Origin: Candidatus Latescibacterota bacterium
GTDB lineage: Bacteria; Latescibacterota; UBA2968; UBA8231
Direction of reading: 5' to 3'
Length of the DNA: 64,000 nt
Assembly (NCBI GenBank): GCA_965223905.1
Contig: CBDCXV010000001.1
Coordinates: 1-64,000, forward strand
Shown here: positions 1 to 64,000 of the stretch, one piece after another
Position numbering within the stretch: position 1 is the first letter of the stretch
How the letters are laid out: the number at the start of each line of letters is the position of its first letter
The notes under the pieces: model-generated
The model's database searches: none
Told to the model about the DNA's origin: nothing
What the model saw: only the letters and a program-made list of their open reading frames with translations
Program-made: the position numbers and the translations under genes

Positions 1-2
1 AT

Positions 3-155
3 TCCTGGTCTGTCGAAACCCCCATGCCGGACAGGAAGGCCTGGATGGCGTCCGCCCTGGTGGACGGGCGCATCTTCGTGATGGGAGGGGCGTACAAGCT
101 CGCCGACGCCCCGGGGTACCGCTGGATAGAGGACCTGCACGAACTGGTGCCGTAG
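3..155 (+). CDS. Kelch-repeat protein, C-terminal part (5' end outside window)
   Basis: Manual translation SWSVETPMPDRKAWMASALVDGRIFVMGGAY...ELVP*. The W..MP..R and GRIFVMGG motifs are kelch-like. Confidence 0.7.
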   Translation, partial: SWSVETPMPDRKAWMASALVDGRIFVMGGAYKLADAPGYRWIEDLHELVP

Positions 156-716
156 GCAGGACGTCAGAGGGATTTGGGCACGGTCGCTGCCGGCTGCTGG
201 CGTCCCGCCCATTGCCGCGGCGCTTACCCGGGTTGCCTCGGGACCGCTCCTCCTTTGGCGGGCGGGATTTCCGCCCCGAAGAATGACCAGTGAGCAAACC
301 CCTGGAGGCGCTTGCCTCACCCGGCCGAAACTGCTCGTACGGAGCCTGCACCTCCATCTTCGGTAGCGGCGGAACCAGCCCGCCCTGCTTTACGGGGTAG
401 ATTCCTGGAAGCGCCCTACCCCGGCTTTGCCCGGACTCCCCGCATTTCCGCGCACCTGGGCTCTCCCCCGGGTCCCCCGGCGGGATCAGGTTACGGAAGG
501 GCCGGACGGTCGGGCTGCCGGTGCAAGCCGGTCACTCCCGGCAAGCCAAGTTTGCCTCGTCCCCGGGCTCCCAGTGTCCTGTCCCGGAAATGGATTGCAA
601 AAATTCGGCCCACCGAGGCACCCGGCTCGCAAGCCCTGAGCGAGTCGTACCGGGGAACCAGCATGGTGCTGTCAAGAAGCTGAATCCGGCGGCGCTCCCC
701 ATTTCTCCGGCAGGAC

Positions 717-1330
717 TCAAGAGGACGGATCCCCGGGGTGGAACCACTGCTCCCAGGTCGGGGCCAGGTACCCGGGTACGCCGTGCAGCTCGACGTCGGG
801 GTCAATCTGCACGGTACGCCGGTTGCCGGCGCCCTGACCGAGAAGCCGGGTGGAGCTGCCGGCCGACAGCTTCAGGAACCAGACCTTTCCTCCGAGGCCG
901 TCCGGAACAGGCACCGTCACCTCCCGCGGGGCGCCCCCCTGTGCGTACAGCACCTGGACGATCCGGTCCGGGGCGTTGATCTCGACCTGGAGCGCGTGGT
1001 TGGGGTCGGCGAGCTCGACGCGCACAAGGAACTCCTCCGTCCCCTCGGGAACGCCGAGGAACCAGTGCCGTCCCAGGGCGAGCATCAGCGAGAACCGGGC
1101 CCCGCCGTCGGCAGTGGGTGCGCCGGCCAGCACCGTCGGCATGCTCGGCTCGCTCCACCCGTACCAGCGCGGCGAGTCGACCTCGACCTCGTAGACGCCG
1201 GCGCCGGCCGCAGGCACCCTGATCGAAACCGGCTCCGGCGACGACCGGTGGGTGAACGACCCCTCCGCTTCCCCGAACTCTTCATCTTGCGGCCCCCTCG
1301 CCCGGAACGCAAGCGATTTCCCGGGTCGGC
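717..1330 (-). CDS. Hypothetical protein, probably a 5'-truncated fragment
   Basis: Only the last ~200 aa of ORF 717..2426 look protein-like (beta-rich, ends GVPGYLAPTWEQWF). No clear start. Confidence 0.45.
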
Positions 1331-1336
1331 AAGGGG

Positions 1337-2206
1337 TTACTCCTCTATCCATTTGGGCACGTCCCACGAGTTGAACCATTCCCATGCCCACTTCACCTTC
1401 TTCAAAGGCATCTCGACCTCGTACTGCACCGGTGCGGTGAACGGCAGCATGGTGGACCTGCCGCCGATCTGTTCGCGGAGATCTTCGAGGAAGGCGTTGA
1501 CGTCGGTCAGGTTGGGCGGCCAGTGGCCCACGGGGATCGGCTCGGTCTCGCGGTCCGTGCGGTAGTGGGTGGGCACCACGAAGCGGGGCTGCACCGCTTC
1601 GACCAGGGGTCCGATCGGGGTCTTCATGTGCACGAGATAGTCGACCCGTCCCCGCATCCGCTCGAGGGCGGGATAGGCCCCGTGCAGGTCGCCGGTGTGG
1701 AACACGGAGACGTCCCGCTCCGCGTGCACCACGTGGTAAGCGCAGGTGGGCAGGTCGGGCCGCGCGTTCTCGCCGCTTTCGTACACCTCGACCTGCAGCG
1801 GTCCGAGATCGAACTCGAAAGGTCCGGGGAACTCGCGGTGTCCGTTCTTCTTTTCGTCCTGGTATTTCGGGTAGGCAACCTGCACCTTGTCGGCGGGAAT
1901 GTGCTTGGTGATCGGCAGGTCGCGATCGAAGGCGGCGTAGCCGTATTTCGCGTGCACCGGCTCGTTCGGCGTCAGACAGCCGATCGGCACGAACAGCTTC
2001 TTGAAGCGGTCCCCCCGGCACAGCTTCTTCAGCGTCTTCGGATGGGCGTGGTCGAAGTGCTCGTGACTTATGAAGATGTAGTCGAAGATCGGCTCGGCCG
2101 CCTCGAGGTCGTCGCCGAACAGGTAGGGATCGAAGCAGATGTTGACATCCCCCATCAGCACGTCGAAGTGGCCGCACCCCGCCCATCGCAGATAGATGTT
2201 GTCCAT
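1337..2206 (-). CDS. MBL-fold metallo-hydrolase (UlaG/beta-lactamase-like)
   Basis: ISHEHFDH metal-binding motif, N-terminal FDPY, FHTGD and VPTHY. Confidence 0.85.
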   Translation of the reverse strand: MDNIYLRWAGCGHFDVLMGDVNICFDPYLFGDDLEAAEPIFDYIFISHEHFDHAHPKTLKKLCRGDRFKKLFVPIGCLTPNEPVHAKYGYAAFDRDLPITKHIPADKVQVAYPKYQDEKKNGHREFPGPFEFDLGPLQVEVYESGENARPDLPTCAYHVVHAERDVSVFHTGDLHGAYPALERMRGRVDYLVHMKTPIGPLVEAVQPRFVVPTHYRTDRETEPIPVGHWPPNLTDVNAFLEDLREQIGGRSTMLPFTAPVQYEVEMPLKKVKWAWEWFNSWDVPKWIEE

Positions 2207-2337
2207 CGGTTGTCCTCGTCTGGTAACCGGTTGCCGCGGAACGAAAGGTCGCCGCGGTCCGCGCTGACCCGCACGGGAAGCGGGAAGATGTAAGGGGCCG
2301 CTCGCGCGTCAAGCATGCGGCCGGCGTTTCTGGATGG

Positions 2338-2620
2338 TCAGCGGACGCCGCCGCTCCGGCTGGCTTCCAGGCGGCCGAAGGCCTCCCGGAAGGAGCGGGC
2401 GCAGCCCGGGAAGCGCTCGACCGCATCTTCCAGAACCTCGCGGGCGCGATCCGGCTGCCCTGCCATCATCAGGGCCCGCAGCAAGCCGCCGTAAGTGTGA
2501 TGGGCGTCCGGCGCCGCCTGCACGGCCCTGCGGTAGGCGCCGGCCAGGTCCATCCAGGGTTCGAGCCGCCCGGGAGCGCCGCGAGCCACGCGGAAGATCG
2601 GCAGCGCCCCGCGCGGGTCC
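2338..2620 (-). pseudogene. TPR-repeat protein C-terminal fragment
   Basis: AYRRAVQAAPD...YGGLLRALMMAGQPDRAREVLEDAVERFP is a TPR-like helix pair. No N-terminus. Confidence 0.45.
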
Positions 2621-2701
2621 CCGCCGCGGACCTCAGCGTGCCGAGGTTGAGCCAGGCCTGCCAGTGGGTGGAGTCGAGCTGGACCGCCCGCAGGTCAGGG
2701 C

Positions 2702-3178
2702 TTGGCGGGCTTCCCGGGGACGCCCCTGCCGGGCGGCTCGGGTATCGATTTCGATCACGTCAAAGGTTCGGCCGGGGACTATTTTCTGATCGAGACGATG
2801 GCTGCCGGCGGCGGCGGCGCCGACTTCGACGGCGACGGCCACCTCGACCTCTACCTGGTGAACGGATTCGATCTCGGCGCAATCCACTCCCGACTGACCA
2901 GTCGAGAGCAGGGTGGGGGACACCTGGTGGACGCGCGGGCAATGGAAGCGCGCGGGTCAGCCCCGGCCGACCCCGACAGCTACGCCGTGCAGCTGGCCCC
3001 GGCTGCCGGGGTCCAGGGGCTGGAGGAGGAGGCGCCCCGTATCCGCGGCATCCTCAACATGATCCGCAGGAAGGAACTCTTCAACGGGTACATCGAAGAG
3101 CTGCGGGTACAGTACGCCGGTGAGGTCCGAATCGACGAGGCGGCCCTGTCCCGCATACGCCTTCCGGAAGAAGGCTGA
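2702..3178 (+). pseudogene. Chimeric remnant: FG-GAP/CRTAC1 N-terminus joined to a PPIase (SurA/PrsA-like) C-terminus
   Basis: GIDFDH...YFLIETMAAGGGGADFDGDGHLDLYLVNG, followed by ELFNGYIEELRVQYAGEVRIDEAAL. Confidence 0.5.
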
Positions 3179-3422
3179 ACACCCTTGCCCATCGATCCCG
3201 GTATCGAGCTGAACGGCTGTTGCCGGTTCCCGGCGGCGCCCCGGAGCAGTGGGTCCGGGCTGACCAATAGCCCTGTCCCCAAATTCTCTTGCCATACTTC
3301 CGCCGATCCATTCGAGGGAAAAATCGCGGCTCAATGAAATCTTCCTCCGCCCGGTTTTTTCCCTCAATCCCGCCTCGCGGCCGAATCCCTGCAATCCATC
3401 TCCTGGACAGGACGCCAGCGCC

Positions 3423-5357
3423 GTGATCCTCCGATTCCGGGCGTTCCTGATCGGGGCGGCATTGTGCGCCACCATCGGCACCAGCGCCATCTACGCCAAC
3501 ACCATTATCCGCGGCAGTTTCGTCGCCTGGTGCTTCAGCAACCCGATCGCCCTCTTCTTCTTCTTCTATCTCGTCCTGGGCAACGTCCTCGTCGGCCTCG
3601 CGGCGCGCCGCTTCGCCCTGCGCCGCGAGGAGCTCGTCCTCATCTTCGCGATGATGTTCGTGTCGGCCTCGCTGCCGACCTTCGGCCTCGTCGAGCACCT
3701 GCTGCCGATGATCACCGGCGTTTTCTACTACGCGACCCCGGAGAACGGCTGGGTCGACCTCATCCAGCCGATGGTCCCCGGGTGGATCGCACCCAGCGAG
3801 GCGGGGGTGATCCGCGGGTTCTACGAGGGGCTTCCGCAGGGGGAGGGGATCCCCTGGGGCGGATGGATGGTATCGCTGTCGGCCTGGCTCCTGTTCCTGC
3901 TGTCCCTGCACCTGGTCTCCATCTGCCTGATGGTGCTGCTGCGCAAGCAGTGGATCCAGGGGGAGCGCCTGCTCTACCCGATGATGCAGGCACCCATCGA
4001 GCTGGTCGCCTCGGAGCCGGACAGCGGCTCCCTGGCGGCGGTCCCGCCCCTGCTGCGACGGTCGCTGTTCTGGATCGGCTTCGCCCTGCCGGTATTCATC
4101 GGGTCGATCAACGGCCTCAGTCACTACTCCCCCTATTTCAGGGGCCTCGGCCTGAGCACGGGGTTCTCCGTTCTCGGCGTCAGCGTGCCGGTGCAGGTCT
4201 CCTTCTCGCTGCTGGGGTTCTCCTACTTCATCAGCCAGCCGCTCGGACTCGGCATCTGGGTCTTCTATCTCCTGACGATCATCGAGCGCGGGGCCTTCCA
4301 CACTCTCGGCATCGCCAGCACCGAGAAGCTCGGGTGGTTCTCCAACCCCGAGGCCCCCTACCTGACCCACCAGGCCCTCGGGGCGATGCTGATGTTCGCG
4401 CTGTTCACCCTGTGGAAGGCGCGCACCCACCTGCGCCAGGTGGTGCGCAAGGCGTTCACCGGGGACCCCGGTATCGACGACAGCGAGGAGATCATCTCCT
4501 ACCGCGGCGCCCTCTTCGGCCTCATCGGCGGCCTCGCGGTGATGACGGTGTGGCTCAACGCCGCCGGCATCCCCCTGTGGGTCGTTCCCCTCTTTCTCGC
4601 CGTCGCCTTTCTCATCTTCATCGCCCTCAGCCGCATCGTCGTCGAGGCCGGTGTGGCCCTGGTGCGCGCGCCCCTCATCGCCCCGGACTTCATCATGGCC
4701 AGCATGGGGGTGTCGCGGCTGGGAGGATCCGGCCTGACCGGGCTGGCCTACTGCTATCCCTGGACCGCCGACATCGTCACCTTCCCGATGGCTTCGTGCG
4801 CCAACAACCTCAAGCTGATCGAGGAGACGGTGGCGGGGCCGCATCGCAGGCCGTTCTTCTGGGCGATGATGCTGGGGATACTGGTGACCCTGGTCTCCTC
4901 GTTCTGGATCGTCATCCACCTGTCGTACTCGTACGGCGGCATCAACCTGCACGACTGGTGGTGGCGCTACTCGTCGGAGTTCCCTCTCACCTATCTCGCG
5001 CAGATGCTGAACAGTCCGGCGACCACCGACTTCTGGGGCTGGATGTTCACCCTCTTCGGCGCCGGCATGATGTGGCTGATGATGATCTGCCAGCTGCGCT
5101 TCGTCTCCTGGCCCCTGCATCCCCTCGGGCTCGCCATGGGAGGCACGGTGTTCACTTCCGGCGTAATGTGGTTCAACGTGTTTCTCGCCTGGCTGATCAA
5201 GGGCTGGGTGCTGAGGTACGGCGGCAGCGCCGCCTACAGGAGCCTGCGCTCGTTCTTCATCGGCATGATCCTGGGGGCTTTCGTCGTCTCGGGAACCTGG
5301 CTCGTCATCGACCACTTCACCGGCATGACCAACAACTCCGTCCTCGGCTGGCAGTGA
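3423..5357 (+). CDS. DUF6785/DUF6784-type polytopic membrane protein (OPT-like putative transporter)
   Basis: 644 aa with many TM helices. Motifs LRKQWIQGERLLYP, SRIVVEAG, WPLHPLG and LRYGG..Y. Confidence 0.8.
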   Translation: MILRFRAFLIGAALCATIGTSAIYANTIIRGSFVAWCFSNPIALFFFFYLVLGNVLVGLAARRFALRREELVLIFAMMFVSASLPTFGLVEHLLPMITGVFYYATPENGWVDLIQPMVPGWIAPSEAGVIRGFYEGLPQGEGIPWGGWMVSLSAWLLFLLSLHLVSICLMVLLRKQWIQGERLLYPMMQAPIELVASEPDSGSLAAVPPLLRRSLFWIGFALPVFIGSINGLSHYSPYFRGLGLSTGFSVLGVSVPVQVSFSLLGFSYFISQPLGLGIWVFYLLTIIERGAFHTLGIASTEKLGWFSNPEAPYLTHQALGAMLMFALFTLWKARTHLRQVVRKAFTGDPGIDDSEEIISYRGALFGLIGGLAVMTVWLNAAGIPLWVVPLFLAVAFLIFIALSRIVVEAGVALVRAPLIAPDFIMASMGVSRLGGSGLTGLAYCYPWTADIVTFPMASCANNLKLIEETVAGPHRRPFFWAMMLGILVTLVSSFWIVIHLSYSYGGINLHDWWWRYSSEFPLTYLAQMLNSPATTDFWGWMFTLFGAGMMWLMMICQLRFVSWPLHPLGLAMGGTVFTSGVMWFNVFLAWLIKGWVLRYGGSAAYRSLRSFFIGMILGAFVVSGTWLVIDHFTGMTNNSVLGWQ

Positions 5358-5390
5358 CCGGCGCCTGAGAAGTGCGGTGACGGCACCGGG

Positions 5391-5621
5391 TCAGTACAGT
5401 TCCTCGCGCCGCAGGGCGAAGCCGCGTGCCAGGGCGGCGATGAGAAGATTCCCCAGCACGAGGTAGAAGAACAGGAAGAGCGCCACCGGGTTGCTGAAGC
5501 ACCAGGCCATGAACGTGCCCTGAACGATGGCGTTTCCGTATATCGTTCCGACCCCGATGAACAGACAAAGGGCGGCTCCCAGCAGGAAGGCCCGCGCGGA
5601 GACCGGTTCGGAGGACGCCGT
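5391..5621 (-). pseudogene. Truncated paralog of the DUF6785 gene N-terminus
   Basis: Translates RAFLLGAALCLFIGVGTIYGNAIVQGTFMAWCFSNPVALFLFFYLVLGNLLIAALARGFALRREELY*, which aligns with the first ~70 aa of 3423..5357. Confidence 0.85.
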
Positions 5622-6010
5622 CCGGCCCCTTCCGCTCCTGGAAATCCAGGACAGAGGGAATGCGCCTGGAAAACGGAGGCGGGCTGTCAGGTTGCGGTTT
5701 CAGGGTGGACATGGATGGTGGGGGGGGCTGCTACCGTTCCGGGTCAGTGGAACGGCTCGCCCTGCGCACAGATATAACCCCTGGCTGTGGCTTTTGCGAG
5801 GATTGTTGGCATGTTTCCCCTGCCGCCGGAAGCGGACAGCGTCGGAAACACTTGGCCGGGGGGAACGCTGCAGCGGCTCTTGGACGCGTCGTCGACGAGG
5901 GGCTGGTAGTCCGGGAAAGGGGGGCGCCGCCTCAGTCGAGGTAGTGCAGATCGCGCGGTCGATGATCACCATGGCATCGGTTCGTAAATCCATTTGAAAG
6001 GGAAGCGAAA

Positions 6011-6823
6011 ATGACCGATTCAGCCATCGAAGCGCACTTCCGCGAGCTCGACGAGCAGGGCTTCACCATCCTCGAGGGGATGCTCGACCGGCGCCGGATC
6101 GACGAGGCGGTCGAGGCGCTGCGCGCCAGCTATGAGGAAGAGCGCTCGGAAGAACACGAACCGGGGGCCAGGCGCACCCACAACCTGACCGCGCGCGCCG
6201 AGGTGTTCCGCGAGATCATCCAGTTGCCGCGGCTGGTCGCCTGCATGGAGTACCTGCTGGGCTCCGACTACATCCTCTCCGACATGGGGGCGCGCTCGCC
6301 GCTGCCGGGAATGGAGGCGCAGGGGCTGCACCGGGACGGCGGCCCCTTCGTTCCCAACCCTCCCTTCAACGTCCACGCCGCGTTTCCCACCATGGCGCAG
6401 TCGCTGATCGCGCTGTCGGAGTTCACCCTCGAGAACGGCGCTACGCGCTTCGTGCCCGGCTCCCACAACAGGGATATCGACCCGAAGTCGGTGCCCCCCG
6501 AAGAGGAGCGGATGTTCATCTGCCGGCCGGGAACGATACTGGTCTTCGACGCCCGCCTGCTGCACGGCGGCGGCGTCAACAGGACGGGGGAGATCCGCTA
6601 CGCCATTCAGGGGTTCTGCTGCCGCAGCACGGTGAAGCCCTTCTGCGACCACACGCGCTCGACGCCGCCCGAGGTCGTCGCCGCGGCCACGCCGCTGCTG
6701 CGCCGGCTGCTCGGGTTCGAGTGCCAGTCCGCCTGGGAGGAATCGCCGCGCGATTTCAAAATCGTCGACGCCCCGGGAGCCAGGCCGAGGTTCGAGTACC
6801 GGGGCGCCGGAGCGCGGCGGTAG
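6011..6823 (+). CDS. Phytanoyl-CoA dioxygenase (PhyH) family protein
   Basis: LHRD (HxD), ENGATRFVPGSH and LLHGGGVN..R. Confidence 0.9.
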   Translation: MTDSAIEAHFRELDEQGFTILEGMLDRRRIDEAVEALRASYEEERSEEHEPGARRTHNLTARAEVFREIIQLPRLVACMEYLLGSDYILSDMGARSPLPGMEAQGLHRDGGPFVPNPPFNVHAAFPTMAQSLIALSEFTLENGATRFVPGSHNRDIDPKSVPPEEERMFICRPGTILVFDARLLHGGGVNRTGEIRYAIQGFCCRSTVKPFCDHTRSTPPEVVAAATPLLRRLLGFECQSAWEESPRDFKIVDAPGARPRFEYRGAGARR

Positions 6824-7015
6824 TGTGGGCAAGGCGGCCCCCCGGCGGACCTGCAGGACGGGGGCCGTAGTTGGGAAAACCCGGTCAAGACCCTTGACCC
6901 TGCAACAGGATCGCCCTTTCGCCCGGAGTTGCTCACCCGGGCCGCGGCCTCGCCCCACCGGTTGCCGGAAATGTTATTTTCCCTTTCCGGCTACAACACC
7001 GAACGAGGAGGAAAG

Positions 7016-7978
7016 ATGCAACTGAGCGCAGGACAACTCGCCCATTTTGACGAGCAGGGGTACCTGATCGCCGAGGACGTCCTCGAGGACGGCGATCTCG
7101 ACCCCGTGATCCGCGACTACGCCGATCACATCGACCGCCGTTCCCGCGACCTGCACGCCGCCGGCAAGCTTTCGAGGACCTTCGAGGAGGAGCCGTTCGA
7201 ACGCCGCCTGGCGCGCATCTGCGAGGAGAACACCGAGATCTACGACGACATCGACATCCCGGCTTTCCGCGGCCGCGGGGTGTTCGAGTTCCTCCGCAAC
7301 GACCACCTGATGGACGTCGTCGAACCGATAGTCGGACCGGAGATCATCTGCAGTCCCATCCAGCATACCCGCGCCAAGCTGCCGCAGTCGTTGGTTCCGG
7401 ACACGGACGACGGCGATGCCGAGGCGGAGAAGCGCAAGGGGATGGTGAGCGGGAACGTCGCCCCATGGCACCAGGACGCCCAGGTGCACCAGGAGGTAGC
7501 CGACTCGACCTTCATCCTCACCGTCTGGATCCCCCTGGTGGACGCCACCCCGGAAAACGGCTGTTTGCAGATCGTCCCGGGGATCCACAGGGAGCGGACG
7601 GTGCTGTGGTGGAAGGGCCCGGGTTGGGGGATCGACGACGAGGACCTCGAGAGCCGCGAGGTCGTGACCCTGCCCATGCGCAAGGGCAGCGTCCTTCTCC
7701 TGCACAAGCTGATCCCCCACCGCTCGACGCCGAACCTCACCGACGGCATCCGCTGGAGCATGGACCTGCGATATCAAAAAACCGGCACCCCGACCGGGCG
7801 CGAGCTCTACCCCCACTTCGTCACCCGCAGCCGCTCGCGCCCCGAAACCAAATACACCGACTACGAAGACTGGTGCCGGCGCTGGATCGAAATCCTCGGC
7901 AAGGTGCCGCTCGGTTCCCACCCGATCAGGGAAACGCCGCTGACGGAACATGCCTCCGTGTCGATAGAAACCCGATGA
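7016..7978 (+). CDS. PhyH family dioxygenase
   Basis: WHQD, ENGCLQIVPGIH and HRSTPN...RWSMDLRY. RBS GAGGAG lies before ATG 7016. Confidence 0.9.
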   Translation: MQLSAGQLAHFDEQGYLIAEDVLEDGDLDPVIRDYADHIDRRSRDLHAAGKLSRTFEEEPFERRLARICEENTEIYDDIDIPAFRGRGVFEFLRNDHLMDVVEPIVGPEIICSPIQHTRAKLPQSLVPDTDDGDAEAEKRKGMVSGNVAPWHQDAQVHQEVADSTFILTVWIPLVDATPENGCLQIVPGIHRERTVLWWKGPGWGIDDEDLESREVVTLPMRKGSVLLLHKLIPHRSTPNLTDGIRWSMDLRYQKTGTPTGRELYPHFVTRSRSRPETKYTDYEDWCRRWIEILGKVPLGSHPIRETPLTEHASVSIETR

Positions 7979-7982
7979 AGAG

Positions 7983-8645
7983 ATGAACGAGACCCTGCGT
8001 TTGACCATGCTGTCCGGCTCCTTCGAGTACGACTCGGAGGATTCGCTGACGGTGCTGCGCGACTACCTGCGCTACCATTCTCCGGCGATCTCCGCGACCC
8101 TGATCGCCTACCGGAGCGAGGACGACGATCCTTCGCTGCAACTGCTCGAGGAGGAGACCGACGTCCTTCTGGTCTTCACCCGCCGCCTCAACACCACCGG
8201 AGCCGAGCTGGATCGTTTCAGGCAGTACTGCGCGGCCGGCAAGCCGATCGTCGGGGTGCGCACAGCCAGCCACGCCTACCAGAACTGGCTGGAGTTCGAC
8301 CGCGAGGTCCTCGGCGGCAGCTACGACGGCCACTACGGCAGCGGCGTGGCCGCCCGCGTCGAGATCGCGGACGAGGCGGCCGGTCACCCGGTCCTGAAGG
8401 GAGTCGAGCCGTTCGAATCCCGGGGAAGCCTGTACAGGAACACGCCGATTTCCGGCGACGCCGAGCTGCTCCTCAGCGGCCGCACCGCGGAGCATTTCGA
8501 GCCGGCCGCCTGGACGCGAAGGCACGGCAGCGGGCGCCGCGGCCGCATCTTCTACACTTCGCTGGGGCACCAGAAGGATTTCTGGGAGCTCGATTTCCTG
8601 CGCCTGATCGACAACGCCGTCAACTGGGTGGGAGGCACCGAATGA
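7983..8645 (+). CDS. ThuA-like domain protein
   Basis: GKPIVGVRTASHAY, PAAWTR and GRIFYTSLGH. Confidence 0.85.
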   Translation: MNETLRLTMLSGSFEYDSEDSLTVLRDYLRYHSPAISATLIAYRSEDDDPSLQLLEEETDVLLVFTRRLNTTGAELDRFRQYCAAGKPIVGVRTASHAYQNWLEFDREVLGGSYDGHYGSGVAARVEIADEAAGHPVLKGVEPFESRGSLYRNTPISGDAELLLSGRTAEHFEPAAWTRRHGSGRRGRIFYTSLGHQKDFWELDFLRLIDNAVNWVGGTE

Positions 8646-9796
8646 AAATCGCCGAGGTCAAGTGGTTTCCGGTCTGGGCCGGCGGCCGCAATCAGATGAT
8701 CGTCAGGATCGAGACCGACACCGGGCTTTTCGGCCTGGGAGAGTCCGGCGTCAGCGGGCGGGAGCTGGCCGTGGCCGGCGCCCTGCGCCATTACCGGGAG
8801 TTCCTTCTCGGACGCGACCCGAGGCGCATCGGCGCCCTCTGGCAGGAGCTCTACCGCGGCCAGTACTTCGAGGGCGGCCGCATCCTTACCGGGGCGATCT
8901 CCGCCATCGACATCGCCCTGCACGACGTCGTCGCCCGCAGCCTCGGGATTCCGGTGTACCAGCTGCTCGGGGGAGCCCACCGCGACCGCATCCCCGGGTT
9001 CCCGACCAGCTTCGGCCTCGACGGCCCGCAGGCGGTCGAGGGAGCCCGCCGGCTCATCGCCGAGGGCTGGAACGTGATCCGCTTCGGCCCGGCCGAGGGG
9101 AACAGCTCCGACCCGGGCGACGAGCAGCTGTACGAGCCGCGCCACTCGATCGCCCTGTCCGCCGAGTGGATCACCGCGGTGCGCGAGGAGGTGGGAAACG
9201 GACCGGTTCTGGGCATCGACTACCACCACCGGCTCAACGTCGCCGAGACCGCCTCCTTCTGCCAGATGATTCCACCGGGAACGCTGGATTTTCTCGAGGA
9301 GCCGATCCGCGACGAATCCCCGGAAGCCTACGCCGCCCTGCGCGGGATGACCCCGGTGCCGTTCGCCATCGGCGAGGAGTTTTCGAGCAAGTGGGCGTTC
9401 CTGCCGTACATCGAGCGCGGGCTGACGAACTTCGCCCGCGTCGACGTCTGCAACGTCGGCGGCCTCACCGAGGCGATGAAGGTCGCCGGCTGGTGCGAAG
9501 CCCATTACATCGACATGATGCCGCACAACCCGCTGGGGCCGGTCAGCACCGCCGCCCACATCCACTTCGGGGCCGCGGTGCCCAACTTCGCCTGGCTCGA
9601 GGTGCGGGAGCGGGAGTTCCTTTTCGAGGAGGACCTGTTCCCGAAACAGCACCGCCTCGAAGGCACCTCCTTCCCGCTGCCCGAGGGACCGGGGCTCGGG
9701 GTGGAGTTCAACGAGGAGCTCGCCGCCGAGCAGGAGTGGAAGTTCTGGGAGGCGCCGCACCTGCACCGGCGCGACGGCTCGTACACAAACTGGTAG
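8642..9796 (+). CDS. Mandelate racemase/enolase-superfamily dehydratase (galactonate dehydratase-like)
   Basis: AISAIDIALHD, IDYHHR, FLEEP, IGEE and PHNP. Confidence 0.9.
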   Translation: MKIAEVKWFPVWAGGRNQMIVRIETDTGLFGLGESGVSGRELAVAGALRHYREFLLGRDPRRIGALWQELYRGQYFEGGRILTGAISAIDIALHDVVARSLGIPVYQLLGGAHRDRIPGFPTSFGLDGPQAVEGARRLIAEGWNVIRFGPAEGNSSDPGDEQLYEPRHSIALSAEWITAVREEVGNGPVLGIDYHHRLNVAETASFCQMIPPGTLDFLEEPIRDESPEAYAALRGMTPVPFAIGEEFSSKWAFLPYIERGLTNFARVDVCNVGGLTEAMKVAGWCEAHYIDMMPHNPLGPVSTAAHIHFGAAVPNFAWLEVREREFLFEEDLFPKQHRLEGTSFPLPEGPGLGVEFNEELAAEQEWKFWEAPHLHRRDGSYTNW

Positions 9797-10118
9797 CCAA
9801 TCTTCCCAGCAGTGGGATTGGCTCAGTGCCAGGCCAGAGGTTGCATTTCCCGTATAGGTCTGCGGATCGGTAGCAATTCTCCCAACGGGGGATTGCAATC
9901 TCCCCAAACCGGGGGATCGGCGAGGGTCCGAGCCGGGGACGGGCGTTTTCGGTGCGGATCTTTCCTCGTCACCGCCATCGCCCGATACGGGTCGCTTCCC
10001 GGGGTGGGGGGCAGGCACTGAATTGCCTGCCGCGGGTCCGAGGGCCCGGAGGGACGGGATCTGACCGGTCTTTGCCGGACAGACAGGGAACGGCGGGAAC
10101 CGGACCTCGGCGCGCGGA

Positions 10119-11363
10119 CTACTCCAGGACGGTCCGGTAGATCGCCTCTGCGTCCCTCTCGGTGACCTCGACCGGATTGGGGTCGAGAAGGCGGCGTACC
10201 GCCATTCCGACCTCCACCATCCGCGGCAGATCCTCTTCCCCCAGCCCCGCCGCGGCCAGCGACCCGTACGGGGTGTGGCGGCGCCGCAACTGGTCGATCC
10301 AGCCGGCGACCGCGTCGACCGCCTCCTCCCTGCTCTTTGCCGACAGATCGATGCCGGCCACCCCGGCTGCGTAGTAGTACTTGTCGCCTGCTGCCGGGGC
10401 GTTGTGGCGCATGACCCCGGGCAGCACCAGGGCGACCGCGGTCCCGTGCGGCACCGGTTTGCCCTTGGCGTGGGACACCTTCTCGATGCCGTACCCGAGG
10501 GCGTGGGCGGCCCCGGTGTTGATGGGGCTGAGCAGCAGGCCGGCCAGCAGGCTGCAGCGCGACATCTGGTAGCGGGCCCCGGGATCGTCGCTTCCCTTCT
10601 CGACCGCAGCGGTGAAATTCGGCAGCCCGGCCTTGAGCGCCTCGCGGGCCACGGCGTCGCCTACGGGATTGCTCTTCAGCGAAGCCGTGCACTCGAGGGC
10701 GTGGCCGATGGCGTCGAGGGCGGTGACGGCGGTGAGAACCGGCGGCAGGTCGCGGGTGAAGTGCGGATCGACGATGGCGACCGCAGGTTGGATGTGGTCG
10801 CTGTACACCGCCTGCTTCCCTTCCTCGGCGACGACGACGGAGACTCTGCTGGCCTCGGCGCCGGTGCCGGCCGTGGTCGGCATCGCGATCAGCGGCCACC
10901 GGGAGGGCTCGGGAAACAGGTCGAAGCCGAAGTAGTCGGCGCAGGAGCCGCCGCTGGTGGCGGTGCAGGAACCGACCTTTGCGGTATCGAGGGAACTGCC
11001 GCCCCCCAACGCCGCTACGGCGTCGCAATCGGTGTTGCGCAGGGTTTCGGCGAAGTCGTCGACGCTGGCCACCGTCGGATTCGGAACCACCCGGTCGAAT
11101 ACCCCGGCCAGCTCGATCCCCTCGCGGTCGAGTATCCAGCGGACCGGCTCTTCGAGATGCTCGACGGCGCCGTCCCGGAGCAGCAGCAGCCGGCGCGCCT
11201 GCAAACGCCGGCATTCCCGGGCCAGAAGGTAGACGGCCCCCTCTCCCAGTATCACGCGGCGGCTGTCGAACTTGAAGATCCGGGACAACTCGGCGCGCTG
11301 CTCCGCGTCGGCGAAGAAGTCGCTTTCCGCCAGCAGTTCTTCGTTTACCTGTATCGGCTTCAT
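10119..11363 (-). CDS. Iron-containing alcohol dehydrogenase
   Basis: GGGSSLDTAK, PTTAGTGAE, DAIGHALE and HALGY...PHG. Start taken at MKPIQ. Confidence 0.9.
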   Translation of the reverse strand: MKPIQVNEELLAESDFFADAEQRAELSRIFKFDSRRVILGEGAVYLLARECRRLQARRLLLLRDGAVEHLEEPVRWILDREGIELAGVFDRVVPNPTVASVDDFAETLRNTDCDAVAALGGGSSLDTAKVGSCTATSGGSCADYFGFDLFPEPSRWPLIAMPTTAGTGAEASRVSVVVAEEGKQAVYSDHIQPAVAIVDPHFTRDLPPVLTAVTALDAIGHALECTASLKSNPVGDAVAREALKAGLPNFTAAVEKGSDDPGARYQMSRCSLLAGLLLSPINTGAAHALGYGIEKVSHAKGKPVPHGTAVALVLPGVMRHNAPAAGDKYYYAAGVAGIDLSAKSREEAVDAVAGWIDQLRRRHTPYGSLAAAGLGEEDLPRMVEVGMAVRRLLDPNPVEVTERDAEAIYRTVLE

Positions 11364-11523
11364 GGGCGGCCTCCGTTCGTCTGAAGGGGCCGTGAAGGTA
11401 GGGGGGTTCCGGGGGCTGTCCAATCCGCGGACAGGTGGCAATTCGGTTGAAGGGCGGGTGCCGTTTCCATAGCTTTTCCGATCTCGCCAGAAAACGCATC
11501 TGCGAATTCCAGGAGCAATCGAG

Positions 11524-12294
11524 ATGACGACCGCAACCGTGACTGATTCCGCGCGGCAGCAGTACGAAGCGGATGGGTACCTCTCCCCCATCGACCTGTT
11601 CGGCGCCGATGAAATCGACGCCTACCGGGAGCAGTTCGACGAGCTGGAAGCCTTCGAGGGCCGGGAGAAGTCCCAGATCGGCCTGCAGGCGCGGCACTTC
11701 GACCAGGAGTTCATCTGGAAGCTGGCCGCCGACCCCCGCGTCCTCGACTGGATGGAGGGGGTCATGGGCGAGGACCTGATGCTGCTGAGCACCCACTTCT
11801 TCTGCAAGTACCCCGACGCGAAGGGGGAGAAGTTCGTCGCCTGGCACCAGGACGTAACCTACTGGGGCCTCGAGCCGGACGAAGCCCACACCGCCTGGAT
11901 CGCCATCGACGACAGCGACGTCGAGAACGGCTGCATGCAGGTGATTCCCGGCTCGCATGCCAAGGGGATCGTCCCGCACGGCAAGGCGGACCGCGACGGC
12001 AACCTCCTCAGCATCAACCAGGAGATCCCCGACGAGTACGTCGACAAGACCAACGCCGTCAATCTCGAGCTCGAAGCGGGCAAGATGTCCATCCACTACG
12101 GCAAGGTGTATCACGCCAGCCATCCCAACACCTCGAACCGGCGCCGCTGCGGCCTCACGGTCCGCTTCATTCCCCCCGAGGCGCGCCAGACCGAGATCAA
12201 CTCGCTGGGTGGCGACTGGAAGCCGATCCTGCTGCGCGGCGAGGACCGCCATCACCACTATCCCGAAACGCCGCCCCCGTTCCCCGTCCCTTAG
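11524..12294 (+). CDS. PhyH family dioxygenase
   Basis: WHQDVTYW, ENGCMQVIPGSH and HASHPNTSNRRR. Confidence 0.9.
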   Translation: MTTATVTDSARQQYEADGYLSPIDLFGADEIDAYREQFDELEAFEGREKSQIGLQARHFDQEFIWKLAADPRVLDWMEGVMGEDLMLLSTHFFCKYPDAKGEKFVAWHQDVTYWGLEPDEAHTAWIAIDDSDVENGCMQVIPGSHAKGIVPHGKADRDGNLLSINQEIPDEYVDKTNAVNLELEAGKMSIHYGKVYHASHPNTSNRRRCGLTVRFIPPEARQTEINSLGGDWKPILLRGEDRHHHYPETPPPFPVP

Positions 12295-12354
12295 CAGCCC
12301 GTTGAGAAAGTCCATCCGGGCTGCGGCCCGCAGAGCAACTATATCAACGGGCTG
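12295..12354. mobile_element. 60-bp MITE-like element with 11-bp terminal inverted repeats
   Basis: CAGCCCGTTGA (12295-12305) and TCAACGGGCTG (12344-12354) form a perfect inverted repeat, with an internal GC hairpin. Confidence 0.4.
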
Positions 12355-12502
12355 TTGGTAGTTGTCCTGTTTCACCGCACCTCGCCGGGCGGTCGCAGGA
12401 TCACCTTTCTGTCGGCGTCGAGACCGGCGCCGATGGCCCTGCCCCGCCTCCGCCGGGGCCCGTAGTTTTTCGAAACACCTTATCCCGGGAGCTTTCCGCA
12501 CC

Positions 12503-13174
12503 ATGGCCCAACACGACCGCATGGCCGTGCTCAACGCGATCTTCGAGGTCGGCGTTGTGCCGGTCTTCTACCACGGCGATCTGAAAACCGTCATCTCGAC
12601 CATCGAAGCCTGCGCCGCAGGGGGCGCCCGCGTCGTCGAGTTCACCAATCGCGGCGACCAGGCCTACCGCGTCTTCGCCGATGCCGCCCGGCACGTCATC
12701 GACCACGAGATCGACGTCATCCTCGGGGTCGGCTCGATCGTCGACGCCCCGACCGCGGCGCTCTACATCGCCAGCGGCGCCAACTTCGTCGTCGGGCCGC
12801 TGCTGAACGCCGAGGTGGGCAGGCTCTGCAATCGCCGCAAGATCGCCTACTCACCCGGCTGCGGCAGCGTCTCCGAGATCGCCTCAGCCGAAGAGCTCGG
12901 GGTCGAGATCGTCAAGGTGTTTCCCGGCGCCGAGGTGGGCGGACCCGATTTCGTCAAGTCCGTTCTCGGCCCCTGTCCCTGGACCCGCATCATGCCCACG
13001 GGCGGAGTCGATGTCACGCGCGCGAGCCTCGATGCCTGGTTCGGCGCCGGCGTCGCCTGTGTCGGCGTCGGCTCGAAGCTGATCACCAAAGAGATCCTGG
13101 CCTCGGGTGATTTCGCCGGGCTCAGCGCGGAGGTGCGTCGGGTAGTGGAGCTGATCGCCGAGATACGCAGCTGA
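12503..13174 (+). CDS. eda: KDPG/KHG aldolase
   Basis: VEFTNRG, GVGSIVD, IVKVFPG and IMPTGGV. Confidence 0.9.
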   Translation: MAQHDRMAVLNAIFEVGVVPVFYHGDLKTVISTIEACAAGGARVVEFTNRGDQAYRVFADAARHVIDHEIDVILGVGSIVDAPTAALYIASGANFVVGPLLNAEVGRLCNRRKIAYSPGCGSVSEIASAEELGVEIVKVFPGAEVGGPDFVKSVLGPCPWTRIMPTGGVDVTRASLDAWFGAGVACVGVGSKLITKEILASGDFAGLSAEVRRVVELIAEIRS

Positions 13175-13319
13175 CCTCCCGGCCCCGGCCGACGGGCAGG
13201 ATTGACCATGTCCCGAAGCTGGGAACCTCGCCCGGGACGCTTCAACTCGATCTCCTGCAAGCAATTGTCAAATCCGCATCAGCGATTAGTTTCTAGCACC
13301 AACAAGGAGGTGCGCCGCG

Positions 13320-13544
13320 ATGGCAAAGACGATTTTCTCTGGCGAAGTCTCAGCCGCCCTTCAGGACATCGAAAACAAGTACGAAGTCTGCAGGGCGATC
13401 TTCACCCGTGCCCGCGACATCAACTCGCGGGCGATGCAGACCGGTGAAGCCCTGCACAACGCCCCGGCCACCGCCCTCGGGGAGTACACCGACGGGCGCA
13501 TAGTCACCCGGGTCGAAGAGGAAGTCGAGGAGCAAGCCGGGTAA
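13320..13544 (+). CDS. RNA polymerase omega subunit-like small protein
   Basis: Strong RBS AAGGAGGT. IENKYE...TRARDIN...ATALGEYTDGRI resembles the RpoZ pattern N.Y......RAR....AL.E...G.I. Confidence 0.5.
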   Translation: MAKTIFSGEVSAALQDIENKYEVCRAIFTRARDINSRAMQTGEALHNAPATALGEYTDGRIVTRVEEEVEEQAG

Positions 13545-13558
13545 GATACCCGGACCGA

Positions 13559-13601
13559 AAAAAAGCAAGCCCCCCGGAGTGGATCTCCGGGGGGCTTTTT
13601 C
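13559..13601. terminator. Probable bidirectional intrinsic terminator
   Basis: AAGCCCCCCGGAG-TGGAT-CTCCGGGGGGCTT stem with an A-run before and a T-run after, between convergent genes. Confidence 0.85.
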
Positions 13602-13671
13602 GTGCGAGCCAGTTCTTTCCGGTGCCGGCGGGCATGCCGGCCGACCGCTGTGCCCGCCGGGCTGGCAGGCG

Positions 13672-15021
13672 CTAGTACTTGTAGTGATCCGGCTTGTAGG
13701 GGCCTTCGACCGGTACCCCGAGGTACCCCGCCTGATCCTCGCCGAGCCTGTCGAGCTCGACCCCGAGCTTCTTCAGGTGAAGCTGGGCCACCTGCTCGTC
13801 GAGCCTCTTGGGCAGACGGTGGACGCCGATCTCGTACTCCCCGGTGAACAGCTCGATCTGCGCCAGCACCTGGTTCGTGAACGACATCGACATCACGAAC
13901 GACGGATGCCCGGTGGCGCAGCCCAGGTTCACCAGGCGGCCTTCCGCCAGCAGGATGACCGTGCGGCCGTCGGGAAAGGTGTAGCGGTCGACCTGCGGCT
14001 TGATCTCGTCCTTGCGGATACCGGGGTAGGCATCGAGCTGAGCGACCTGAATCTCGACGTCGAAGTGGCCGATGTTGCAGACGATGGCTCCGTCCTTCAT
14101 CGCTTCCATGTGATCGATGGTGATGACGTCCTTGCACCCGGTCGTGGTGATGAAGATATCCCCCTCCTCGACCGCCCGGTTCATCGGCATCACCTCGATC
14201 CCTTCCATCGCCGCCTGCAGCGCGCAGATCGGATCGACCTCGGTGACGATGACCCGCGAGCCGAACCCGCGCATGGATTGGGCGCAGCCTTTGCCGACGT
14301 CCCCGTACCCGGCGACAACGGCGACCTTGCCGGCCGTCATGATGTCGGTGGCTCTTTTTATGCCGTCGAGCAGCGACTCCCGGCAGCCGTAGAGGTTGTC
14401 GAACTTCGACTTGGTTACCCCGTCGTTGACGTTGATGGCCGGAATCTTCAGGGAGCCGGCGGCGAGCATGCGATGCAGGTTGTGGACCCCCGTCGTCGTC
14501 TCTTCCGAGGTTCCCCGGATTTCCGGCAACAGCTCTGGCCGTTCGTCGTGGACCCACCGGGTCAAATCCCCGCCGTCGTCGAGGATGAGGTTGGGGCCCT
14601 CTCCCGGCCAGTTCAGGGTCTGGTCCGTGCACCACCAGTATTCCTTCTCGCTCTCCCCCTTCCAGGCGAACACCGGGGTGCCTGCCTCGGCGACCGCGGC
14701 GGCGGCGTGGTCCTGGGTGGAGAAGATGTTACAGGAAGCCCAGCGCACCTGAGCTCCGAGCGCCTGCAGGGTCTCTATGAGCACGGCCGTCTGGATCGTC
14801 ATGTGCAGGGAGCCGGCTATGCGAGCCCCTTTGAGCGGCTGCCGCGGCCCGTACTCCTCGCGCAGCGTCATCAGCCCGGGCATCTCCTTTTCCGCCAGCT
14901 CGATTTCCTTGCGGCCCCAGCCGGCCAGCCCGATGTCGGCTACCATGAAATCGCCCGCATTGCCGTTGCCCGCGGCGCGCGCGCGATCCGGCTCGTCAGT
15001 ACGAGTGGGTGTGGTCGTCAC
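13672..15021 (-). CDS. ahcY: Adenosylhomocysteinase
   Basis: [55 protein letters not shown] and C-terminal PYKPDHYKY. Confidence 0.97.
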
Positions 15022-15262
15022 GTCTTTCTCCGGGGAAATGAGTTTCAGAAGGCTCGCCCGCCCAGTTCTTGACAGCTGCTCGGAGGCGCTCGCCAGGTTC
15101 CGTCAACAAAGATAGGGTGGGGGGCAAACCGGCGATCCGGGACCCGGAAACCGCCAACCAGGGAATACCGCCTTCGATCCCGGGTAACCTTCATCCCACC
15201 GGAGCGGGCTTGCGAGCGCCAGGATGACCTCGCGGTTCCCGCCGTCCTCCCGGGGATGCGCT

Positions 15263-16846
15263 TCAGAAGGCCGGCGCCGCGGCCCCTTCGATGGTCACGT
15301 CGAGCACCGATGGCAGGCCACTGGCGAGGGCGCGCTCGACCGCCGGCCCCAGTTCGCCGGGATCCTCTACCCGCTCCCCGTATCCGCCCAGGGCCTCGGC
15401 GACGCGGTCGTACCGGGACGGCAGGAGGTCGCAGCCGATGGTGCGGTCGGGGCCGTACTGGCGGATCTGCAGCTGCACCTCGGCGTTCCAGCGGGCGTCG
15501 TTGCCGACGATGACGATCACCGGCAGGCCGTAGCGCACGCAGGTGTCGATCTCGAGGGCGTGGTAACCGAAGGTGCCGTCCCCCTGAAAAACGAAAACGT
15601 TCCGCTCCGGGTAGCGGAGCCTGGCGGCCATCCCCAGGGGCAGGGAGCTGCCGATCGCACCGGAGGGGCCGTTGATCAGGCGCATCTCCGCGGTGAGGCC
15701 TGCCTGCATCCACTGCCCGAACTCGCCGCCGTCGCTGACGAAGACGGCGTTCTCCTCCAGGAACGGCTGCAGCGTCTCGCAGACCGCCAGCGGATGCGTA
15801 GGCGCCGCGCCGCTCATGCGCTGCGCCAGCCATTCCGGGGGCACGGCGCGGGCCGCCTTGACCTCCCGGCTCCACGGGCTTTCCGCCCACTGCCGACCTG
15901 CCGCCGCGGCGGCGAGGAGGCGAACCGCGGCCGCGGGATCGCCGCGGAAACGGCACTCGAGGCGGCCGCCGTTGACGACCGCCCCCTCGGCATCGACCGA
16001 AAGAAAGCTCACCGAGTCGGAAAAGGCGGGGGGCTCGCCGAAGCGCAGGGAGAAGTCGAGCTGCTTGCCGAGCAGCAGCACGAGGTCGGCCCTGGCGAGA
16101 CAGCTGTTGGCGCCGCGCAGCCAGGGATCGTCGACCCCGCGCGGACTCTCGCACGGCAGCGCGGGAACCCCGGAGACCGACTGCAGTTCCAGCACCCCGC
16201 TCCAGCCGCGGCCCCGCGACATGGCGGGCCCGGCCAGGATCAGGGGACGGTCCGCGGCCTCGAGGCGATCGAGGATATCCTCGGCATCGCCCTCGCTCAG
16301 CTGCGGACCCGTTCCCTCAGGCATCTCCGCCTGCGGGGCATGATCCGGAACCTCTGCCTGCAACAGGTCGACCGGAAGGCTGAGGTGGACCGGACCGGGG
16401 CGGCCGCCGGCCGCCACCCGCAGGGCCCGGGCGACGATCTCCCCAAGCGGCTCGGCGCCGGTCGCGGTGTGCGACCACTTGGTCACCGGGGCCGCCACCG
16501 CGGCCTGGTCGAGCTCCTGGAAGGCCCCCATGCCGGCCTGCGAAACCGGGCTGTTGCCGCTTATCAGCACCAGGGGGGACTCGGCCGCCCGGGCGACGAA
16601 CAGGCCCGTGATGCCGTTGCAATGCCCGGGCCCGGCGGTGAGCAGGGCGACCCCCGGTTCGCCGCAGAGCCGGCCCCATCCGTCGGCCATGTGTACCGCG
16701 GCAGCCTCGTGGCGGGTGTGGATGAGCCGGATGTCGCTGCCGATGCAGGCGTCGAAGAGAGGCAGGTTCTGGTTGCCGGAGAGCGCGAAGAGATGGCGGA
16801 CTCCGGCGGCGGTCAGCGTCTCAACGACGCTCTCTGCCCCATTCAT
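15263..16846 (-). CDS. Thiamine pyrophosphate-binding enzyme (ALS/2-hydroxyacyl-CoA lyase-like)
   Basis: RHEAAAVHMADG, GAFQE, and the GDG...N TPP motif. Confidence 0.9.
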   Translation of the reverse strand: MNGAESVVETLTAAGVRHLFALSGNQNLPLFDACIGSDIRLIHTRHEAAAVHMADGWGRLCGEPGVALLTAGPGHCNGITGLFVARAAESPLVLISGNSPVSQAGMGAFQELDQAAVAAPVTKWSHTATGAEPLGEIVARALRVAAGGRPGPVHLSLPVDLLQAEVPDHAPQAEMPEGTGPQLSEGDAEDILDRLEAADRPLILAGPAMSRGRGWSGVLELQSVSGVPALPCESPRGVDDPWLRGANSCLARADLVLLLGKQLDFSLRFGEPPAFSDSVSFLSVDAEGAVVNGGRLECRFRGDPAAAVRLLAAAAAGRQWAESPWSREVKAARAVPPEWLAQRMSGAAPTHPLAVCETLQPFLEENAVFVSDGGEFGQWMQAGLTAEMRLINGPSGAIGSSLPLGMAARLRYPERNVFVFQGDGTFGYHALEIDTCVRYGLPVIVIVGNDARWNAEVQLQIRQYGPDRTIGCDLLPSRYDRVAEALGGYGERVEDPGELGPAVERALASGLPSVLDVTIEGAAAPAF

Positions 16847-17068
16847 CCTGCACCGATAGCCTGCAACCGCGGCGCCGGGCGTGCGGGTTCTGCGAGGCTG
16901 TCGCACCTGGATTTCAAGGGGTTTCCCGTCCGGCTTGAACGGCCGCGAGTCGATCTGTCTCGAGTTGAGCCATGATTCAGCGCCGTTATTTTAGCCGCTT
17001 CGCCCGGACGGCAACACCCCACCACGGAGTGCGATTGCCCGCGAACGCGGGCATGTGAAAGGAACCCA

Positions 17069-18056
17069 GTGACGGCAATTCGGACAGGTATCATCGGGAC
17101 AGGCGGCATGGGAGGGCACCACGCGCACCAGATCTCGCAGCGCGACGACGCCTTCATAGCGGCGCTCTGCGACACCAATGGAGATTCGATGGCGCAACTG
17201 CAGCGGTCACTCGGAGGCGATGGAGTGGCGCTGTTCCCGGACTGGAAACAGCTGCTCGCCGAGGGAGGCCTCGACGCCGCCGTCGTCGCCACCCCGCACA
17301 CGCAGCACGGGGAGCAGGTGCGGCAGTGCCTGCAGGCCGGCCTGCACGTTCTGGTCGAGAAGCCGATGGCGACCACCGCGGCCGATGCCCGCGGCATCCT
17401 CGACGCCGCCGGCGGCCTCTGGCAAGGTGCTGGCCATCGCCTACCAGAGACACGGAGAGGGGCGCTTCATCCGCGCCCGCGAGCTGCTGCTGAGCGGCGC
17501 CATCGGCGAGATACGCCTCGTCCACGTCGTCATCGCCCAGGACTGCCTGTCCGTCTTTCTGCCGGGGGCGTCCTGGCGGGCCGACCCGGCGCTGTCGGGC
17601 GGGGGCCATTTCATGGACACCGGCAGCCACATCAACGACATCCTGCTGTGGGCGACCGGCCTCGAGCCGAAGCGCGTCCAGGCCTTCATCAACCAGCAAG
17701 GCACCGATGTCGACGTGCTCACCGCGGTGACCGTCGAGTTCACCAACGGCGCCGTCGGCACCCTGGCCTACACCTCGCTCTCACCGGAGTGGCGCGAGGA
17801 GTTCACCTTCTACGGGACGGAAGGGGTGATGAGATTCGGCGCCGCGGAGCCGCTGATGGTCCACAGGCGCGGGGAGGACATCCTGCTGCCGCAGCCGGCC
17901 GCCGGGGGCGCCACGCCTGCCCACAACTTCATCGACGCGATACAGGGCCGCGCCGAGGTGCAGGCACCCGGAATCTGCGGACTGCGGGTGGCACAGCTGA
18001 CCGAGGGGGTGTACGCCTCCTGCGCCAGCGGCCGACCCGCCGAGGTGGCGCAGTAG
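17069..18056 (+). pseudogene. Gfo/Idh/MocA oxidoreductase with one frameshift near 17410
   Basis: GIIGTGGMG and EKPMA lie in one frame; GGGHFMDTGSHIND lies in another. Could be a sequencing indel. Confidence 0.85.
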
Positions 18057-18071
18057 CCGGCACTGCAGCTG

Positions 18072-19052
18072 CTACAGCTGCTCCACCACCTGCAGCAACG
18101 CCTTCATGTAGCCGACGGCATGGGCGCGGCCGCGGTGGTGCCAGGATGAATCGCCGTCGGTCGCCGGCACGTGGTCGGGGATCATGAAGCCGGTGAAGCC
18201 GACCTCCTTGAGGGTCCTTACCACCTCGAGGGTGTTGACGTTGCCGTCGCCGATGAAACACTCGTTGAAGCAGGGGACCCGGCCCTGCACGTCGCGGAAG
18301 TGGACGTAGACGATCTTCCCCTGGCCGCCGAAATGGCGGATCGCCCGGATGACGTTGTCGTGGCCCCCCATCTCCGACCAGCAGCCCATGCAGAAGTTGA
18401 GGCCGTGGTTGGGGCTGTCGAAGCGGTCCATGGCGCGCCGGAAGGCGTCGAAGCTGCCGAAGATCCGCGCGATGCCGCCCAGCGCAGGGACCGGCGGGTC
18501 GTCCGGGTGCAGGGCCAGACGGACGCCGGCTTCTTCGGCGACAGGCAGGATGCGCTCGAGGTAGTACTGGTAGTTCTCCCACATCTCATCGGCGGTGAAC
18601 TCGCGCCCATGGGTTGGCCCGGCATCCTCGTGGGCCGCCAGGTCGAAGCGGGTGCCCCTCGCCCCGCCGGAGAGCACCGCCGGATCAGGGGTGCGCCAGA
18701 CCCCGTTGGGGACCCAGTGATACCCCAGCGTCGGGATGCCCGCCCTGCCGAGGTTGCGGATCGTCGCCTGCATGTGGGCGATCTGCCCGTCGCCGCCCGG
18801 CAGCCCGAGCATCGCCTTGTCGTAGAAGGCAAACGGCACGTTCTCGATCGCCATCAGGCGAAGCCCGGCGCCGTCGGCGCGCTGTCTGAGCGCCGCGAGG
18901 TCCTCGTACTCCCACTGCTGTTCCCCGGGCAGCGAGGATCCGTTGACCATGTTCATCAGGAAATCGTCGACGCCGATCTGCTTGATGAAGGTGAGCATCT
19001 CGTCGGTAAGGGTGTTGAACTGCCCGAGTCCGACGCGCATGGGAAGGGTCAT
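18072..19052 (-). CDS. uxuA: Mannonate dehydratase
   Basis: LALHPDDPP, YVHFRDV, PDHVP and GYMKAL. Confidence 0.85.
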   Translation of the reverse strand: MTLPMRVGLGQFNTLTDEMLTFIKQIGVDDFLMNMVNGSSLPGEQQWEYEDLAALRQRADGAGLRLMAIENVPFAFYDKAMLGLPGGDGQIAHMQATIRNLGRAGIPTLGYHWVPNGVWRTPDPAVLSGGARGTRFDLAAHEDAGPTHGREFTADEMWENYQYYLERILPVAEEAGVRLALHPDDPPVPALGGIARIFGSFDAFRRAMDRFDSPNHGLNFCMGCWSEMGGHDNVIRAIRHFGGQGKIVYVHFRDVQGRVPCFNECFIGDGNVNTLEVVRTLKEVGFTGFMIPDHVPATDGDSSWHHRGRAHAVGYMKALLQVVEQL

Positions 19053-19189
19053 GGTTCACCTTCTCCGGCCTCGTTTCTTTTTCACCGGGTCAGTCACGGC
19101 AACTCCACCTGTTCGTATATGGAGAACCAAGCAGCCCTGACAGATCCGATCGACTTACGGGTCGATCTCTTGCTTTTCGAACCTTGGTT

Positions 19190-19792
19190 TCAAGTTTTCC
19201 ACGCTTTCGCCTCCCGGCTTGGAAACTCCGGATACCCTTTTCGCAGCTCCAGGATCGCATTCTCGACCTCGTGCCTATGGAACCTTGGTTTCAAGTTCTC
19301 GACGAGCTCCTTCACACGACCGTTCTCAACGGTCTTGCCTCTGCGTTCGAGATCCCGCACTACGTAGACAACCGTAGCGCGCAACTCCAGATCCCTGGCG
19401 GGGAGATGGCCGAAATCCGCAACGATCCGGGAGATCGCCTCCGCCCCTTGCTCCTCCAGCAGGCTGTTCGCCTTCCGGATCAGGCCGTCCGCATTTTCGC
19501 CAGGCTCGATTCTGAACCCACCCGGTTCACTCACCACGCGATGAATTTTCACTCCCCCCAAGCCCTCAACTAGGTCAAGGTCCTGCAACAGCTCGACTGA
19601 AAACGGACCGTACGTATAGAACCGGAACCGGTATTCAGACTGGACCCCGGCCAGGGCCTGAAGCAGGTAAACGATCTTCTGCAGGACCGTCTTGCCCAGT
19701 TGAGGGGACTTCGGGGAAAGCTCCCTCACCACGGCAGCAACCAGTCCATACCGCTCCCAAGGCACCTTGAATTCCAGGGGTCTCTCATTCAT
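19190..19792 (-). CDS. YwgA/SocA-like winged-helix protein
   Basis: GKTVLQKIVYLLQ...YRFRFYTYGPFSVEL and LELRATV. Confidence 0.65.
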   Translation of the reverse strand: MNERPLEFKVPWERYGLVAAVVRELSPKSPQLGKTVLQKIVYLLQALAGVQSEYRFRFYTYGPFSVELLQDLDLVEGLGGVKIHRVVSEPGGFRIEPGENADGLIRKANSLLEEQGAEAISRIVADFGHLPARDLELRATVVYVVRDLERRGKTVENGRVKELVENLKPRFHRHEVENAILELRKGYPEFPSREAKAWKT

Positions 19793-21101
19793 CTGTCAGT
19801 TCCTCCTTTCGCAAGACGCACCACCTGCTCGGCCCGCTCTCGATCCGACGGTCGTACGTAGACCCTGTGGCGATTTACCGTCTTCATGTTCCCGACAATT
19901 GTCGATAGTTGTGAAAGCCGTTTCACTCCGTCCCTTCCGTCAATCAGGGCGTCAGCCTCTTGCCAGTACCATGGAGCTCTGCGCCTCATCCACGAATCCG
20001 ACCATATCTGCCAAGTTCACCTGTCAGCGTTTCAAAAAACTCGAGATCCTTATCGGAAGGCACTTCTGGCGTTTCGAAGACACGCCGAAAATGCGTGCGC
20101 TCCAGCAATGCGGTCCCATGCTCACCTCCTTCGCCCTCCTTCACATGCCCCAGGACTCGCCAGTCATCCCACTCGAGGTATTCATTAAGGCTGTCGGCAT
20201 CGTTAGCATGATGGCAACAACCTCGCTCGCCCAGCTCGCTTTGTATCTTTCTCATAGCACTTCGCTGTGTAGCCATGACGCAGTGCTTGTCGTACGACCC
20301 TGCGTGTATGCTGAAAATAGACCTGCGTGAACATCATGTATCTCGCAATAATGAATGACTCTGCAACGTGCCAACCACCTTCACTTATTGCGATCCGGGG
20401 TGAGTCCGTCTCCGGATCAATCGCCAACTGCAAGACTCACCAGCATCCGTCTCGAGATCGTATTTCCCGTACTCCACTCCCGCATGGTACGCGTCGCGAA
20501 GCAAGATAGTCGGCGCGATCTGCATCCAACTGCCCCGAGATTAGTTCACGCCACACGAACTGGTGTTCAATCTCCCTCGAGTCTGCCAACTCGCCCAGTC
20601 AAGCAAGGGCAGTTACCTCATCAGCGCTGATTTGCCATAGTTGATACGTGTTAACCTGATGATTCTCGATCAGCATCCCGAAGCAGGTGCTTCACTATCG
20701 CCTGCGGTGTATCTCCTCGTGAGTCACCATCCCATCTTCTCCCATCCATTAGTTCCTCCGCAGCATGGGAAAAGGGTGCGTGTCCCACGTCGTGTGTGAG
20801 CGCAGTTATCCGAATCAACGCATGTTGGCGGTCCAGCCCTGCACGCTCGTAGCCCAGTTCACTTCAGAAGATCCGGTGAACGCTTGCAGATCTCGCTGAA
20901 CATCCTCGACGCGACATGCATTACCCCGAGGGAATGCTCGAACCGGGTATGCACGCTCCCGGGATAGACCATATCGCTCAGGCCGAGCTGGCGGATTCGC
21001 CTCAGCCTCTGGAGTGCCGGATGGTTGAGGATATCCCGTTCCCACTCGCTGATGCCGATGAAGCCGTGGATCGGGTCGCGAATCTCGTACGGAAGTTCCA
21101 T
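19789..21101 (-). pseudogene. HD-domain phosphohydrolase (YwfO/SAMHD1-like dNTP triphosphohydrolase family), multiply frameshifted
   Basis: RDPIHG, QRLRRIRQLG, HTRFEHSLG, HDVGHAPFSH, QLDADRADY and ARYMMFTQVYF are spread over several frames. Confidence 0.85.
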
Positions 21102-21290
21102 TCATTCAGTTCATGGTCGGGTTGCTGGCAAGTTCAAAGACCCGTGCTACCCTCGCAAGGATTTTGTGCCCCCAGGAGATCTTCACAGGGCTCGAAGGGG
21201 ACACCCTTCCTCGGCAGTCCATCGAGACAACCGGCCAAAAGCCCCAGGACAACCGCCAGTGCGAAAGCAAACGGCTGTCCGGTCCGACCC

Positions 21291-22127
21291 TCACCCCCGC
21301 CCAGGCCGGCGAAACCCGGCGGGAAGCCCCTGCTGGTCGTGGTCGTGGACCTTCTCCGAGAAACAGGGCCACGCCTGGCCGCCCATGTGCTCCCACTCCT
21401 CGCCGCACAGCCAGACGAGCATCTGCGCCGAAGGAACGGTGAATCCGGGAAACTCGTTGGCCGGCCAGGAAAAGCTGAAGCCGGGATCGGTTTTCCAGTC
21501 GCGGCAGGGCTCGGAGGTGCGCCAGTAGTTGTACTTGAGGTTGTTGCGGATGCCGCTGCCGGTGCTGGCGCTGCGGCGGTGCCAGATCGTGTAGCAGGTC
21601 AGGAATATGGTGCCGGCCGGCGCGATCGTGAGAAACGAGTCGCGCACGCTGCGCAGCCTGCTGAGGATGCCGCCGTAGCCCCGCTTCAGGTGGCTGCCCG
21701 GGAGTATCTCGGTCGGCCCCATCTCTCTGGGCACGTCCTCGGGGTAGTAGAACACCTGCAGGTAGTCGACCCGGGGGGTCAGCAGCGAGCCGCCGTCCTG
21801 GTGCCAGTTGAGGGCCGGCGCCGGGCACTCGACCCGGTGGTTGGCCATCAGCGCCGGCAGCACGAAGTCCTTCCCGAGAAGGGAGCGCACCGCCCCGGCC
21901 GCCTCCGGGTTGCGGATCACCCCTTGGGCGAACCAGTCCTCGTCGAGGATCTCCGACGGCTCCGGGGAGTCGTGCTCGTCGAGGAACTCTACGGTGCGGC
22001 GGTTGACCTCGTCCGGGACCACCTCCTCGAGCATCGCGTAGCCCCTTCTGCAGAAATCCATCACCTGCCGGTCGTCGAGGGTGGGCGGGCAGTCCCAGGT
22101 CTCGCCGGCGACCACGGCGCCGTTCAT
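21291..22127 (-). CDS. PhyH-like dioxygenase
   Basis: C-terminal part of ORF 21291..24524: WHQDG, MGPTEILPGSH and IWHRR. Confidence 0.8.
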   Translation of the reverse strand: MNGAVVAGETWDCPPTLDDRQVMDFCRRGYAMLEEVVPDEVNRRTVEFLDEHDSPEPSEILDEDWFAQGVIRNPEAAGAVRSLLGKDFVLPALMANHRVECPAPALNWHQDGGSLLTPRVDYLQVFYYPEDVPREMGPTEILPGSHLKRGYGGILSRLRSVRDSFLTIAPAGTIFLTCYTIWHRRSASTGSGIRNNLKYNYWRTSEPCRDWKTDPGFSFSWPANEFPGFTVPSAQMLVWLCGEEWEHMGGQAWPCFSEKVHDHDQQGLPAGFRRPGRG

Positions 22128-22480
22128 TTCTCGAGTATGAATTCCCATTTCATGCCCCCGTAGTCGGGATCGAGGTAGGCCAGGGCCATCTCGGGAAACT
22201 TGACGATGCGCCAGCCGTCGCTCATCGCCTCGAGGATGGTCTTGTAGGGCCAGTCCTCCGGGTCGTCCGGCGCGTCGTGCACCACCGCGTCGTCGACGAT
22301 GGCCATGCCGATGACGGGAGACTCGAGGTCGGTGGTGTGGGTCTGGAGATAGAGCAGCCGCTGTACTGCCGGGGAGCGGTCCTGTTTCAGCCGGGCGAGG
22401 GCCTGCTCGAGGTCGGCCGGGGTGAGCGCCCCCCGCTTGAGCTGCCCCAGCCACTGCGAAACCTGGGCGGCGTCGATCAT
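22124..22480 (-). CDS. Conserved hypothetical protein, overlapping the PhyH-like gene start
   Basis: QRLLYL...WPYKTILEAMSDGWRIVKFP...EFILEK, with a 4-nt stop/start overlap. Confidence 0.7.
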   Translation of the reverse strand: MIDAAQVSQWLGQLKRGALTPADLEQALARLKQDRSPAVQRLLYLQTHTTDLESPVIGMAIVDDAVVHDAPDDPEDWPYKTILEAMSDGWRIVKFPEMALAYLDPDYGGMKWEFILEK

Positions 22481-22632
22481 GGTCTTCGTTGGTTTGTTCC
22501 GAGGGAGGTTCGCAGGATGCTAACGCACCATCCGGAAGGCGGCAAGCAAACGCCTGCGCCTGTGGGCCGGCGGGACAGGTTATCCCAGGGTACGGCACTC
22601 TTTCGGATCGGCTACGGCCCCGGGGAAATCCC

Positions 22633-24524
22633 TCAAGGCTGAAACGGCACCGGGATCCTGCCACCGTGCCACGGGAAGGCGTAGCCCGGCCGGTTGGCGA
22701 AACGGCGCAGCCCGATCTCGGAGGCGGATGCCGGTCTCCGGGGGGAGCCGCACCGCGAGGTGTCTGGAGTTTACTGCCAGCGGCCGGCCGGCCTCCGCAT
22801 CGCCGCCGGCCAGATCGGTGAACCTGTGCTCCCCGAAGGCGCCGGCCTGCACAACGAGATTGCGCATCTCGGCCCCCGTGTTCACCAGCTGCAGCCCCAC
22901 CCGCTCCGCCTCGAGCAGATCGACGAAAGCGGCGACGTCCTTCCGGCAGGCCGGGGCGGCGGGCGTCGGCGTCGAAGTGACGGACCGTCGACCGCAGCAG
23001 GCCGCCGTTGTAGATGCTGTGCGGCGACCCCGTCGTCATCTGCGTCAGTCCCTTGGTCACCACGGGATTGGGTGGATTCAGGTTCTCCTCGACAATGGCC
23101 TCGACGCCGCGGCTGTCGGCGCGGATCGCCTCCGCGGTTTCCTGCACGTAGCGCAGCTCTCCCCGCATCACCTGCACCGGCCAGTCGGGATTGCGGCCGT
23201 CGTAGTACTGGAAGCGGGAGTACTCGGAGTCTCCCTCGCGGTTGTTCTTCTCCCCGAACGAGTCGAGCCGGTTCCAGTCTCCCTGCCGGTCTCCGGCGCG
23301 CAGCCGCTCGATCAGCTCGTAGTCGCGCCGGTCCATCGACGCGTGCCAGAGGTGGGCGGCGTCGACAATGCGGAAGCGCTGGAAGTGGTACCAGCCGTCC
23401 GGGCCGTAGCGATGGGGCAGCAGGAGCTGGCCGTCGCCGTCGCTGACGGCGTTGTCGAACAGCAGCCGCAACTGCGAGCGCAGGACATCGAGGTATCCGT
23501 AGTCCCCGCTCAGCAACAGGGCGCACTCGGCGCCGACGATGGTGCCGTTGAGCATGATCCGGGGGGAGAAGCGGCTGTTCCATCCGTAGTACCCGCCCCA
23601 CCACTGGCCGCCGCGGTTTTCGCCGATCTCCCCGGTGGGCCCGACGTTGTCCGGCATGATGCCGCGGTTCTTCCGCATCCGCTCGATCCAGGCCTCGACG
23701 TAGCCGAGCACCCACTGCCGGTACTTCTCGTCGCCGGTGTAGAGATAGGCGTTGGTCACCAGGGCGGTGGCCGCCATGTTCTGGGGGACGTCGCCGTCGA
23801 GCACGACCTCGCCGGCGAGGCGGACGATCTCGGCGCGGCGCTGCGGATCGCGGTCCCAGTCCAGCTCGAGCTCCCCGACGTGAGGGTGGAGGCTCGCCCG
23901 TACCCCGTAGAACCGCTCCTTCTCCCAGTCCCTGCCGGTGAGCAGCGTCTTTGCCAGGTGCCGGTCGGCCTGCAGCCGGGGGCCGCGGCTGGTCGTCACC
24001 GGGGAGCGCAGGATGCGGTGCCGGCGATCGTAGTTGGGTGCCCGGGGATCTTCCCCGGTGAACATGGCGGCGAAGCCGCGGGCGCGGCGGACGTTCTCCG
24101 AGATCGCGGGGGAAGCGACGCCGAAGTCGTAGAACAGCATGTTCCCCTCGCTCTGGTGGTGCCACTCGGTGTCGTTGTAGTACTCGTTGTGAAGCTGCTG
24201 TCCGAATCGCGGATGCCTGCGGCTGACGATGCCGTCGTCGCAGAACCGCGTGACCGCGTTGTACTCCTGCAGCGCCAAGGTCAGCAGCTCCTCGCGGCCG
24301 CCGAGGGCGTAGAACAGGCCCCAGTTGTAGAACATCTCGTACAGGTCGTCGACGTCGTCCGCGTAGTACGGGACGCCCCCGGGCTCGGTGTACTTCTCGA
24401 GATGGAGCGGCGCGGCCTCGTTGACGGCGTCGATCAGCCGCCGCTGCAGGACCGCCCACTCCGGCGCCGGACCCTTCCGGGACGCCGTAACCGAGACCAG
24501 GCCCCCGTCTGCGGTTCTGATCAT
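22633..24524 (-). pseudogene. Large conserved hypothetical protein (Trp/Tyr-rich) with two 3' frameshifts
   Basis: DDLYEMFYNW, EWHHQSEG and WWGGYYGW. The C-terminus is rebuilt across frames (NLVVQAGAFGEHRF; RFANRPGYAFPW...*). Confidence 0.7.
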
Positions 24525-24594
24525 CTGCGTGTTTCCTCTATCAACGCGTGTGCCATCGCTTCGGACCTGGGCATGCTCGAGACCGCCCGCCGCC

Positions 24595-25404
24595 CTACCT
24601 CGTCATCCGGTGGGAGGTGAACCAGCGCAGCAGCCGCTCCTGCAGCGACTGTCGCGTCTCGCGGTGGGCCTCGTCGTCGAACAGGTTGTGCAGCTCGCCA
24701 GCGCCGACTCCGGCGCTTCGAAGGGATCGTACGGGCTCCCCGTACGGCCTGTCGATGTAGAACACCAGCCTGTCGAACTCCCGGGTGCGCACCATGTAGT
24801 CCGCAGCCCGGCGGCCGGTGAAGTTGTCGGAAAAGAGCTCGCTCGGCGTGAAGCGGCTCAGGTGGTCCGCCCTCCAGGCAGTCGAGCGCCAGTCGGGAGC
24901 GGTCCGGTAGTAGCGCGGCGCCGGAAGGGGATCGAGGCCGTGCGCAGTCGAGGCAGAGGTCGAAGTCCCCAGGATCGGGATCAGCTCGACCAGGCGGGTC
25001 GCGGCAGTTCCCGTTCTCGCCGCACCATCCGGGGCCGGCGAAGACGCAGGGGAACGCGCACCACCGGGTCGTAGTGGCACCAGAACTTGTAGACGCCGAC
25101 GGTCGTGGTCCCCCAGGCACGTCGCGCAGCTGATCGCTGGTGAATGCGATCAGGGTGGTTGTCGAGCTGCCCGCGCGCACTCCTGGTTCTCCTCGACGCC
25201 GTGGGCGTGCACGTAGCGGGCCGAGACGATGCTGTTGCGGGAAGGGCCGCAGACCGCGCCCTGGACGAAGGCGTGGCTGAAGGCGGCGCCGCGCGCCGCC
25301 AGGCGGTCGAGATGGGGGGTGATCATGTGCGGGTACCCGTAGCAGCCGAGGGTGTCCCAGCGCTGCTGGTCGCTCATGATCAGGAGGATGTTGGGTCTGT
25401 CCAC
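24595..25404 (-). pseudogene. Sulfatase remnant (internally deleted and frameshifted)
   Basis: PNILLIMSDQQR, TPHLDRLA and the CGPSR (CxPxR) formylglycine motif. C-terminal MVRT...ELHNL is in another frame. Confidence 0.85.
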
Positions 25405-25416
25405 GAGGCCGCCGGC

Positions 25417-26742
25417 CTACAGGTCGATCTTCTCGAACTGGGGCAGCCACTTCCGGTTCTTGCGGAACATCTCCTTCACCATGTCGCGCGCCTCGGCCAG
25501 CGACAGCTTCGCCGCGGTCAGCGGATCGTGGGCGATCGCCTGGTAGACGAGCCCGGCGTCTCCCTTGAGGCAGCCTTCGACCGCCATCATCTCGATCTGG
25601 GCGCTGAGGCCGGTGAGCATGGCGCACTGCGGCGGCAGGCTGCCGACGCGGATCGGCTCGAACCCCTTGCGGCTGGCGACCACCGGCACCTCGACGCAGG
25701 CGCCCTGGGGCAGGTTGTCGACCAGCCCGTCGTTGGCGACGTTGCCGTTGAACTCGTAGATCTCCCCGCCCATGCGCGCGTTGATGATCGAGGCCGCGTA
25801 CTCGTGGCCGCGTTCGAGCGGCACCTCGTCCTGGGCCAGCCAGTCGCGGACCGACTGCTTCCACGTCTTCTCCCGCTCGCGGTACACATCGAGGATGTAG
25901 GCGTAGCGCCCGGGGTTCCAGCCGGTGCCGCCGGTGCAGTAGCGCTCGATGAGATCGGGCCGCTTGCGGAACCACCAGTTGTATTCCGAGTTGTGGCCGC
26001 TCGACTCGGTGACGTAGCGGCCCAGCGCCAGGAACATCTCGTTGCGGACCTGCTCATGGTCGTACACCGCCCTGTCGGCCGTCACGACCTTCCTCAGCTC
26101 CGGGTAGAGGTCGCGGCCGCGGTGCTGCAGCCTGAGGTACCAGGCCATGTGGTTGATCCCGGCGCACTGGTAGTCCATCTCCCCCGGCGCCAGGCCGAGC
26201 CAGCGCTCGAGCATGGCCGCGGTGCCCTGCACCGAGTGGCACAGGCCGGTCAGCTCGATCGAGGTCTCCCGCTGCATGGCGTGGCACAGCATCGCCATCG
26301 GGTTGGTGTAGTTGAGCATGATCGCCCGCGGGCAGAGCTCCTCCATGTCGCGCGCTATCGCCACCATTTCCGGGATCGTGCGCAGGGCGCGGAAGATGCC
26401 GCTGGGGCCGCGGGTGTCCCCGATGTTGGTGTCGATGCCGTACTTCTTGGGGATGAGGATGTCGTGCTGCCAGACGCTGGTGGCGCCGCGCAGGATGGTG
26501 ACGCAGACGGCGTCCGCCCCCGCCAGGGCTTCGCGCCGGTCCGTCGTGGTGGTCACCCTGGCCCCGTACCCGCCCTGGGCGATCAGCTTGTCGCAGGCGC
26601 GGCGCGCGAAGTCGAGCCGCTGCTTGACGATGTCGACGAGGGCGATCTCGGAGTCCTCGAGACGCTCGAAGGTGAGCAGATCGCGGACCAGGTTGCGGGT
26701 GAAGCCGAAGCTTCCGGCTCCGATGAAGACGACCTTTGCCAT
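25417..26742 (-). CDS. melA: GH4 alpha-galactosidase
   Basis: [38 protein letters not shown] and AGINH. Confidence 0.9.
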
Positions 26743-26798
26743 TGCAGATTCTCCAATCTGATTTGTGGAGGCGGATGCAGCGGCCAGCCCCCTGAGCA

Positions 26799-29231
26799 CT
26801 ACCGCCGCTCGGCCCCGACCGGCCCGAAGTCGAAACGGGCCAGGCTAACTCCGGCGCTCCAGCCGGGCCGGTCAAGCCGCCGGGTCAGGTCGAGGCGCAG
26901 CAAATTGTACAGTATCAGGGAAGCCCCCGCCTCGTGGCGGAAGCCGTCCCTGTAGCGCGGATCGTACCCCAGCCCGGCCAGCCGCTCCGGGTCGATCCAC
27001 GTCCTCCCCGAGGCCCCGTGCACCACCAGCCCGGTGCCGCGCATGGCCCACTGCCACAGCCCCAGCAGCTCGAAGGGGGTGCTCTTGAAGTTGTGCTCCC
27101 AGTACAGGGCGGCGTACCGCTCCCCCTCGAAAGGGTGGCCGCGCACCGTGCGGAAGGCGTCGAAGGGGGAGAAGAAGGCCATGCCGGCCTCCAGCGCCCC
27201 GAAGCGCTGCAAGGGCAGCTCGCCGAGGGAGTACCCCGCCACCAGCCTGACGTCGAGGGCGTTGGGTGCCGAGCGGCGTCTGAGGAAGGTCTTGAAATGC
27301 CCGTCGAGGACCAGGCGCACCCGGGTGAAGGAGAAGTCGCCCCCCAGGCCCTCGGAGCCGTGCTCCACCCTCCCTTCAACCCGGCGGTTGGCGGTCAGAC
27401 CGAACGGACGGTACGGCCCGCCCCACGCGAACCCCGCCTCCAGCGAGCGCAGCCGCCCTTCCTCGATCGCCGGATTGGGGCGGCTCCAGTCCCGGCCCAG
27501 CAGGTTGAAAGCGGCCGTCTCCTGCAGGGAGGTATGCGCCTCGACGTTGAAGCCGAGCTCCAGGCCGATCCGGCGCGGCAGCGAAAGCCCGGCCCGGTAG
27601 CCCAGGCCTTCCCTCCAGTAGTAGTCGAAGTAGTCGTCGAGCCCCAGCAGACTCTGGGCGCTGTTGAGCAGCAGGGGATAGCTGTCCGAGGGGATGCGGG
27701 GGACCGGGCCTCTCCCGTACTCCATCGCGGCCCGGCCCGGACCCCGGCGCCATTCGATGCTGCCTGCCCAAGAGACCCGTTTCAGCCCGGCTTCGTAGCC
27801 GGCGCCGGCGGCCGCCTCCAGGCCGCCTCCCAGATCCCGGCGCCCCTCGAGCCCGAGGTGCGCTCCCGCCACCCGGTCGTAGCGCAGCTCCGGGTTCAGG
27901 CCGGCAAGTCCCGGTAGGCGGGACCGCCCCTCCCGCTTCTCCGTCCCCGGCCGGACGGGTCGCTCCTCCGGGGGCTCGCTTCCCTTCTTTCCAGGCTCCG
28001 GCACCAGGAAGCGGGCGAGAAACCCGGTGGGCCGGAAGGCCCGCTCGAAGCGCAGGGTGCTGTCGATGGCGGCATACGCCGTCTCTTCCCGCGCCGACAG
28101 GGGCACCTTGTCGGCCAGCCGCGCAAAGGAGCTGTCCTGCGCCACCGCCAGGGAGTCGACCCGCAGGACCTCCTCCCCGGCATACAGCGAATCCGGCATA
28201 TCGACGTTGACCTCGTACTCCCCGAGCCGCGTCACCAGGTTGAACCTCGCCGCGGGGAAATGCAGCCCCACCACGCCGACCTTCACCTTCATGGAAGCCC
28301 GGTAGTCGACCGGCAGCCACACCCCTTCGGCAAAGCCGCGGAACTGCTGGCGCCAGGCGATTTCCATCTGCTCGATCACGGGCAGGGGAACAGCCGAGGT
28401 CACCGACGCCCGGCTCGGCGCCAGCTCCGCCTCGAGCAGGGCGAATTCCCCGTCCAGCACGGAGACGCGGCCGGCCAGGGCGGACTGCAGCCTGTTCCTC
28501 GGCTCGACCGAGATGTCGAACACCACCCGGTCGTCGAGATAGCGCCGGCCCAGCAGGCGGAAACGGTACTGCTCGAGGGCATCCGGATGGGTGGGACCGA
28601 TCAGGCTGTGGCCGATGAAGGGGATATCGTCGTCGTAGAAGTTGGCGAACCCCTGCAGGGCGGAGACGTATCCCGCTTCGGGGCCCTGGTTGCGGGTCAC
28701 GCGCCGGGACTTGACCACCTCGCGCAACCCCCGCTCCCGGTCCCAGTAGATCTCGGAGGCCAGCTCGCCGATCAGGACGATCTCCTCCTCGTTTTCGAGA
28801 ACCCGCCGGGTGTAGGCCTGGGCCCGGTAACTGGCCAGCGCGGGCCGCCACGCCTGCTTGCGGCGGATGACCTCGCGCATGATGCGCACGGCCGGGTCCT
28901 CCGCGGTCACCACCACCGGCTCGAAGCGGAAGGGGACCGGAGTCAGGACGAAATCGACCCGCCCCGGGGCCGCGTTCAGGACGCTGTCCCGGGAGACGTA
29001 GCCGATACAGGTCACCTTCAAGGCAGCGGGAAACCGCCGCACTTCGAGCAGGTACTCCCCCTCGTCGTTGGCTACGGTCCCGCGGTAGGTGCCGGTCAGC
29101 TGCACGGTAGCCGCGGCCAGGGGCTGCCCGCTGGCCGCGTCGAGGACGGTGCCGCGCACCAGCCAGGGCTGGGCATGAGCACCGGCAACCGACCAGATCG
29201 CGGCGAGGAGGGCCAGTCGGAAAGTCCTCAT
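26799..29231 (-). CDS. CarboxypepD_reg-like + DUF5686 outer-membrane protein
   Basis: Signal peptide, [19 protein letters not shown]...[12 protein letters not shown], and a beta-barrel-like C-terminus. Confidence 0.75.
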
Positions 29232-29525
29232 CCCCGGTCTTTCCGAGTCAAGACCAGGAAGCTGGTCTCACCGGTGCCTGCGCGCACAATTCCGCGTGAA
29301 TCCGGCTGCTTACTTACGCGCGCCGGCACCAGGGGAAGGCTGTCCATGAATCCATCCGGGGTTGGCGGTTCCAAATCCACACCTGGCCGCGAGCGGGCCC
29401 ATGCGCCGGGACCCGGCCAGTGGCCGCGATGACGTTGCGGGCAGGGGGATCTTGCGGGAGTATTCCGCCGACCGCCGGGTGAGCCGTTCATCCGCTGCAA
29501 CCAAACCTACCAGGAGAAAACCGGA

Positions 29526-29864
29526 ATGTATTCGATTTTCGTCACCATCGACGTCAAGCCGGAACATGTCGAGGAGTTCACGCAGGCCAGCTTCGGAGAC
29601 GCCCGGGGCTCGGTCCGGGACGAGCCCGGCTGCTTCCGGTTCGACATCAACCAGGACCAGGAAGTCCCCAGCCGCTTCTACCTGTACGAAGTCTACCGCG
29701 ACGAAGAGGCGTTTCAGGCCCACCTCGAAGCGCCGCACTTCAAGGAGTGGATCGGCATCGTCAAGCCGATGCTCGCCGGCGAGATCGAGAAGGTGTCGAT
29801 GAACACGGTGTTCCCCTCCGACTCGGGGTGGGAGCAGCAGAAAGCCGGGCTTGTGAACTGGTAG
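29526..29864 (+). CDS. ABM-family putative quinol monooxygenase (LsrG-like)
   Basis: EPGCFRFD...FYLYEVY....FQAHLEAPHF. RBS AGGAG. Confidence 0.85.
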   Translation: MYSIFVTIDVKPEHVEEFTQASFGDARGSVRDEPGCFRFDINQDQEVPSRFYLYEVYRDEEAFQAHLEAPHFKEWIGIVKPMLAGEIEKVSMNTVFPSDSGWEQQKAGLVNW

Positions 29865-30117
29865 CGATCCGCTGCCTTGAGGTTGCCGCCCCGGAAGGCC
29901 GCCGAAAGCCGCCTCGGCAAGCGGAGCTTCCCGGTATGGAGGATCGCCCCCCTTGGCTGGCAGGCCAGGCGTCCCGAACGCCGGTAACTCCGCAAAAACC
30001 AAACCGGTACCGGCCCCGGGCTTCAGACCATCTCTCTCCGTTATCGGAGAATTGTGGCAATGCATGCAGGGGGCAGGGACTCCGTGGAGATTACGGGACT
30101 TCGGGGGAAATACTCCC

Positions 30118-30185
30118 GGCCGGTGGAGATCGACGAGGCGTATTTCGGGGCCGGGAATCCAACAAGCATCCCGGCAAGAAGCGGA
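30118..30185 (+). mobile_element. IS1595-family transposase remnant
   Basis: PVEIDEAYFG followed (frameshift) by GRESNKHPGKKR matches the IS1595 VEvDEtYvGG...NkH motif. Confidence 0.6.
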
Positions 30186-30263
30186 GTCTGAACGGCCTAT
30201 GCGACGAGTGGGACCCGCAGGCTCTTGCTCCCCTCGCTTCTCAAAATGCACTATCTTACCGAA

Positions 30264-30291
30264 CCTAGCGTGCTAGGCCCTGTGCTACAGT
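30264..30291 (+). promoter_or_regulatory. Putative retron promoter (extended -10) with upstream palindrome
   Basis: TGcTACAGT at 30283-30291, about 10 nt before the ncRNA. CCTAGC-gt-GCTAGG palindrome at 30264-30277. Confidence 0.35.
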
Positions 30292-30300
30292 CACCAAGGA

Positions 30301-30429
30301 CTCACCGGTAGATTTTGTGCCATGTTTCGTGGCATTTGAAACAAATGTCGGAGAGTATGCGACTCGCATCGCAGTCCGTATTGTGCATGCCAACCGTTTC
30401 CATGACTATCGCGTAGGAGTACCGGTGAG
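30301..30429 (+). ncRNA. Retron msr-msd ncRNA
   Basis: Perfect inverted repeat CTCACCGGTA (30301-30310) / TACCGGTGAG (30420-30429). G30311 directly follows the 5' arm. Internal hairpins present; ends 21 nt upstream of the RT. Confidence 0.8.
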
Positions 30430-30450
30430 GCGCTTTTTTACTCGTGACGC

Positions 30451-32217
30451 ATGTTCAGGCTTGCCAGTCTGAAGGCTGCGAAGTCCCTGAGCGACGTGGC
30501 GAAGCTGTTGGATTATCGGCCGAAGACTGTTTCGTACATCTTGTACAAGCAGCCCGTGGCCAGTAGGTACGCGACCTTCCAGATTCCCAAACGGAACGGT
30601 GGGTGTCGAACGATCAAGGCACCCGTCAAGACGTTGAAGGTTCTGCAACGAAAGCTGTCCGACCTCTTGCAGGATTGCGTCGACGAAATCAAGATCGACA
30701 AGAAGCGTAAGGACCGGACGGCCCACGGATTCAAGCGCGAGCGGTCGATCATCACCAACGCCCGACAGCACCGCCACCGCCGGTGGGTCTTCAACCTCGA
30801 CCTGGAGGATTTTTTCCCATCGATCAACTTCGGCAGGGTCCGCGGATTTTTGATCAAGAACCGAGACTTCGAGCTACACCCGGACGTTGCGACGGTGATT
30901 GCGCAGATTGCGTGTCACCAGAATTCACTGCCGCAGGGAAGCCCCTGCTCACCGGTCATCTCCAATCTCATCGCCCATTTGCTCGACATGCGCCTGGTGA
31001 AGCTCGCATCGGAGGCCGGTTGCACGTATTCCCGATACGCGGACGACCTCACATTCTCGACCAACAAGAAGGAGTTTCCAGTGGACATCGCTGTGCTGTC
31101 GCACACCGAGGGCGCTACCTCGCATTTGTGGCTGCCCAGCGAGGCACTGCGGAAGGTCATCGAGCGCACCGGCTTTCGCGTCAACGATAAGAAGACGCAC
31201 ATGATGTATCGAACTTCGCGCATGGATGTGACCGGGCTCGTCGTTAACGAAAAGATCAACGTGCGATGGGAGTACCGCCACAACGTTCGGGCGATGGTGC
31301 ATCGCCTCGTTAGAACGGGCGAGTTCGAGATTCTCGGCGCGACACAGGAAAATGGCCGGGAGGTCCTGGAGAAGCGGCGCGGCACCCTGAACGAGCTTCA
31401 CGGCATGCTGGGCTTTATAGACAGCATTGACGTCTATAACAGGACCCACACGTCGGATTACCCTTCCGATGAGATGTCATCGAAGGAAAAGGTCTACCGA
31501 GAGTTCTTGACCTACAGCAATTTCTATGCGACTCAAGTTCCCGTAGTCGTCTGCGAAGGAGAGACTGACAACGTCTATCTCACGCACGCCATCCGGAGCT
31601 TGGCCGCGGAGTTCCCTGATCTGGCAAAGATGATGCCGGGTAATAAAATTCGCCTGAAGGTGAGGCTCTACAAATATCCCAAAACAAGCACTGCACGACT
31701 CTTGGGCCTGAAGAGTGGGGGCACCAGCGTGCTAAAAAAATTCATGGAAGTCTACCGGAAAGAGACCGGACACTTCGCCGGACCCGGACCAACGAACCCG
31801 GTTATCATCTTGTATGACAACGACGAGGGTGCCAAGCCCATCAAAAGCTTCATAAAGCAGGTCCGGAAGGTGGACCCAGCTAATAAGCCTTTTGTTCATG
31901 TGACCAAGAACATGTACGCCGTGCCTACACCCGGTGACCCCTCAAAAATTGAGGACTTCTTTGATGCCACCATCAAGGCAACTCGAGTCGATGGAAAAAC
32001 GTTCAAAGCCATGAACGACTTCAAGGACGACCAGTATTACGGCAAAAAGGTTTTCGCCCATAAAGTCGTCAGGCCAAAGGCAGCCACGATCGACTTTTCG
32101 GGCTTCCGCCCGCTCCTGACCAACCTCGTCGCGACCATCAACAAGCATAGGATGTCGATCAGTCCGGAACCGTCGAACCCTGAACCCGACCGCCCCCATT
32201 TCTCAAGTGCGCCGTGA
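30451..32217 (+). CDS. Retron Ec67-type reverse transcriptase fused to a TOPRIM (OLD-like) nuclease domain
   Basis: IPKRNGGCRTIKAP, NARQH, LDLEDFFPSI, LPQGSPCSP, YSRYADD and the retron VTGLVVN motif. TOPRIM motifs CEGETD and YDND. Confidence 0.93.
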   Translation: MFRLASLKAAKSLSDVAKLLDYRPKTVSYILYKQPVASRYATFQIPKRNGGCRTIKAPVKTLKVLQRKLSDLLQDCVDEIKIDKKRKDRTAHGFKRERSIITNARQHRHRRWVFNLDLEDFFPSINFGRVRGFLIKNRDFELHPDVATVIAQIACHQNSLPQGSPCSPVISNLIAHLLDMRLVKLASEAGCTYSRYADDLTFSTNKKEFPVDIAVLSHTEGATSHLWLPSEALRKVIERTGFRVNDKKTHMMYRTSRMDVTGLVVNEKINVRWEYRHNVRAMVHRLVRTGEFEILGATQENGREVLEKRRGTLNELHGMLGFIDSIDVYNRTHTSDYPSDEMSSKEKVYREFLTYSNFYATQVPVVVCEGETDNVYLTHAIRSLAAEFPDLAKMMPGNKIRLKVRLYKYPKTSTARLLGLKSGGTSVLKKFMEVYRKETGHFAGPGPTNPVIILYDNDEGAKPIKSFIKQVRKVDPANKPFVHVTKNMYAVPTPGDPSKIEDFFDATIKATRVDGKTFKAMNDFKDDQYYGKKVFAHKVVRPKAATIDFSGFRPLLTNLVATINKHRMSISPEPSNPEPDRPHFSSAP

Positions 32218-32793
32218 GAAGGCGCGCCAATCTTTAGTGGGTGGGAAACATACCCAACAACTGCGGCTCCCGCAGATGAGCAATCGGAGCGGTGATGAGG
32301 GTAACGAAATCACCGGAGCCTCTGGTGTAGTAGTGGGTTGCCAATGGCGATTCGGCGAACATGCAGGCCGTACGGTGAAGTGAAAGCTGAGCAGCAGGCT
32401 TCGAAAGGGGCAACTCGGTAGCTGATCTTGGTGAGATTCAGGCGTCTACGGCCAACCAAAACAGCCATTAAAGTTCCCGATTTGCCCTCATCGGCTGGAG
32501 CAGCCCCCCTTTTGGCGCGGGTGTTCCGGCCAAGCTCAGCCCCTGACCGGCCTATGGCGATTCGCCATCGAATCGTGCCCGCCCTAACCGATCCCGCTCG
32601 ACCGGTACTACCTGGGTGGGTAGGGCTGCCGGTTGTGTCCCCGCGGAGGGCCCCTCCTCACCCGCAGTACCAGTTTCCGGCCTGACTCCTCCGCGATTGG
32701 CCCCTTGCGTATGTTCTCAGCGGTCTGCATAGTAACAACATTGGTGCTATATTTTTCCAATGCATTTCAGTTCGGCTTCTCTAGGAATCCTGC

Positions 32794-33657
32794 ATGAACC
32801 AAGAAAAATACGACGTTTTCATTAGCCACGCCTCGGAAGACAAGGAGGCAATTGCAAGACCTCTCGCCGAATTTTTGCAACGATTTTCCCTGCATGTATG
32901 GTACGACGAAGACACGATCAGGATTGGCGACAGCCTATCTGAATCCATCGATAGGGGCCTCGCCGGATCTCGTTTTGGTGTAGTTATACTTAGCAAGAGG
33001 TTCTTTAATAAAACTTGGGCACGTCATGAGTTAAAGGGACTGGTAACTCAAGATAACGCTATAGGAAATGTGATTCTGCCGATTTGGCATGGTATCAACG
33101 TAGATGCTGTTCGCGAGATCAGTCCAACTCTCGCTGATCGATACGCATTATCTACTGACCGAGAAAGGATTGAGGTAATCGGTCTAAAGGTAATTCAGGT
33201 CGTTCGCCCAGATATCTTCGAAAACATCCAGCGCTGGGCTCTTTGGAACAAGAAAGTTCAGCAAGCGAAGCCGGCTCTGATAATGCTCAGAGAGCTTAAA
33301 CCGAGTTCTCGACGTTATGAAGGGCTCCCAAATGAGTTGCTTGTTCGAGTCCGCTTGATACACCAGACTCTTCGTGATGTTGTAGAACAGACTTTGGATG
33401 AAATGGTGGATCTCTTTTGCCGTGACCTACATCCGCAGAAAGAAATTGAGGTTTGGGAACGCATTGCTGTCGCCTATCGGGAAGTCCAGGACGAGTTTTC
33501 TCTCTCGTCGGAGAAAAAACGCACACTTTTCAAGACCCTACTCGGATTGTCCATGGGGAATCAGGTGAATATCGAAAAGGCTATTGACGATAATTTGGAA
33601 CTCAATAACGTGATATTGGAAATCTGGTTGAAGCTAATCCCTAAGTCTTCAATGTAA
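32794..33657 (+). CDS. TIR-domain protein with unknown helical C-terminal domain
   Basis: YDVFISHASEDK, VWYDE...GDSL...ID.GL..SRFGVVILS..FF.K.W...EL and ILPIWH. AT-rich. Confidence 0.9.
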   Translation: MNQEKYDVFISHASEDKEAIARPLAEFLQRFSLHVWYDEDTIRIGDSLSESIDRGLAGSRFGVVILSKRFFNKTWARHELKGLVTQDNAIGNVILPIWHGINVDAVREISPTLADRYALSTDRERIEVIGLKVIQVVRPDIFENIQRWALWNKKVQQAKPALIMLRELKPSSRRYEGLPNELLVRVRLIHQTLRDVVEQTLDEMVDLFCRDLHPQKEIEVWERIAVAYREVQDEFSLSSEKKRTLFKTLLGLSMGNQVNIEKAIDDNLELNNVILEIWLKLIPKSSM

Positions 33658-33793
33658 GACTCCTGACCTTTCGTTTCGGTAAGAATTGTCTTTGGCTTCA
33701 CCGCATCTTTGAAAAGGCTTGGGCTTTTGCTTTGGCAACAAAAAACAATAGTCCCAAAAACGCCGAGCCGGGATCTCCCCGGTCCCCAGGCAA

Positions 33794-35434
33794 CTACCCT
33801 GATCTGCTCAAGGCCGCCTCGAAGAGGGCCCTCGGCCCCGGTTCCATTATCTGGGGCGGCAGCGCCGCCGGCACCTCGATCAGCGCCGGGGCCCCCGCCT
33901 CCAGGGCTTCGGCCAGGGCCGGCCCCAGGCGCCCGACCTCTGCGACACGCCTTGCCTCGACCCCGAACGCCCGGGCGAGGGCGACGAAATCCGGGTTGCC
34001 CACGTCGACGGCGTGCCTGCGGCCGAAGCGATGGACCTGCTGGGGCCTCAGGGCGCCGAAGCCGTTGTCGTTGAACAGCAGGACGACGACCGGAATGCCC
34101 GCCTCCGCGACGACCGCCAGCTCCTGACAGTTGAACAGGAACCCTGCGTCCCCCGAGAGGCAGACGACCGGGCGCTCCGGGCAGGCCAGCTTCGCCCCGA
34201 TCGCCGCTGGCAGGCCGAAGCCGAGAGTGCAGAACCCCCAGGGATAGATGTTGCAGCGCGGCTCGTACAGCTCGAGCAGGCGACGGCACCAGTAAGCCGC
34301 CACCGTGAGGTCGCTGACCAGGACGGCGCCGCGCGGCAGCCCTTCCTGCAGGGCGGCCACGAGCTCGACCCCTTCCGGGGCCAGCTCGCGGCAGTCGTCG
34401 ACGATCCCTTTCCTGAGGGCCGCGACTTCGGCGGTCCGGGAGCGGGGCTCGAGGCCGGCGAGCCGGTCGACCAGGGCGCGCAGCGATTCGCGGGCGTCCC
34501 CGACCAAGGCTGCGGAGGCCGGGTAGTTGCGGCCGATCTCACCAGCGTCGACATCGAGGTGAATCAGCGTTTCCGGGAGGCGCAATCTCCAGCCGGAGAT
34601 TTCCTCTTCGGTGAAGCGGGTGCCGACGGCGAGCACGACGTCCCGCCGCGCCAGAAACTCCTGCGCCAGCGGGTGCAGGATGGCGGTGCCGGCGGCCAGC
34701 GGGTGGTCTTCCGGGAACGCTCCCTTTCCCAGCACCGTGGTGAACACCGGGGCCTGCAAGGTTTCCGCCAGCTGCCGCAGCTCGGCGCTCGCGCCGCTGG
34801 CGATCACCCCGCCGCCGGCCCAGATGACCGGAGATTCCGCCTCCCGCAGGGCGGCCGCGGCCTCCTCGACGGCCGCATCCCCCGGCTGCAGCCGCTCGAC
34901 CTGGATAGGCCCGCCGATCTCCGCCTCCCCGGAGGCATCGAGGACGTCGCAGGGGATCTCGAGCGCCGCCGGACGCGGGCGGCCGCTGCTCATGCTGGCG
35001 AAGGCCTCGCGCAGCAGCCCCGGGATGGCGGCGACCGAATCGGCGCGCCCGCACCAGCCGGTGACCGGGCGGAAGCAGGCGAGCTGGTCGCTGCACTCGT
35101 GCAGGTAGCCCTTCTCCTTGCCGATGCCGGCGGCCGGGATCTGGCTGGCGATGCAGAGCACAGGCGAGGAATCGCTGTAGGCTGTTCCCAGAGAGGTGAT
35201 CGTGTTGAGAGCCGCCGGCCCGGAGGTGACGACGCAGACGCCGGGGCGGCCGCAGGCGCGGGCGTAGCCGTCGGCCATGAAGGCCGCCCCCTGCTCGTGG
35301 CGCGCCAGGACGTGGCGTATCGGCGCCTCGATCAGGGCGTCGTAGAGGGAGAGGTTGTGCGCCCCGGGGAGGCCGAAGACGGTGTCGACGCCGTGCGCCG
35401 CGAGGGCGGCGGCGACCGCCTCCCCCCCGGTCAT
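33794..35434 (-). CDS. Thiamine pyrophosphate-binding protein (acetolactate synthase-like)
   Basis: VFGLPG, RHEQGAAFMADGYAR and GDAGF...NDNGFG. Start MTGGE overlaps the upstream stop. Confidence 0.9.
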   Translation of the reverse strand: MTGGEAVAAALAAHGVDTVFGLPGAHNLSLYDALIEAPIRHVLARHEQGAAFMADGYARACGRPGVCVVTSGPAALNTITSLGTAYSDSSPVLCIASQIPAAGIGKEKGYLHECSDQLACFRPVTGWCGRADSVAAIPGLLREAFASMSSGRPRPAALEIPCDVLDASGEAEIGGPIQVERLQPGDAAVEEAAAALREAESPVIWAGGGVIASGASAELRQLAETLQAPVFTTVLGKGAFPEDHPLAAGTAILHPLAQEFLARRDVVLAVGTRFTEEEISGWRLRLPETLIHLDVDAGEIGRNYPASAALVGDARESLRALVDRLAGLEPRSRTAEVAALRKGIVDDCRELAPEGVELVAALQEGLPRGAVLVSDLTVAAYWCRRLLELYEPRCNIYPWGFCTLGFGLPAAIGAKLACPERPVVCLSGDAGFLFNCQELAVVAEAGIPVVVLLFNDNGFGALRPQQVHRFGRRHAVDVGNPDFVALARAFGVEARRVAEVGRLGPALAEALEAGAPALIEVPAALPPQIMEPGPRALFEAALSRSG

Positions 35435-36702
35435 GCGCGGCTGCGTCCGTTGGGCAGGGTGTTGAACAGCAGCTTGAGGTAGAACAGCGGGCTGGTGAGC
35501 TCTTCCTTCGGCGCCGCGTTGGCGATCATGGCGCAGATCATGTCGCGGACCCTCTCGCTCCGGGCCGCCTTGCCGATGACGAAATTCAGCAACGGCCGCC
35601 AGCGCCCGAGGTTCTGCATGCGCGTGCTCGTCTTCAGCTCGTCGCCGAGGGAGTCCCACAGGCGATCCTCGTAGCGCTTGAGGAAGGCCTCGCTGAAGTC
35701 GCCGGCCCGCTTCGCCTCGACCGCGGTCTCGATTGCGAACTTCGCCGAGTAGAGGGCGTTGCCGATCCCCTCGCCGGTGAACGGGTCGATCAGTCCGGCG
35801 GCGTCGCCGAGCAGCAGGACGCCGTCCTTGTGCGCCTTCCGCCTGGTGCTGCCGATCGGCAGGTTCCAGCCCACCGGCTTCTCGAGCGGGCGCGCCGCGG
35901 CGAAACGCTCGGCGAAGGGGGGCCGGGAGATCACCTGCTCCAGGGCCTTCCGCAGGTCGACCTTCCTCTCCTTCATCGACTCCTGCAACATGCCGATGCC
36001 GATGTTGGCGTAGCCGTTCTCCAGGGGAAAGGCCCAGAAGTAGCCGGGGATGACCTCGTCGACGAAGTGGAGCTCGATCTGGCTGCCGAGGCCCTCGACG
36101 TTCTCGTAGTACTGCCGGATCGCCACCACCCAGTGGCGGCTGTCGTGGGAATAGAGGTCGGACTGACGGGCGACGATGGAACTGAAGCCGTCGCACCCGA
36201 GCACGAGGTCGGCGCCGATCTCGACCATGGATCCGTCCTCGAGCCTGCCGGTGACCCCGGTCACCGCGCCGCCGCGCCGCGACAGCCGCGTGACCTGGAA
36301 TCCCTCGCGGCACTCGTCGGCGGCCGCCTTCGCCTCCTGGAACAGGAAGTTGTCGAAGATCTCCCGCCTGATCACCGAGCCTTCCATCCTGATGTCGCGC
36401 CCGGTCGCGGTGTCGTGCAGGGGGCGCGTCGAGAGGTCGATACTGGCGTTTTCGTGCCGGGGGCTGCCGAAGATGGCCCTGTCGATGCGGGAACCCGGAA
36501 GCTCCCTGACCTTGTCGAGCAGTCCCAGGTCGAGCAGGACGGCCAGCGATTTTCCCGAGAGGGCGTCGCCGCAGACCTTGTCGCGGGGGAAACGGGCGCG
36601 GTCCAGAAGGGCGACCGACAGGCCGTGTTTCCTGGCGTACAGCGCCGCCGTGGCACCGGCGGGTCCGCCGCCGACTACGACGAGGTCCAGGGTAGTTTTC
36701 AA
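35431..36702 (-). CDS. Geranylgeranyl reductase-family FAD-dependent oxidoreductase
   Basis: GGGPAG, FPRDKVCGD, GYFWAFP and GDAAGLIDPFTGEGI. Confidence 0.9.
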   Translation of the reverse strand: MKTTLDLVVVGGGPAGATAALYARKHGLSVALLDRARFPRDKVCGDALSGKSLAVLLDLGLLDKVRELPGSRIDRAIFGSPRHENASIDLSTRPLHDTATGRDIRMEGSVIRREIFDNFLFQEAKAAADECREGFQVTRLSRRGGAVTGVTGRLEDGSMVEIGADLVLGCDGFSSIVARQSDLYSHDSRHWVVAIRQYYENVEGLGSQIELHFVDEVIPGYFWAFPLENGYANIGIGMLQESMKERKVDLRKALEQVISRPPFAERFAAARPLEKPVGWNLPIGSTRRKAHKDGVLLLGDAAGLIDPFTGEGIGNALYSAKFAIETAVEAKRAGDFSEAFLKRYEDRLWDSLGDELKTSTRMQNLGRWRPLLNFVIGKAARSERVRDMICAMIANAAPKEELTSPLFYLKLLFNTLPNGRSRA

Positions 36703-36895
36703 GCAGGATTTCCGGGTGGTTTCTGCGTGGGGACCGGAACTTACCGGGCCGCTCCGGGACGGTCAAGCCGGCCGGGGCAGGCTGCATGCCGAGGGGCCGG
36801 GGCTGTCTCACCCGGGGTGATGATGGGGTTCCTGTACCGGTTTTCCGGCGCCGGTTTTTTCGACCCCTGCCACGGTTCTTCAGGGCCGCGCGGAT

Positions 36896-37579
36896 CTATC
36901 TGCACAGAACGCCGATCTCCCGGGTGGTCGCGTCGCAGTACCACAGCTCGCCGTCGCGGGCCGTCATCCCGTGCACCTCGTCCGGCTCGTTGACGCGGAA
37001 CACGTCGCAGATCCTGCCGCCCCGATCGAGGTCCATCAGGATCACCGTCCCGGCGGAAGTATCGGACACCCATAGCATGCCCGACTCGTCCCAGGCGATG
37101 CCGTGGACCCGGAGCCCCCCGGTGGGAAACTGCTCGACCTCCTCCCAGGTCTCCGTGTCGATGACGTGCAGCCGCTGCGTCGGCGGGGCCGCGGCGTAGA
37201 TCCTGCCGTCCCGCCACTCCAGCCCGTGAGAGCTCGACTCGCGGGGGTTCTCCGCACGCTCGGCCGCGGCCCCCAGGCCCCTCCCGGGGTCGGGGTGGCG
37301 GGCCAGGGTCTCTCCGGTGAGGGAATCGATCTTGACGATCTCCAAACCATAGGTCGAGCTGATCCATAGGGCGCCGTCGTCCCCCATGGTTATGCCGCTC
37401 GAGTGCTCGGTCGCCGTGTCGATCTCGTGCACCAAGGCGCCGCTGTCCCAGTCGACCTTCTGCGCCTTGAGCGATACCTGGTCGATGATCCACAACCCGT
37501 CTGCGGCGGCATGCAGCCCGTTCGGCTGCGGGCCCGGGCTGAGGAACCGCTTTTCAACTTTTGCGGAGTACGTTCCCAA
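36896..37579 (-). CDS. Beta-propeller protein (glutaminyl cyclase/Vgb-like)
   Basis: Repeated SPGPQPNGL, SGIT..GALW, HGLEW..G, HGIAW and HGMT..DGELW blades. Confidence 0.6.
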   Translation of the reverse strand: MGTYSAKVEKRFLSPGPQPNGLHAAADGLWIIDQVSLKAQKVDWDSGALVHEIDTATEHSSGITMGDDGALWISSTYGLEIVKIDSLTGETLARHPDPGRGLGAAAERAENPRESSSHGLEWRDGRIYAAAPPTQRLHVIDTETWEEVEQFPTGGLRVHGIAWDESGMLWVSDTSAGTVILMDLDRGGRICDVFRVNEPDEVHGMTARDGELWYCDATTREIGVLCR

Positions 37580-37744
37580 TTGTGTCCCTTTCGATTGTTT
37601 CCGATACGCTCCCGGATTTCTGCCTCTCACCCGGGAATCGCACGTCCTCCCGAGCGAGCATCGGCTCCTGGAGCCGCACAATGGCTGCAGGTGGCCGAAC
37701 GGCCCGTTTCACGAAAATCATGCCCCCGCTACGGGACGGGTCCC

Positions 37745-38593
37745 CTATCGCTGCGGCTTCGGAAGCAGCTCCTGCCTCCACTCGTCGATGATGTCCCCGC
37801 CCGCCGAAACCGCCTCCCCGGAAATCGTCGAATCCTCGAGGGCGAAACGCACGTAGCTCTGCCGCTCGTCGAAGGCGATCCTGTACTCACCCGGCTTCTC
37901 GTCCATGTCGTAGAAAAAGATATCGGACGCGCTCGTCATAACCTGCGTCAACGTCCTGTGGCGGGCCCGCTCGTAGGCGTGGAGGTGACCGCACAGGTAC
38001 AGGTCGACGCCCCCATCGAGCAGAATAGGGAGCAGCAGGCCGGGGTCCCCCGGTTCTTCGTCGCGCAGCACCGAGTGTTCGAGCAGCCAGGGGGGCACCA
38101 GAATCGGATAGTGCCCTGCCACTACCGTGCAGCGCGCCCGCCGCGCCGCCCGCAGATCACGCCGCAGCCATCGCGCCTGCGTGCGGTCGGCAAAACCGCC
38201 GCGGTGCCTGCCGTCGAGGACATCGAGGATGGCGATATGAACGCCGCCAATCGTTCCGGCATGCCAGGTCCGCCGACCCTGGCGCCCGACCTGGCGCAGG
38301 TACTCCTCCGATGAAGGGTTGGATCCGGTCTGGTCGTGGTTGCCGACGGTCGATATCACCGGGCACAAACCCTGCAGGGGCTTCGTGACGCGGTGGTAGG
38401 CCGCCCACATGAGGGCGACTCTTTCGGCTTCCTCCGGTTCGTCGTTCACGGCGCCGGCGACGTGGTCGCCGCCGTCGATGACGAAGTCGGGCTTTTCAGC
38501 GGCGACCCGCTCGATCAACAGTCGCCGGCGCTCCTCGTGCTCGCGGTCGTCGGGTTTCAGCTGCAGGTCGCTGACGAAGATCCAGCGCGTCAT
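37745..38593 (-). CDS. Calcineurin-like metallophosphoesterase
   Basis: SDLQ, GGD, GNHD and GHLHAYER. Confidence 0.85.
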   Translation of the reverse strand: MTRWIFVSDLQLKPDDREHEERRRLLIERVAAEKPDFVIDGGDHVAGAVNDEPEEAERVALMWAAYHRVTKPLQGLCPVISTVGNHDQTGSNPSSEEYLRQVGRQGRRTWHAGTIGGVHIAILDVLDGRHRGGFADRTQARWLRRDLRAARRARCTVVAGHYPILVPPWLLEHSVLRDEEPGDPGLLLPILLDGGVDLYLCGHLHAYERARHRTLTQVMTSASDIFFYDMDEKPGEYRIAFDERQSYVRFALEDSTISGEAVSAGGDIIDEWRQELLPKPQR

Positions 38594-38746
38594 GGGTCTC
38601 CTCGGTTTCGAGAGCTCGGGGCGGTTTCTTCGACTTCGCATGGCACGAAGCCGAAGTCAGTTAAAGAAACCCGAAGCAGTTAATGTGGCGAGCGCGACTG
38701 GAGCTGGAGCCCCTCCGTTGCTTCAGGTAACCCGGGCCGCTTGCCC

Positions 38747-40915
38747 TCAGCAGCGGCGCGTCCACTCGCTCAAGCGTCCCCGGCAGGGCTCGAACCAGAC
38801 CTTGCACTCCTCCAGCGATTCCGCGGCGACCAGCAGGGTGACGAAGGCCTTGGCCCTCCGAGGATCGGTGGTGAACAGCACCCCCCTCGACACCTGGTCC
38901 CCCTCCGCGGTCATCTCGACGGGGTGGCGCCGCCGCATCTCCCGGGCGAAGGCATCGGCATTCTCGAAGCCGGCGGCTTCGATGTCGCGGACCCGCAGCA
39001 TCAGCCAGAGGGCGGTGCCGGCGGCATGGACCCGCCTGGCCAGCTGCAGGGCGACCCTGCCCATCGTCATGCGCGGGTTCACCTCGATCACAGGTTTCAG
39101 CCGCAGCCGGCCGCGGTCCCGGTAGACCAGCGCGTCCACCCCGAGGGGCCCGGAGAAACCGGCGGCCGCCAGCCCTGGTTCCATGTGCCCTGCCAGCTCT
39201 TCGTACAGGCGCCGCAGGCGCCGGCTGTCGCGGCCGTCCCCGTACAGGAACCGGCGCACCTGTTCGTCGAGGCCGGCGACCTTGTGGTGCAGGAAGGAGC
39301 CGAGGTACTGTCCGCGGCCATCGGTGACGAACCTCGTGATGCCGAGCAGCCCGGCCTTCCCGTCTGCGCCGACGTCGTACTGGGCCGACAGGTCGGCCAC
39401 TCCTTCCAGCAGCGGTTCGACAACCACGGCCCCCTGCTCCGCCAACAGCCGCTCCACCCGACGCCGTTTCGCGCCCCCCAGGCCGCCCTCCGCTTCTCCG
39501 GGCTCGGCCGCGGTTTCGAGCCGGACCTGGCCGCGGCCGGCAGCGCCGAAAGGGGCTTTGATCACGGCACGGCTCCAACCCCGATCCCGCAGGTGGGCGA
39601 GCGCCTGCAGGACTTCCTCCGCGGACTCGCACCCCTGCCCGGCAACGTCGGAGCCGCACAGCCAGTCCTCCCGCCGATCCTCGAGGAATCCGGCGAGCAA
39701 GGCGGCGCTCCACTCCTTTGAGTACAGCCGGCGCAGGGCGCTGCTCCACTCCGGAGCCTGCCCGGGACCGGCGACGCTGCCTCTCAACGGAGCCAGCAGC
39801 TGCTCGCTGTCGGGAGCGACCCCCCAGGGACGCAGGGCCTGGAGCTTGCGCTCCGCAAGCGGGTGGCCGTCGAGCCCGGCAGTACCGTCGAACAGGGCGA
39901 ACTCCGGAATCTCCAGGCCCGCGGCCTGCAGCTCCGACAGGTGCTCCCGCCGCGGCCGGCGACCTACGAGAACGACGTCGCCGGCGGCGCAGGCCAGGGC
40001 CGGTACCGTCTCCAGGTCTTCGGCCACCTGCGCCATCCACTTCGGCGGCGTCTGCACCGCGTCCAGGCCGGCGCAGCGGTCGCATGCCGGGTTGAACCAG
40101 AACACCGAGGGGCGGCGGCCCCGCGACTGGGAGTGGACCTCCAGCTCTCCGATGAAGGCCTCGGAAAGTCCAGCCTGCCTGCGCCCCTCCGCGTTGAAGC
40201 GGATTCCCTTGGCGCGGCCCGGATCCAGCGGCGGGGCCAGGCTCCGGGTGTACGCCTCCCACTCGCCGAGATCCGGGTCGCGCCAGCTGTTGAACCAGGT
40301 CAGGCCGTGCTTCACGTGGCCGATCTCGTCGCGGTAGATGCGCTGCATCAACTGCGCCGTCTCCGCGTCCCCCAGCTCCCCGTATACCGAGGCGTAGTAC
40401 GGGGCGTAATCGAGGTTGGCCTGCTCCAGGGTGAGGCTGAGGCGGGTGACGAACTCGATCGGCGTCGCCACCGGCGAGATGCAGCGCCAGAAGAAGTCGC
40501 TGACCGGGATCTCCCCGAACTCGACGCCGATGCCGCGCATGCGCTCGATGTAGAGGCGCAGGTGCTCCTGCTCCTCCCCCAGGATGCCGTAGAGGCCGCG
40601 GCGGAACTTCTCCGGGGCGTCGGGGAACTTCAGCAGCGCCAGGGCCATCAGCTCGATGGCGAGGAGCTCGTGGTTGGCGAAGAAGTGCAGGACGAGCCCG
40701 CGCTCCTTTTCGCTGTGGAACCCCCGGACCTCGCGGAAGCGGACGCGCTCGCGATCGTTCCAGCTGCCGAGAACCAGAGACTGGGGGCGGCCCGGTTCAT
40801 TTGGCGCGGCGATGGCGCTCCCCGGGTGGCCGCGGTTGTAGCGGCCCCCGTCGATCAGCTTGTCCTCGAGGGTGGTGCCGAAGAGGATCTGCTCGGCGAA
40901 TTCTTTGATTTCCAT
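38747..40915 (-). CDS. DUF455 ferritin-like di-iron domain fused to an ATP-grasp-like domain
   Basis: N-half: FANHELLAIE, EEQEH, LEQANLD, DEIGHV. C-half: VIKAPFGAAGRG, VVEPL, GPLGVD, IEVNPRMTMG. Confidence 0.8.
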   Translation of the reverse strand: MEIKEFAEQILFGTTLEDKLIDGGRYNRGHPGSAIAAPNEPGRPQSLVLGSWNDRERVRFREVRGFHSEKERGLVLHFFANHELLAIELMALALLKFPDAPEKFRRGLYGILGEEQEHLRLYIERMRGIGVEFGEIPVSDFFWRCISPVATPIEFVTRLSLTLEQANLDYAPYYASVYGELGDAETAQLMQRIYRDEIGHVKHGLTWFNSWRDPDLGEWEAYTRSLAPPLDPGRAKGIRFNAEGRRQAGLSEAFIGELEVHSQSRGRRPSVFWFNPACDRCAGLDAVQTPPKWMAQVAEDLETVPALACAAGDVVLVGRRPRREHLSELQAAGLEIPEFALFDGTAGLDGHPLAERKLQALRPWGVAPDSEQLLAPLRGSVAGPGQAPEWSSALRRLYSKEWSAALLAGFLEDRREDWLCGSDVAGQGCESAEEVLQALAHLRDRGWSRAVIKAPFGAAGRGQVRLETAAEPGEAEGGLGGAKRRRVERLLAEQGAVVVEPLLEGVADLSAQYDVGADGKAGLLGITRFVTDGRGQYLGSFLHHKVAGLDEQVRRFLYGDGRDSRRLRRLYEELAGHMEPGLAAAGFSGPLGVDALVYRDRGRLRLKPVIEVNPRMTMGRVALQLARRVHAAGTALWLMLRVRDIEAAGFENADAFAREMRRRHPVEMTAEGDQVSRGVLFTTDPRRAKAFVTLLVAAESLEECKVWFEPCRGRLSEWTRRC

Positions 40916-41163
40916 GGTGTCGTCGCACACACAAAATAGGCGGTCACGCCGACATAACCCGTAAATTCCCGGTGGGGGAATATTCCGTCCTGCATGCCCA
41001 CCAACGGGAGGTTAGGAGGCAAATTCAGACTGGGGTTGAGGCGGAGCCCCCTCAGAGGAGACATCCCCAGGCGTCAAGCCCGTAGTCCCGTGGACGGCTT
41101 GGCCTGATCCCTGTTACCAATGGAACCGGTACCAGTAGAAAGGAGTAGGAGGGTCGACTAACC

Positions 41164-42104
41164 ATGCTCCACGTTTTCATGTCCTATTCGCACGTAGATG
41201 AAACCCTGCGAAACGAGCTGGAAAAGCACCTTTCCGGTCTTCGGCGACAGGGGGTAATCACGACTTGGCACGACCGCAGGATCGGTCCCGGAGAAGATCT
41301 TCACGGTCAGATCAGCGTCCAGCTCAACACCGCGAACATCATTTGCTCCTGGTCAGCGCGGACTTTCTCAACTCCGACTATTGCTATGACGTCGAGTTGA
41401 TTCGGGCAATGGAACGCCACGAACAAGGCGATGCGCGCATTTTACCGGTCATCCTACGACCGTGTGATTGGCATGGGGCGCCGTTCGGCAAGTTGAGGGC
41501 TGTGCCCGCTGACGGAAAACCTGTGGTCAAACACGCAACTCTGGACGAAGGATTCCTCGAGGTTGCCCAAGCAATTCGCGAAGTGGCAGGCGAAACGAGC
41601 CGGATTCCCGCCCCAAGCGCTTCGAAGCCCGTCTCGGATGGTGAAGGTATAGCACCCCGGGGTCCCCGTTCGAGCAATCTCAGAGTAAGGAGGGATTTCG
41701 CCGACCATGACCGCTACGCTTTTCTCCGCGACGCCTTCGAGTACATTTCCCGCTTTTTTGAGAACTCTTTGAGCGAGCTCCAAGAGCGAAACGAACAAGT
41801 GGAATCCGATTTCCGAAAGATTGATGCCAACAGGTTCGAGGCAAGAGCTTTTGTTGGTGGTGAAGAGCAGGGCTTTTGCGGTATCTGGCTCGGCGGGTTA
41901 TCGCGCACCGAGGGTCTGTTTTTCTCATTCGGTGGAATGGACAACGGCAGCTATAATGAGTCTATGTCGGTGGATGACGATGGCTACACGTTGTTCCTAA
42001 AGCCACTGGGGATGGCCCGCCTAGGCCAACAACATGACGATGAACTCACCATGGAGGGCGCTGCCGAATATTTCTGGGACCTATTTGTAGAAAGACTAAG
42101 GTAG
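41164..42104 (+). pseudogene. TIR-domain protein with a frameshift near 41342
   Basis: VFMSYSHVDE...WHDRRI...ANII continues in another frame as LLLVSADFLNSDYCYDVEL...ILPVILRPCDW. RBS AGGAGG. Confidence 0.85.
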
Positions 42105-43008
42105 AGCACGTGAGGAGGTACCTGGGGAAGCGTTGATTTCCTCGTCTGCTTCCTTGAGGAGCAGAGCGGCGGTCGAGCCGGCTTGCCAAGCAATCAAACC
42201 AATCCTCAAGGACCTATGGAGACTCCGGCATCCTTCTGCGGTCCTGTTCCAGCCAGGCCTGTGGATCTTCGGTTAGTGCCAGATCCGGATGGTCACCCCG
42301 AAGACGGTAAGGCCAAAATGAACCGCGGCGCCCGGTCCGAGGGCCCTGTTGTCTGTTGGGTCCTTCCGACTGCGGGATTCCTCCCAATTCACGACGTAAC
42401 GGAACGATCTCACCATTTTTTTGCTACCATCTGGAGGGTCTTAACGGCTCTCTGCAGGCCCCCACCGACTGCTCGAACTGGCCAAGCCGGGCTGCTGGAC
42501 GCCCGCAAGATCAGGAATCGGTGGTACTTCAACCCCGTTGAGGATTGGAAGGTCGCCTTTCCGGGACCCGTGGAAGCGTAGGAGATTGACCCGGGGCGGG
42601 GGACCAGATCCATCATGTCGGTCCAGCGCTGGGGGAAGACGTAGCTGTCCGACAGCGGCGGATCCCCGGGTGGGTGAAAACGCCTGGCATCGTGGTTCTC
42701 CGCGGCTGGGACCAGGACCCACAGGATTTCCATGGACCGCTACCAGTGATCCTCGATGGAGACCCAGGGCTCGGCGACGAAATGGTCCGCACGGCGCAAA
42801 ATACCCAAAACGGCTGCCCAAACGTCATACTGAGTTAGAGGAAAGAGAATTCCCGGCGAGTACCGGCAGCACTCAAGTGTGTTCAATGACAGGGGGGCCA
42901 CCCGCGCTCGCATCGCCCCCCGATGGGCGAAAGAATTCGGTATTTGTCACCGACGTAAGGAATTTCGTAGACTGCTGGTCAAACCTGCCTGACCTCCTGC
43001 ACGCAACC

Positions 43009-44337
43009 ATGCCGATCGAGGTTTTTTCCAATACTGCCCGTTCCCGGGAGAGCCAGAACAAGCTGCGGCCGGAAGACAAGGCGATCCACGAATGGTACCG
43101 GTTCGTTCTGTCGTTTCCGCCTCACCTGGTTCAGGACTATGTAGACCGTTTCGGCGTCGCTGCCTCGGACACGGTTCTCGACCCCTTCTGTGGAACGGGC
43201 ACGACATTGGTCGAGTGCAAGAAACTCGGTATCGGCAGCGTCGGCATCGAGTCGACCCCGATGCCCCATTTCGCGAGCTCCGTGAAGGTCGATTGGTCGG
43301 TCGAATCCACAGAACTCCAGGACTATTCCCGGGAGGTCGTGTCGTCTGCGAGAAGGACTCTGAAGCAGCAGGGGATCGACGAATGGGACGACACTCCTCT
43401 ATTTGCTGCGAAGAAAAGCCGCCGCTCTTCACTGCGAGGACTTCCTCCGGAACAGTCGAAACTGTTGCTGAAGGACTCGATCAGCCCGTTGCCACTGCAC
43501 AAGACGCTGGTACTACTGGACTCCATCGACCGGCACGGAAACAGCCGGGTGCAGCAATACGGACGACTCGCGCTCGCGAGCGCGCTGGTTCACCGTATCG
43601 GCAACCTGAAATTCGGCCCGGAAGTGGGGGTGGGTCAGGTCAAGAAGGACGCTCCGGTTTCGGAGGCCTGGCTCGACAGCATACGGACCATGATCCATGA
43701 CCTTCGTCTATACCAAGACCAGATTGACGTACCTTCCCGGGTTATCAGGGCAGATTCCCGGGGAGCCGGCCAAATCCTGAAACCACAGTCCATAGATGCC
43801 GTAATTACCTCCCCGCCGTACCCGAACGAGAAGGACTACACCCGTACCACCCGCCTGGAATCCGTCATCTTGGGACTCATACGTGACAGAAAGGAATTGC
43901 GGTCTCTGAAACAGAACCTGATCAGGTCCAATACCAGGGGGGTGTATAAATCCGACACGGATGATCGCGAGGTTGCCGACAACGTCGAGATACGTAGTAT
44001 CGCCGACGCCATAGAGAGACGCCGTATCGAGCTGGGCAAGACATCCGGATTCGAGCGTCTGTACCCGCGGGTAACCCAGCTGTACTTCGGCGGAATGGCA
44101 CGGCATCTTTCCTCCCTCAGACCAGTCCTCAGGCCGGGGGCAAAGCTCGCCTACGTGGTGGGTGACCAGGCTTCCTATTTGAGAGTAATGATCCGCACTG
44201 GACAGCTGCTTGCGGATCTCGCCCGATCCCTGAACTACAAAGTCACCGGCATCGACCTGTTTCGGACCAGACCATCAACGGTTACGGGCGATCAGCTTCG
44301 AGAAGAGGTCGTTCTCCTGGAATGGCAGGGCAACTGA
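43009..44337 (+). CDS. DNA methyltransferase (N4-C/N6-A type)
   Basis: Motif I VLDPFCGTGTT precedes motif IV ITSPPY. N-terminal HEWYRF. Confidence 0.9.
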   Translation: MPIEVFSNTARSRESQNKLRPEDKAIHEWYRFVLSFPPHLVQDYVDRFGVAASDTVLDPFCGTGTTLVECKKLGIGSVGIESTPMPHFASSVKVDWSVESTELQDYSREVVSSARRTLKQQGIDEWDDTPLFAAKKSRRSSLRGLPPEQSKLLLKDSISPLPLHKTLVLLDSIDRHGNSRVQQYGRLALASALVHRIGNLKFGPEVGVGQVKKDAPVSEAWLDSIRTMIHDLRLYQDQIDVPSRVIRADSRGAGQILKPQSIDAVITSPPYPNEKDYTRTTRLESVILGLIRDRKELRSLKQNLIRSNTRGVYKSDTDDREVADNVEIRSIADAIERRRIELGKTSGFERLYPRVTQLYFGGMARHLSSLRPVLRPGAKLAYVVGDQASYLRVMIRTGQLLADLARSLNYKVTGIDLFRTRPSTVTGDQLREEVVLLEWQGN

Positions 44338-44353
44338 CCGAGAGGGGGGAATC

Positions 44354-45157
44354 ATTCCTTCAAAGAATCGCTATACAGCTATCATCGAGGCGATTTTCCA
44401 CGCCAAGTATGAAAGCGGACAACGGGAGGTGAACTTCGAACGAGAGGAGATTTCCGAGTTCGCTTCCAATTTAAAAATCCGCCTGCCCAAGAACCTGGGC
44501 GATGTGATCTACAGCTTCCGGTACAGAACGGGTCTCCCTTCCAGCATTCTGGAAAAAGCACCTGCCGGAGAAACTTGGATCATCCGCCCGGCTGGGAGGA
44601 GCAAATACCGCTTTGCCCTGGTCAGCGCCCGACCTCTTGCTCCCAACCGAAACTACGCGTCTACGAAAATACCCGACTCGACTCCGGGAATAATCGCCAA
44701 GTACGCATTCAGCGACGAACAGGCCGTGTTGGCCCGCGTTCGCTACAATCGGCTGATCGACATTTTCCTCGGAATCGCCTGATACTCCCTTCAAAATCAT
44801 TTGCGGACGACGGTCCGCGGTATGGGACAGGTAGAAACGGACGAGATTTACGTCGGCCTAGATAAGAGCGGATCTCACTACGTGGTGCCAGTTCAGGCCA
44901 AGGGTGGAAACGACAGTCTCAACAGAGTACAAATCGAGCAGGACATTGCCCTTTGTGAGAACAAGCTGCCGTCTCTGATCTGCCGGCCCGTAGGAACCCA
45001 ACTAATGCAGGATGACCTGATCGCGCTCTTCGAGTTCGAGCAGGAAGGCGACGGTGTAAAGGTGGTATCGGAGAAGCACTACCAGTTGGTGCCGCCGGAT
45101 GCCGTGAGCTTGGAGGACTTGGAAAAGTACCGGAAGCGATTGTCCGACGGGATGTAA
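44354..45157 (+). pseudogene. Cognate restriction endonuclease-like gene with ATT start and internal TGA (44780-44782)
   Basis: Single frame IPSKNRY...DIFLGIA*YSLQNHLRTTV...QVETDEIYVG...PVQAKGG with PD-(D/E)xK-like motifs, directly after the MTase. Confidence 0.75.
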
Positions 45158-45220
45158 TCGAGCGCCTTTGCAGGCGAGGATCGCGGCGGTCAGGGAGGCA
45201 CCGCCTGACCGCGGGTCCAC

Positions 45221-45619
45221 CTACGGCTGACCCGCGGTCAGGGCGCGCGCGGCAACCATTCCGGCGGAGGTGGCCAGCAGGCAGCCGCCGACGCTCAAGC
45301 CGATGTTGGCGAGCAAGGCCGGCCAGCGGCCTTCGTTCCATAGCTGGACCGATTCGTAGCTGAACGCCGAAAACGTGGTGAAAGCCCCGAGAAAGCCGGC
45401 CATCACCAGCAACCTCACCGCGGCCCCGGCGAGCACCCGGTCGGCCAGTCCCGCCGCCAGGAAGCCGATTGCCAGGGACCCGATGACATTCACCGCCAGG
45501 GTGCCGTAAGGGAACTGCCCTGAGTGGGCGCCGATCCAGCCGCTCAGGAGAAACCTCCCGGCGGCGCCAAAGAACCCGCCGACACCGACCAGCGCCGCGT
45601 CCCGTAACAAATCGCTCAT
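45221..45619 (-). CDS. crcB: Fluoride channel Fluc/CrcB
   Basis: GGFFGAAGR, FPYGTLAVN and GFLGAFTTFS. Confidence 0.92.
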   Translation of the reverse strand: MSDLLRDAALVGVGGFFGAAGRFLLSGWIGAHSGQFPYGTLAVNVIGSLAIGFLAAGLADRVLAGAAVRLLVMAGFLGAFTTFSAFSYESVQLWNEGRWPALLANIGLSVGGCLLATSAGMVAARALTAGQP

Positions 45620-46033
45620 CCGTGGCCCCCACTCGTCACCAGATTGGCCAACCATATCAGCAACCTTCTCATGTTTCGTTTACCTCGGTTCCGTCTTCGG
45701 CGTGTGATGCCAGCCCGGTGAGCGTCGCCCTGGCGCACCCGTCGGTGGGTCGCCGACCGGCTGTCGACCCGAATACACCGATTTTCGGCTCGCGTCCTTA
45801 CTACATTAGAACGGAATAGCAATTGATTAGCGGCTCGCTTCGCGGATGCGCAATTGGAATCGGGGAACCGTTTCGGATTCGGCCGGCCGGCAACCGTATC
45901 AGGCGGTAACGCGGATCCCCGTCATTGCAGGAACCACGCCATCTTATTCTCGGTCTGTTTCAAGACGCAATCATTGTGCCCCTTGGTTCGTTAAAGAGGC
46001 AAGTCCCATCACCCATCAACAAGGAGAAAGACC

Positions 46034-46438
46034 GTGCGCATCGCCATCGCCCTCAGCCTCGCCATCCTCCTCACCACCTCTGCTCACTCCGCCGACGACC
46101 CTGCCATCCCGAAAGAGGACAAGGCGGTGGTGCAGAAGGCCATGCAGGAGCACATCGCCGCGAATCGCGTCGGTGAGCAGTATATCATCTATGATGGAGT
46201 CTCAGGGGAGCTCCTGCGCCTCAGTTTCGTCGAGCTCCATGCCGGTGTCGTCCGCAAGGGGGAGTTCTACGTGAGCTGCGCCGACTTCACCGCCGCCGAT
46301 AGCACCAGGATCGACGTCGACTTCCTCGTCGCCGGCGACAAGGACGACCTGCGGGTTCTCGACGCCATCGTCCACAAGGTGGCCGGAACCAAGCGTCCCT
46401 ACCGCGTCGAAGACATGCCGGACGAATCGAAGGATTGA
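46034..46438 (+). CDS. Secreted hypothetical protein
   Basis: RBS AAGGAG, GTG start, signal peptide ending AHS-A. Confidence 0.65.
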   Translation: MRIAIALSLAILLTTSAHSADDPAIPKEDKAVVQKAMQEHIAANRVGEQYIIYDGVSGELLRLSFVELHAGVVRKGEFYVSCADFTAADSTRIDVDFLVAGDKDDLRVLDAIVHKVAGTKRPYRVEDMPDESKD

Positions 46439-46570
46439 GGGAGCTGATCCAGGCTGGATACGGCTATGCACCCGGCCCGACGGAGGATCTGCACCTGGAC
46501 CGGGTCGATCTGACACAGGCCTTGTCCCGCCTGCGGTCCGAGGAACGCGAGGCGATCCAGCTGCAGGCTC
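46435..46570 (+). pseudogene. Possible ECF sigma factor region-4 remnant
   Basis: DRVDLTQALSRLRSEEREAIQL. Confidence 0.3.
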
Positions 46571-46629
46571 CCGTCAACTGGACCACCTCATCATCGAGAC
46601 CCGTGCCGGCATCGGCCTGCCGCGTCGGA

Positions 46630-46677
46630 TTGATTCCGTCAGACGATTTGTTATCATTACGACATGATGTGATAACA
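46630..46677 (+). promoter_or_regulatory. vapBC promoter/operator
   Basis: TTGATT-16-TATCAT with TG extension, overlapped by the inverted repeat TGTTATCA (46649-46656) / TGATAACA (46670-46677). Confidence 0.55.
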
Positions 46678-46690
46678 TGGAGCCATTGGA

Positions 46691-46942
46691 ATGATTCGAA
46701 CACAGATTCAGTTGACCGACGAACAGGCGCGGCACGTCAAGCGGATCGCCGCCGAGCGGCAGGTTTCGATGGCGACGGTGATTCGCCAGGGGGTCGATCT
46801 TCTGCTGCGTTCGACGGAGACAGCCCCAACCGATGACGAGCGCATCGAACGTGCGCTATCGGTGGCCGGCCAATTCCGATCCGGCGGCGGCGATGGGGCC
46901 GCGCAACATGACCTCCACCTGCAGGATGCCTACCGCAGGTGA
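46691..46942 (+). CDS. vapB: RHH/CopG-type antitoxin
   Basis: MIRTQIQL...SMATVIR and C-terminal HD.HL. GTGA overlap with the PIN gene. Confidence 0.85.
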   Translation: MIRTQIQLTDEQARHVKRIAAERQVSMATVIRQGVDLLLRSTETAPTDDERIERALSVAGQFRSGGGDGAAQHDLHLQDAYRR

Positions 46943-47373
46943 GTGTCCTCGTCGATACCTCCGCGCTTTACGCAGTTCTCGATGCCGACGACGATCAGCA
47001 TCCGCGGGCCATGGCTGAATGGCACCGTCTCGTGCGCGGCGCGTTCTCCCTCGTGACGACCAGCTATATCCTCGTGGAGACGACGGCCCTCATCCAGCAC
47101 CGGCTTGGGATGGAGGCCGTTCGCGCCCTCGATCAGGACATCAGACCGGTCCTGCGGGTCGAGTGGATTGACGAGGGTCTGCACGCCATCGGGATGGCCT
47201 CCATGCTCGCCGCTGGTCGCAGACGCCTGAGCCTCGTTGACTGCGTCAGTTTTGCTTTCATGTCCCGTGCAGGGCTGCGGGAAGTTTTTGCCTTCGACGA
47301 GCACTTCGCCGAACGGGGCTTCTCGTGCATCCCATCGGACGCTTCCACGACGATCAAGCCTCTCGATCCGTAG
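46939..47373 (+). CDS. vapC: PIN-domain toxin
   Basis: VDTSALYA...D..H, ILVET, LSLVDCVSF and FAFDEHF. Confidence 0.9.
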   Translation: MSVLVDTSALYAVLDADDDQHPRAMAEWHRLVRGAFSLVTTSYILVETTALIQHRLGMEAVRALDQDIRPVLRVEWIDEGLHAIGMASMLAAGRRRLSLVDCVSFAFMSRAGLREVFAFDEHFAERGFSCIPSDASTTIKPLDP

Positions 47374-47424
47374 AAGGGGGCGAGTCCGAGGCTCTCAGGC
47401 GACCACTGCAGGCCGCGCGAAAAG

Positions 47425-48642
47425 TCAGGATAACCCGCCCACCAGACTCTGAACCGATGTTTCAAGTTCATGGGTTATCTGTTCTACCGTTTCTCTCCTT
47501 TTTGTTCTGTAGGTATCATAGCATTCCCGGAGATTCTTCGGTTCACCGACGCGGACTGATGCCACCCGCGGTCCTCGCATATCCGACCTGCCCAATACTT
47601 CCCTTTCAAGACGGAGAATCACATCGAGAAACCGCTCCGGCGATGGATCTTCGGCGACATACCCGTCGGATATTGATATGAAATTGACCAACCGTTCCAG
47701 ATCGGGATAGAACTGTTGAAATTTCCGGAGCCGTTCTTCGTGTACTTTTTGTTCGTACTCCGTCATCTCCTCGATGTCCCTGTAGACATGGGAATCTACC
47801 ATGTTTTTCAACGCGCGTGTCCTGGTGAGTAAGTCGGCTTCAGTCTGGATACCCATGATCCCTTCGGCACGTGAGAGGATCGCATCTTTCAACCTTTCGA
47901 TATGTACATCGAGGGACGCGGTTTCGTCTATCTTGTACTGATACTCCGATGCGAGTGTCCTGAATATCGCGACACCGATGCGGCGCAACCGATCATAGCG
48001 TTCTACGGGGGTCCGTTCGGCAGGCGGGAGGATATGCCGTTCCAATCGCCGCAGAGCAGCATCGATAGAGTGCCACATGTCTTGTGGGTAATAGTATTTG
48101 ATGCCGATCGGCACAACATAGAGCGACTTGCCGACTTCCGCTTTTTCGATATCGTCCAAAGCCCAGAAGCACATCTGTACAATGCCTCTCTCAAATCGCA
48201 TGACGGTGTCATTCTGGCGTGAAATTTCCCCCTCCCCAAAGATGACGACCGGCCAGTCGCCCTTGCACAACAGCTCCCGCGTCATTCGGAAGGCATCTCT
48301 GTCTACAGTTCCACGCACGACCGAGTACACACCGACCCGCTGCATCAAATAGCATCTGACAGCCCCGAACCTGCCCTTGTCGAAGACTTCCCGAGCTGCC
48401 ATATAGTAGAACGGTTGGGATAACCGCTTCGACAAGAGAAACATGACCACCGGATCTTCGTGCGCCGGATGGTTGGGGGCCAGGACCGCAGAATGCCCAT
48501 GTAGCGCCTCCAGCCTGGCAATGGATTCTGCATCGACATCCAGCGTCAACCCTTTCAAATACCAGCGATTCACAAGCGGTATCAGGGTTCGTACAATTTG
48601 GATCGTTGTCTTACTCGGTTCCGGTGGTTTGAAATCCAACAT
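47425..48642 (-). CDS. PlsC-like lysophospholipid acyltransferase
   Basis: NHPAHED (HxxxxD), FGEGEIS and VVPIGIKY. Confidence 0.85.
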   Translation of the reverse strand: MLDFKPPEPSKTTIQIVRTLIPLVNRWYLKGLTLDVDAESIARLEALHGHSAVLAPNHPAHEDPVVMFLLSKRLSQPFYYMAAREVFDKGRFGAVRCYLMQRVGVYSVVRGTVDRDAFRMTRELLCKGDWPVVIFGEGEISRQNDTVMRFERGIVQMCFWALDDIEKAEVGKSLYVVPIGIKYYYPQDMWHSIDAALRRLERHILPPAERTPVERYDRLRRIGVAIFRTLASEYQYKIDETASLDVHIERLKDAILSRAEGIMGIQTEADLLTRTRALKNMVDSHVYRDIEEMTEYEQKVHEERLRKFQQFYPDLERLVNFISISDGYVAEDPSPERFLDVILRLEREVLGRSDMRGPRVASVRVGEPKNLRECYDTYRTKRRETVEQITHELETSVQSLVGGLS

Positions 48643-48659
48643 CCTGTCCTGTCTTTGCG

Positions 48660-49283
48660 TTATCCCCTGCGCGAAAGCCTCCAGACATCCGGCTCCATAT
48701 TGTTTCCCGCCACCATCCACAGAGACCCGTCGAAAACGAACACGCTCCCCGCATGCCGGGGCGCCCAGGGAGTATCGGGCAATTCGGTCCAGTCCACGCC
48801 GTCGGGCGAATGCCACACATCGCGGCGATTCCCACTCTCAGCTGCCCAGCCTTCGAGCACCCACATACGGTCGTCGAACGCGGCCACCTCGTGGTATTGC
48901 CTTGGCGCCCACGGAGCGTGCGTCGTGTGCCGTTCCCAGTTCACCCCATCATCCGAGCTCCACACGTCGTTGTAGAACTTCCGGACAGGAGTTTCTGGAG
49001 TATCGTAGGTACCCCCGCCCAGAATCCACATCCGGCCGTCATGCACCGCGTAACCTGCCGTATGCCTACCCTCCCAGGGCGCATGAGGATTCTCCAGCGT
49101 CCAGGAGGCGCCATCGGCCGACGACCGGACCTCGCTGTTGCAGATCAGCGGGAAATGGACTTTGTCCCCGGGGTTCCAGCCGCCCAGCAGCCACATTCTT
49201 TCCCTGAAAACCAGCGCGCCAGCCCCGTCTCGAGCCGCGAACGCCCCTTTCTCAGCTACCAGGCGCCACTCGTATTTCGCCAT
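48660..49283 (-). CDS. Kelch/galactose-oxidase-like repeat protein (possibly internally deleted)
   Basis: Repeated APW..R.......RMW.LGG.......DVW.S.DG..W units. Confidence 0.75.
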   Translation of the reverse strand: MAKYEWRLVAEKGAFAARDGAGALVFRERMWLLGGWNPGDKVHFPLICNSEVRSSADGASWTLENPHAPWEGRHTAGYAVHDGRMWILGGGTYDTPETPVRKFYNDVWSSDDGVNWERHTTHAPWAPRQYHEVAAFDDRMWVLEGWAAESGNRRDVWHSPDGVDWTELPDTPWAPRHAGSVFVFDGSLWMVAGNNMEPDVWRLSRRG

Positions 49284-49566
49284 TTGTTTTTCAAATTCCT
49301 GATTACAGATACATACTCAAACTTTCAACTTCACGATTTTCTATAGAAAAGCCACGGATTCAAGATCTCGAAATCTCTTGATTCCAGGACACGTAACAAT
49401 TTAAATTCTGGCGGATTTCTAACCCGTCTCTTCGTATCGGTATGCAGACGGTTGCCAAAACACATTGACCGTAACTCGAGGTTGTCGTCGTGCCTGCCAC
49501 TTGCAGTATACGTGAGCCCTCCAGCGTGCGGGCCGCCCTGGCCCACCGGGGCGGCTCGCTTCCAAT

Positions 49567-51019
49567 TTGAGACCGGATTCGACCCTGTTCGCGCGGATCG
49601 GGGGCGCTGTGTTGTCGGAAGAATCATCGACGGTCTGTATGATCGCATCGAGATAGACGTCGAACTACGTCCCATGTTCACCCGGACGTTCACTTCCGAA
49701 CGCATGAAGCAGAAGGCCTTCATGGAAGAATGGATGGGCGGTGAACCGGATTACACCCGTCATCATGCCCACGGCGGTATCAAAAGAATCCGCGAAGCGG
49801 TGGCTGATGCATATGACCGCGTCGCTGCGTGACAACGTCGGGGAGGAGCGGCTCGTCGATGAAGTTCTTTCGACGCTCGGACCCCTCGCTCACGGCCTCG
49901 TCAACGAGGATAAACCCCCGCAAAACCGGTGGCAACTGCGATGCCACAGGGAGAAAAGATGCAGGCAGCCGGCCAAACTGGCGGCTCGGGGTCAACTGGA
50001 GGAACTGAAACGACTCCTGGACGAAGATCCCGCCATTTTGAGTGATCCGCGGCAGGGGCGATTCTCCTGGTTGAAGCTGCCTCGCGGGGACGCACCGCCG
50101 TAGCGGCCATGCTGCTGGAACGGGGAGGGGACGTCAACCTGCCGGCGCCGCACACGAGCGCTCTCATGATGACCCCTTACTGCCCCTCCCGCTACAAAAA
50201 ATAAACTCGAAACCTCCGGTTTTCTTCTGAACATGGAGCCGTGTACGACATCTTCAGCGCCTGTTTTCTCGGCGATCTGGATCGGATATCGACGCTGCTC
50301 CAGGAAGTACCCGATCTGGTCAATGCACACGATCCTGCCTGCGCTCTCCTTCCCGTAACCCCCATCCATCATGCCGTCTATGCCGGACACGAAGAGGTCG
50401 TGGAGTTCCTCTTCGAAATGGGTGCCGAACCTGGTATCAACAGCACTCCACTGGTCAGGTACGCCGCCGGTCGAGGACAGACGCGCCTGCTCAGGCTGTT
50501 GCTGAAGCGCGGCACCGACGCCTCGAGGACAGGCTGCGGACGCTGGGGCCTCGATCAGGACACCTCCGCCCTCCTGATGAGTCACGGGGCCGACGTCAAC
50601 TGCCCCGAAGGGGCCTGGGTGTGGACGGCATGTACGGGAAACAACAGCCAGAGGGACGACCCCCGTTACGTCCAGGCCCTGCTGGACCCCGAATCGACAC
50701 GGTACTGCGCGTCGCCCCAAGCGCTGCACTATGCATCCAAGGCGGGATTCACGGGTGTAATGGAAGTACTGCTGAAAAACCATGCCCCGGTCGACGCGCG
50801 GAGCGACATGGGGAAGACGCCCCTGTTTTTCGCGCTGAAGGCCGGACCGCGGGCGAACATGGTGAGAACCGTCGAGCTGCTTCTATCGCATGGGGCGGAT
50901 CCCCACCGGGAAGACGATTCCGGAAAACACCCTGGAGTATCGCCCGCCGCATGCGGCACCCGGACGCGGGCGAAATCATCGCGCTGTTCGACGCCGCCAG
51001 CTCTCGCCAGACGGCGTGA
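49567..51019 (+). pseudogene. Truncated-hemoglobin domain fused to ankyrin repeats, multiply frameshifted
   Basis: STLFARIGG / IIDGLYDRI...LRPMF...KQKAFMEEWMGGEPDY / AKRWLMHM, then ankyrin units TPIHHAV, LHYASKAG and GKTPLFFA. Confidence 0.7.
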
Positions 51020-51135
51020 TTTCTGAAGCTGTTGCTCATGCCATGCCTTCGGCACCGGGGTGAACCGCCACTGTCCATATCAGCTGGGGGAGTTATATTT
51101 CGACTCATTATGACTCTCAATAATGGTTCGCGCAC

Positions 51136-51375
51136 ATGAAATCTCTCACAATACACATGGACGAGGCCTTGGACCGTCGCGTTCGAGAAAAGGCAGCGAG
51201 TGAAGGAGTCAGCCTGAACCGGACCGTGACTCGCGTGCTGCGGGAGGCGTTGGGACTCAATCCCAAGAGCAACCGGGCCCAATTCGAAGACCATATCGGC
51301 GTCTGGAGCGAGGAGGAAAAACGCGAGTTCGACGCGCTGACCAGACGGGATGTCGACCCACGGGACTGGCAATGA
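51136..51375 (+). CDS. vapB: Antitoxin (RHH/FitA-like)
   Basis: LTIHMDE...REKAASEGVSLN and G.WSEEE..EF. ATGA overlap with the PIN gene. Confidence 0.8.
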   Translation: MKSLTIHMDEALDRRVREKAASEGVSLNRTVTRVLREALGLNPKSNRAQFEDHIGVWSEEEKREFDALTRRDVDPRDWQ

Positions 51376-51761
51376 AGGTCCTGCTCGACACCAACGCGTT
51401 GAGTGCCCTGTGGCACGGCGACGAGCGCATACTCGAAGCCCTCGATCAGGCCGAGCAGGTTCTCCTGTCCGTTATCGTTTTGGGTGAACTGCACGCCGGC
51501 TTCAGGGGCAGCAGCCGGCTGGTTGAAAACCGGGCCCGCCTGAACGACTTCCTTGGCAAGCCTCTTGTCGAGACCCTCGAGGTATCCGCAGAGACGTCCG
51601 AAGTCTATGGCCAGATCAAAGATTCTTTGCGCAAGGCAGGTAATCCGATTCCCATCAACGACGTTTGGCTGTCCGCCCAAGCGATAGAGATCGGGGCTGT
51701 TCTGGTTACCTTCGACGAACACTTTCGCCATGTTGCAGGTCTGCGGCGATGGGAGTTCTGA
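51372..51761 (+). CDS. vapC: PIN-domain toxin
   Basis: LLDTNA, IVLGEL, PIPINDVW and TFDEHF. Confidence 0.92.
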   Translation: MKVLLDTNALSALWHGDERILEALDQAEQVLLSVIVLGELHAGFRGSSRLVENRARLNDFLGKPLVETLEVSAETSEVYGQIKDSLRKAGNPIPINDVWLSAQAIEIGAVLVTFDEHFRHVAGLRRWEF

Positions 51762-51939
51762 TTCGAATCGGCAATCGACTGGACGCAGGGACGCCCCCGC
51801 GAGTGAGCGTTGATTGACGTGAGTTCAGGCGACGATGCGACCCCGGCGACGGAAACTCCTCGCGCCGAGCCGGGCCCTCAGCCTACCCCCTGGCCAGCTA
51901 GCCGATCACCCGGGCAACTGACAGCGAAAGAAACCTGAG

Positions 51940-53016
51940 ATGAATCGCAAAGACACCGATACAGACTGGTTTTCAGTCGAACCCCCTGAGCCGCCCAACC
52001 AGGGGATCATGTTCGTGAATCATGCCAGGGCCGGCCGCAGCGGTCACCTGGGCCATGCCCTGGTCGAGTACGCGCCGGGCAGGATACTGGCCTTCTACGC
52101 CAACTGCTCCGATTTCCAGAAGGGCCACAGCGGCGATGGCTGGATGGAATTCAAGCGCTCCGAGGACGGCGGACGCACCTGGAGCGAGCCGGCCGTTCTC
52201 GAATACTCAAGGCAGACCTACGACCAGGGGGTCGGGCACTCGGTCATGTGCGAAAAGGCGCTGCGGGCGGACGACGGAGCGATTCTCCTGTTCAACCTGG
52301 AGTGCCGCGGCAAGGGCTGGCAGCCGCTGGCGCTTCCGACCTGTCTGCGCAGCACCGATTGCGGTTCCACCTGGGATCCGGCAGGACCCATCGGCGATGA
52401 GCCCGCGCGCATCTGGGATGCAGTTCTTCACGAAGCCTGCATTCTCGTCCTGGAGTTATGCAACGACAGCGCTGTCCATTGGTACGGCAACCTGCCGGAG
52501 CACCATTACGCTCTCCATGTCAGCCAGGACAATGGTCTCACCTTCTCCCGACGCAGCGTCCTTCCCTTCGACGTTCAGGGACGCGGCTACGGGACCATGG
52601 CCACTCTGCCCGACGGCAGGCTCATCGCCTATGTCTACAACATCGATGACGAAAAGCATCTCGACTACGTGACCAGCGACGACGGCGGTTGCACGTGGAG
52701 CTCCGTGCAAACCGCCTTCATGGCCAAGAAAATTCGCAACCCGCAGATGGCGGCGTTCAGGGACGGCTTCGTTCTGCACGGCCGCAGTGGCAACAAGGGC
52801 GAGGGGAGGAATCACTTCGTCCTCTATACCTCGCGGGATGGAGAGAATTGGGACGCCGGCCGTTATCTACGCATGGGCGAAGCGGGCGCCGGCGCCTACT
52901 CCAACAACCTGATCGTCAGAAACCCGGACACAGGGCTGCCTGAAGGATTGCTCATCCAGGCTTCTCACGCCTACGAGCAAAAAATGACCAACGTGCTGCA
53001 TTGGTGGTTGCGATAG
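51940..53016 (+). CDS. BNR/Asp-box sialidase-family protein
   Basis: Asp-boxes SEDGGRTWS, STDCGSTWD, SQDNGLTFS, SDDGGCTWS and SRDGENW. Confidence 0.85.
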   Translation: MNRKDTDTDWFSVEPPEPPNQGIMFVNHARAGRSGHLGHALVEYAPGRILAFYANCSDFQKGHSGDGWMEFKRSEDGGRTWSEPAVLEYSRQTYDQGVGHSVMCEKALRADDGAILLFNLECRGKGWQPLALPTCLRSTDCGSTWDPAGPIGDEPARIWDAVLHEACILVLELCNDSAVHWYGNLPEHHYALHVSQDNGLTFSRRSVLPFDVQGRGYGTMATLPDGRLIAYVYNIDDEKHLDYVTSDDGGCTWSSVQTAFMAKKIRNPQMAAFRDGFVLHGRSGNKGEGRNHFVLYTSRDGENWDAGRYLRMGEAGAGAYSNNLIVRNPDTGLPEGLLIQASHAYEQKMTNVLHWWLR

Positions 53017-53056
53017 TGGCTCTCGTGTGCGCGGCAGTCGCCCCGAGCCCCGGCGT

Positions 53057-53821
53057 CTAGCCCGCCGGCCGTACTCGTGACCGCTGCTCCTCGGTCATGT
53101 CGTCCGCCACTTCGGGGCCGTGGGTTCCGAAGCTCATGAAGCCCGGGGTGTATCGATAGATCAGAGCGCGGCGCTGATGTTCGCCGTTCCACTTCAGGGT
53201 GCCGTGGGTGCAGGCCTCGACGAAGATCACGGCATCGCCCGCCCGGACGTGAATCTCCTTGACCAGCTCCTGGTGTGCTTCGTAGAACTGCAGCGCCTGC
53301 GGCAGGGGGTAATTCGACTTGTGGCCGCCGGGGACGATCGCCAGGCCCCCGTCGCCGGGTCCCTCGTCAGACAGCATGAACTCCACGACGGTCATGCCGC
53401 AGTAGATCTTGCCGTGTTTCCACATGTAGGTCTGGGTGAAGTCGGGCCGCTCAACGCCGCCGCCGTGCAGGTAGTGGCCGGCACATCCGGTCTCAATTGT
53501 CACCAGGTCGGGCCCGACGTTGATGCGCCAGCCGCTTCCGAGGATTTCGGTCAGGTAGGAACTGACGCGCGGGTGCACGAGCAGTTCGCGGAAGGGTTCG
53601 CACCAGGGGGCGTCCCAGGTGAGCATGCCGGACATCCAATGCTGCCGAACCTCGCTCGCCAGCACCTGCGAGTCGCCTTCCAACCGCCGTTCGTGGGGCT
53701 CGAGCTGATCGGCGTGATGATCTATGGCCCGGTTGCACCGCGCCACCTGGTCCGGCGACATCACTTCCGGAAGCACGAGGTAACCGTTCAGGTCGAAGAC
53801 GTACTTCGCGTCGTCGTTCAC
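53057..53821 (-). CDS. PhyH-like dioxygenase
   Basis: YVFDLNGYLVL, LHGG, GGLAIVPGGHK and THGT..W....RR. GTG start overlaps the upstream TGA (alternative ATG at 53833). Confidence 0.85.
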   Translation of the reverse strand: MNDDAKYVFDLNGYLVLPEVMSPDQVARCNRAIDHHADQLEPHERRLEGDSQVLASEVRQHWMSGMLTWDAPWCEPFRELLVHPRVSSYLTEILGSGWRINVGPDLVTIETGCAGHYLHGGGVERPDFTQTYMWKHGKIYCGMTVVEFMLSDEGPGDGGLAIVPGGHKSNYPLPQALQFYEAHQELVKEIHVRAGDAVIFVEACTHGTLKWNGEHQRRALIYRYTPGFMSFGTHGPEVADDMTEEQRSRVRPAG

Positions 53822-54507
53822 TGTCCGCTCCATTCAACTTCGCGCCTTTTTTCCAACCGGCTCGAGACTTCCTTTTCCACATCCTCGTGATCTATCTTGC
53901 CCACCCACTGAGCTACGATCTGACCGTCCCGGTCGAGAAGAAACATTGCAGGAATCGCTTTCACCTTGAACTGATGCCAGGCGGGCGTCTGTTTCGCGTC
54001 AACGAAGATGGGGTATGTAATGTCCATTTTTTCCACCATCTTCTTGATCTTCCTGCCCCGGTCCTTGTCTTCATCTATGGACACACCCAGAACTTCAACC
54101 CCCTTGTCGGAAAAAGCGCTGTAGAGTTGTTGCAACCGGGGCATGGTCTCGAGACAAGGTTTGCACCAGGTCGCCCAGAAATCCACGAGCACGATTTTGC
54201 CGTTCAAATCTCCCAACGCCTTGTCCCCGCCCTCCAGCGTTTCCACGACGAAGGCTGGTGCGGGTCGAGGAAATACCGGCGGTAAATAGGCCGCGGGATC
54301 CAAGTCAAATTCCATTTTACAATCTTCCGAACAAAAGTAGTACATCTTGCCATCATGTTCCGAATGGCCCTTGACCTTTTCCAACTCCGTCTCCCCGGCC
54401 TTCAATGCACAGACACTGCAAAGAGCCTTGTCGGGAATCTGAGCTTCAGCTGCAAGCGAAACCGAACTTGCCAAAACGATCAGAAATGAAAAATTGCAAA
54501 AACGCAT
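53818..54507 (-). CDS. Secreted YHS/TRASH-domain + TlpA-type thiol-disulfide oxidoreductase
   Basis: Signal peptide, CSVC...YYFCSEDCKMEFDLDPAAY (YHS), then DFWATWCKPC...VKAIP (TlpA). RBS GGAGGA. Confidence 0.9.
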   Translation of the reverse strand: MRFCNFSFLIVLASSVSLAAEAQIPDKALCSVCALKAGETELEKVKGHSEHDGKMYYFCSEDCKMEFDLDPAAYLPPVFPRPAPAFVVETLEGGDKALGDLNGKIVLVDFWATWCKPCLETMPRLQQLYSAFSDKGVEVLGVSIDEDKDRGRKIKKMVEKMDITYPIFVDAKQTPAWHQFKVKAIPAMFLLDRDGQIVAQWVGKIDHEDVEKEVSSRLEKRREVEWSGQ

Positions 54508-54519
54508 TGGTCCTCCACA

Positions 54520-55185
54520 CTAGAATCCAAGAGAAAGCGAAACACCGATGGTTTCAAGCCACACATACATCAAACTGACGCCGTATTTTGCGGCGAAAAA
54601 ATTCAGCATCACATGCCCCCGGTCGCCATCGTACATCGGTCGAAATGAAAACCCCTTCCCCAACTCGACCCCCACGCCAAAGGGAACATTTATGCCCCCA
54701 TCCCATTCGGAGTAATTCAAACTGCCGTAAAAAGAAGTGCGCAGCCGGGGTATGTATTTACTTACAGTTGCGAAGTAAGACTGCTCGCCCGCCGGCGAAC
54801 CAATTCGATCCGAGCTCGTGCCCAGAAAGAGCGCCGGACGCGTCTCGGTTTCGGTTAACAGAAACAGCGTAAAAAGAGGTCCTGCCTCTCCTGCTTTTGG
54901 ATTCAGCTCAACCCCGACTTGCAGGCGATGATGCAGGCTGTAATTGGCCGTAAACCGCCACTGCGGACGGTCCATCGACGTATCTACATACCGCCCCGAA
55001 AATGCATATTTCGTATGAATGCCACTCCCCCGGAGCGGTGCGCCTTCGCCAGGTCAGCCCACTCAGGTAGGCGTCATCGAAAACGTCGGCCGTTCACTCC
55101 GCGTAGAATCCGTTTGCGTTTCCTGGGCAAAAACAGGTGAGGTGCCCAGGTATATGGTCAAAAGAAAAAGAGGAAAGTTCATCAT
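54520..55185 (-). CDS. Candidate UxxU di-selenoprotein, outer-membrane beta-barrel-like (221 aa with read-through of two TGA)
   Basis: One frame: signal peptide MMNFPLFLLTIYLGTSPVFA, TGA at 55063-55065 and 55054-55056 (U41-V-G-U44-P), then open into ORF 54520..54975, which ends IGVSLSLGF. Confidence 0.7.
55022..55038 (-). promoter_or_regulatory. Putative bacterial SECIS hairpin
   Basis: mRNA CCGCUCC-GGG-GGAGUGG. The loop starts 22 nt after the second UGA and 31 nt after the first. Confidence 0.5.
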
Positions 55186-55599
55186 CGTGTTCCGTCTGCA
55201 TAGAATGAAGGGTCTATGCATACAAAAAACGTCTCCCGACCCATCACCGCAAACCCTGTGCAACGACCCGCACCTTGCGCGCCCGGCTGCGATCCCGGCC
55301 ACTTCGCCTTCAGATGAATGGGTGCAACGCGGAAAATTGCAACGGCGGTCGGAATTTACCTGGCCAATGCCTCCCGACCGCGATGGAGAGCGCCAAACCC
55401 AGGGCTTTCTGGCTTCCACCCACCGCGCCGGAACCGGTGGACCAGCCCGGCTTCCAGAAGGTACATTCGCACTACCGGGGCAACGAGATGCCGGCCCGAT
55501 TACGGAGTGGATGACTTCGTCGAGAGCTGAGTGATCCGGCGCCTCGCAACCCAACGCAGCGAACATCCCCCCTGCATCGGTAATGCAAAGGAGTGGACT

Positions 55600-55920
55600 A
55601 TGTATTCAACTGGACAGACGTACCAGCTCAAACCCGGCTTCTACGACCAGTACAAGAAAGCCCACGATGAGCTGTGGCCCGAGCTCGCAGAGGCGATGGC
55701 CGCCAAGGGGGTGAACATGGTGATCTACCGGTACGGAGACCGCCTGTTCCTCTACGCCACGGCGCCGTCACGGGAGCATTTCGAGCAGAGTCACGCCGGG
55801 GAAAAAGCCCAGGAATGGCTGGAGTACATGGCGACGATGATGGTCACCGGAGAGGACGGCAAGACCATCGTCGAAGAAATGGAAATGGCCTTTTCGTTCG
55901 GTGCGTTCACGGCTGACTAG
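55600..55920 (+). CDS. L-rhamnose mutarotase family protein
   Basis: LKPG...YKKAHDELWPE and W..YM. RBS AAGGAG. Confidence 0.8.
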   Translation: MYSTGQTYQLKPGFYDQYKKAHDELWPELAEAMAAKGVNMVIYRYGDRLFLYATAPSREHFEQSHAGEKAQEWLEYMATMMVTGEDGKTIVEEMEMAFSFGAFTAD

Positions 55921-56210
55921 TCCCTCTGCATGGCGGGATGGGGGACCTCGAACCCCGATGAAAGATCCGGTGCCGAAGGCGCCACGATCCTGGATGCGGG
56001 ACCGAGTTCGTCGCGATCGAATGCATCGGTGAGCTGCTCCATCCGGGTAGTCCTCAATCTCGGTTGGCACGGCAACACACTCCCTCACTCGGCCTGTATC
56101 GCCAGGACCTGGTCCTGACGTAGCGGAGGAGGTTTGGATTTACCGATATCACCACCCGGGGCGGGCCGGATACCGCTATGACCATCGACTGAACAAAGAG
56201 GAGCAATTCC

Positions 56211-57102
56211 ATGCGTTTGCAAGACAAGGTGGCCCTGATCACCGGGGCGGGCAGTAATATCGGACGGGCCATGGCCCGCTTGTTCGCCCGCGAGGGCGCG
56301 GCGGTAGTGGTCGGCGATACGGACGAGGTCGGAGGCGGCGAAACCGTGCGGCTCATAGAAGCATCCGGAGGTCGGGCATGTTCGGTCGCCGGCGACGTCG
56401 GCACCACGCAGGGGCTGCGTCTGAGCATCGACCGGGCGGTGGAGACCTATGGGCGGCTCGACATATTCCTGAGCAATGCCACTTCCGGGGCCTCGGGCAC
56501 CATTGCCCGGTTCGACAGGGCCGGGGCCGAAAAGCTGTTGATGGTCAACCTCATGGCGCTGATGGAAGGGGCCCACTACTGCCTGCCCCACATGCAGCAG
56601 GCAGGCGGCGGCGCCATTGTCGCCACCTCCTCGGTGCAGGCCCTGGTGGGGGTCCCCGGACATCCTGCCTACGGGGCGGCAAAGGCCGGCATGCTGGGGG
56701 CGGTGCGCAGCATGGCGGTGGAATTGTGGCCCAGCAAGGTGCGAGTCAACGCCGTGTGCCCGGGCAGTGCTTCGGGAAAGACCTGGAACGTGATCGACGA
56801 GTTGGGCGAAGAGTACCTGCCCGAATTCGAGGCGCGCTTTGGCAGGGAGATGCGCCATCTGCCCCTGCCGGTGTCCACCGACCCGATGGCCATTGCCCAG
56901 GCCGCGCTGTTTTTGGCCTCGGACGAAGCCAGCTATATCACCGGCCAGCACCTGTCGGTCGACGCCGGCCTCGCCCTGTTGCACTACAGTGTCTTCCACG
57001 GACCCGAACCGCTCGACACGCCGCAGGCAAAAAGCCGGCGGCAAAGCGAATTGCAAGCGGAATTCGAGGCGTGGTTGGCAGCGAAGAAAGGAAGAACGAT
57101 AA
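56211..57102 (+). CDS. SDR oxidoreductase (FabG-like); stop apparently lost by a 3' frameshift
   Basis: TGAGSNIG, YGAAK, VRVNAVCPG and SYITGQ...VDAG. TAA at 57100-57102 is out of frame, just before the next ATG. Confidence 0.85.
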
Positions 57103-57849
57103 ATGGCGGAGCGGCCCTACGATCCGGTCGTGTGCCGGGTGGAAGCCCTGGCGAGCCGGGACCGAACCGTAGAAACCATCGGGGTGGTCGAGGGCCACCC
57201 GGTTTTCTGCATCCGTGCGGGCTCGCCCCGGCTGCGGGTCCTGCTGACCGGCGGGGTCCACGGCGACGAGCCGGCCGGGGTGGAGGCGGTCCTGGGCTTT
57301 GTCGAAGAGGACATGGACCCCTGGCTCGACCGGGTGGAGTTCACTGCGGTGCCCTGCGTCAATCCCGTGGGGTACGTGCGCGACACCCGCGACAACGGGG
57401 GCGGAGCGGATATCAACCGCTCTTTCGAGAGCACCGATGTGCCCGAAGTGCAACTGGTCAAGAAGTTGCTGGAGGGGAGTCGGCTGGACGCCTTTGTCGA
57501 TTGCCACGAAGACTGGGAGGCCGATGGCTTTTACATGTACGAGGGCCTGCGCCAAGGCTCGGCCATCGGTCCAGCCGTCGTTGCCACAGTTGCAGAGCAT
57601 GCTTCCATCGATCCGGACAGCGGCGAGGACAGTGAGCCCGTGTCCCCGGGCGTGTTCGCGATTTCCCCGTCCTGGGGCCTGGTAGGGCTGGGCCCCTATG
57701 TGTTGCACGGACACGCCTCCCGCGCATGCATCTTTGAAACGCCGACTGAATGGCCGCTGGAAAAACGGGTTGTCGTGCACCGGGTGGGGCTGGACACCGC
57801 CCTGCGCCATTGGACGGGGGAACAGGTGTCTCTACGGACCGAAGAATGA
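57103..57849 (+). CDS. M14-family metallopeptidase / succinylglutamate desuccinylase-like
   Basis: GGVHGDEPAG, NPVG...R.N...DINR, DCHED and FETP. Confidence 0.85.
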   Translation: MAERPYDPVVCRVEALASRDRTVETIGVVEGHPVFCIRAGSPRLRVLLTGGVHGDEPAGVEAVLGFVEEDMDPWLDRVEFTAVPCVNPVGYVRDTRDNGGGADINRSFESTDVPEVQLVKKLLEGSRLDAFVDCHEDWEADGFYMYEGLRQGSAIGPAVVATVAEHASIDPDSGEDSEPVSPGVFAISPSWGLVGLGPYVLHGHASRACIFETPTEWPLEKRVVVHRVGLDTALRHWTGEQVSLRTEE

Positions 57850-58053
57850 AGCGGCGCGTACTGAACGCCCTACCGGCCGCAGTACAAGGGCAAACCCTCT
57901 GTCCCCGATGAAATCCAGCAGCGCCTCTCGCCGCAGGTCCGGGAATTGATCGCCCCGGCCCACTACACGCACGTCAAGGACATCGTCAAGCAGGACGTAG
58001 TGCGGCTCACTTAGCTTTGGGCCGCTGTCCCTGGCCGCCCACCCCAGCCGCTG

Positions 58054-59223
58054 TCAGGACGGACCGCTCGAATCGCGCGCAACCGGCCGCTGATGGCCCG
58101 TCCGGCTCTCCCGGCTCAGTGTAAGCAGCGCGATTTCGGAAGGGACACCGAGCCGCAGCGGGGGACCCCAGTAGCCGGTGCCTCGATGGACGTAGATCCA
58201 GGTGTCGCGAACCTTGTGCAGGCCGGCGACAAAAGGCTGTTGCAGGGGAATTGCGTACTTCCACGGCACGAACTGGCCGCCGTGGGTATGGCCCGACAGC
58301 TGCAGGTGGCAGCCGGCCTGGCTGGCCGCCTCTATGCTGCGCGGCTGGTGCGCGAGCAGGATGCGCACATCGGCACCGTCGCCGGCGGCAAGGGCCTTGG
58401 CCGGGTCCGACGCATGGCCGGAAACCAGCTCGCCGGCGCTGAAGTCGGTCGTGCCGGCCAAGGCGATCCGCCCGCCGCCACGGTCTATCTGGCGAACCTG
58501 GTTTATCAGCACGTCGAACCCGAGGCGGCGTGCCTGCTCCGTCCAGCCCTCCACGCCCGAGTAGTATTCGTGATTGCCGGTGCAGAAATAGGCCCCCAGC
58601 GGCGCGGTGAGTTCGGCCAGGGCAGCCGTGTGGGGGGCGAGTCGTTCGACGGCCCCGTCGGCGAGGTCGCCGGTGAAGGCGATCAGGTCGGGTTGCAGTT
58701 CGTTGACCCGGGCGACAACGCGCTCGACAAAAGGAGCCTTGATGGTCGGGCCGACGTGGAGATCGCTGATCTGGACGATGCGCAGCCCGACCAGCGCGTC
58801 CGGGAGATTGGCGATAGGGACATCGACCCGCCGGACCGCTGGCGTGCGTCGGGCCTGGTAGTAGCCATACCCCCCTGCAACCACGGCCAGAACGAAGGTC
58901 GCCAGGTCGATGCCGGCGTTGAGCGCGGCGTCGACAGGATGGACCAGGCCCAGGACCAATCCCCCGATATCGCGCAGGACCAGGAGGGTCGAGCAGACGG
59001 TGAAAAAGCCCATGCCGAGGTAGGCCACCCAGGCGAGGGGATCCGTCAGCCAGGCCAGATGCGGACGGGACCGCAGGCGAAATAGCAACAAGGGGGCAAA
59101 CAGCAGGAACACCAGCGCCAGAGAGGCACCGACATGTGCGGACGGAGGGAGATAGGGGATTAGCCGCCAGCCCGCATAGCCGTAAATCGAGCCGAGCAGC
59201 GCCAGGAAAATCAGTACAAACAT
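58054..59223 (-). CDS. Membrane-anchored metallophosphoesterase (YkuE-like)
   Basis: N-terminal TM helices, SDLH, GD, GNHEYY, GHTHGGQ and GTGYWGPP. Confidence 0.9.
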   Translation of the reverse strand: MFVLIFLALLGSIYGYAGWRLIPYLPPSAHVGASLALVFLLFAPLLLFRLRSRPHLAWLTDPLAWVAYLGMGFFTVCSTLLVLRDIGGLVLGLVHPVDAALNAGIDLATFVLAVVAGGYGYYQARRTPAVRRVDVPIANLPDALVGLRIVQISDLHVGPTIKAPFVERVVARVNELQPDLIAFTGDLADGAVERLAPHTAALAELTAPLGAYFCTGNHEYYSGVEGWTEQARRLGFDVLINQVRQIDRGGGRIALAGTTDFSAGELVSGHASDPAKALAAGDGADVRILLAHQPRSIEAASQAGCHLQLSGHTHGGQFVPWKYAIPLQQPFVAGLHKVRDTWIYVHRGTGYWGPPLRLGVPSEIALLTLSRESRTGHQRPVARDSSGPS

Positions 59224-59449
59224 GCTATATAGTCTCTGCCAAGGAGGAAGTGCGGCTTTTATTCTAGAGGGAATCCAGGACCCTTTCCAAATCGTCAACC
59301 TCTACGAAATGAAAGGTTTGAGCGCGCTTGGCCTTCCTCGCCGAAGAGTGCGAGGCTGCCCCGACCTTGCAGGTCCAATCCCGTGTCCACCAGCGGCCCC
59401 TGCCCTTCACCCAAGTAGCGCGTTGAGCGCTTGGCAAAGAGAATGACAG

Positions 59450-60424
59450 ATGCAGATCGACGCACCCCGGTTTCCAGAGAGATTCCAGCGATACGCGACC
59501 AAGGAATTCGGCAGAGAAGGGGAGGCCTGGCTTGAGGAACTGCCCTCCATTCTCAGGAGGTGCTGCGACAAGTGGGGCCTGACACTCGGCCGGCCGACCG
59601 GGGAGATCAAGGCCAACTATATCGTCTACGTCGTAACGGGAAATGGAGTGGAGGCGGTTCTCAAGGTGGGGGTCCCGCACGGAGATTTCAGCGCGGAGAT
59701 GGAAGCGCTGGCGATCTATGAGGGCCGTGGGATCAACCGGCTCATCGGCTGCGACAAGGCGCTCAACGCCATGCTGCTCGAACGACTGCGTCCGGGCGAG
59801 ATGCTGGATTCTGTTGAGAACGCACGCGAGCAAACCGAGATTGCGGCGGGTATCCTCCAGGACTTGCACACGACCCCGCCGCCGTCGAACCACACACTGC
59901 CTCACTATATGGATTGGATGCGAGGTGCATTCGCGGACGCCAAGAGCTGCAAGGATCCAGAGAGAGCACGGGGCTGTGTCGAGCAGATTCCCCGAGTTGA
60001 GTCCATGATGGGAATCCTGACGGCCCAGGATGAACCGCAGATACTGCTGCACGGCGACCTCCATCACTGGAACATCCTGTCTGACGCGGACCGCGGCTGG
60101 ATGGCAATCGATCCCAAGGGCGTCATCGGTGCCTCGTGTCTCGACGTCGGCCGGTTCATCAACAACGCGATGGGATTCGGAGAGACCGCAGCGGCGAAGC
60201 GGGAAATCCTGCTCGAGGCGGTGACGGTTTTCAGCGACGTGCTGGGGGAAAACGAGGAGCGGATGTTTGCGGGAGCCTTCTGCGACAGGATCATGGGTTC
60301 ATCGTGGGGACTGAAGCAGAAGCCGGATGAGCACGAGGCGAGCTCTCGAGAGGCGCTCGAAGTGATGGTCGAAGTGGCGAGGGATGTGGATGATCGTCAT
60401 CTGAGATCTCGCGCAGTCGCATAG
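59450..60424 (+). CDS. Aminoglycoside/hydroxyurea phosphotransferase (APH(6)-like)
   Basis: AVLKVG, MLLERL.PG, LLHGDLHHWNIL and AIDPKG. Confidence 0.85.
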   Translation: MQIDAPRFPERFQRYATKEFGREGEAWLEELPSILRRCCDKWGLTLGRPTGEIKANYIVYVVTGNGVEAVLKVGVPHGDFSAEMEALAIYEGRGINRLIGCDKALNAMLLERLRPGEMLDSVENAREQTEIAAGILQDLHTTPPPSNHTLPHYMDWMRGAFADAKSCKDPERARGCVEQIPRVESMMGILTAQDEPQILLHGDLHHWNILSDADRGWMAIDPKGVIGASCLDVGRFINNAMGFGETAAAKREILLEAVTVFSDVLGENEERMFAGAFCDRIMGSSWGLKQKPDEHEASSREALEVMVEVARDVDDRHLRSRAVA

Positions 60425-60585
60425 ACGGCGAGACAGAAGCGCAGATCCAGGATCTCTTTCCACCTCGGAAAACGTCCATATGCGCTTGCACACCAAGTCA
60501 CCCGCGTGGCCCCTGCTTGCACAGATGCCACGCGCGTCCTGCATGGCGGGTCGGGTAATCGAGGCGGACTTGCTCCTGCAGCCCC

Positions 60586-62631
60586 TCAGCCCAGCTCCCT
60601 GGGCACGGTGACCCTCCAGCTCTTGTCGAAGCAGCGGTCGCCGTCGACGGTCACTACCACTTCGGACGAAAAATGGTAGCACTCCGCGTCGCTGCTCAGG
60701 ACCTCCTTCGCCTCGACGACGATTCTCTTGTCCGGATGCGGCGCTTCGTACAGGTAGCTGCCCTTCAGCACGGTTTCGGCCGGGTTTTTCGGCGACACCG
60801 TATAAGTTGAACGCGCCCGCCCAGGGACAGCGCGACCGGTCCCGTCCCTCTCCAGGGTGGCGGTCACGGTGCCGGCGACGTGGTCGTGGGTGATCTCGTG
60901 CCGGTGGACGGGAAGGTCCTCCATCGTCGCCGGGAAATGCGGCGAGGGCTCGAACCGTGGCACCGGCAGGGACGAAGTTCGCGCCGGGGTCAGCGGCAGC
61001 ACCACGTGGGACGGGCGGTCCCGGCCGCAGTGAACGCTGTTGACCGCCGGGAACGGGGTGGGCCAAGCGTTCTGAAAATCGGCGCTGGCGACGCTCAGGC
61101 GAATGCGGTGGCCCTGCTCGAACAGGTAGGAGACGTACTTCATGTCGATGCGCAGCTCGTAGACCTCCCCCGGTTCCATCGGCTCGGGGCGGGTATGCGA
61201 GGTCCGGTGCGTCCCCAGCAGGCCGCCGTCGGTCAGCCACTTCGAGGTGCCGTCCGGGGCGACGTCGGTAAGCTTCACGTGGAAGTACGCGGTCTTCGCG
61301 CTGGAGGAAACGTGCAGCACCGCCACGGGATTGCCGGTTACCTCGAGATCCCCCTCCAGCGGCGGCGTGGTCCAGGTCAGCGACAGGGCCTCATCGAGCC
61401 GCTGGTCGACCGGCATGGCCCAGGGCATGATGCCGCCGCCCCAGTAGATGCCGGCGGTGATGCCGACCGCCGGGTTGTAGACGTGCTCGCTGGCGGAACG
61501 CTCGCAGTCCGGCACCTCGCGGCCGAGCTCTCCGCCGGGTTGAAAGTAGAAGGGGGTCTCCTGGTTTCTCGACGGCGGCCACTCCTCCTCCGATCTCCAG
61601 AACCCGGCGTCCTCCAAGTACATGTGCGCCGCCGGCTCCTTGTAGCGGCGCACGAACAGGGAGACCGCCGGCTCTTCCATGACCCCGGTCTCCTCCTCCT
61701 TCAGCCAGCGGTCGTACCACTTCAGCATCTCGTGGCGGAAGTCGATCCGGGGACCGGGCAGCGCGTCTTCCGGCCAGTAGTGGCCCCATGGACCGAGCAG
61801 GATCTTTTTGGGGACGTCCAGCTCGGAAAATGCCCGCAGGATCGGGGTCGGGTAGGGGTCGGCCCAGCCGCACCAGAACAGCACCGGGACCTCGATGCGG
61901 CCGTAGTCCGGCTGCAGGGAACGCTCCTTCCAGTAGGGTCCCTGCAATGGATGGGAGATGTAGCCGATTCCCCAGGGGACGTTGTTCTCCAGCCGCTCCT
62001 GCCACAGCTCTTCCCACAGCCGCCCGGCAATCTCGACGTCGGGGGGAGCGAAGTTGTAGGCCGCCATCAGCGGCGAGTAGCTGTCGAACATGTAGGGCCG
62101 GATCGAGCCGCCCGGGTGGGTCCAGTCGAGGTAGACGTCCGTGTTCGAGGATCCCATCACCAGGGTCCTGAGATGAGGCGGCCTCTGCGCCGCCACCTGC
62201 CACTGCACCACCCCGCCGTAGGACATGCCCCACATGCCCACGGCGCCGCTGCACCAGGGCTGGGCGGCGACCCATTCCACCGCTTCGTACCCGTCCCGCC
62301 GTTCCCGCTGCGAGTAGATGTCGATGCTCGAGCCCCCCGAGTTGCCGGTGCCGCGGACGTCGAAGCAGACCACGGCGTAACCGCGGCGGGCGAACCAGGC
62401 GGGACCGTGCCGGCGGTGGTCGTACCCGCTCTCGGATACGCCGGCTTCTATGCGGGTGAGTCGGCGGTAGGGATGATACTCGACGATCGCCGGGAATTCC
62501 CCGGGTGCGTCGGGACGGGCGACCACCGCCGCCAGCTCGACGCCGTCGCTCATCGGCATGCGCACCCGGCGGTCCAGCTTCACCTCGTAGTCGGCCCCGG
62601 ATACGGGCAGGCTCTGTCGGTTCATTGTCAC
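60586..62631 (-). CDS. CocE/NonD family hydrolase
   Basis: MSDGVELA, DVRGTGNSGG, GMSYGG, GPWGH, and a PepX_C-like C-terminus. Confidence 0.92.
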   Translation of the reverse strand: MTMNRQSLPVSGADYEVKLDRRVRMPMSDGVELAAVVARPDAPGEFPAIVEYHPYRRLTRIEAGVSESGYDHRRHGPAWFARRGYAVVCFDVRGTGNSGGSSIDIYSQRERRDGYEAVEWVAAQPWCSGAVGMWGMSYGGVVQWQVAAQRPPHLRTLVMGSSNTDVYLDWTHPGGSIRPYMFDSYSPLMAAYNFAPPDVEIAGRLWEELWQERLENNVPWGIGYISHPLQGPYWKERSLQPDYGRIEVPVLFWCGWADPYPTPILRAFSELDVPKKILLGPWGHYWPEDALPGPRIDFRHEMLKWYDRWLKEEETGVMEEPAVSLFVRRYKEPAAHMYLEDAGFWRSEEEWPPSRNQETPFYFQPGGELGREVPDCERSASEHVYNPAVGITAGIYWGGGIMPWAMPVDQRLDEALSLTWTTPPLEGDLEVTGNPVAVLHVSSSAKTAYFHVKLTDVAPDGTSKWLTDGGLLGTHRTSHTRPEPMEPGEVYELRIDMKYVSYLFEQGHRIRLSVASADFQNAWPTPFPAVNSVHCGRDRPSHVVLPLTPARTSSLPVPRFEPSPHFPATMEDLPVHRHEITHDHVAGTVTATLERDGTGRAVPGRARSTYTVSPKNPAETVLKGSYLYEAPHPDKRIVVEAKEVLSSDAECYHFSSEVVVTVDGDRCFDKSWRVTVPRELG

Positions 62632-63146
62632 CCTTGCTTGTCCGCGCCCCTATGCCGGGCACCTCCGGGCTGTCCACGTTCGCCCTTGAGCCATTCTTTG
62701 ATTCGATCCGCCTGCTCTGTTCTTCCCAGTTTTCGGTAAGCCTGCTCCTCGTGCTTCAAGGACACCACAGGCAGCCTCGTGCCTTCGAATAGGACGAATT
62801 GACGGTGCTGTTCCACGGCAACCGGGAGATCCCAGGTGCCGTCCGGATTCTTCTTCTGTAACGCGCCCATTACCTCGACTTTCACGCCATCTATTTCCAG
62901 CTCTCCCCAATGCGAGGCGATTTTCTCCGACACGAAGAGTTGGACCCCGCGAACTACGTTCCCGGGAAAAGCCTTCTCGATGTCGTAGGCACCGGAGGCT
63001 TCGGTCTGAAGGTCGATGTCGTTGACTGCGATTTTCATCCCCTGGAGGGCGAAGCCGAGGCTGCCGATGACTGCCCAGACGACCTCGGTTTCCTGAAGCT
63101 TGTTGCAGATGATTTTCAGGGCTCGCCAATGTCGCGAGGAAATCAT
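62628..63146 (-). CDS. Nucleotidyltransferase-family protein
   Basis: WAVIGSLGFALQG...NDIDL (GS..DxD), GVKVEVM and L..E..AY..LGR. Confidence 0.8.
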   Translation of the reverse strand: MISSRHWRALKIICNKLQETEVVWAVIGSLGFALQGMKIAVNDIDLQTEASGAYDIEKAFPGNVVRGVQLFVSEKIASHWGELEIDGVKVEVMGALQKKNPDGTWDLPVAVEQHRQFVLFEGTRLPVVSLKHEEQAYRKLGRTEQADRIKEWLKGERGQPGGARHRGADKQG

Positions 63147-64000
63147 CAACCTATCGCGACCGCGTCCTCCGCTCCCCGCAGGGAACGCTTCCCGGCGTCG
63201 ACCACCTGCAGCGCCCGCAGCCCGTCCCGCTGGTCGACGCTGAACGGCCCCCCGTTCCGGCACTGCTCGACGAAGTGGGCGATCTCCGCCGAATACGCCG
63301 GGCCGAAGCGCTCGATGAACACCGGCACCTCGCGGCCGTAGTCGCGCATGCGGAAGACCTTTCGCTCGATGACGCTGCCGCGGCCGTAGGCCTCGAACCG
63401 CACCTCGAGCGGGTTCTCCTGGAAGTGGCCGACCTGGATCACCCCCTCGTCGCCGTAGACGCAGGTCTCGTTGCGGTAGCCGGCGACGTGGTTGCGGCTC
63501 ACCTGGACCTGGGCGATCGCGTCCTCCTCCAGCCACATCTGGATGAAGGCGTCGTCGAAGTCCTCGGCGACGGAGCTGACCTTCTGGTTGTGCAGCCGCG
63601 CCCCCATGCCGGTCACCGAGCGCGGCATCTTGCCGGTGAGCCAGATGACCTCGTCGGCGTTGTGGACCGCCATGTCGCTGAGCAGGCCGGGGCTGCTGTA
63701 TCCCTCGGGCGGGCCGTGGGGGTCCTCGAGGACGGAGACGATCTTGAAGACCTTGCCGATGCGCTCTTCTGCCAGCAGCTCCCTGGCGCGCAGCAGCGGC
63801 GCGTCGAAGCGGCGCATGAAGGCCAGCATCAACGCCTGCCGGCGGCGCGCGTCCCCGTCGAGCCAGGCGGCGAACTCGCGCGACGTTTCCAGCGAGTGGG
63901 TGAGCGGCTTCTCCAGCAGTACCCGCTGCCCGGCGTCGATCAGGGTCCTGGCGTCGCGGTAGTGGTCGGCGGTGCGGGAGGCGATCACCGCGGCGTCCGC
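63146..64000 (-). CDS. Gfo/Idh/MocA oxidoreductase (inositol dehydrogenase-like), 5' end outside window
   Basis: LLEKPL, FMRRFD and DMAVH. Confidence 0.88.
   Translation of the reverse strand, partial: ADAAVIASRTADHYRDARTLIDAGQRVLLEKPLTHSLETSREFAAWLDGDARRRQALMLAFMRRFDAPLLRARELLAEERIGKVFKIVSVLEDPHGPPEGYSSPGLLSDMAVHNADEVIWLTGKMPRSVTGMGARLHNQKVSSVAEDFDDAFIQMWLEEDAIAQVQVSRNHVAGYRNETCVYGDEGVIQVGHFQENPLEVRFEAYGRGSVIERKVFRMRDYGREVPVFIERFGPAYSAEIAHFVEQCRNGGPFSVDQRDGLRALQVVDAGKRSLRGAEDAVAIG

Follow-up and report, generated by a model that had tools for sequence, protein, structure and literature searches.

A conserved two-gene cassette of a predicted outer-membrane selenoprotein and a putative YHS-TlpA oxidoreductase points to an undescribed envelope system

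The locus described here raises the question of what is encoded by a gene whose reading frame contains two TGA codons, and whether its product acts together with that of the gene directly behind it. Three genes lie in a row on the reverse strand of the 64,000-nucleotide stretch of DNA that was analysed (the window), and their features are listed in Table 1. The first-pass annotation had described a UxxU gene followed, after 12 nt carrying GGAGGA, by a secreted protein with CxxC...FCSxxC and WCKPC motifs, and the coordinates and the Pfam matches both agree with this description. The barrel frame opens with ATG-ATG, its leader ends in VFA ahead of QE, and the motif around the two TGA codons reads P-T-U-V-G-U-P-G. 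The spacer between the barrel stop and the ATG of the next gene is exactly 12 nt long (TGTGGAGGACCA), and a GGAGG-type spacer was kept in all nine aligned relatives whose spacer sequence was examined. The signal peptides and the barrel cleavage site were read from the sequence rather than called by a program.

Table 1. Features of the barrel/YHS-TlpA locus, in window coordinates.
Feature	Position	Strand	Details
Three genes: selenoprotein barrel, YHS-TlpA, PhyH	53057..55185	(-)	
Barrel gene, predicted selenoprotein	54520..55185	(-)	221 codons plus stop TAG at 54522-54520; signal peptide, arm of about 35 residues with U41-x-x-U44, predicted 12-stranded outer-membrane beta-barrel, ...SLGF end
Signal peptide of the barrel protein	55126..55185	(-)	residues 1-20, MMNFPLFLLTIYLGTSPVFA; cleavage likely before Q21
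TGA-1	55063..55065	(-)	in frame, codon 41, predicted to be read as Sec; aligns with Cys of the PTCAGC subfamily
TGA-2	55054..55056	(-)	in frame, codon 44, predicted to be read as Sec; aligns with Cys of the PTCAGC subfamily
SECIS-like hairpin CCGCUCC-GGG-GGAGUGG	55022..55038	(-)	7 bp, loop G[G/U]G; RNAalifold
Barrel domain	54523..55017	(-)	residues about 57-221; 12 predicted strands
GGAGGA ribosome-binding site	54511..54516	(-)	in the barrel/TlpA spacer
YHS/TRASH + TlpA-like gene, secreted product	53818..54507	(-)	229 aa; ATG start at 54507
YHS/TRASH module	54277..54432	(-)	residues 26-77; C30, C33, C59, C63
Thioredoxin-fold domain	53872..54264	(-)	residues 82-212; DFWATW-C115-K-P-C118; Pfam AhpC-TSA/Redoxin/Thioredoxin_8
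PhyH-family 2OG/Fe(II) dioxygenase	53057..53833	(-)	Pfam; neighbour outside the system

Both TGA codons were kept in all 79 loci that cover the site, under about ten phylum labels, and every one of these loci reads PTU-x-[GA]-U-PGEGAPLRGSG. In addition, two in-frame TGA codons were present in 10 of 10 full-length matches from a search of 61 related genomes, and 27 intact matches from a search of the phylum (168 genomes) contained exactly two each. The start codon, 39-43 codons upstream of the first Sec, and the hydrophobic leader were retained in 10 of 10 aligned relatives. UGA is otherwise an ordinary stop here, as the TlpA gene and the barrel genes of two other loci (L021 and L026) end in TGA. 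Homologues of the PTCAGC subfamily (PTCAGCAGEAR), which are full length, place a C-x-x-C on the U-x-x-U. In the host genome, SelA scores 468.3 bits, tRNA-Sec 72.6 bits and the wing domain of SelB 61.3 bits. Of the 28 phylum genomes whose barrel gene is unbroken (the 27 intact genes and that of G006, which is cut by a contig end), 27 have SelA. With SelA in 131 of the 168 phylum genomes, its distribution is too broad across this class to be discriminating.

Just past the second TGA, the 79 sequences share a hairpin in which 99.1% of the cells are paired. Its apical loop lies 22 nt past TGA-2 and 31 nt past TGA-1. Two of the pairs covary at synonymous third positions: pair 39-51 is GC in 50 sequences, GU in 16 and AU in 11, and pair 42-48 is CG in 56 and UA in 21, the UA state being concentrated in Poribacteria and occurring in Latescibacterota too. 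The alignment contains 32 double-change cells, where shuffling gave 10.1 +/- 2.5 (none of 500 shuffles reached 32), among relatives that are not independent of one another. The bSECIS model, as given in PMC13188914, has a stem of 4-16 bp, a loop of 3-9 nt with a G in its first two positions, and a spacing of 16-37 nt. The 7-bp stem, the G[G/U]G loop and both spacings fit this model for either TGA, and a single hairpin, lying within the codons for PGEGAPLRGSG, may help to decode both UGA codons. A single-sequence fold of the 116 nt around the site was no more stable than its shuffles (z -0.07); the longer hairpin that forms its minimum-energy structure is not conserved and was dropped in favour of the conserved 7-bp hairpin. 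Synonymous diversity is lower over the hairpin codons, at 0.34, than in the gene as a whole, which averages 0.47; this is not decisive, as the lowest windows of the gene reach 0.27-0.30.

The conservation of the TGA codons, the covarying hairpin, the Sec machinery and the Cys sister subfamily together indicate that the barrel gene encodes a genuine selenoprotein, with Sec predicted at both sites. Most of its relatives in protein libraries begin right after the UxxU motif, as is expected where gene callers stop at TGA. With C at both Sec sites, the barrel sequence matched no family of Pfam or NCBIfam at E <= 0.1, and neither the barrel family nor the YHS-TlpA pair is described in the catalogues and full-text literature searched, where a listing in a supplement is possible. 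The barrel family is an unannotated selenoprotein family, and it marks a blind spot of annotation: the family occurs under about ten phylum labels, and because of its two UGA codons the databases contain only versions with a truncated N terminus. Metatranscriptome contigs from two runs of one study are identical to positions 55021-55191 and 54987-55179, the latter with one 1-nt gap. These contigs are a weak hint only, since such libraries may contain DNA and a contig says nothing about the level of expression; the next to no RNA cover of the rest of the operon in those runs proves nothing.

For the barrel protein, the AF2 model has 12 strands with middling confidence (pTM 0.62, pLDDT 63), and the arm (residues 14-55) has a pLDDT below 50. 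The model matches solved 12-stranded barrels with VIA-align Z scores of 12-14.5. The best matches are FapF (5o65, 14.5), the COG4313 channel (4rl8, 14.2) and the autotransporter barrels NalP (13.3) and AIDA-I (13.4), over 158-177 residues; KdgM scores 13.6. The protein is therefore modelled as a 12-stranded outer-membrane beta-barrel with a signal peptide and a C-terminal F. Family-wide motifs are R77, E93, SSDRIG(S/T)P, NYSEWD, YDGDRxH and the C-terminal F. FapF, the COG4313 channel, NalP and AIDA-I likewise have an N-terminal piece before the barrel, in or at the pore, whereas they share only 5-15% identity and no motifs with the present barrel, and their N-terminal pieces, helices or passengers, contain no redox pair. 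Similarity of fold gives no indication of function.

For the partner protein, a signal peptide is followed by C30-x2-C33 and F-C59-S-x2-C63 and then by W-C115-K-P-C118. The first of these parts matches Pfam YHS (PF04945) with 39.2 bits against a cut-off of 30.3, and the second matches AhpC-TSA (90.6 bits, 9.4e-26), Thioredoxin_8 (74.3 bits, 1e-20) and Redoxin (72.9 bits, 3.2e-20), all above their cut-offs. The four YHS cysteines were kept in 13 of 14 aligned Sec-type partners, the remaining one having N at the third Cys, and FWATWCxxC was invariant in 19 of 19 aligned partners. The NCBIfam scores for the ResA subfamily (112.1 bits, cut-off 170) and the TlpA equivalog (69.5 bits, cut-off 230) fall below the curated cut-offs, so that the protein is TlpA-like and not TlpA itself. 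The partner is a putative secreted thiol:disulfide oxidoreductase of the TlpA/ResA type with a YHS/TRASH module. Four-Cys modules of the YHS kind can be structural zinc sites.

The first-pass annotation had proposed that the two genes form one system, a redox- or metal-gated outer-membrane module; the neighbourhoods of barrel homologues in other genomes agree with the pairing. In 55 of 80 loci the gene immediately following the barrel is YHS-TlpA, under about nine phylum labels and with partner identities of 43-92%. The other 25 loci comprise one with the partner at 1.8 kb, one with a decayed remnant, three contig ends and 20 without a partner. Conversely, full-length YHS-TlpA orthologs were found in 29 of the 168 phylum genomes, and all 29 have the barrel; the other 139 have no intact full-length ortholog. 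The two genes have decayed together in three genomes (G155, G134 and G148), and in a fourth, G157, the barrel has a premature TAA and the TlpA gene is apparently intact. Poribacteria account for 16 of the 20 partnerless loci, and no YHS-TlpA ortholog was found in the five Poribacteria genomes searched, so the barrel is not strictly dependent on this partner.

The Cys-type relatives contain the same modules in other arrangements: YHS is part of the barrel protein, and the TlpA-like gene that follows is a plain one. In 5 of 10 Cys-type loci, a [YHS x2 - PTCxGC - barrel] fusion is followed by a TlpA-like Trx gene, and in 4 of 10 a separate YHS x2 gene stands beside the barrel; the modules fused to the barrel occur in two to three copies. 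Cys-rich ORFs, one of them secreted and with 41 Cys, are found immediately upstream in these loci, and the five such ORFs compared with Pfam matched no family. Some Cys-type barrels also have a His-rich extra loop. When all ORFs of 90 loci were clustered, no third conserved gene joined the barrel and TlpA; the clusters that remained were antisense artefacts or reflected gene order shared within the Poribacteria clade (PhyH-like, GNAT, oxidoreductase). Complex prediction for one Cys-type pair, that of locus L146 (arm and barrel, residues 196-411, with the TlpA-like neighbour), scored 0.00 twice, which is evidence neither way. Barrel, YHS and TlpA are genetically coupled, and the link is strong. 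With the barrel arm, the YHS module and the TlpA reductase recurring in three gene architectures, they form a compact, testable system in which the natural Cys-type version is a built-in control for sulfur versus selenium.

The cassette points to an undescribed envelope system for metal handling or redox stress. We give about even chances to a two-gene envelope cassette in which TlpA keeps the Sec pair reduced, YHS relays a soft metal and the barrel passes that metal. The arm would hang at the periplasmic mouth of its own barrel, or inside it, and the TlpA domain would keep its Se-Se pair (S-S in the Cys forms) reduced. The YHS module would then pass a soft metal ion to or from the reduced pair, Cu(I) being the first guess and Hg, Ag and Cd the alternatives, and the barrel would let the metal through the outer membrane. 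The hints of a metal are the YHS/TRASH Pfam matches and, in Cys-type loci, the upstream Cys-rich ORFs and the His-rich loops; the conserved neighbourhood contains no metal gene of known specificity. Direct contact between the two proteins, the metal and the direction of transport are all things that we infer. A narrower version is possible and is put forward tentatively: a diselenolate "fishing arm" would take a soft metal (Cu(I) or Hg/Ag/Cd) from the YHS metallochaperone and carry the ion through its own barrel, with TlpA re-reducing the arm. If true, it would be the first metal conduit of the bacterial outer membrane to depend on selenocysteine, and a widespread one, extending over Latescibacterota, Acidobacteriota, Eisenbacteria, Calditrichia and sponge symbionts. 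There would also be a Cys-only version, whose chaperone is fused to the barrel. The locus offers a handle on two poorly understood matters: the passage or action of soft metals or redox equivalents at the outer membrane, and the preference there for selenium over sulfur. Its host phyla are mostly known from metagenomes, and many of the hosts are sponge symbionts.

Parts of this arrangement resemble known systems. TlpA of Bradyrhizobium acts with ScoI and CoxB as a periplasmic reductant that readies Cys pairs for copper loading. The likeness lies in a secreted TlpA-like WCxPC thioredoxin tied to a protein whose Cys or Sec pair would need reduction to bind metal, and in a metal-binding module within the system. 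In the present system, however, the target would be the Sec-x-x-Sec arm of an outer-membrane barrel and not an inner-membrane Sco protein or a cytochrome oxidase subunit, and the reductase bears its own YHS/TRASH module. The barrel also recalls PcoB/CopB, a small outer-membrane barrel that is thought to pass copper and has a disordered metal-binding N-terminal arm. The PcoB arm is rich in Met and His, whereas that of the present barrel has Sec or Cys, and PcoB is not known to have a TlpA or YHS partner. The model aligns with PcoB (PDB 7pge) over 159 residues with Z 9.5 and rmsd 4.6, a generic-barrel level that 23 other entries exceed, and no sequence relation to PcoB/CopB was found with Pfam.

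Among selenoproteins, the known UxxU families (NF041115, FmdB TIGR02605 and Prx-like) have two Sec in CxxC-like spacing, and a metal role has been proposed for NF041115. These families, in contrast, have soluble folds, none of them in the outer membrane, and their NCBIfam models miss the present barrel. Sec in an outer-membrane beta-barrel protein is catalogued in PMC13188914 for the GSU2204/MtrB-PioB family barrel (NF041027) and a TonB-dependent receptor of the FCYXU type (NF049945). Both are far larger barrels with a single Sec in a different setting and are not known to have a YHS-TlpA partner, and neither NCBIfam model matches the present barrel. The family would add to the selenoprotein catalogue a small outer-membrane barrel whose two Sec are served by one SECIS.

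A pure redox module is unlikely, though several observations speak for it. The Sec-x-x-Sec would here scavenge a peroxide or another oxidant, or exchange thiol and diselenide, and TlpA would recycle it with electrons from the inner membrane, YHS serving as a zinc knuckle or docking piece. The top family matches of the partner are AhpC-TSA, Redoxin and ResA-like, and Poribacteria barrel loci do without YHS. Bacterial selenoproteins catalogued so far are mostly redox enzymes, and UxxU and UxxC occur in Prx-like and Trx-like families, according to tables in PMC13188914 and PMC9312934. However, the retention of YHS through all three gene architectures, including its multiple copies on the barrel, is hard to square with a docking piece, and the Cys-rich secreted ORFs and His-rich loops of the Cys-type loci also favour a metal. 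In addition, a peroxidase of the soluble type needs no barrel.

It is quite improbable that the barrel is a channel or enzyme for chalcogens (selenide, elemental selenium, polysulfide or thiosulfate), whose cargo would sit on the Se/S pair at the mouth of the barrel, as a Se-Se-Se or Se-S adduct, until released by TlpA. The invariant polar residues R77, E93, D126-R127, D186 and H191 do point to a specific site within the barrel or on it, and its 12-stranded relatives include the substrate-specific channels KdgM, NanC, Tsx and COG4313. Nevertheless, no conserved gene of sulfur or selenium metabolism lies nearby, Pfam descriptions tie YHS/TRASH to metals, and no data point to chalcogens in particular.

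The composition of the cassette bears on a further alternative, mere inherited synteny or hitch-hiking on a mobile cassette, with barrel and YHS-TlpA working apart. Both genes had been noted as AT-richer than their flanks, and indeed the GC content is 0.529 for the barrel and 0.514 for TlpA, compared with 0.61-0.63 for the flanks, 0.648 for PhyH and 0.641 for the window. The cassette proteins are 87% identical to those of G052, which belongs to another family (f4), and 69% identical to those of G015 of the same family (f1). The identities thus ignore the family labels, which indicates that the cassette is mobile as a unit. Hitch-hiking would fit these identities, the absence of the partner from Poribacteria loci and the foreign GC of the cassette in Latescibacterota (0.51-0.53, compared with 0.64). 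We nevertheless regard it as very unlikely, because the adjacency persists under about nine phylum labels at such divergent partner identities, the two genes are lost or decay jointly, and Cys-type relatives have the modules fused anew in a different order, which hitch-hiking does not predict.

Finally, it is scarcely credible that the gene is no selenoprotein, with the TGA codons closing a short leader ORF and the barrel translated from the codon-71 ATG (151 aa), or with the gene broken: table-11 ORF lists do show only the 151-aa ORF 54520-54975, and short forms make up most database entries, but this form would be without the signal peptide and the first strand, the codon-71 ATG is replaced by L, R or K in relatives, and the frame, leader and both TGA codons kept in all 79 loci, the full-length Cys-type homologues, the hairpin covariation and the Sec machinery all argue against it.

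For the third gene, the suspicion in the first-pass annotation that the PhyH link may be accidental proved sound. A PhyH ortholog stands behind TlpA only in the genus of the window (G000 and G002), and the genome contains at least 151 PhyH matches. This genus-only linkage, the many genomic copies and the host-like GC, unlike that of the cassette, indicate that PhyH is a chance neighbour, and it is outside the system. The overlap noted earlier is real: the TlpA stop TGA (53820-53818) overlaps a GTG of the PhyH frame (53821-53819) as GTGA at 53821-53818, and the longest PhyH ORF begins 12 nt further upstream, at the ATG at 53833 (PF05721, 3.8e-11).

The barrel gene (gene 1) contains two in-frame TGA codons and is followed by gene 2, which encodes a secreted YHS-TlpA protein. 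The translation of gene 1 reads MMNFPLFLLTIYLGTSPVFA and then QETQTDSTRSERPTFSMTPT-U-VG-U-PGEGAPLRGSG..., followed by ~165 residues up to the C-terminal ...SLSLGF; the table 11 ORF listing has a single entry for this gene, 151 aa long and beginning at an internal ATG. Gene 2 carries a YHS/TRASH module (C30xxC33...FC59SxxC63; Pfam YHS, 39.2 bits) and a thioredoxin-fold domain (WC115KPC118; Pfam AhpC-TSA, 9.4e-26), and its NCBIfam matches, 112 bits to the ResA-like model and 69.5 bits to the TlpA model, each lie below the curated cut-off. Its TGA stop shares GTGA with the frame of the third gene, PhyH, whose longest ORF starts from the ATG at 53833. The barrel and TlpA genes have GC contents of 0.529 and 0.514, compared with 0.648 in PhyH and 0.641 over the whole window. 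The first-pass annotation had described a UxxU gene, a 12-nt spacer with GGAGGA, a secreted YHS/TRASH and WCKPC protein, AT-richness of both genes, and an overlap between the TlpA stop and a PhyH GTG. All three genes lie on the minus strand. Since the reading frames, domains, spacer, overlap, and GC are all as described, every element of that observation is confirmed.

Coordinates of the barrel cassette, its hairpin, and a Cys-rich ORF near Cys-type barrels
Feature	Position	Strand	Details
Barrel gene (gene 1)	55185-54520	minus	ATG at 55185, TAG at 54522-54520
Two in-frame TGA of barrel gene	55065-55063 and 55056-55054	minus	read as U
Hairpin CCGCUCC-G[G/U]G-GGAGUGG	55038-55022	minus	7 bp; 22 nt past second TGA, 31 nt past first
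Spacer, gene 1 stop to gene 2		minus	12 nt, GGAGGA inside
Gene 2 (YHS-TlpA)	54507-53818	minus	229 aa, signal peptide
Secreted ORF, 41 Cys, CCKGG / CKC repeats	L143:685-1158 and L144:460-933		157 aa; two genes upstream of Cys-type barrel

The barrel gene is almost certainly a true selenoprotein gene. It was found in 11 of 61 related genomes, where both TGAs are in frame in all 10 full-length copies (56-99% identity) and the eleventh copy is interrupted by a contig end. Among 168 genomes of the phylum, 34 have a barrel match. The TGA count is exactly two in every one of the 27 intact copies; the others comprise one cut by a contig end, two with an extra stop, and four fragments. A cross-bacteria scan with one genome per species yielded 164 relatives, of which 80 were kept, and PTU-x-[G/A]-U-PGEGAPLRGSG is present in all 79 that cover the site. 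The record titles of the relatives name Latescibacterota (the phylum of the window), Gemmatimonadota, Planctomycetota, Calditrichia, Poribacteria, Acidobacteriota/Thermoanaerobaculia, Eisenbacteria, Krumholzibacteriia, Fibrobacteraceae, and Deltaproteobacteria. Elsewhere, UGA acts as an ordinary stop, closing the TlpA gene and, in two relatives, the barrel gene itself, and the genome of the window encodes SelA, SelB, and tRNA-Sec. A profile search of a library of 1.84 billion proteins returned 207 barrel representatives (127 at E <= 1e-10), most of which start immediately past the Sec motif, as gene calls halted by TGA would be expected to do. In one library protein, P0084, both Sec positions are W (PTWSGWPGEGAPLRGSG), as if called with the table 4 / TGA=Trp code, and another, P0011, has CVGW at the pair. 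In a Cys-type sister subfamily, Cys occupies both positions (PTCAGCAGEAR...), and the peptide following its pair differs from PGEGAPLRGSG, which fits the idea that the RNA element freezes PGEGAPLRGSG in the Sec type.

The stem, loop, and both distances of the SECIS-like hairpin agree with the bacterial SECIS model quoted in PMC13188914 (2026). Across the 79 sequences, pairing holds in 99.1% of cells and falls to 29-70% in slid-position controls. Only two hairpin pairs are formed by synonymous third positions, and both covary: Pro3-Ser3 occurs as GC 50, GU 16, AU 11, and other 2, and Leu3-Gly3 as CG 56, UA 21, UG 1, and other 1. Double-change cells numbered 32 versus 10.1 +/- 2.5 when shuffled, the observed value being reached in 0 of 500 shuffles; these statistics overstate independence, because the 79 sequences are related. 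The U-A state was found in Poribacteria and also in Latescibacterota. The single-sequence fold around the TGAs was no more stable than shuffles, and synonymous diversity across the hairpin is low, though not the lowest along the gene.

The AlphaFold2 model of the barrel protein (10-row alignment; pLDDT 63, pTM 0.62) has twelve strands in residues 60 to 220, and the N-terminal arm is disordered in it (residues 14-55 below pLDDT 50). Foldseek matched designed 10- and 12-stranded barrels, FapF, and porins (E about 1e-4), and the VIA-align Z scores were 14.5 for FapF, 14.2 for the COG4313 channel, 13.6 for KdgM, and 13.3-13.4 for autotransporter barrels, with lower values for LpxR (12.1) and PcoB (9.5). 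The model and the structural matches therefore support the earlier label of the UxxU protein, as a predicted 12-stranded outer-membrane barrel. In several top fold matches, an N-terminal piece lies in or at the pore. No family in Pfam or NCBIfam matched the members scanned, whether Sec-type or Cys-type.

The barrel is very probably coupled functionally with YHS and TlpA. With the YHS-TlpA protein as query in the phylum, full-length matches that include the YHS part (>220 bits) stood apart from generic thioredoxin-domain matches, which begin near residue 80 and score <=103 bits. The full-length protein occurs in 29 of the 168 genomes, each of which also carries the barrel (intact in 27, cut by a contig end in one, with a premature TAA in one); no intact full-length YHS-TlpA was found in the other genomes of the phylum. 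Across the 80 loci, YHS-TlpA lies directly downstream of the barrel in 55, lies 1.8 kb off behind a single inserted gene in one, is a decayed remnant in one, and is absent within at least 700 nt in 20, the contig end being too near for a call in three. Poribacteria account for 16 of these 20, and no YHS-TlpA ortholog was found in five Poribacteria genomes searched whole. ORF clustering of 90 loci revealed no third gene common across phyla. The first-pass expectation that the two genes co-occur in other genomes is thus borne out.

Decaying cassette copies were seen in one genus. They comprise a barrel leader with a premature TAA and an altered PLRESS (L064, G157), a truncated barrel with a TAG and a TlpA remnant beside it (L092, G155), a deletion fusing barrel residues 1-31 to TlpA residues 150-221 (G134:C36:14297-14582), fragmented barrel and TlpA genes (G148:C1:813683-814417), and a YHS-TlpA split in two pieces, without a barrel (G152:C1:4430447-4431991). 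Two thioredoxin-domain matches (G098:C1:788384-788815 and G170:C1:1215348-1215707) lie in open frames of 1040 and 646 aa that contain a single in-frame TGA apiece, and may be other selenoproteins.

In the Cys-type subfamily, library proteins of 389-418 aa contain two or three YHS/TRASH domains (Pfam YHS, 2e-12 to 5e-18), then PTCAGC, and then the barrel. A Cys-type profile search gave ten metagenome loci. In five, [YHS x2 - PTCxGC - barrel] is followed immediately by a TlpA-like thioredoxin (159-161 aa, FWATWCxxC, Pfam Redoxin/AhpC-TSA). One near-identical pair has the barrel and then a separate YHS x2 gene, another has the 41-Cys ORF, then a YHS x2 gene, and then the barrel, and the remaining locus has a Cys-rich ORF upstream. 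The same three modules thus occur as barrel + [YHS-TlpA], [YHS-YHS-barrel] + TlpA, and barrel + [YHS-YHS], which argues for one functional unit far more strongly than adjacency alone. Together, barrel, YHS, and TlpA make up an envelope system of three modules, for which a Cys-only counterpart exists in nature.

Further Cys-rich secreted ORFs lie upstream of the Cys-type barrel at loci L139, L146, and L148; no Pfam family matched the Cys-rich upstream ORFs. Many Cys-type barrels have a His/Asp-rich extra loop after the second strand (e.g. GGGEHHGHKV, SGSDSRTHPV; columns about 280-305 of the A5 alignment, in P0040, P0035, P0025, P0033, P0058, P0056, and P0075), which is missing in the Sec-type sequences of that alignment.

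The Sec-x-x-Sec (or Cys-x-x-Cys) pair lies on the N-terminal arm of the predicted barrel, and both the YHS/TRASH module and the TlpA-like thioredoxin are tightly tied to the barrel genetically. In the proposed mechanism, the arm would lie in the periplasm or be seated within the pore, TlpA would hold the Se/S pair reduced, a soft metal would be exchanged between YHS and the arm pair, and the barrel would provide a route across the membrane. This metal relay, suggested by the YHS/TRASH family description, the Cys-rich neighbors, and the His-rich loop in some Cys-type barrels, has at best an even chance of being correct: no metal gene of known specificity was found near the barrel, and the Poribacteria searched lack YHS-TlpA, both of which count against it. 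A pure redox role explains the TlpA link equally well. From the first-pass interpretation, the coupling of the barrel to YHS-TlpA and the accidental nature of the PhyH link are retained; reduction or metal loading of the pair by TlpA stays conditional.

TlpA prepares Cys pairs for copper loading in known systems. These are among the closest in mode of working, but the cassette is not a member. PcoB-type copper barrels resemble the barrel protein in fold match alone and the metal-binding UxxU selenoprotein NF041115 in motif alone; it is no member of the latter family and probably none of the former. The outer-membrane selenoproteins in the tables of the reviews PMC9312934 (2022) and PMC13188914 (2026) are the MtrB/PioB-type GSU2204 family and a TonB-dependent receptor; there, UxxU appears in soluble families only, and the tables contain no barrel resembling the gene 1 product. 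A full-text literature search, with supplements and subscription journals outside its range, returned no further paper on such a barrel. The barrel represents a widespread selenoprotein family that is, as far as these sources go, uncatalogued.

PhyH is a chance neighbor of the cassette, as the first-pass annotation had suspected. A PhyH ortholog behind TlpA is limited to the genus of the window, where PhyH may be translationally coupled to TlpA; in other relatives, the position behind TlpA is taken by an ORF that reads as peptidase-like, ankyrin-like, or something else. The 7.9-Mb genome of the window has at least 151 PhyH matches above the Pfam cut-off (150 of 255 candidates scored), for example window 53057-53833 and C1:6050-6598, 7046-7753, and 11563-12147, and the GC content of PhyH is host-like, which that of the cassette is not. 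PhyH-like ORFs also lie near the barrel in other, non-homologous positions (L098:1268-2014 (-), L080:1338-2111 (-), L023/L024:1-374, and L021:2944-3666), which we ascribe to the abundance of PhyH. In Poribacteria, a PhyH-like ORF lies upstream of the barrel within a conserved block with GNAT and Gfo/Idh/MocA-like ORFs.

Among 30 long loci, GC is below that of the flanks for the barrel gene in 27 and for the TlpA gene in 25, with a gap between cassette and flanks that is small outside Latescibacterota but 8-15 points within that phylum. Protein identities are discordant with family labels, at 87% for a genome from another family against 69% for one from the same family, and the genes flanking the cassette vary between relatives. 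The cassette probably travels as a single unit. A small ORF at window 51136-51375 (+) shares 4 nt with a 129-aa ORF at 51372-51761 (+); judging from their translations, the two resemble an antitoxin/PIN-toxin pair. Window 54987-55191, where the barrel gene begins and which includes both TGAs and the hairpin, has matching contigs in two metatranscriptome libraries of one study, labelled sponge metagenome, one identical and the other with a 1-nt gap. DNA runs contain several variant contigs over the barrel region, i.e. several related strains.

What the first reader, a model, noticed from the sequence alone, without database searches (positions are those of the whole stretch)
54520..55185. Hidden double-selenocysteine (UxxU) outer-membrane protein split by the ORF caller
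Seen: the tail of ORF 55063..55566 and ORF 54520..54975 share a frame. They are joined by ACC TGA GTG GGC TGA CCT GGC..., giving MMNFPLFLLTIYLGTSPVFA|QETQ...MTPT-U-V-G-U-PGEGAPLRGSGIHTKYAFSGRYVDTSMDRPQW...IGVSLSLGF. The only interruptions are two TGA codons at exact CxxC spacing, followed by Pro. Read-through supplies the signal peptide that the barrel-like domain (alternating hydrophobic strands, terminal Phe) otherwise lacks. Established: UGA encodes Sec when a SECIS follows, and UxxU is rare but known in thioredoxin-fold selenoprotein L. Inference: a di-selenide motif on a beta-barrel protein, which I do not recognise as described. No selA/selB/selD genes are in this window.
Basis: partly seen in the sequence, partly recalled or inferred. 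Interest (0 to 1): 0.93.

Follow-up and report, generated by a model that had tools for sequence, protein, structure and literature searches.

The report
Double-selenocysteine outer-membrane barrel protein family
This gene, which annotation pipelines cut in two, encodes a secreted 12-stranded barrel protein with two selenocysteines three residues apart; it appears to belong to an undescribed selenoprotein family found in many bacterial phyla.

Summary
On the minus strand, 55185..54520 is one 221-codon frame interrupted only by two TGA codons (residues 41 and 44).

- **Sec machinery:** the genome holds selD, selB, selA and a tRNA-Sec with anticodon tca.
- **Conservation:** every related locus that includes the site has TGA at both positions. 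That is 79 of 80 loci from species-representative genomes; the 80th starts after the site. Identity falls to about 55%, and the records carry at least eight phylum-level labels.
- **Motif:** PT-U-x-x-U-PGEGAPLRGSG is nearly invariant and follows a signal peptide.
- **SECIS-like hairpin:** a 7-bp hairpin lies 15 nt after the second TGA. It is paired in 98.9% of cells, with compensatory changes at synonymous sites.
- **Cys relatives:** a distant subfamily has CxxC at the aligned positions and lacks the hairpin. One member is UxxC and has it.
- **Fold:** the AlphaFold2 model is a 12-stranded barrel, Z about 16 to FapF, KdgM and COG4313 outer-membrane channels.
- **Partner:** a YHS-TlpA periplasmic thioredoxin gene follows in 57 of 80 loci. 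In the Cys subfamily the YHS domains are fused to the barrel and a thioredoxin gene follows.

The protein matches no Pfam or NCBIfam model, and none of the 119 families in a 2026 inventory fits it. Its function is inferred, not shown: soft-metal or redox handling at the outer membrane.

The parts
54520..55185 (-). Whole selenoprotein gene: 221 codons plus the TAG stop, read through two TGA codons
   Evidence: Full-length homologs with 2 in-frame TGA.
55126..55185 (-). Signal peptide, residues 1-20 (MMNFPLFLLTIYLGTSPVFA, predicted cleavage before QETQ)
   Evidence: Read from the sequence. A hydrophobic N-terminal segment of similar length precedes the motif in nearly all of the 77 loci examined. 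No signal-peptide predictor was available, so the cleavage site is inferred.
55063..55065 (-). First TGA, codon 41 (Sec)
   Evidence: TGA in 79 of 79 related loci that include the site. Aligns with Cys of the CxxC subfamily.
55054..55056 (-). Second TGA, codon 44 (Sec)
   Evidence: Same as for the first TGA.
55022..55038 (-). SECIS-like hairpin CCGCUCC-GGG-GGAGUGG. The stem starts 15 nt after the second TGA and 24 nt after the first.
   Evidence: 98.9% of 546 cells paired. Pair 50-62 is GC 49, GU 16, AU 10. Pair 53-59 is CG 55, UA 22. 0 of 500 shuffles reach the observed score, and slid controls pair in 29-69% of cells. RNAalifold finds the same helix. The helix is present in the UxxC member L117 and absent in six CxxC members.
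54523..55008 (-). 12-stranded beta-barrel domain, residues 60-221, ending in Phe
   Evidence: AlphaFold2 model: 12 strands between residues 60 and 220, with block pLDDT 77-92. Foldseek and VIA-align matches to 12-stranded outer-membrane barrels. The terminal Phe is kept in at least 90% of 46 sequences.
53818..54507 (-). Partner gene: signal peptide, YHS/TRASH domain with four invariant Cys, and a TlpA/ResA-like thioredoxin fold (WATWCKPC)
   Evidence: Pfam and NCBIfam. Found directly downstream on the same strand in 57 of 80 loci. Invariant residues C30, C33, C59, C63, C115 and C118.

Best explanation
The gene encodes one secreted protein of 221 residues. Both TGA codons are decoded as selenocysteine by the genome's SelA/SelB/SelD/tRNA-Sec system. 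I infer that a single hairpin 15 nt after the second TGA, and 24 nt after the first, recruits SelB for both.

After signal-peptide cleavage, the mature protein has two parts. The first is a roughly 40-residue N-terminal segment carrying the nearly invariant motif PT-U-x-x-U-PGEGAPLRGSG. The second is a 12-stranded outer-membrane beta-barrel. Both ends of an even-stranded barrel face the periplasm, so the U-x-x-U site should sit at the periplasmic mouth or inside the lumen.

The protein works together with the periplasmic protein encoded next to it, which has a four-Cys YHS/TRASH metal-binding domain fused to a TlpA-like thiol:disulfide oxidoreductase.

The most likely mechanism is inferred, at about 45%. 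The two selenols form a soft-metal or metalloid binding and hand-over site on an outer-membrane channel, with copper-like ions as the best guess. The thioredoxin domain keeps the site reduced, and the YHS domain passes the ligand on.

- **Shown here:** conserved dual TGA, Sec machinery, covarying hairpin, Cys-for-Sec relatives, barrel fold in the model, and gene linkage plus domain shuffling with YHS and thioredoxin modules.
- **Inferred:** actual Sec insertion, outer-membrane location, topology, the ligand, and the direction of transport.
For: **(1) Reading frame and conservation**
- One frame with only two TGA interruptions.
- 10 of 10 full-length matches in 61 related genomes have 2 TGA. 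The 11th match is cut off by a contig end.
- 79 of the 80 best loci have TGA at both sites. These 80 are the ones kept out of 171 relatives found in the genome collection. The 80th starts after the site.
- No TGG, TGC or TGT occurs at either site in these loci.

**(2) Sec machinery**
- selD scores 367 bits and itself holds 1 in-frame TGA. selB scores 322 bits, 345 with its C-terminal part. selA scores 541 bits. tRNA-Sec scores 72.6 bits, and ARAGORN reads its anticodon as tca.
- selB is over the family cut-off in 11 of 11 carrier genomes.

**(3) Hairpin**
- 98.9% of cells are paired, and two pairs show compensatory changes at synonymous third positions (32 cells). 0 of 500 shuffles reach the observed score, and slid controls pair in 29-69% of cells.
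- RNAalifold finds the same helix independently.
- Folding energy of the 30-nt window: mean -12.5 kcal/mol in 77 Sec forms, -18.4 in the UxxC locus L117, and -3.9 to -8.2 in six CxxC loci.

**(4) Cys relatives**
- The profile search finds 233 relatives at E <= 0.001. Of the 18 I fetched, 8 have CxxC before the first strand, and 5 of them align column for column with U41 and U44 in the 12-row alignment.
- Their codons are TGC or TGT in 6 metagenome loci, and TGA..TGT in a 7th.

**(5) Fold**
- Model pLDDT 81.4, pTM 0.75, 12 strands.
- COG4313 channel 4rl8_A: Z 16.4, rmsd 2.6, 166 residues aligned. FapF 5o65_A: Z 16.3. KdgM 4pr7_A: Z 16.2.
- Foldseek's best match is FapF at E 4e-5. KdgM scores 0.66 normalised by the target's length.

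**(6) Partner**
- The YHS-TlpA gene lies directly downstream in 57 of 80 loci.
- In the Cys subfamily, 4 of 7 loci have two or three YHS-type repeats fused in front of the CxxC barrel. Each of the 4 is followed by a thioredoxin-fold ORF of about 160 aa.

**(7) Transcription, a weak hint only**
- Contigs in three RNA libraries of one study bridge both TGAs, covering 54987..55191.
Against: - No protein-level evidence exists for Sec insertion, and none for a diselenide.
- The window's own 86-nt stretch does not fold significantly better than shuffles (z -1.38). The hairpin rests on comparative evidence.
- Rfam has no match for the hairpin, and bSECISearch was not available.
- One hairpin serving two UGAs at spacings of 15 and 24 nt is inferred, not shown.
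- The model's N-terminal segment, including the UxxU site, has low confidence (block pLDDT 49-66), so its position is uncertain.
- The outer-membrane location rests on fold likeness and a terminal Phe only.
- The partner gene is not within 3 kb in 23 of 80 loci. 17 of these carry a Poribacteria label (16 of them with sequence for 3 kb downstream), and 4 are cut off by a contig end soon after the gene.
- The RNA-library contigs may come from DNA carried over into the libraries.
- The metal ligand is a guess drawn from what YHS domains and CxxC motifs are annotated as. No metal gene was seen as a conserved neighbour.
Confidence: 0.85

Rival explanations
1. It is the same selenoprotein and barrel, but the U-x-x-U pair is a catalytic redox centre rather than a metal site. 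It would cycle between diselenide and diselenol to reduce a periplasmic or incoming oxidant such as peroxide, selenite, tellurite or a disulfide. The TlpA-like domain would recycle it, and the YHS domain would be a structural zinc ribbon or a docking module.
For: - The 2026 review says most known prokaryotic selenoproteins have, or are predicted to have, redox roles built on UxxC or CxxU motifs (PMC13188914, section 7 read).
- The conserved partner is a thiol:disulfide oxidoreductase with an invariant WATWCxPC motif.
- No metal transporter or metal enzyme was seen as a conserved neighbour.
Against: - The YHS/TRASH module has four invariant Cys and moves between the partner and the barrel protein. 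That suggests it takes part directly rather than serving as a scaffold.
- The redox motif sits on a channel-type barrel, not on a thioredoxin fold.
- A diselenide is generally harder to reduce than a disulfide (recalled, not tested here), which would make recycling by a Cys-based TlpA unfavourable.
Confidence: 0.3
2. The two TGA codons are true stops. In that case the upstream ORF and the 151-codon downstream ORF are separate products or a dead gene, and only the C-terminal barrel fragment is made.
For: Gene callers annotate only the C-terminal 130-166 residues in nearly all database entries. 118 of the best 120 hits cover 54-77% of the query.
Against: - A barrel starting at Met71 would lack a signal peptide and its first strand.
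- The stretch upstream of the TGAs keeps an open frame and a signal peptide across phyla.
- The 16 residues around the TGAs are the best-conserved part of the protein.
- TGA is kept at both sites in 79 of 79 loci, whereas real decay looks different. L077 has an extra in-frame stop at the invariant Trp. L048 has lost its N-terminus and has hairpin mismatches.
Confidence: 0.02
3. TGA is read as Trp or another standard residue, either through an alternative genetic code or through general suppression, rather than as Sec.
For: Three database proteins print W at the sites: P0016 and P0060 and P0213.
Against: - selB and selA in this genome have no internal stops, and selD has only the single TGA that fits the Sec-containing form of SelD. 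The genome therefore does not read TGA as sense in general.
- TGG never replaces TGA at either site in 79 loci, which a Trp reading would predict.
- P0060 is 97% identical to L097, which has TGA at both sites. P0213 matches L093, which also has TGA.
- The cluster of P0016 also holds a 161-aa member, the length expected if the frame is cut at the TGAs.
- Relatives have Cys, not Trp, at the aligned sites.
Confidence: 0.02
4. It is a real selenoprotein, but the barrel is a soluble periplasmic or secreted beta-barrel rather than a membrane channel.
For: - No membrane-topology predictor or experiment was available.
- A few soluble barrels appear low in the structure list, such as the phycobiliprotein lyase CPES 4tq2_A at Z 8.4.
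Against: - The top 20 or so structural matches are all outer-membrane barrels at Z 10-16.4, twice the score of the best soluble barrel.
- The protein has twelve strands with short turns and a nearly invariant C-terminal Phe.
Confidence: 0.08

Closest known systems
Known prokaryotic UxxU selenoproteins: Prx-like thiol:disulfide oxidoreductase (PF00578), the metal-binding 'putative mercuric reductase' protein (NF041115) and the FmdB-family protein (TIGR02605). All three are listed in Table 1 of PMC13188914.
   Same: Two Sec residues at CxxC spacing, each family with Cys-containing relatives. NF041115 is annotated as metal-binding, which is the role I propose here.
   Different: There is no sequence relation: P0001 matches no Pfam or NCBIfam model at E <= 0.1. 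The fold differs, since here the motif sits on the N-terminal extension of a secreted 12-stranded barrel. In every close member seen here both positions are Sec.
Outer-membrane selenoproteins: the GSU2204 / MtrB-PioB family barrel (NF041027) and the FCYXU-type TonB-dependent receptor (NF049945), both in Table 1 of PMC13188914.
   Same: They set the precedent for Sec in outer-membrane beta-barrel proteins.
   Different: Those families have one Sec each and much larger barrels. The NCBIfam scan gave no match to either.
12-stranded outer-membrane barrels: COG4313 channel (4rl8), FapF (5o65), KdgM/NanC porins (4pr7, 2wjr) and autotransporter beta-domains (4mee, 1uyo).
   Same: The predicted fold and strand number are the same: Z 13.9-16.4, rmsd 2.5-2.8 A, 152-171 residues aligned. 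With FapF, COG4313 and AIDA-I the alignment extends into model residues 31-43, that is, into the N-terminal segment.
   Different: Sequence identity is 6-15%, and a profile search of PDB sequences finds nothing at E <= 1. None of these is known to me to carry a CxxC or UxxU motif (recalled).
Periplasmic TlpA/ResA/DsbE-type reductases, for the partner protein.
   Same: The partner has the thioredoxin fold with a WCxxC motif. It matches ResA at E 2.5e-32 and TlpA at 3.4e-19, both below the curated cut-offs.
   Different: The partner has an N-terminal four-Cys YHS/TRASH domain, and its apparent client is a barrel protein rather than a cytochrome or Sco/CoxB.
Campylobacter jejuni fetMP-fetABCDEF cluster (PMC10783030, passages read).
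   Same: It combines a periplasmic YHS domain, CXXC motifs (the DUF2318 domain of FetA) and periplasmic thioredoxins (FetE and FetF) in a metal-uptake gene cluster.
   Different: The carrier there is an inner-membrane protein, there is no Sec, and homology to the barrel was not tested. This is an analogy only.
PcoB, an outer-membrane copper transporter (7pge).
   Same: It is an outer-membrane barrel implicated in copper passage. The structural match is Z 9.1.
   Different: The match is much weaker than to other 12-stranded barrels, no sequence relation was found, and it lacks the CxxC/UxxU extension.

Membership tests
Bacterial selenoprotein (SelB/SECIS-dependent UGA recoding) | In-frame TGA conserved among homologs, with coding conservation on both sides | tested here: met
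   79 of 79 loci that include the site have TGA at both positions. A signal peptide lies upstream and an invariant motif downstream.
Bacterial selenoprotein (SelB/SECIS-dependent UGA recoding) | The genome encodes selA, selB, selD and tRNA-Sec | tested here: met
   All four score over the curated cut-offs in G000. ARAGORN reads tRNA-SeC with anticodon tca.
Bacterial selenoprotein (SelB/SECIS-dependent UGA recoding) | A stem-loop shortly downstream of the UGA (SECIS) | tested here: met
   A 7-bp hairpin with a G-rich loop of 3 nt lies 15 and 24 nt after the two TGAs. It shows covariation and passes the controls. It was not scored with bSECISearch, and SelB binding is untested.
Bacterial selenoprotein (SelB/SECIS-dependent UGA recoding) | Homologs with Cys at the Sec position | tested here: met
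   A CxxC subfamily aligns at both positions. The codons are TGY in 6 loci and TGA..TGT in 1.
Bacterial selenoprotein (SelB/SECIS-dependent UGA recoding) | Selenium incorporated into the polypeptide | not testable with these tools
   This needs 75Se labelling or mass spectrometry.
Known UxxU or outer-membrane selenoprotein families with NCBIfam or Pfam models (NF041115, TIGR02605, PF00578, NF041027, NF049945) | A score against the family model | tested here: not met
   P0001 matched 0 families at E <= 0.1 in Pfam-A and in NCBIfam release 20.0.
Outer-membrane 12-stranded beta-barrel (FapF, KdgM, COG4313 and autotransporter type fold) | Twelve antiparallel strands closing a barrel | tested here: met
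   This holds for the AlphaFold2 model only: 12 strands, barrel blocks at pLDDT 77-92, and Z 14-16.4 to solved 12-stranded barrels.
Outer-membrane 12-stranded beta-barrel (FapF, KdgM, COG4313 and autotransporter type fold) | Sequence homology to a named family | tested here: inconclusive
   No Pfam match. No PDB sequence match at E <= 1. Identity in the structural alignments is 6-15%.
Outer-membrane 12-stranded beta-barrel (FapF, KdgM, COG4313 and autotransporter type fold) | Insertion in the outer membrane | not testable with these tools
   Support is indirect only: a signal peptide, a C-terminal Phe and fold likeness.
TlpA/ResA-like periplasmic thiol:disulfide oxidoreductase (partner protein) | Thioredoxin fold with a WCxxC active site and an export signal | tested here: met
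   Pfam AhpC-TSA at 9e-26, plus Thioredoxin_8 and Redoxin. The WATWCxPC motif is invariant in 31 sequences. Scores are below the curated cut-offs for ResA, TlpA and DsbE, so it is a relative and not an equivalog.

The most novel reading that the evidence does not exclude
An obligate two-selenocysteine site sits on the periplasmic extension, or in the lumen, of a 12-stranded outer-membrane channel. Together with a YHS metal-binding module and a TlpA-like reductase it forms a previously unrecognised three-module envelope system for capturing or gating soft metals or metalloids. The system is spread across many uncultured phyla and is invisible in current annotation, because gene callers truncate the protein at the TGAs.
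Probability: 0.45. Interest if true: 0.85.

Novelty: new variant of a known kind. Interest (0 to 1): 0.78.

Why it matters
- **A new selenoprotein family.** It would add a family with no Pfam or NCBIfam model to the prokaryotic selenoproteome. It would be one of very few families with two Sec residues, and in the close family no Cys form was seen at either position.
- **Selenium chemistry in a new place.** The site is on an outer-membrane channel, where a diselenol or diselenide has not been described in what I could search.
- **A systematic annotation error.** 118 of the best 120 database entries are N-terminally truncated fragments, and the few that carry a source name are called 'hypothetical protein'.
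- **A testable three-module system.** The barrel, the YHS domain and the thioredoxin are linked both by gene order and by domain fusion, which gives a concrete hypothesis for envelope metal or redox handling in Latescibacterota, Poribacteria, Gemmatimonadota, Acidobacteriota and others.
- **A natural case for SelB mechanics.** Two UGAs 6 nt apart appear to be served by one hairpin.

Tried and rejected
- **Single-sequence folding.** The 86 nt after the first TGA gave z -1.38, uninformative on its own.
- **Rfam.** An E-value scan of 54400..55400 found only a chance snoRNA match.
- **Promoter and terminator scan.** The scan of 52900..55700 found nothing above shuffles.
- **PDB sequence search.** A profile search with A3 gave 0 hits at E <= 1.
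- **All-against-all ORF clustering of the 80 loci.** Antisense ORFs in GC-rich DNA dominated it. Apart from the thioredoxin partner it gave only lineage-specific neighbours: GFO/IDH/MocA oxidoreductase, PhyH and a sigma-70 factor in Poribacteria-labelled loci, and hydantoinase B in some Latescibacterota- or Gemmatimonadota-labelled loci. I rejected these as parts of the system.
- **The window's PhyH gene (53057..53833).** It overlaps the partner's stop but recurs in only 1 of 80 loci by tblastn. I rejected it as a part.
- **A second tRNA-Sec-like match (C1:249680).** It is tRNA-Leu with anticodon taa.
- **selB co-occurrence.** It does not discriminate: 53 of 61 relatives have selB, including 42 of 50 non-carriers.
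- **RNA libraries.** Only short contigs over 54987..55191 and small pieces elsewhere were found, and the parts without cover say nothing.
- **ESM Atlas and complex prediction.** Whether the barrel and the partner dock is therefore left open.
- **P0131, which reads C..W at the sites.** It may be a CxxU form read under table 4. I could not get its DNA.
Full report
**Observation.** On the minus strand of the window, a single frame runs from ATG at 55185 to TAG at 54522..54520. It encodes MMNFPLFLLTIYLGTSPVFAQETQ...FSMTPT-TGA-VG-TGA-PGEGAPLRGSGIH...GVSLSLGF. The frame has 221 codons, and its only interruptions are TGA at 55065..55063 (codon 41) and 55056..55054 (codon 44).

**Sec machinery.** The window is C1:1-64000 of a 7.9-Mb, 11-contig assembly.
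- selD is at C10:1272233, scores 367 bits and itself contains one in-frame TGA.
- selB is at C10:1742467, scoring 322 bits, or 345 with its C-terminal part.
- selA is at C2:123382 and scores 541 bits.
- A tRNA-Sec is at C1:301244-301338 and scores 72.6 bits. ARAGORN calls it tRNA-SeC with anticodon tca.
- selB and selA have no internal stops, so the genome does not read TGA as a sense codon in general.
- A second Rfam match over the cut-off turned out to be tRNA-Leu.

**Conservation of the two TGAs.** I searched 61 genomes, the window's own plus 60 relatives, with the read-through protein. Eleven had a match. All 10 full-length matches, at 56-99% identity, contain exactly 2 in-frame TGA. The 11th starts at residue 59 because of a contig end.

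A pattern scan of one genome per species found 171 loci encoding a relative, and the best 80 were kept.
- Their records are labelled Latescibacterota, Gemmatimonadota, Poribacteria, Thermoanaerobaculia/Acidobacteriota/Holophagales, Eisenbacteria, Krumholzibacteriia, Calditrichia, Planctomycetota, Deltaproteobacteria, Deferribacteres, Fibrobacteraceae and Cytophagia.
- The closest, at 93% identity, is a Latescibacterota MAG.
- 78 of the 80 carry TGA-N6-TGA followed by CCN-GGN-GAR-GG.
- L077 also has TGA..TGA with one changed flank codon. It also has an in-frame stop in place of the invariant Trp76 and a broken C-terminus, so it is a decaying copy.
- L061 begins after the site.
- No locus has TGG, TGC or TGT at either position.

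The motif PT-U-x-x-U-PGEGAPLRGSG is the most conserved stretch of the protein. P39, T40, both U positions, P45, G46, E47, G48, L51, R52, G53, S54 and G55 are invariant in 46 sequences. Upstream of the motif the sequence varies. It nevertheless keeps an open frame with a start codon and a hydrophobic, signal-peptide-like segment in nearly all loci. The exceptions are L048, whose N-terminus is truncated, and L106, where my start rule chose an internal ATG.

**The Trp question.** In the 5.8-billion-protein collection there are 767 hits at E <= 0.001. Of the best 120, 118 cover only 54-77% of the query (121-173 aa). These are the fragment called after the TGAs. They have no Pfam domain, and the only names they carry are 'hypothetical protein'.

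Two entries are full length and print W at both sites: P0016 and P0060.
- P0060 is 97% identical to locus L097, whose DNA reads TGA AGT GCG TGA.
- The 90% cluster of P0016 also contains a 161-aa member, the length expected if the frame is cut at the TGAs.
- P0213, another W..W entry, matches L093, which has TGA.

These W residues are gene-caller readings of TGA under table 4. I verified this for P0060 and P0213 and inferred it for P0016.

**SECIS-like hairpin.** I aligned 110 nt around the site from the window and 77 loci. L102 was left out because of N, and the alignment needed no gaps.
- A 7-bp helix, CCRCUYC-GKG-GRAGYGG, occupies columns 48-54 and 58-64, which is window 55038..55022. It starts 15 nt after the second TGA and 24 nt after the first.
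- It is paired in 98.9% of 546 cells.
- Pair 50-62 is GC 49, GU 16, AU 10, other 3. Pair 53-59 is CG 55, UA 22, other 1.
- Both variable pairs join synonymous third-codon positions: Pro CCR with Ser AGY, and Leu CUY with Gly GGR.
- None of 500 column shuffles reaches the observed covariation score or percentage paired. Sliding the 3' arm by 1-3 columns drops pairing to 29-69%.
- RNAalifold predicts the same helix on its own.
- The window's sequence alone is not significantly structured (z -1.38), and Rfam has no match.

**Cys relatives.** A profile of 46 full-length members was searched against 1.84 billion representatives. It found 233 proteins at E <= 0.001. I fetched 18.
- Eight have CxxC about 20 residues before the first strand. 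Seven read PTCAGCAGEA-like and one reads SCALCPS.
- One reads C..W (P0131, untested), and one reads W..W (P0213, see above).
- One starts after the site.
- Seven are barrels with no Cys pair.

In a 12-row alignment that included five of the CxxC proteins, their two Cys fall exactly on U41 and U44.

A metagenome scan with the Cys forms found 7 loci. Six have TGC or TGT at both sites. L117 has TGA..TGT, a UxxC form.

L117 has a hairpin GGCGCUCC-GUG-GGGGCGCC starting 23 nt after its TGA. That is the same place and loop as in the Sec family, but with a different stem sequence. The minimum free energy of the equivalent 30-nt window is -18.4 kcal/mol in L117 and averages -12.5 (sd 2.7) in 77 Sec forms. 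In the six CxxC forms it is only -3.9 to -8.2. The hairpin therefore tracks the TGA, not the protein sequence.

**Fold.** AlphaFold2 on the 46-sequence alignment gave mean pLDDT 81.4 and pTM 0.75. The model has 12 beta strands between residues 60 and 220, with block pLDDT mostly 87-92. Residues 21-59 have low confidence, at 49-66.
- Foldseek against the PDB returns FapF (E 4e-5), designed transmembrane barrels, VhGalP, OEP21, NanC and KdgM.
- The Foldseek-independent search gives COG4313 channel 4rl8_A (Z 16.4, rmsd 2.6, 166 aligned), FapF 5o65_A (Z 16.3), KdgM 4pr7_A (Z 16.2) and autotransporter barrels (Z 13.6-15.3). PcoB scores Z 9.1. The best soluble barrel is near Z 8.
- There is no sequence-level match to Pfam, NCBIfam or PDB chains.
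- The C-terminal Phe is kept in at least 90% of members.

I conclude that this is a secreted 12-stranded barrel of the outer-membrane type. Membrane insertion itself is inferred.

**Partner and domain shuffling.** Twelve nucleotides downstream, 54507..53818 encodes three elements: a signal peptide, a YHS domain (Pfam, 7e-10) and a TlpA/ResA-like thioredoxin fold (AhpC-TSA 9e-26; ResA model 2.5e-32, below cut-off).
- Its ortholog lies on the same strand downstream in 57 of 80 loci. In most it starts within about 100 nt of the stop; the largest gap is about 1.8 kb, in L038.
- In 31 aligned sequences, the four YHS Cys (C30, C33, C59, C63) and the WATWCxPC motif are invariant.
- Of the 23 loci without it, 17 are labelled Poribacteria, of which 16 have 3 kb of downstream sequence. 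Four loci (L040, L081, L093 and the Poribacteria-labelled L097) end at most about 1.2 kb after the gene.
- In the Cys subfamily the modules are rearranged. In 4 of 7 loci the barrel protein itself begins with two or three YHS-type repeats. I recognised these by eye, and Pfam confirmed them on the similar protein P0143 (YHS 9e-15).
- Each of those 4 loci is followed by a thioredoxin-fold ORF of about 160 aa.

The barrel with its C/U-x-x-C/U motif, the YHS module and a periplasmic thioredoxin are thus linked in two ways, by gene order and by fusion.

**Mechanism.** The steps shown and inferred are listed under Best explanation. The core is a real, exported UxxU selenoprotein with a barrel fold that is functionally tied to YHS and thioredoxin modules. 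I put this at about 0.85.

For function I favour a soft-metal or metalloid binding and hand-over site at the periplasmic side of an outer-membrane channel (about 0.45). The site would be kept reduced by the thioredoxin domain. The main rival is a purely catalytic diselenide/diselenol redox centre (about 0.3).

The support for the metal reading is indirect.
- YHS/TRASH domains are annotated as metal-binding.
- One known UxxU family is annotated as metal-binding (Table 1 of PMC13188914).
- The C. jejuni Fet cluster combines a YHS domain, CXXC motifs and periplasmic thioredoxins in metal uptake (PMC10783030, passages read).

No metal gene is a conserved neighbour.

**Transcription.** Three metatranscriptome-labelled runs from one study hold contigs of 171-192 nt covering 54987..55191. 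These bridge the start codon, both TGAs and the hairpin. DNA carry-over cannot be excluded, so this is only a weak hint.

**Novelty.** I read section 7 of a May 2026 review, parts 1 and 2 of 3, including the whole of Table 1 with its 119 families (PMC13188914).
- UxxU appears only in the Prx-like, NF041115 and FmdB families.
- The outer-membrane entries are the MtrB/PioB-type barrel and a TonB-dependent receptor.
- The listed families carry model or domain identifiers. Of the libraries those identifiers come from, I scanned Pfam-A and NCBIfam release 20.0, and this protein matches neither. The identifiers of other kinds (cd, PTHR) were not tested.
- Passages found in the 2022 review, the GOS paper and deep-Sep show nothing matching.
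- Five full-text searches returned no paper describing such a protein.
- Supplementary files were not seen, and subscription journals are not in the library.

Within those limits this is an undescribed selenoprotein family. I file it as a new variant of a known kind: SECIS-dependent selenoproteins with Cys relatives.

**Left open.** A prediction of the barrel-partner complex and an ESM Atlas look-up could not be run.

Noticed in passing
G000 C10:1272233-1273156 (locus L001): The genome's selD match (367 bits) has one in-frame TGA. This fits the known Sec-containing form of selenophosphate synthetase.
   Followed up: no
L077:3001-3441 and L048 around 3101-3210: Two Latescibacterota-labelled genomes carry decaying copies. 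L077 keeps TGA..TGA but has an in-frame stop at the invariant Trp76 and a broken C-terminus. L048 lacks the signal-peptide part, has changed motif residues (LRESS) and has mismatches in the hairpin.
   Followed up: partly
L117:6025-6100: A member of the Cys subfamily has TGA at the first position only (UxxC). Its hairpin is in the same place but has a different stem sequence. The next gene is a Tricorn-like protease, not a thioredoxin.
   Followed up: partly
P0131 (209 aa): A divergent member reads C-V-G-W at the site (PACVGWPGEGQFLGSGS). It could be a CxxU form whose TGA was read as Trp by the gene caller.
   Followed up: no
window 53057..53833 (-): A PhyH-family dioxygenase gene overlaps the end of the partner gene by 16 nt. 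PhyH genes also lie about 2 kb away on the opposite strand in 18 loci, mostly labelled Poribacteria. This probably reflects how common the family is in these genomes.
   Followed up: partly
window 55531..55920 (+): An L-rhamnose mutarotase gene (Pfam rhaM, 9.5e-18) runs divergently from the selenoprotein gene across a spacer of about 345 nt.
   Followed up: no
L121:4599-5324 (-): In one locus with a fused Cys-form barrel, an OmpR-type response regulator (Response_reg plus Trans_reg_C) lies directly upstream and divergent. It could be a regulator of the system.
   Followed up: no
One search hit list: Protein databases hold this family almost only as N-terminally truncated fragments of 121-173 aa. 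The rare full-length entries arise where a gene caller switched to table 4 on short contigs.
   Followed up: yes
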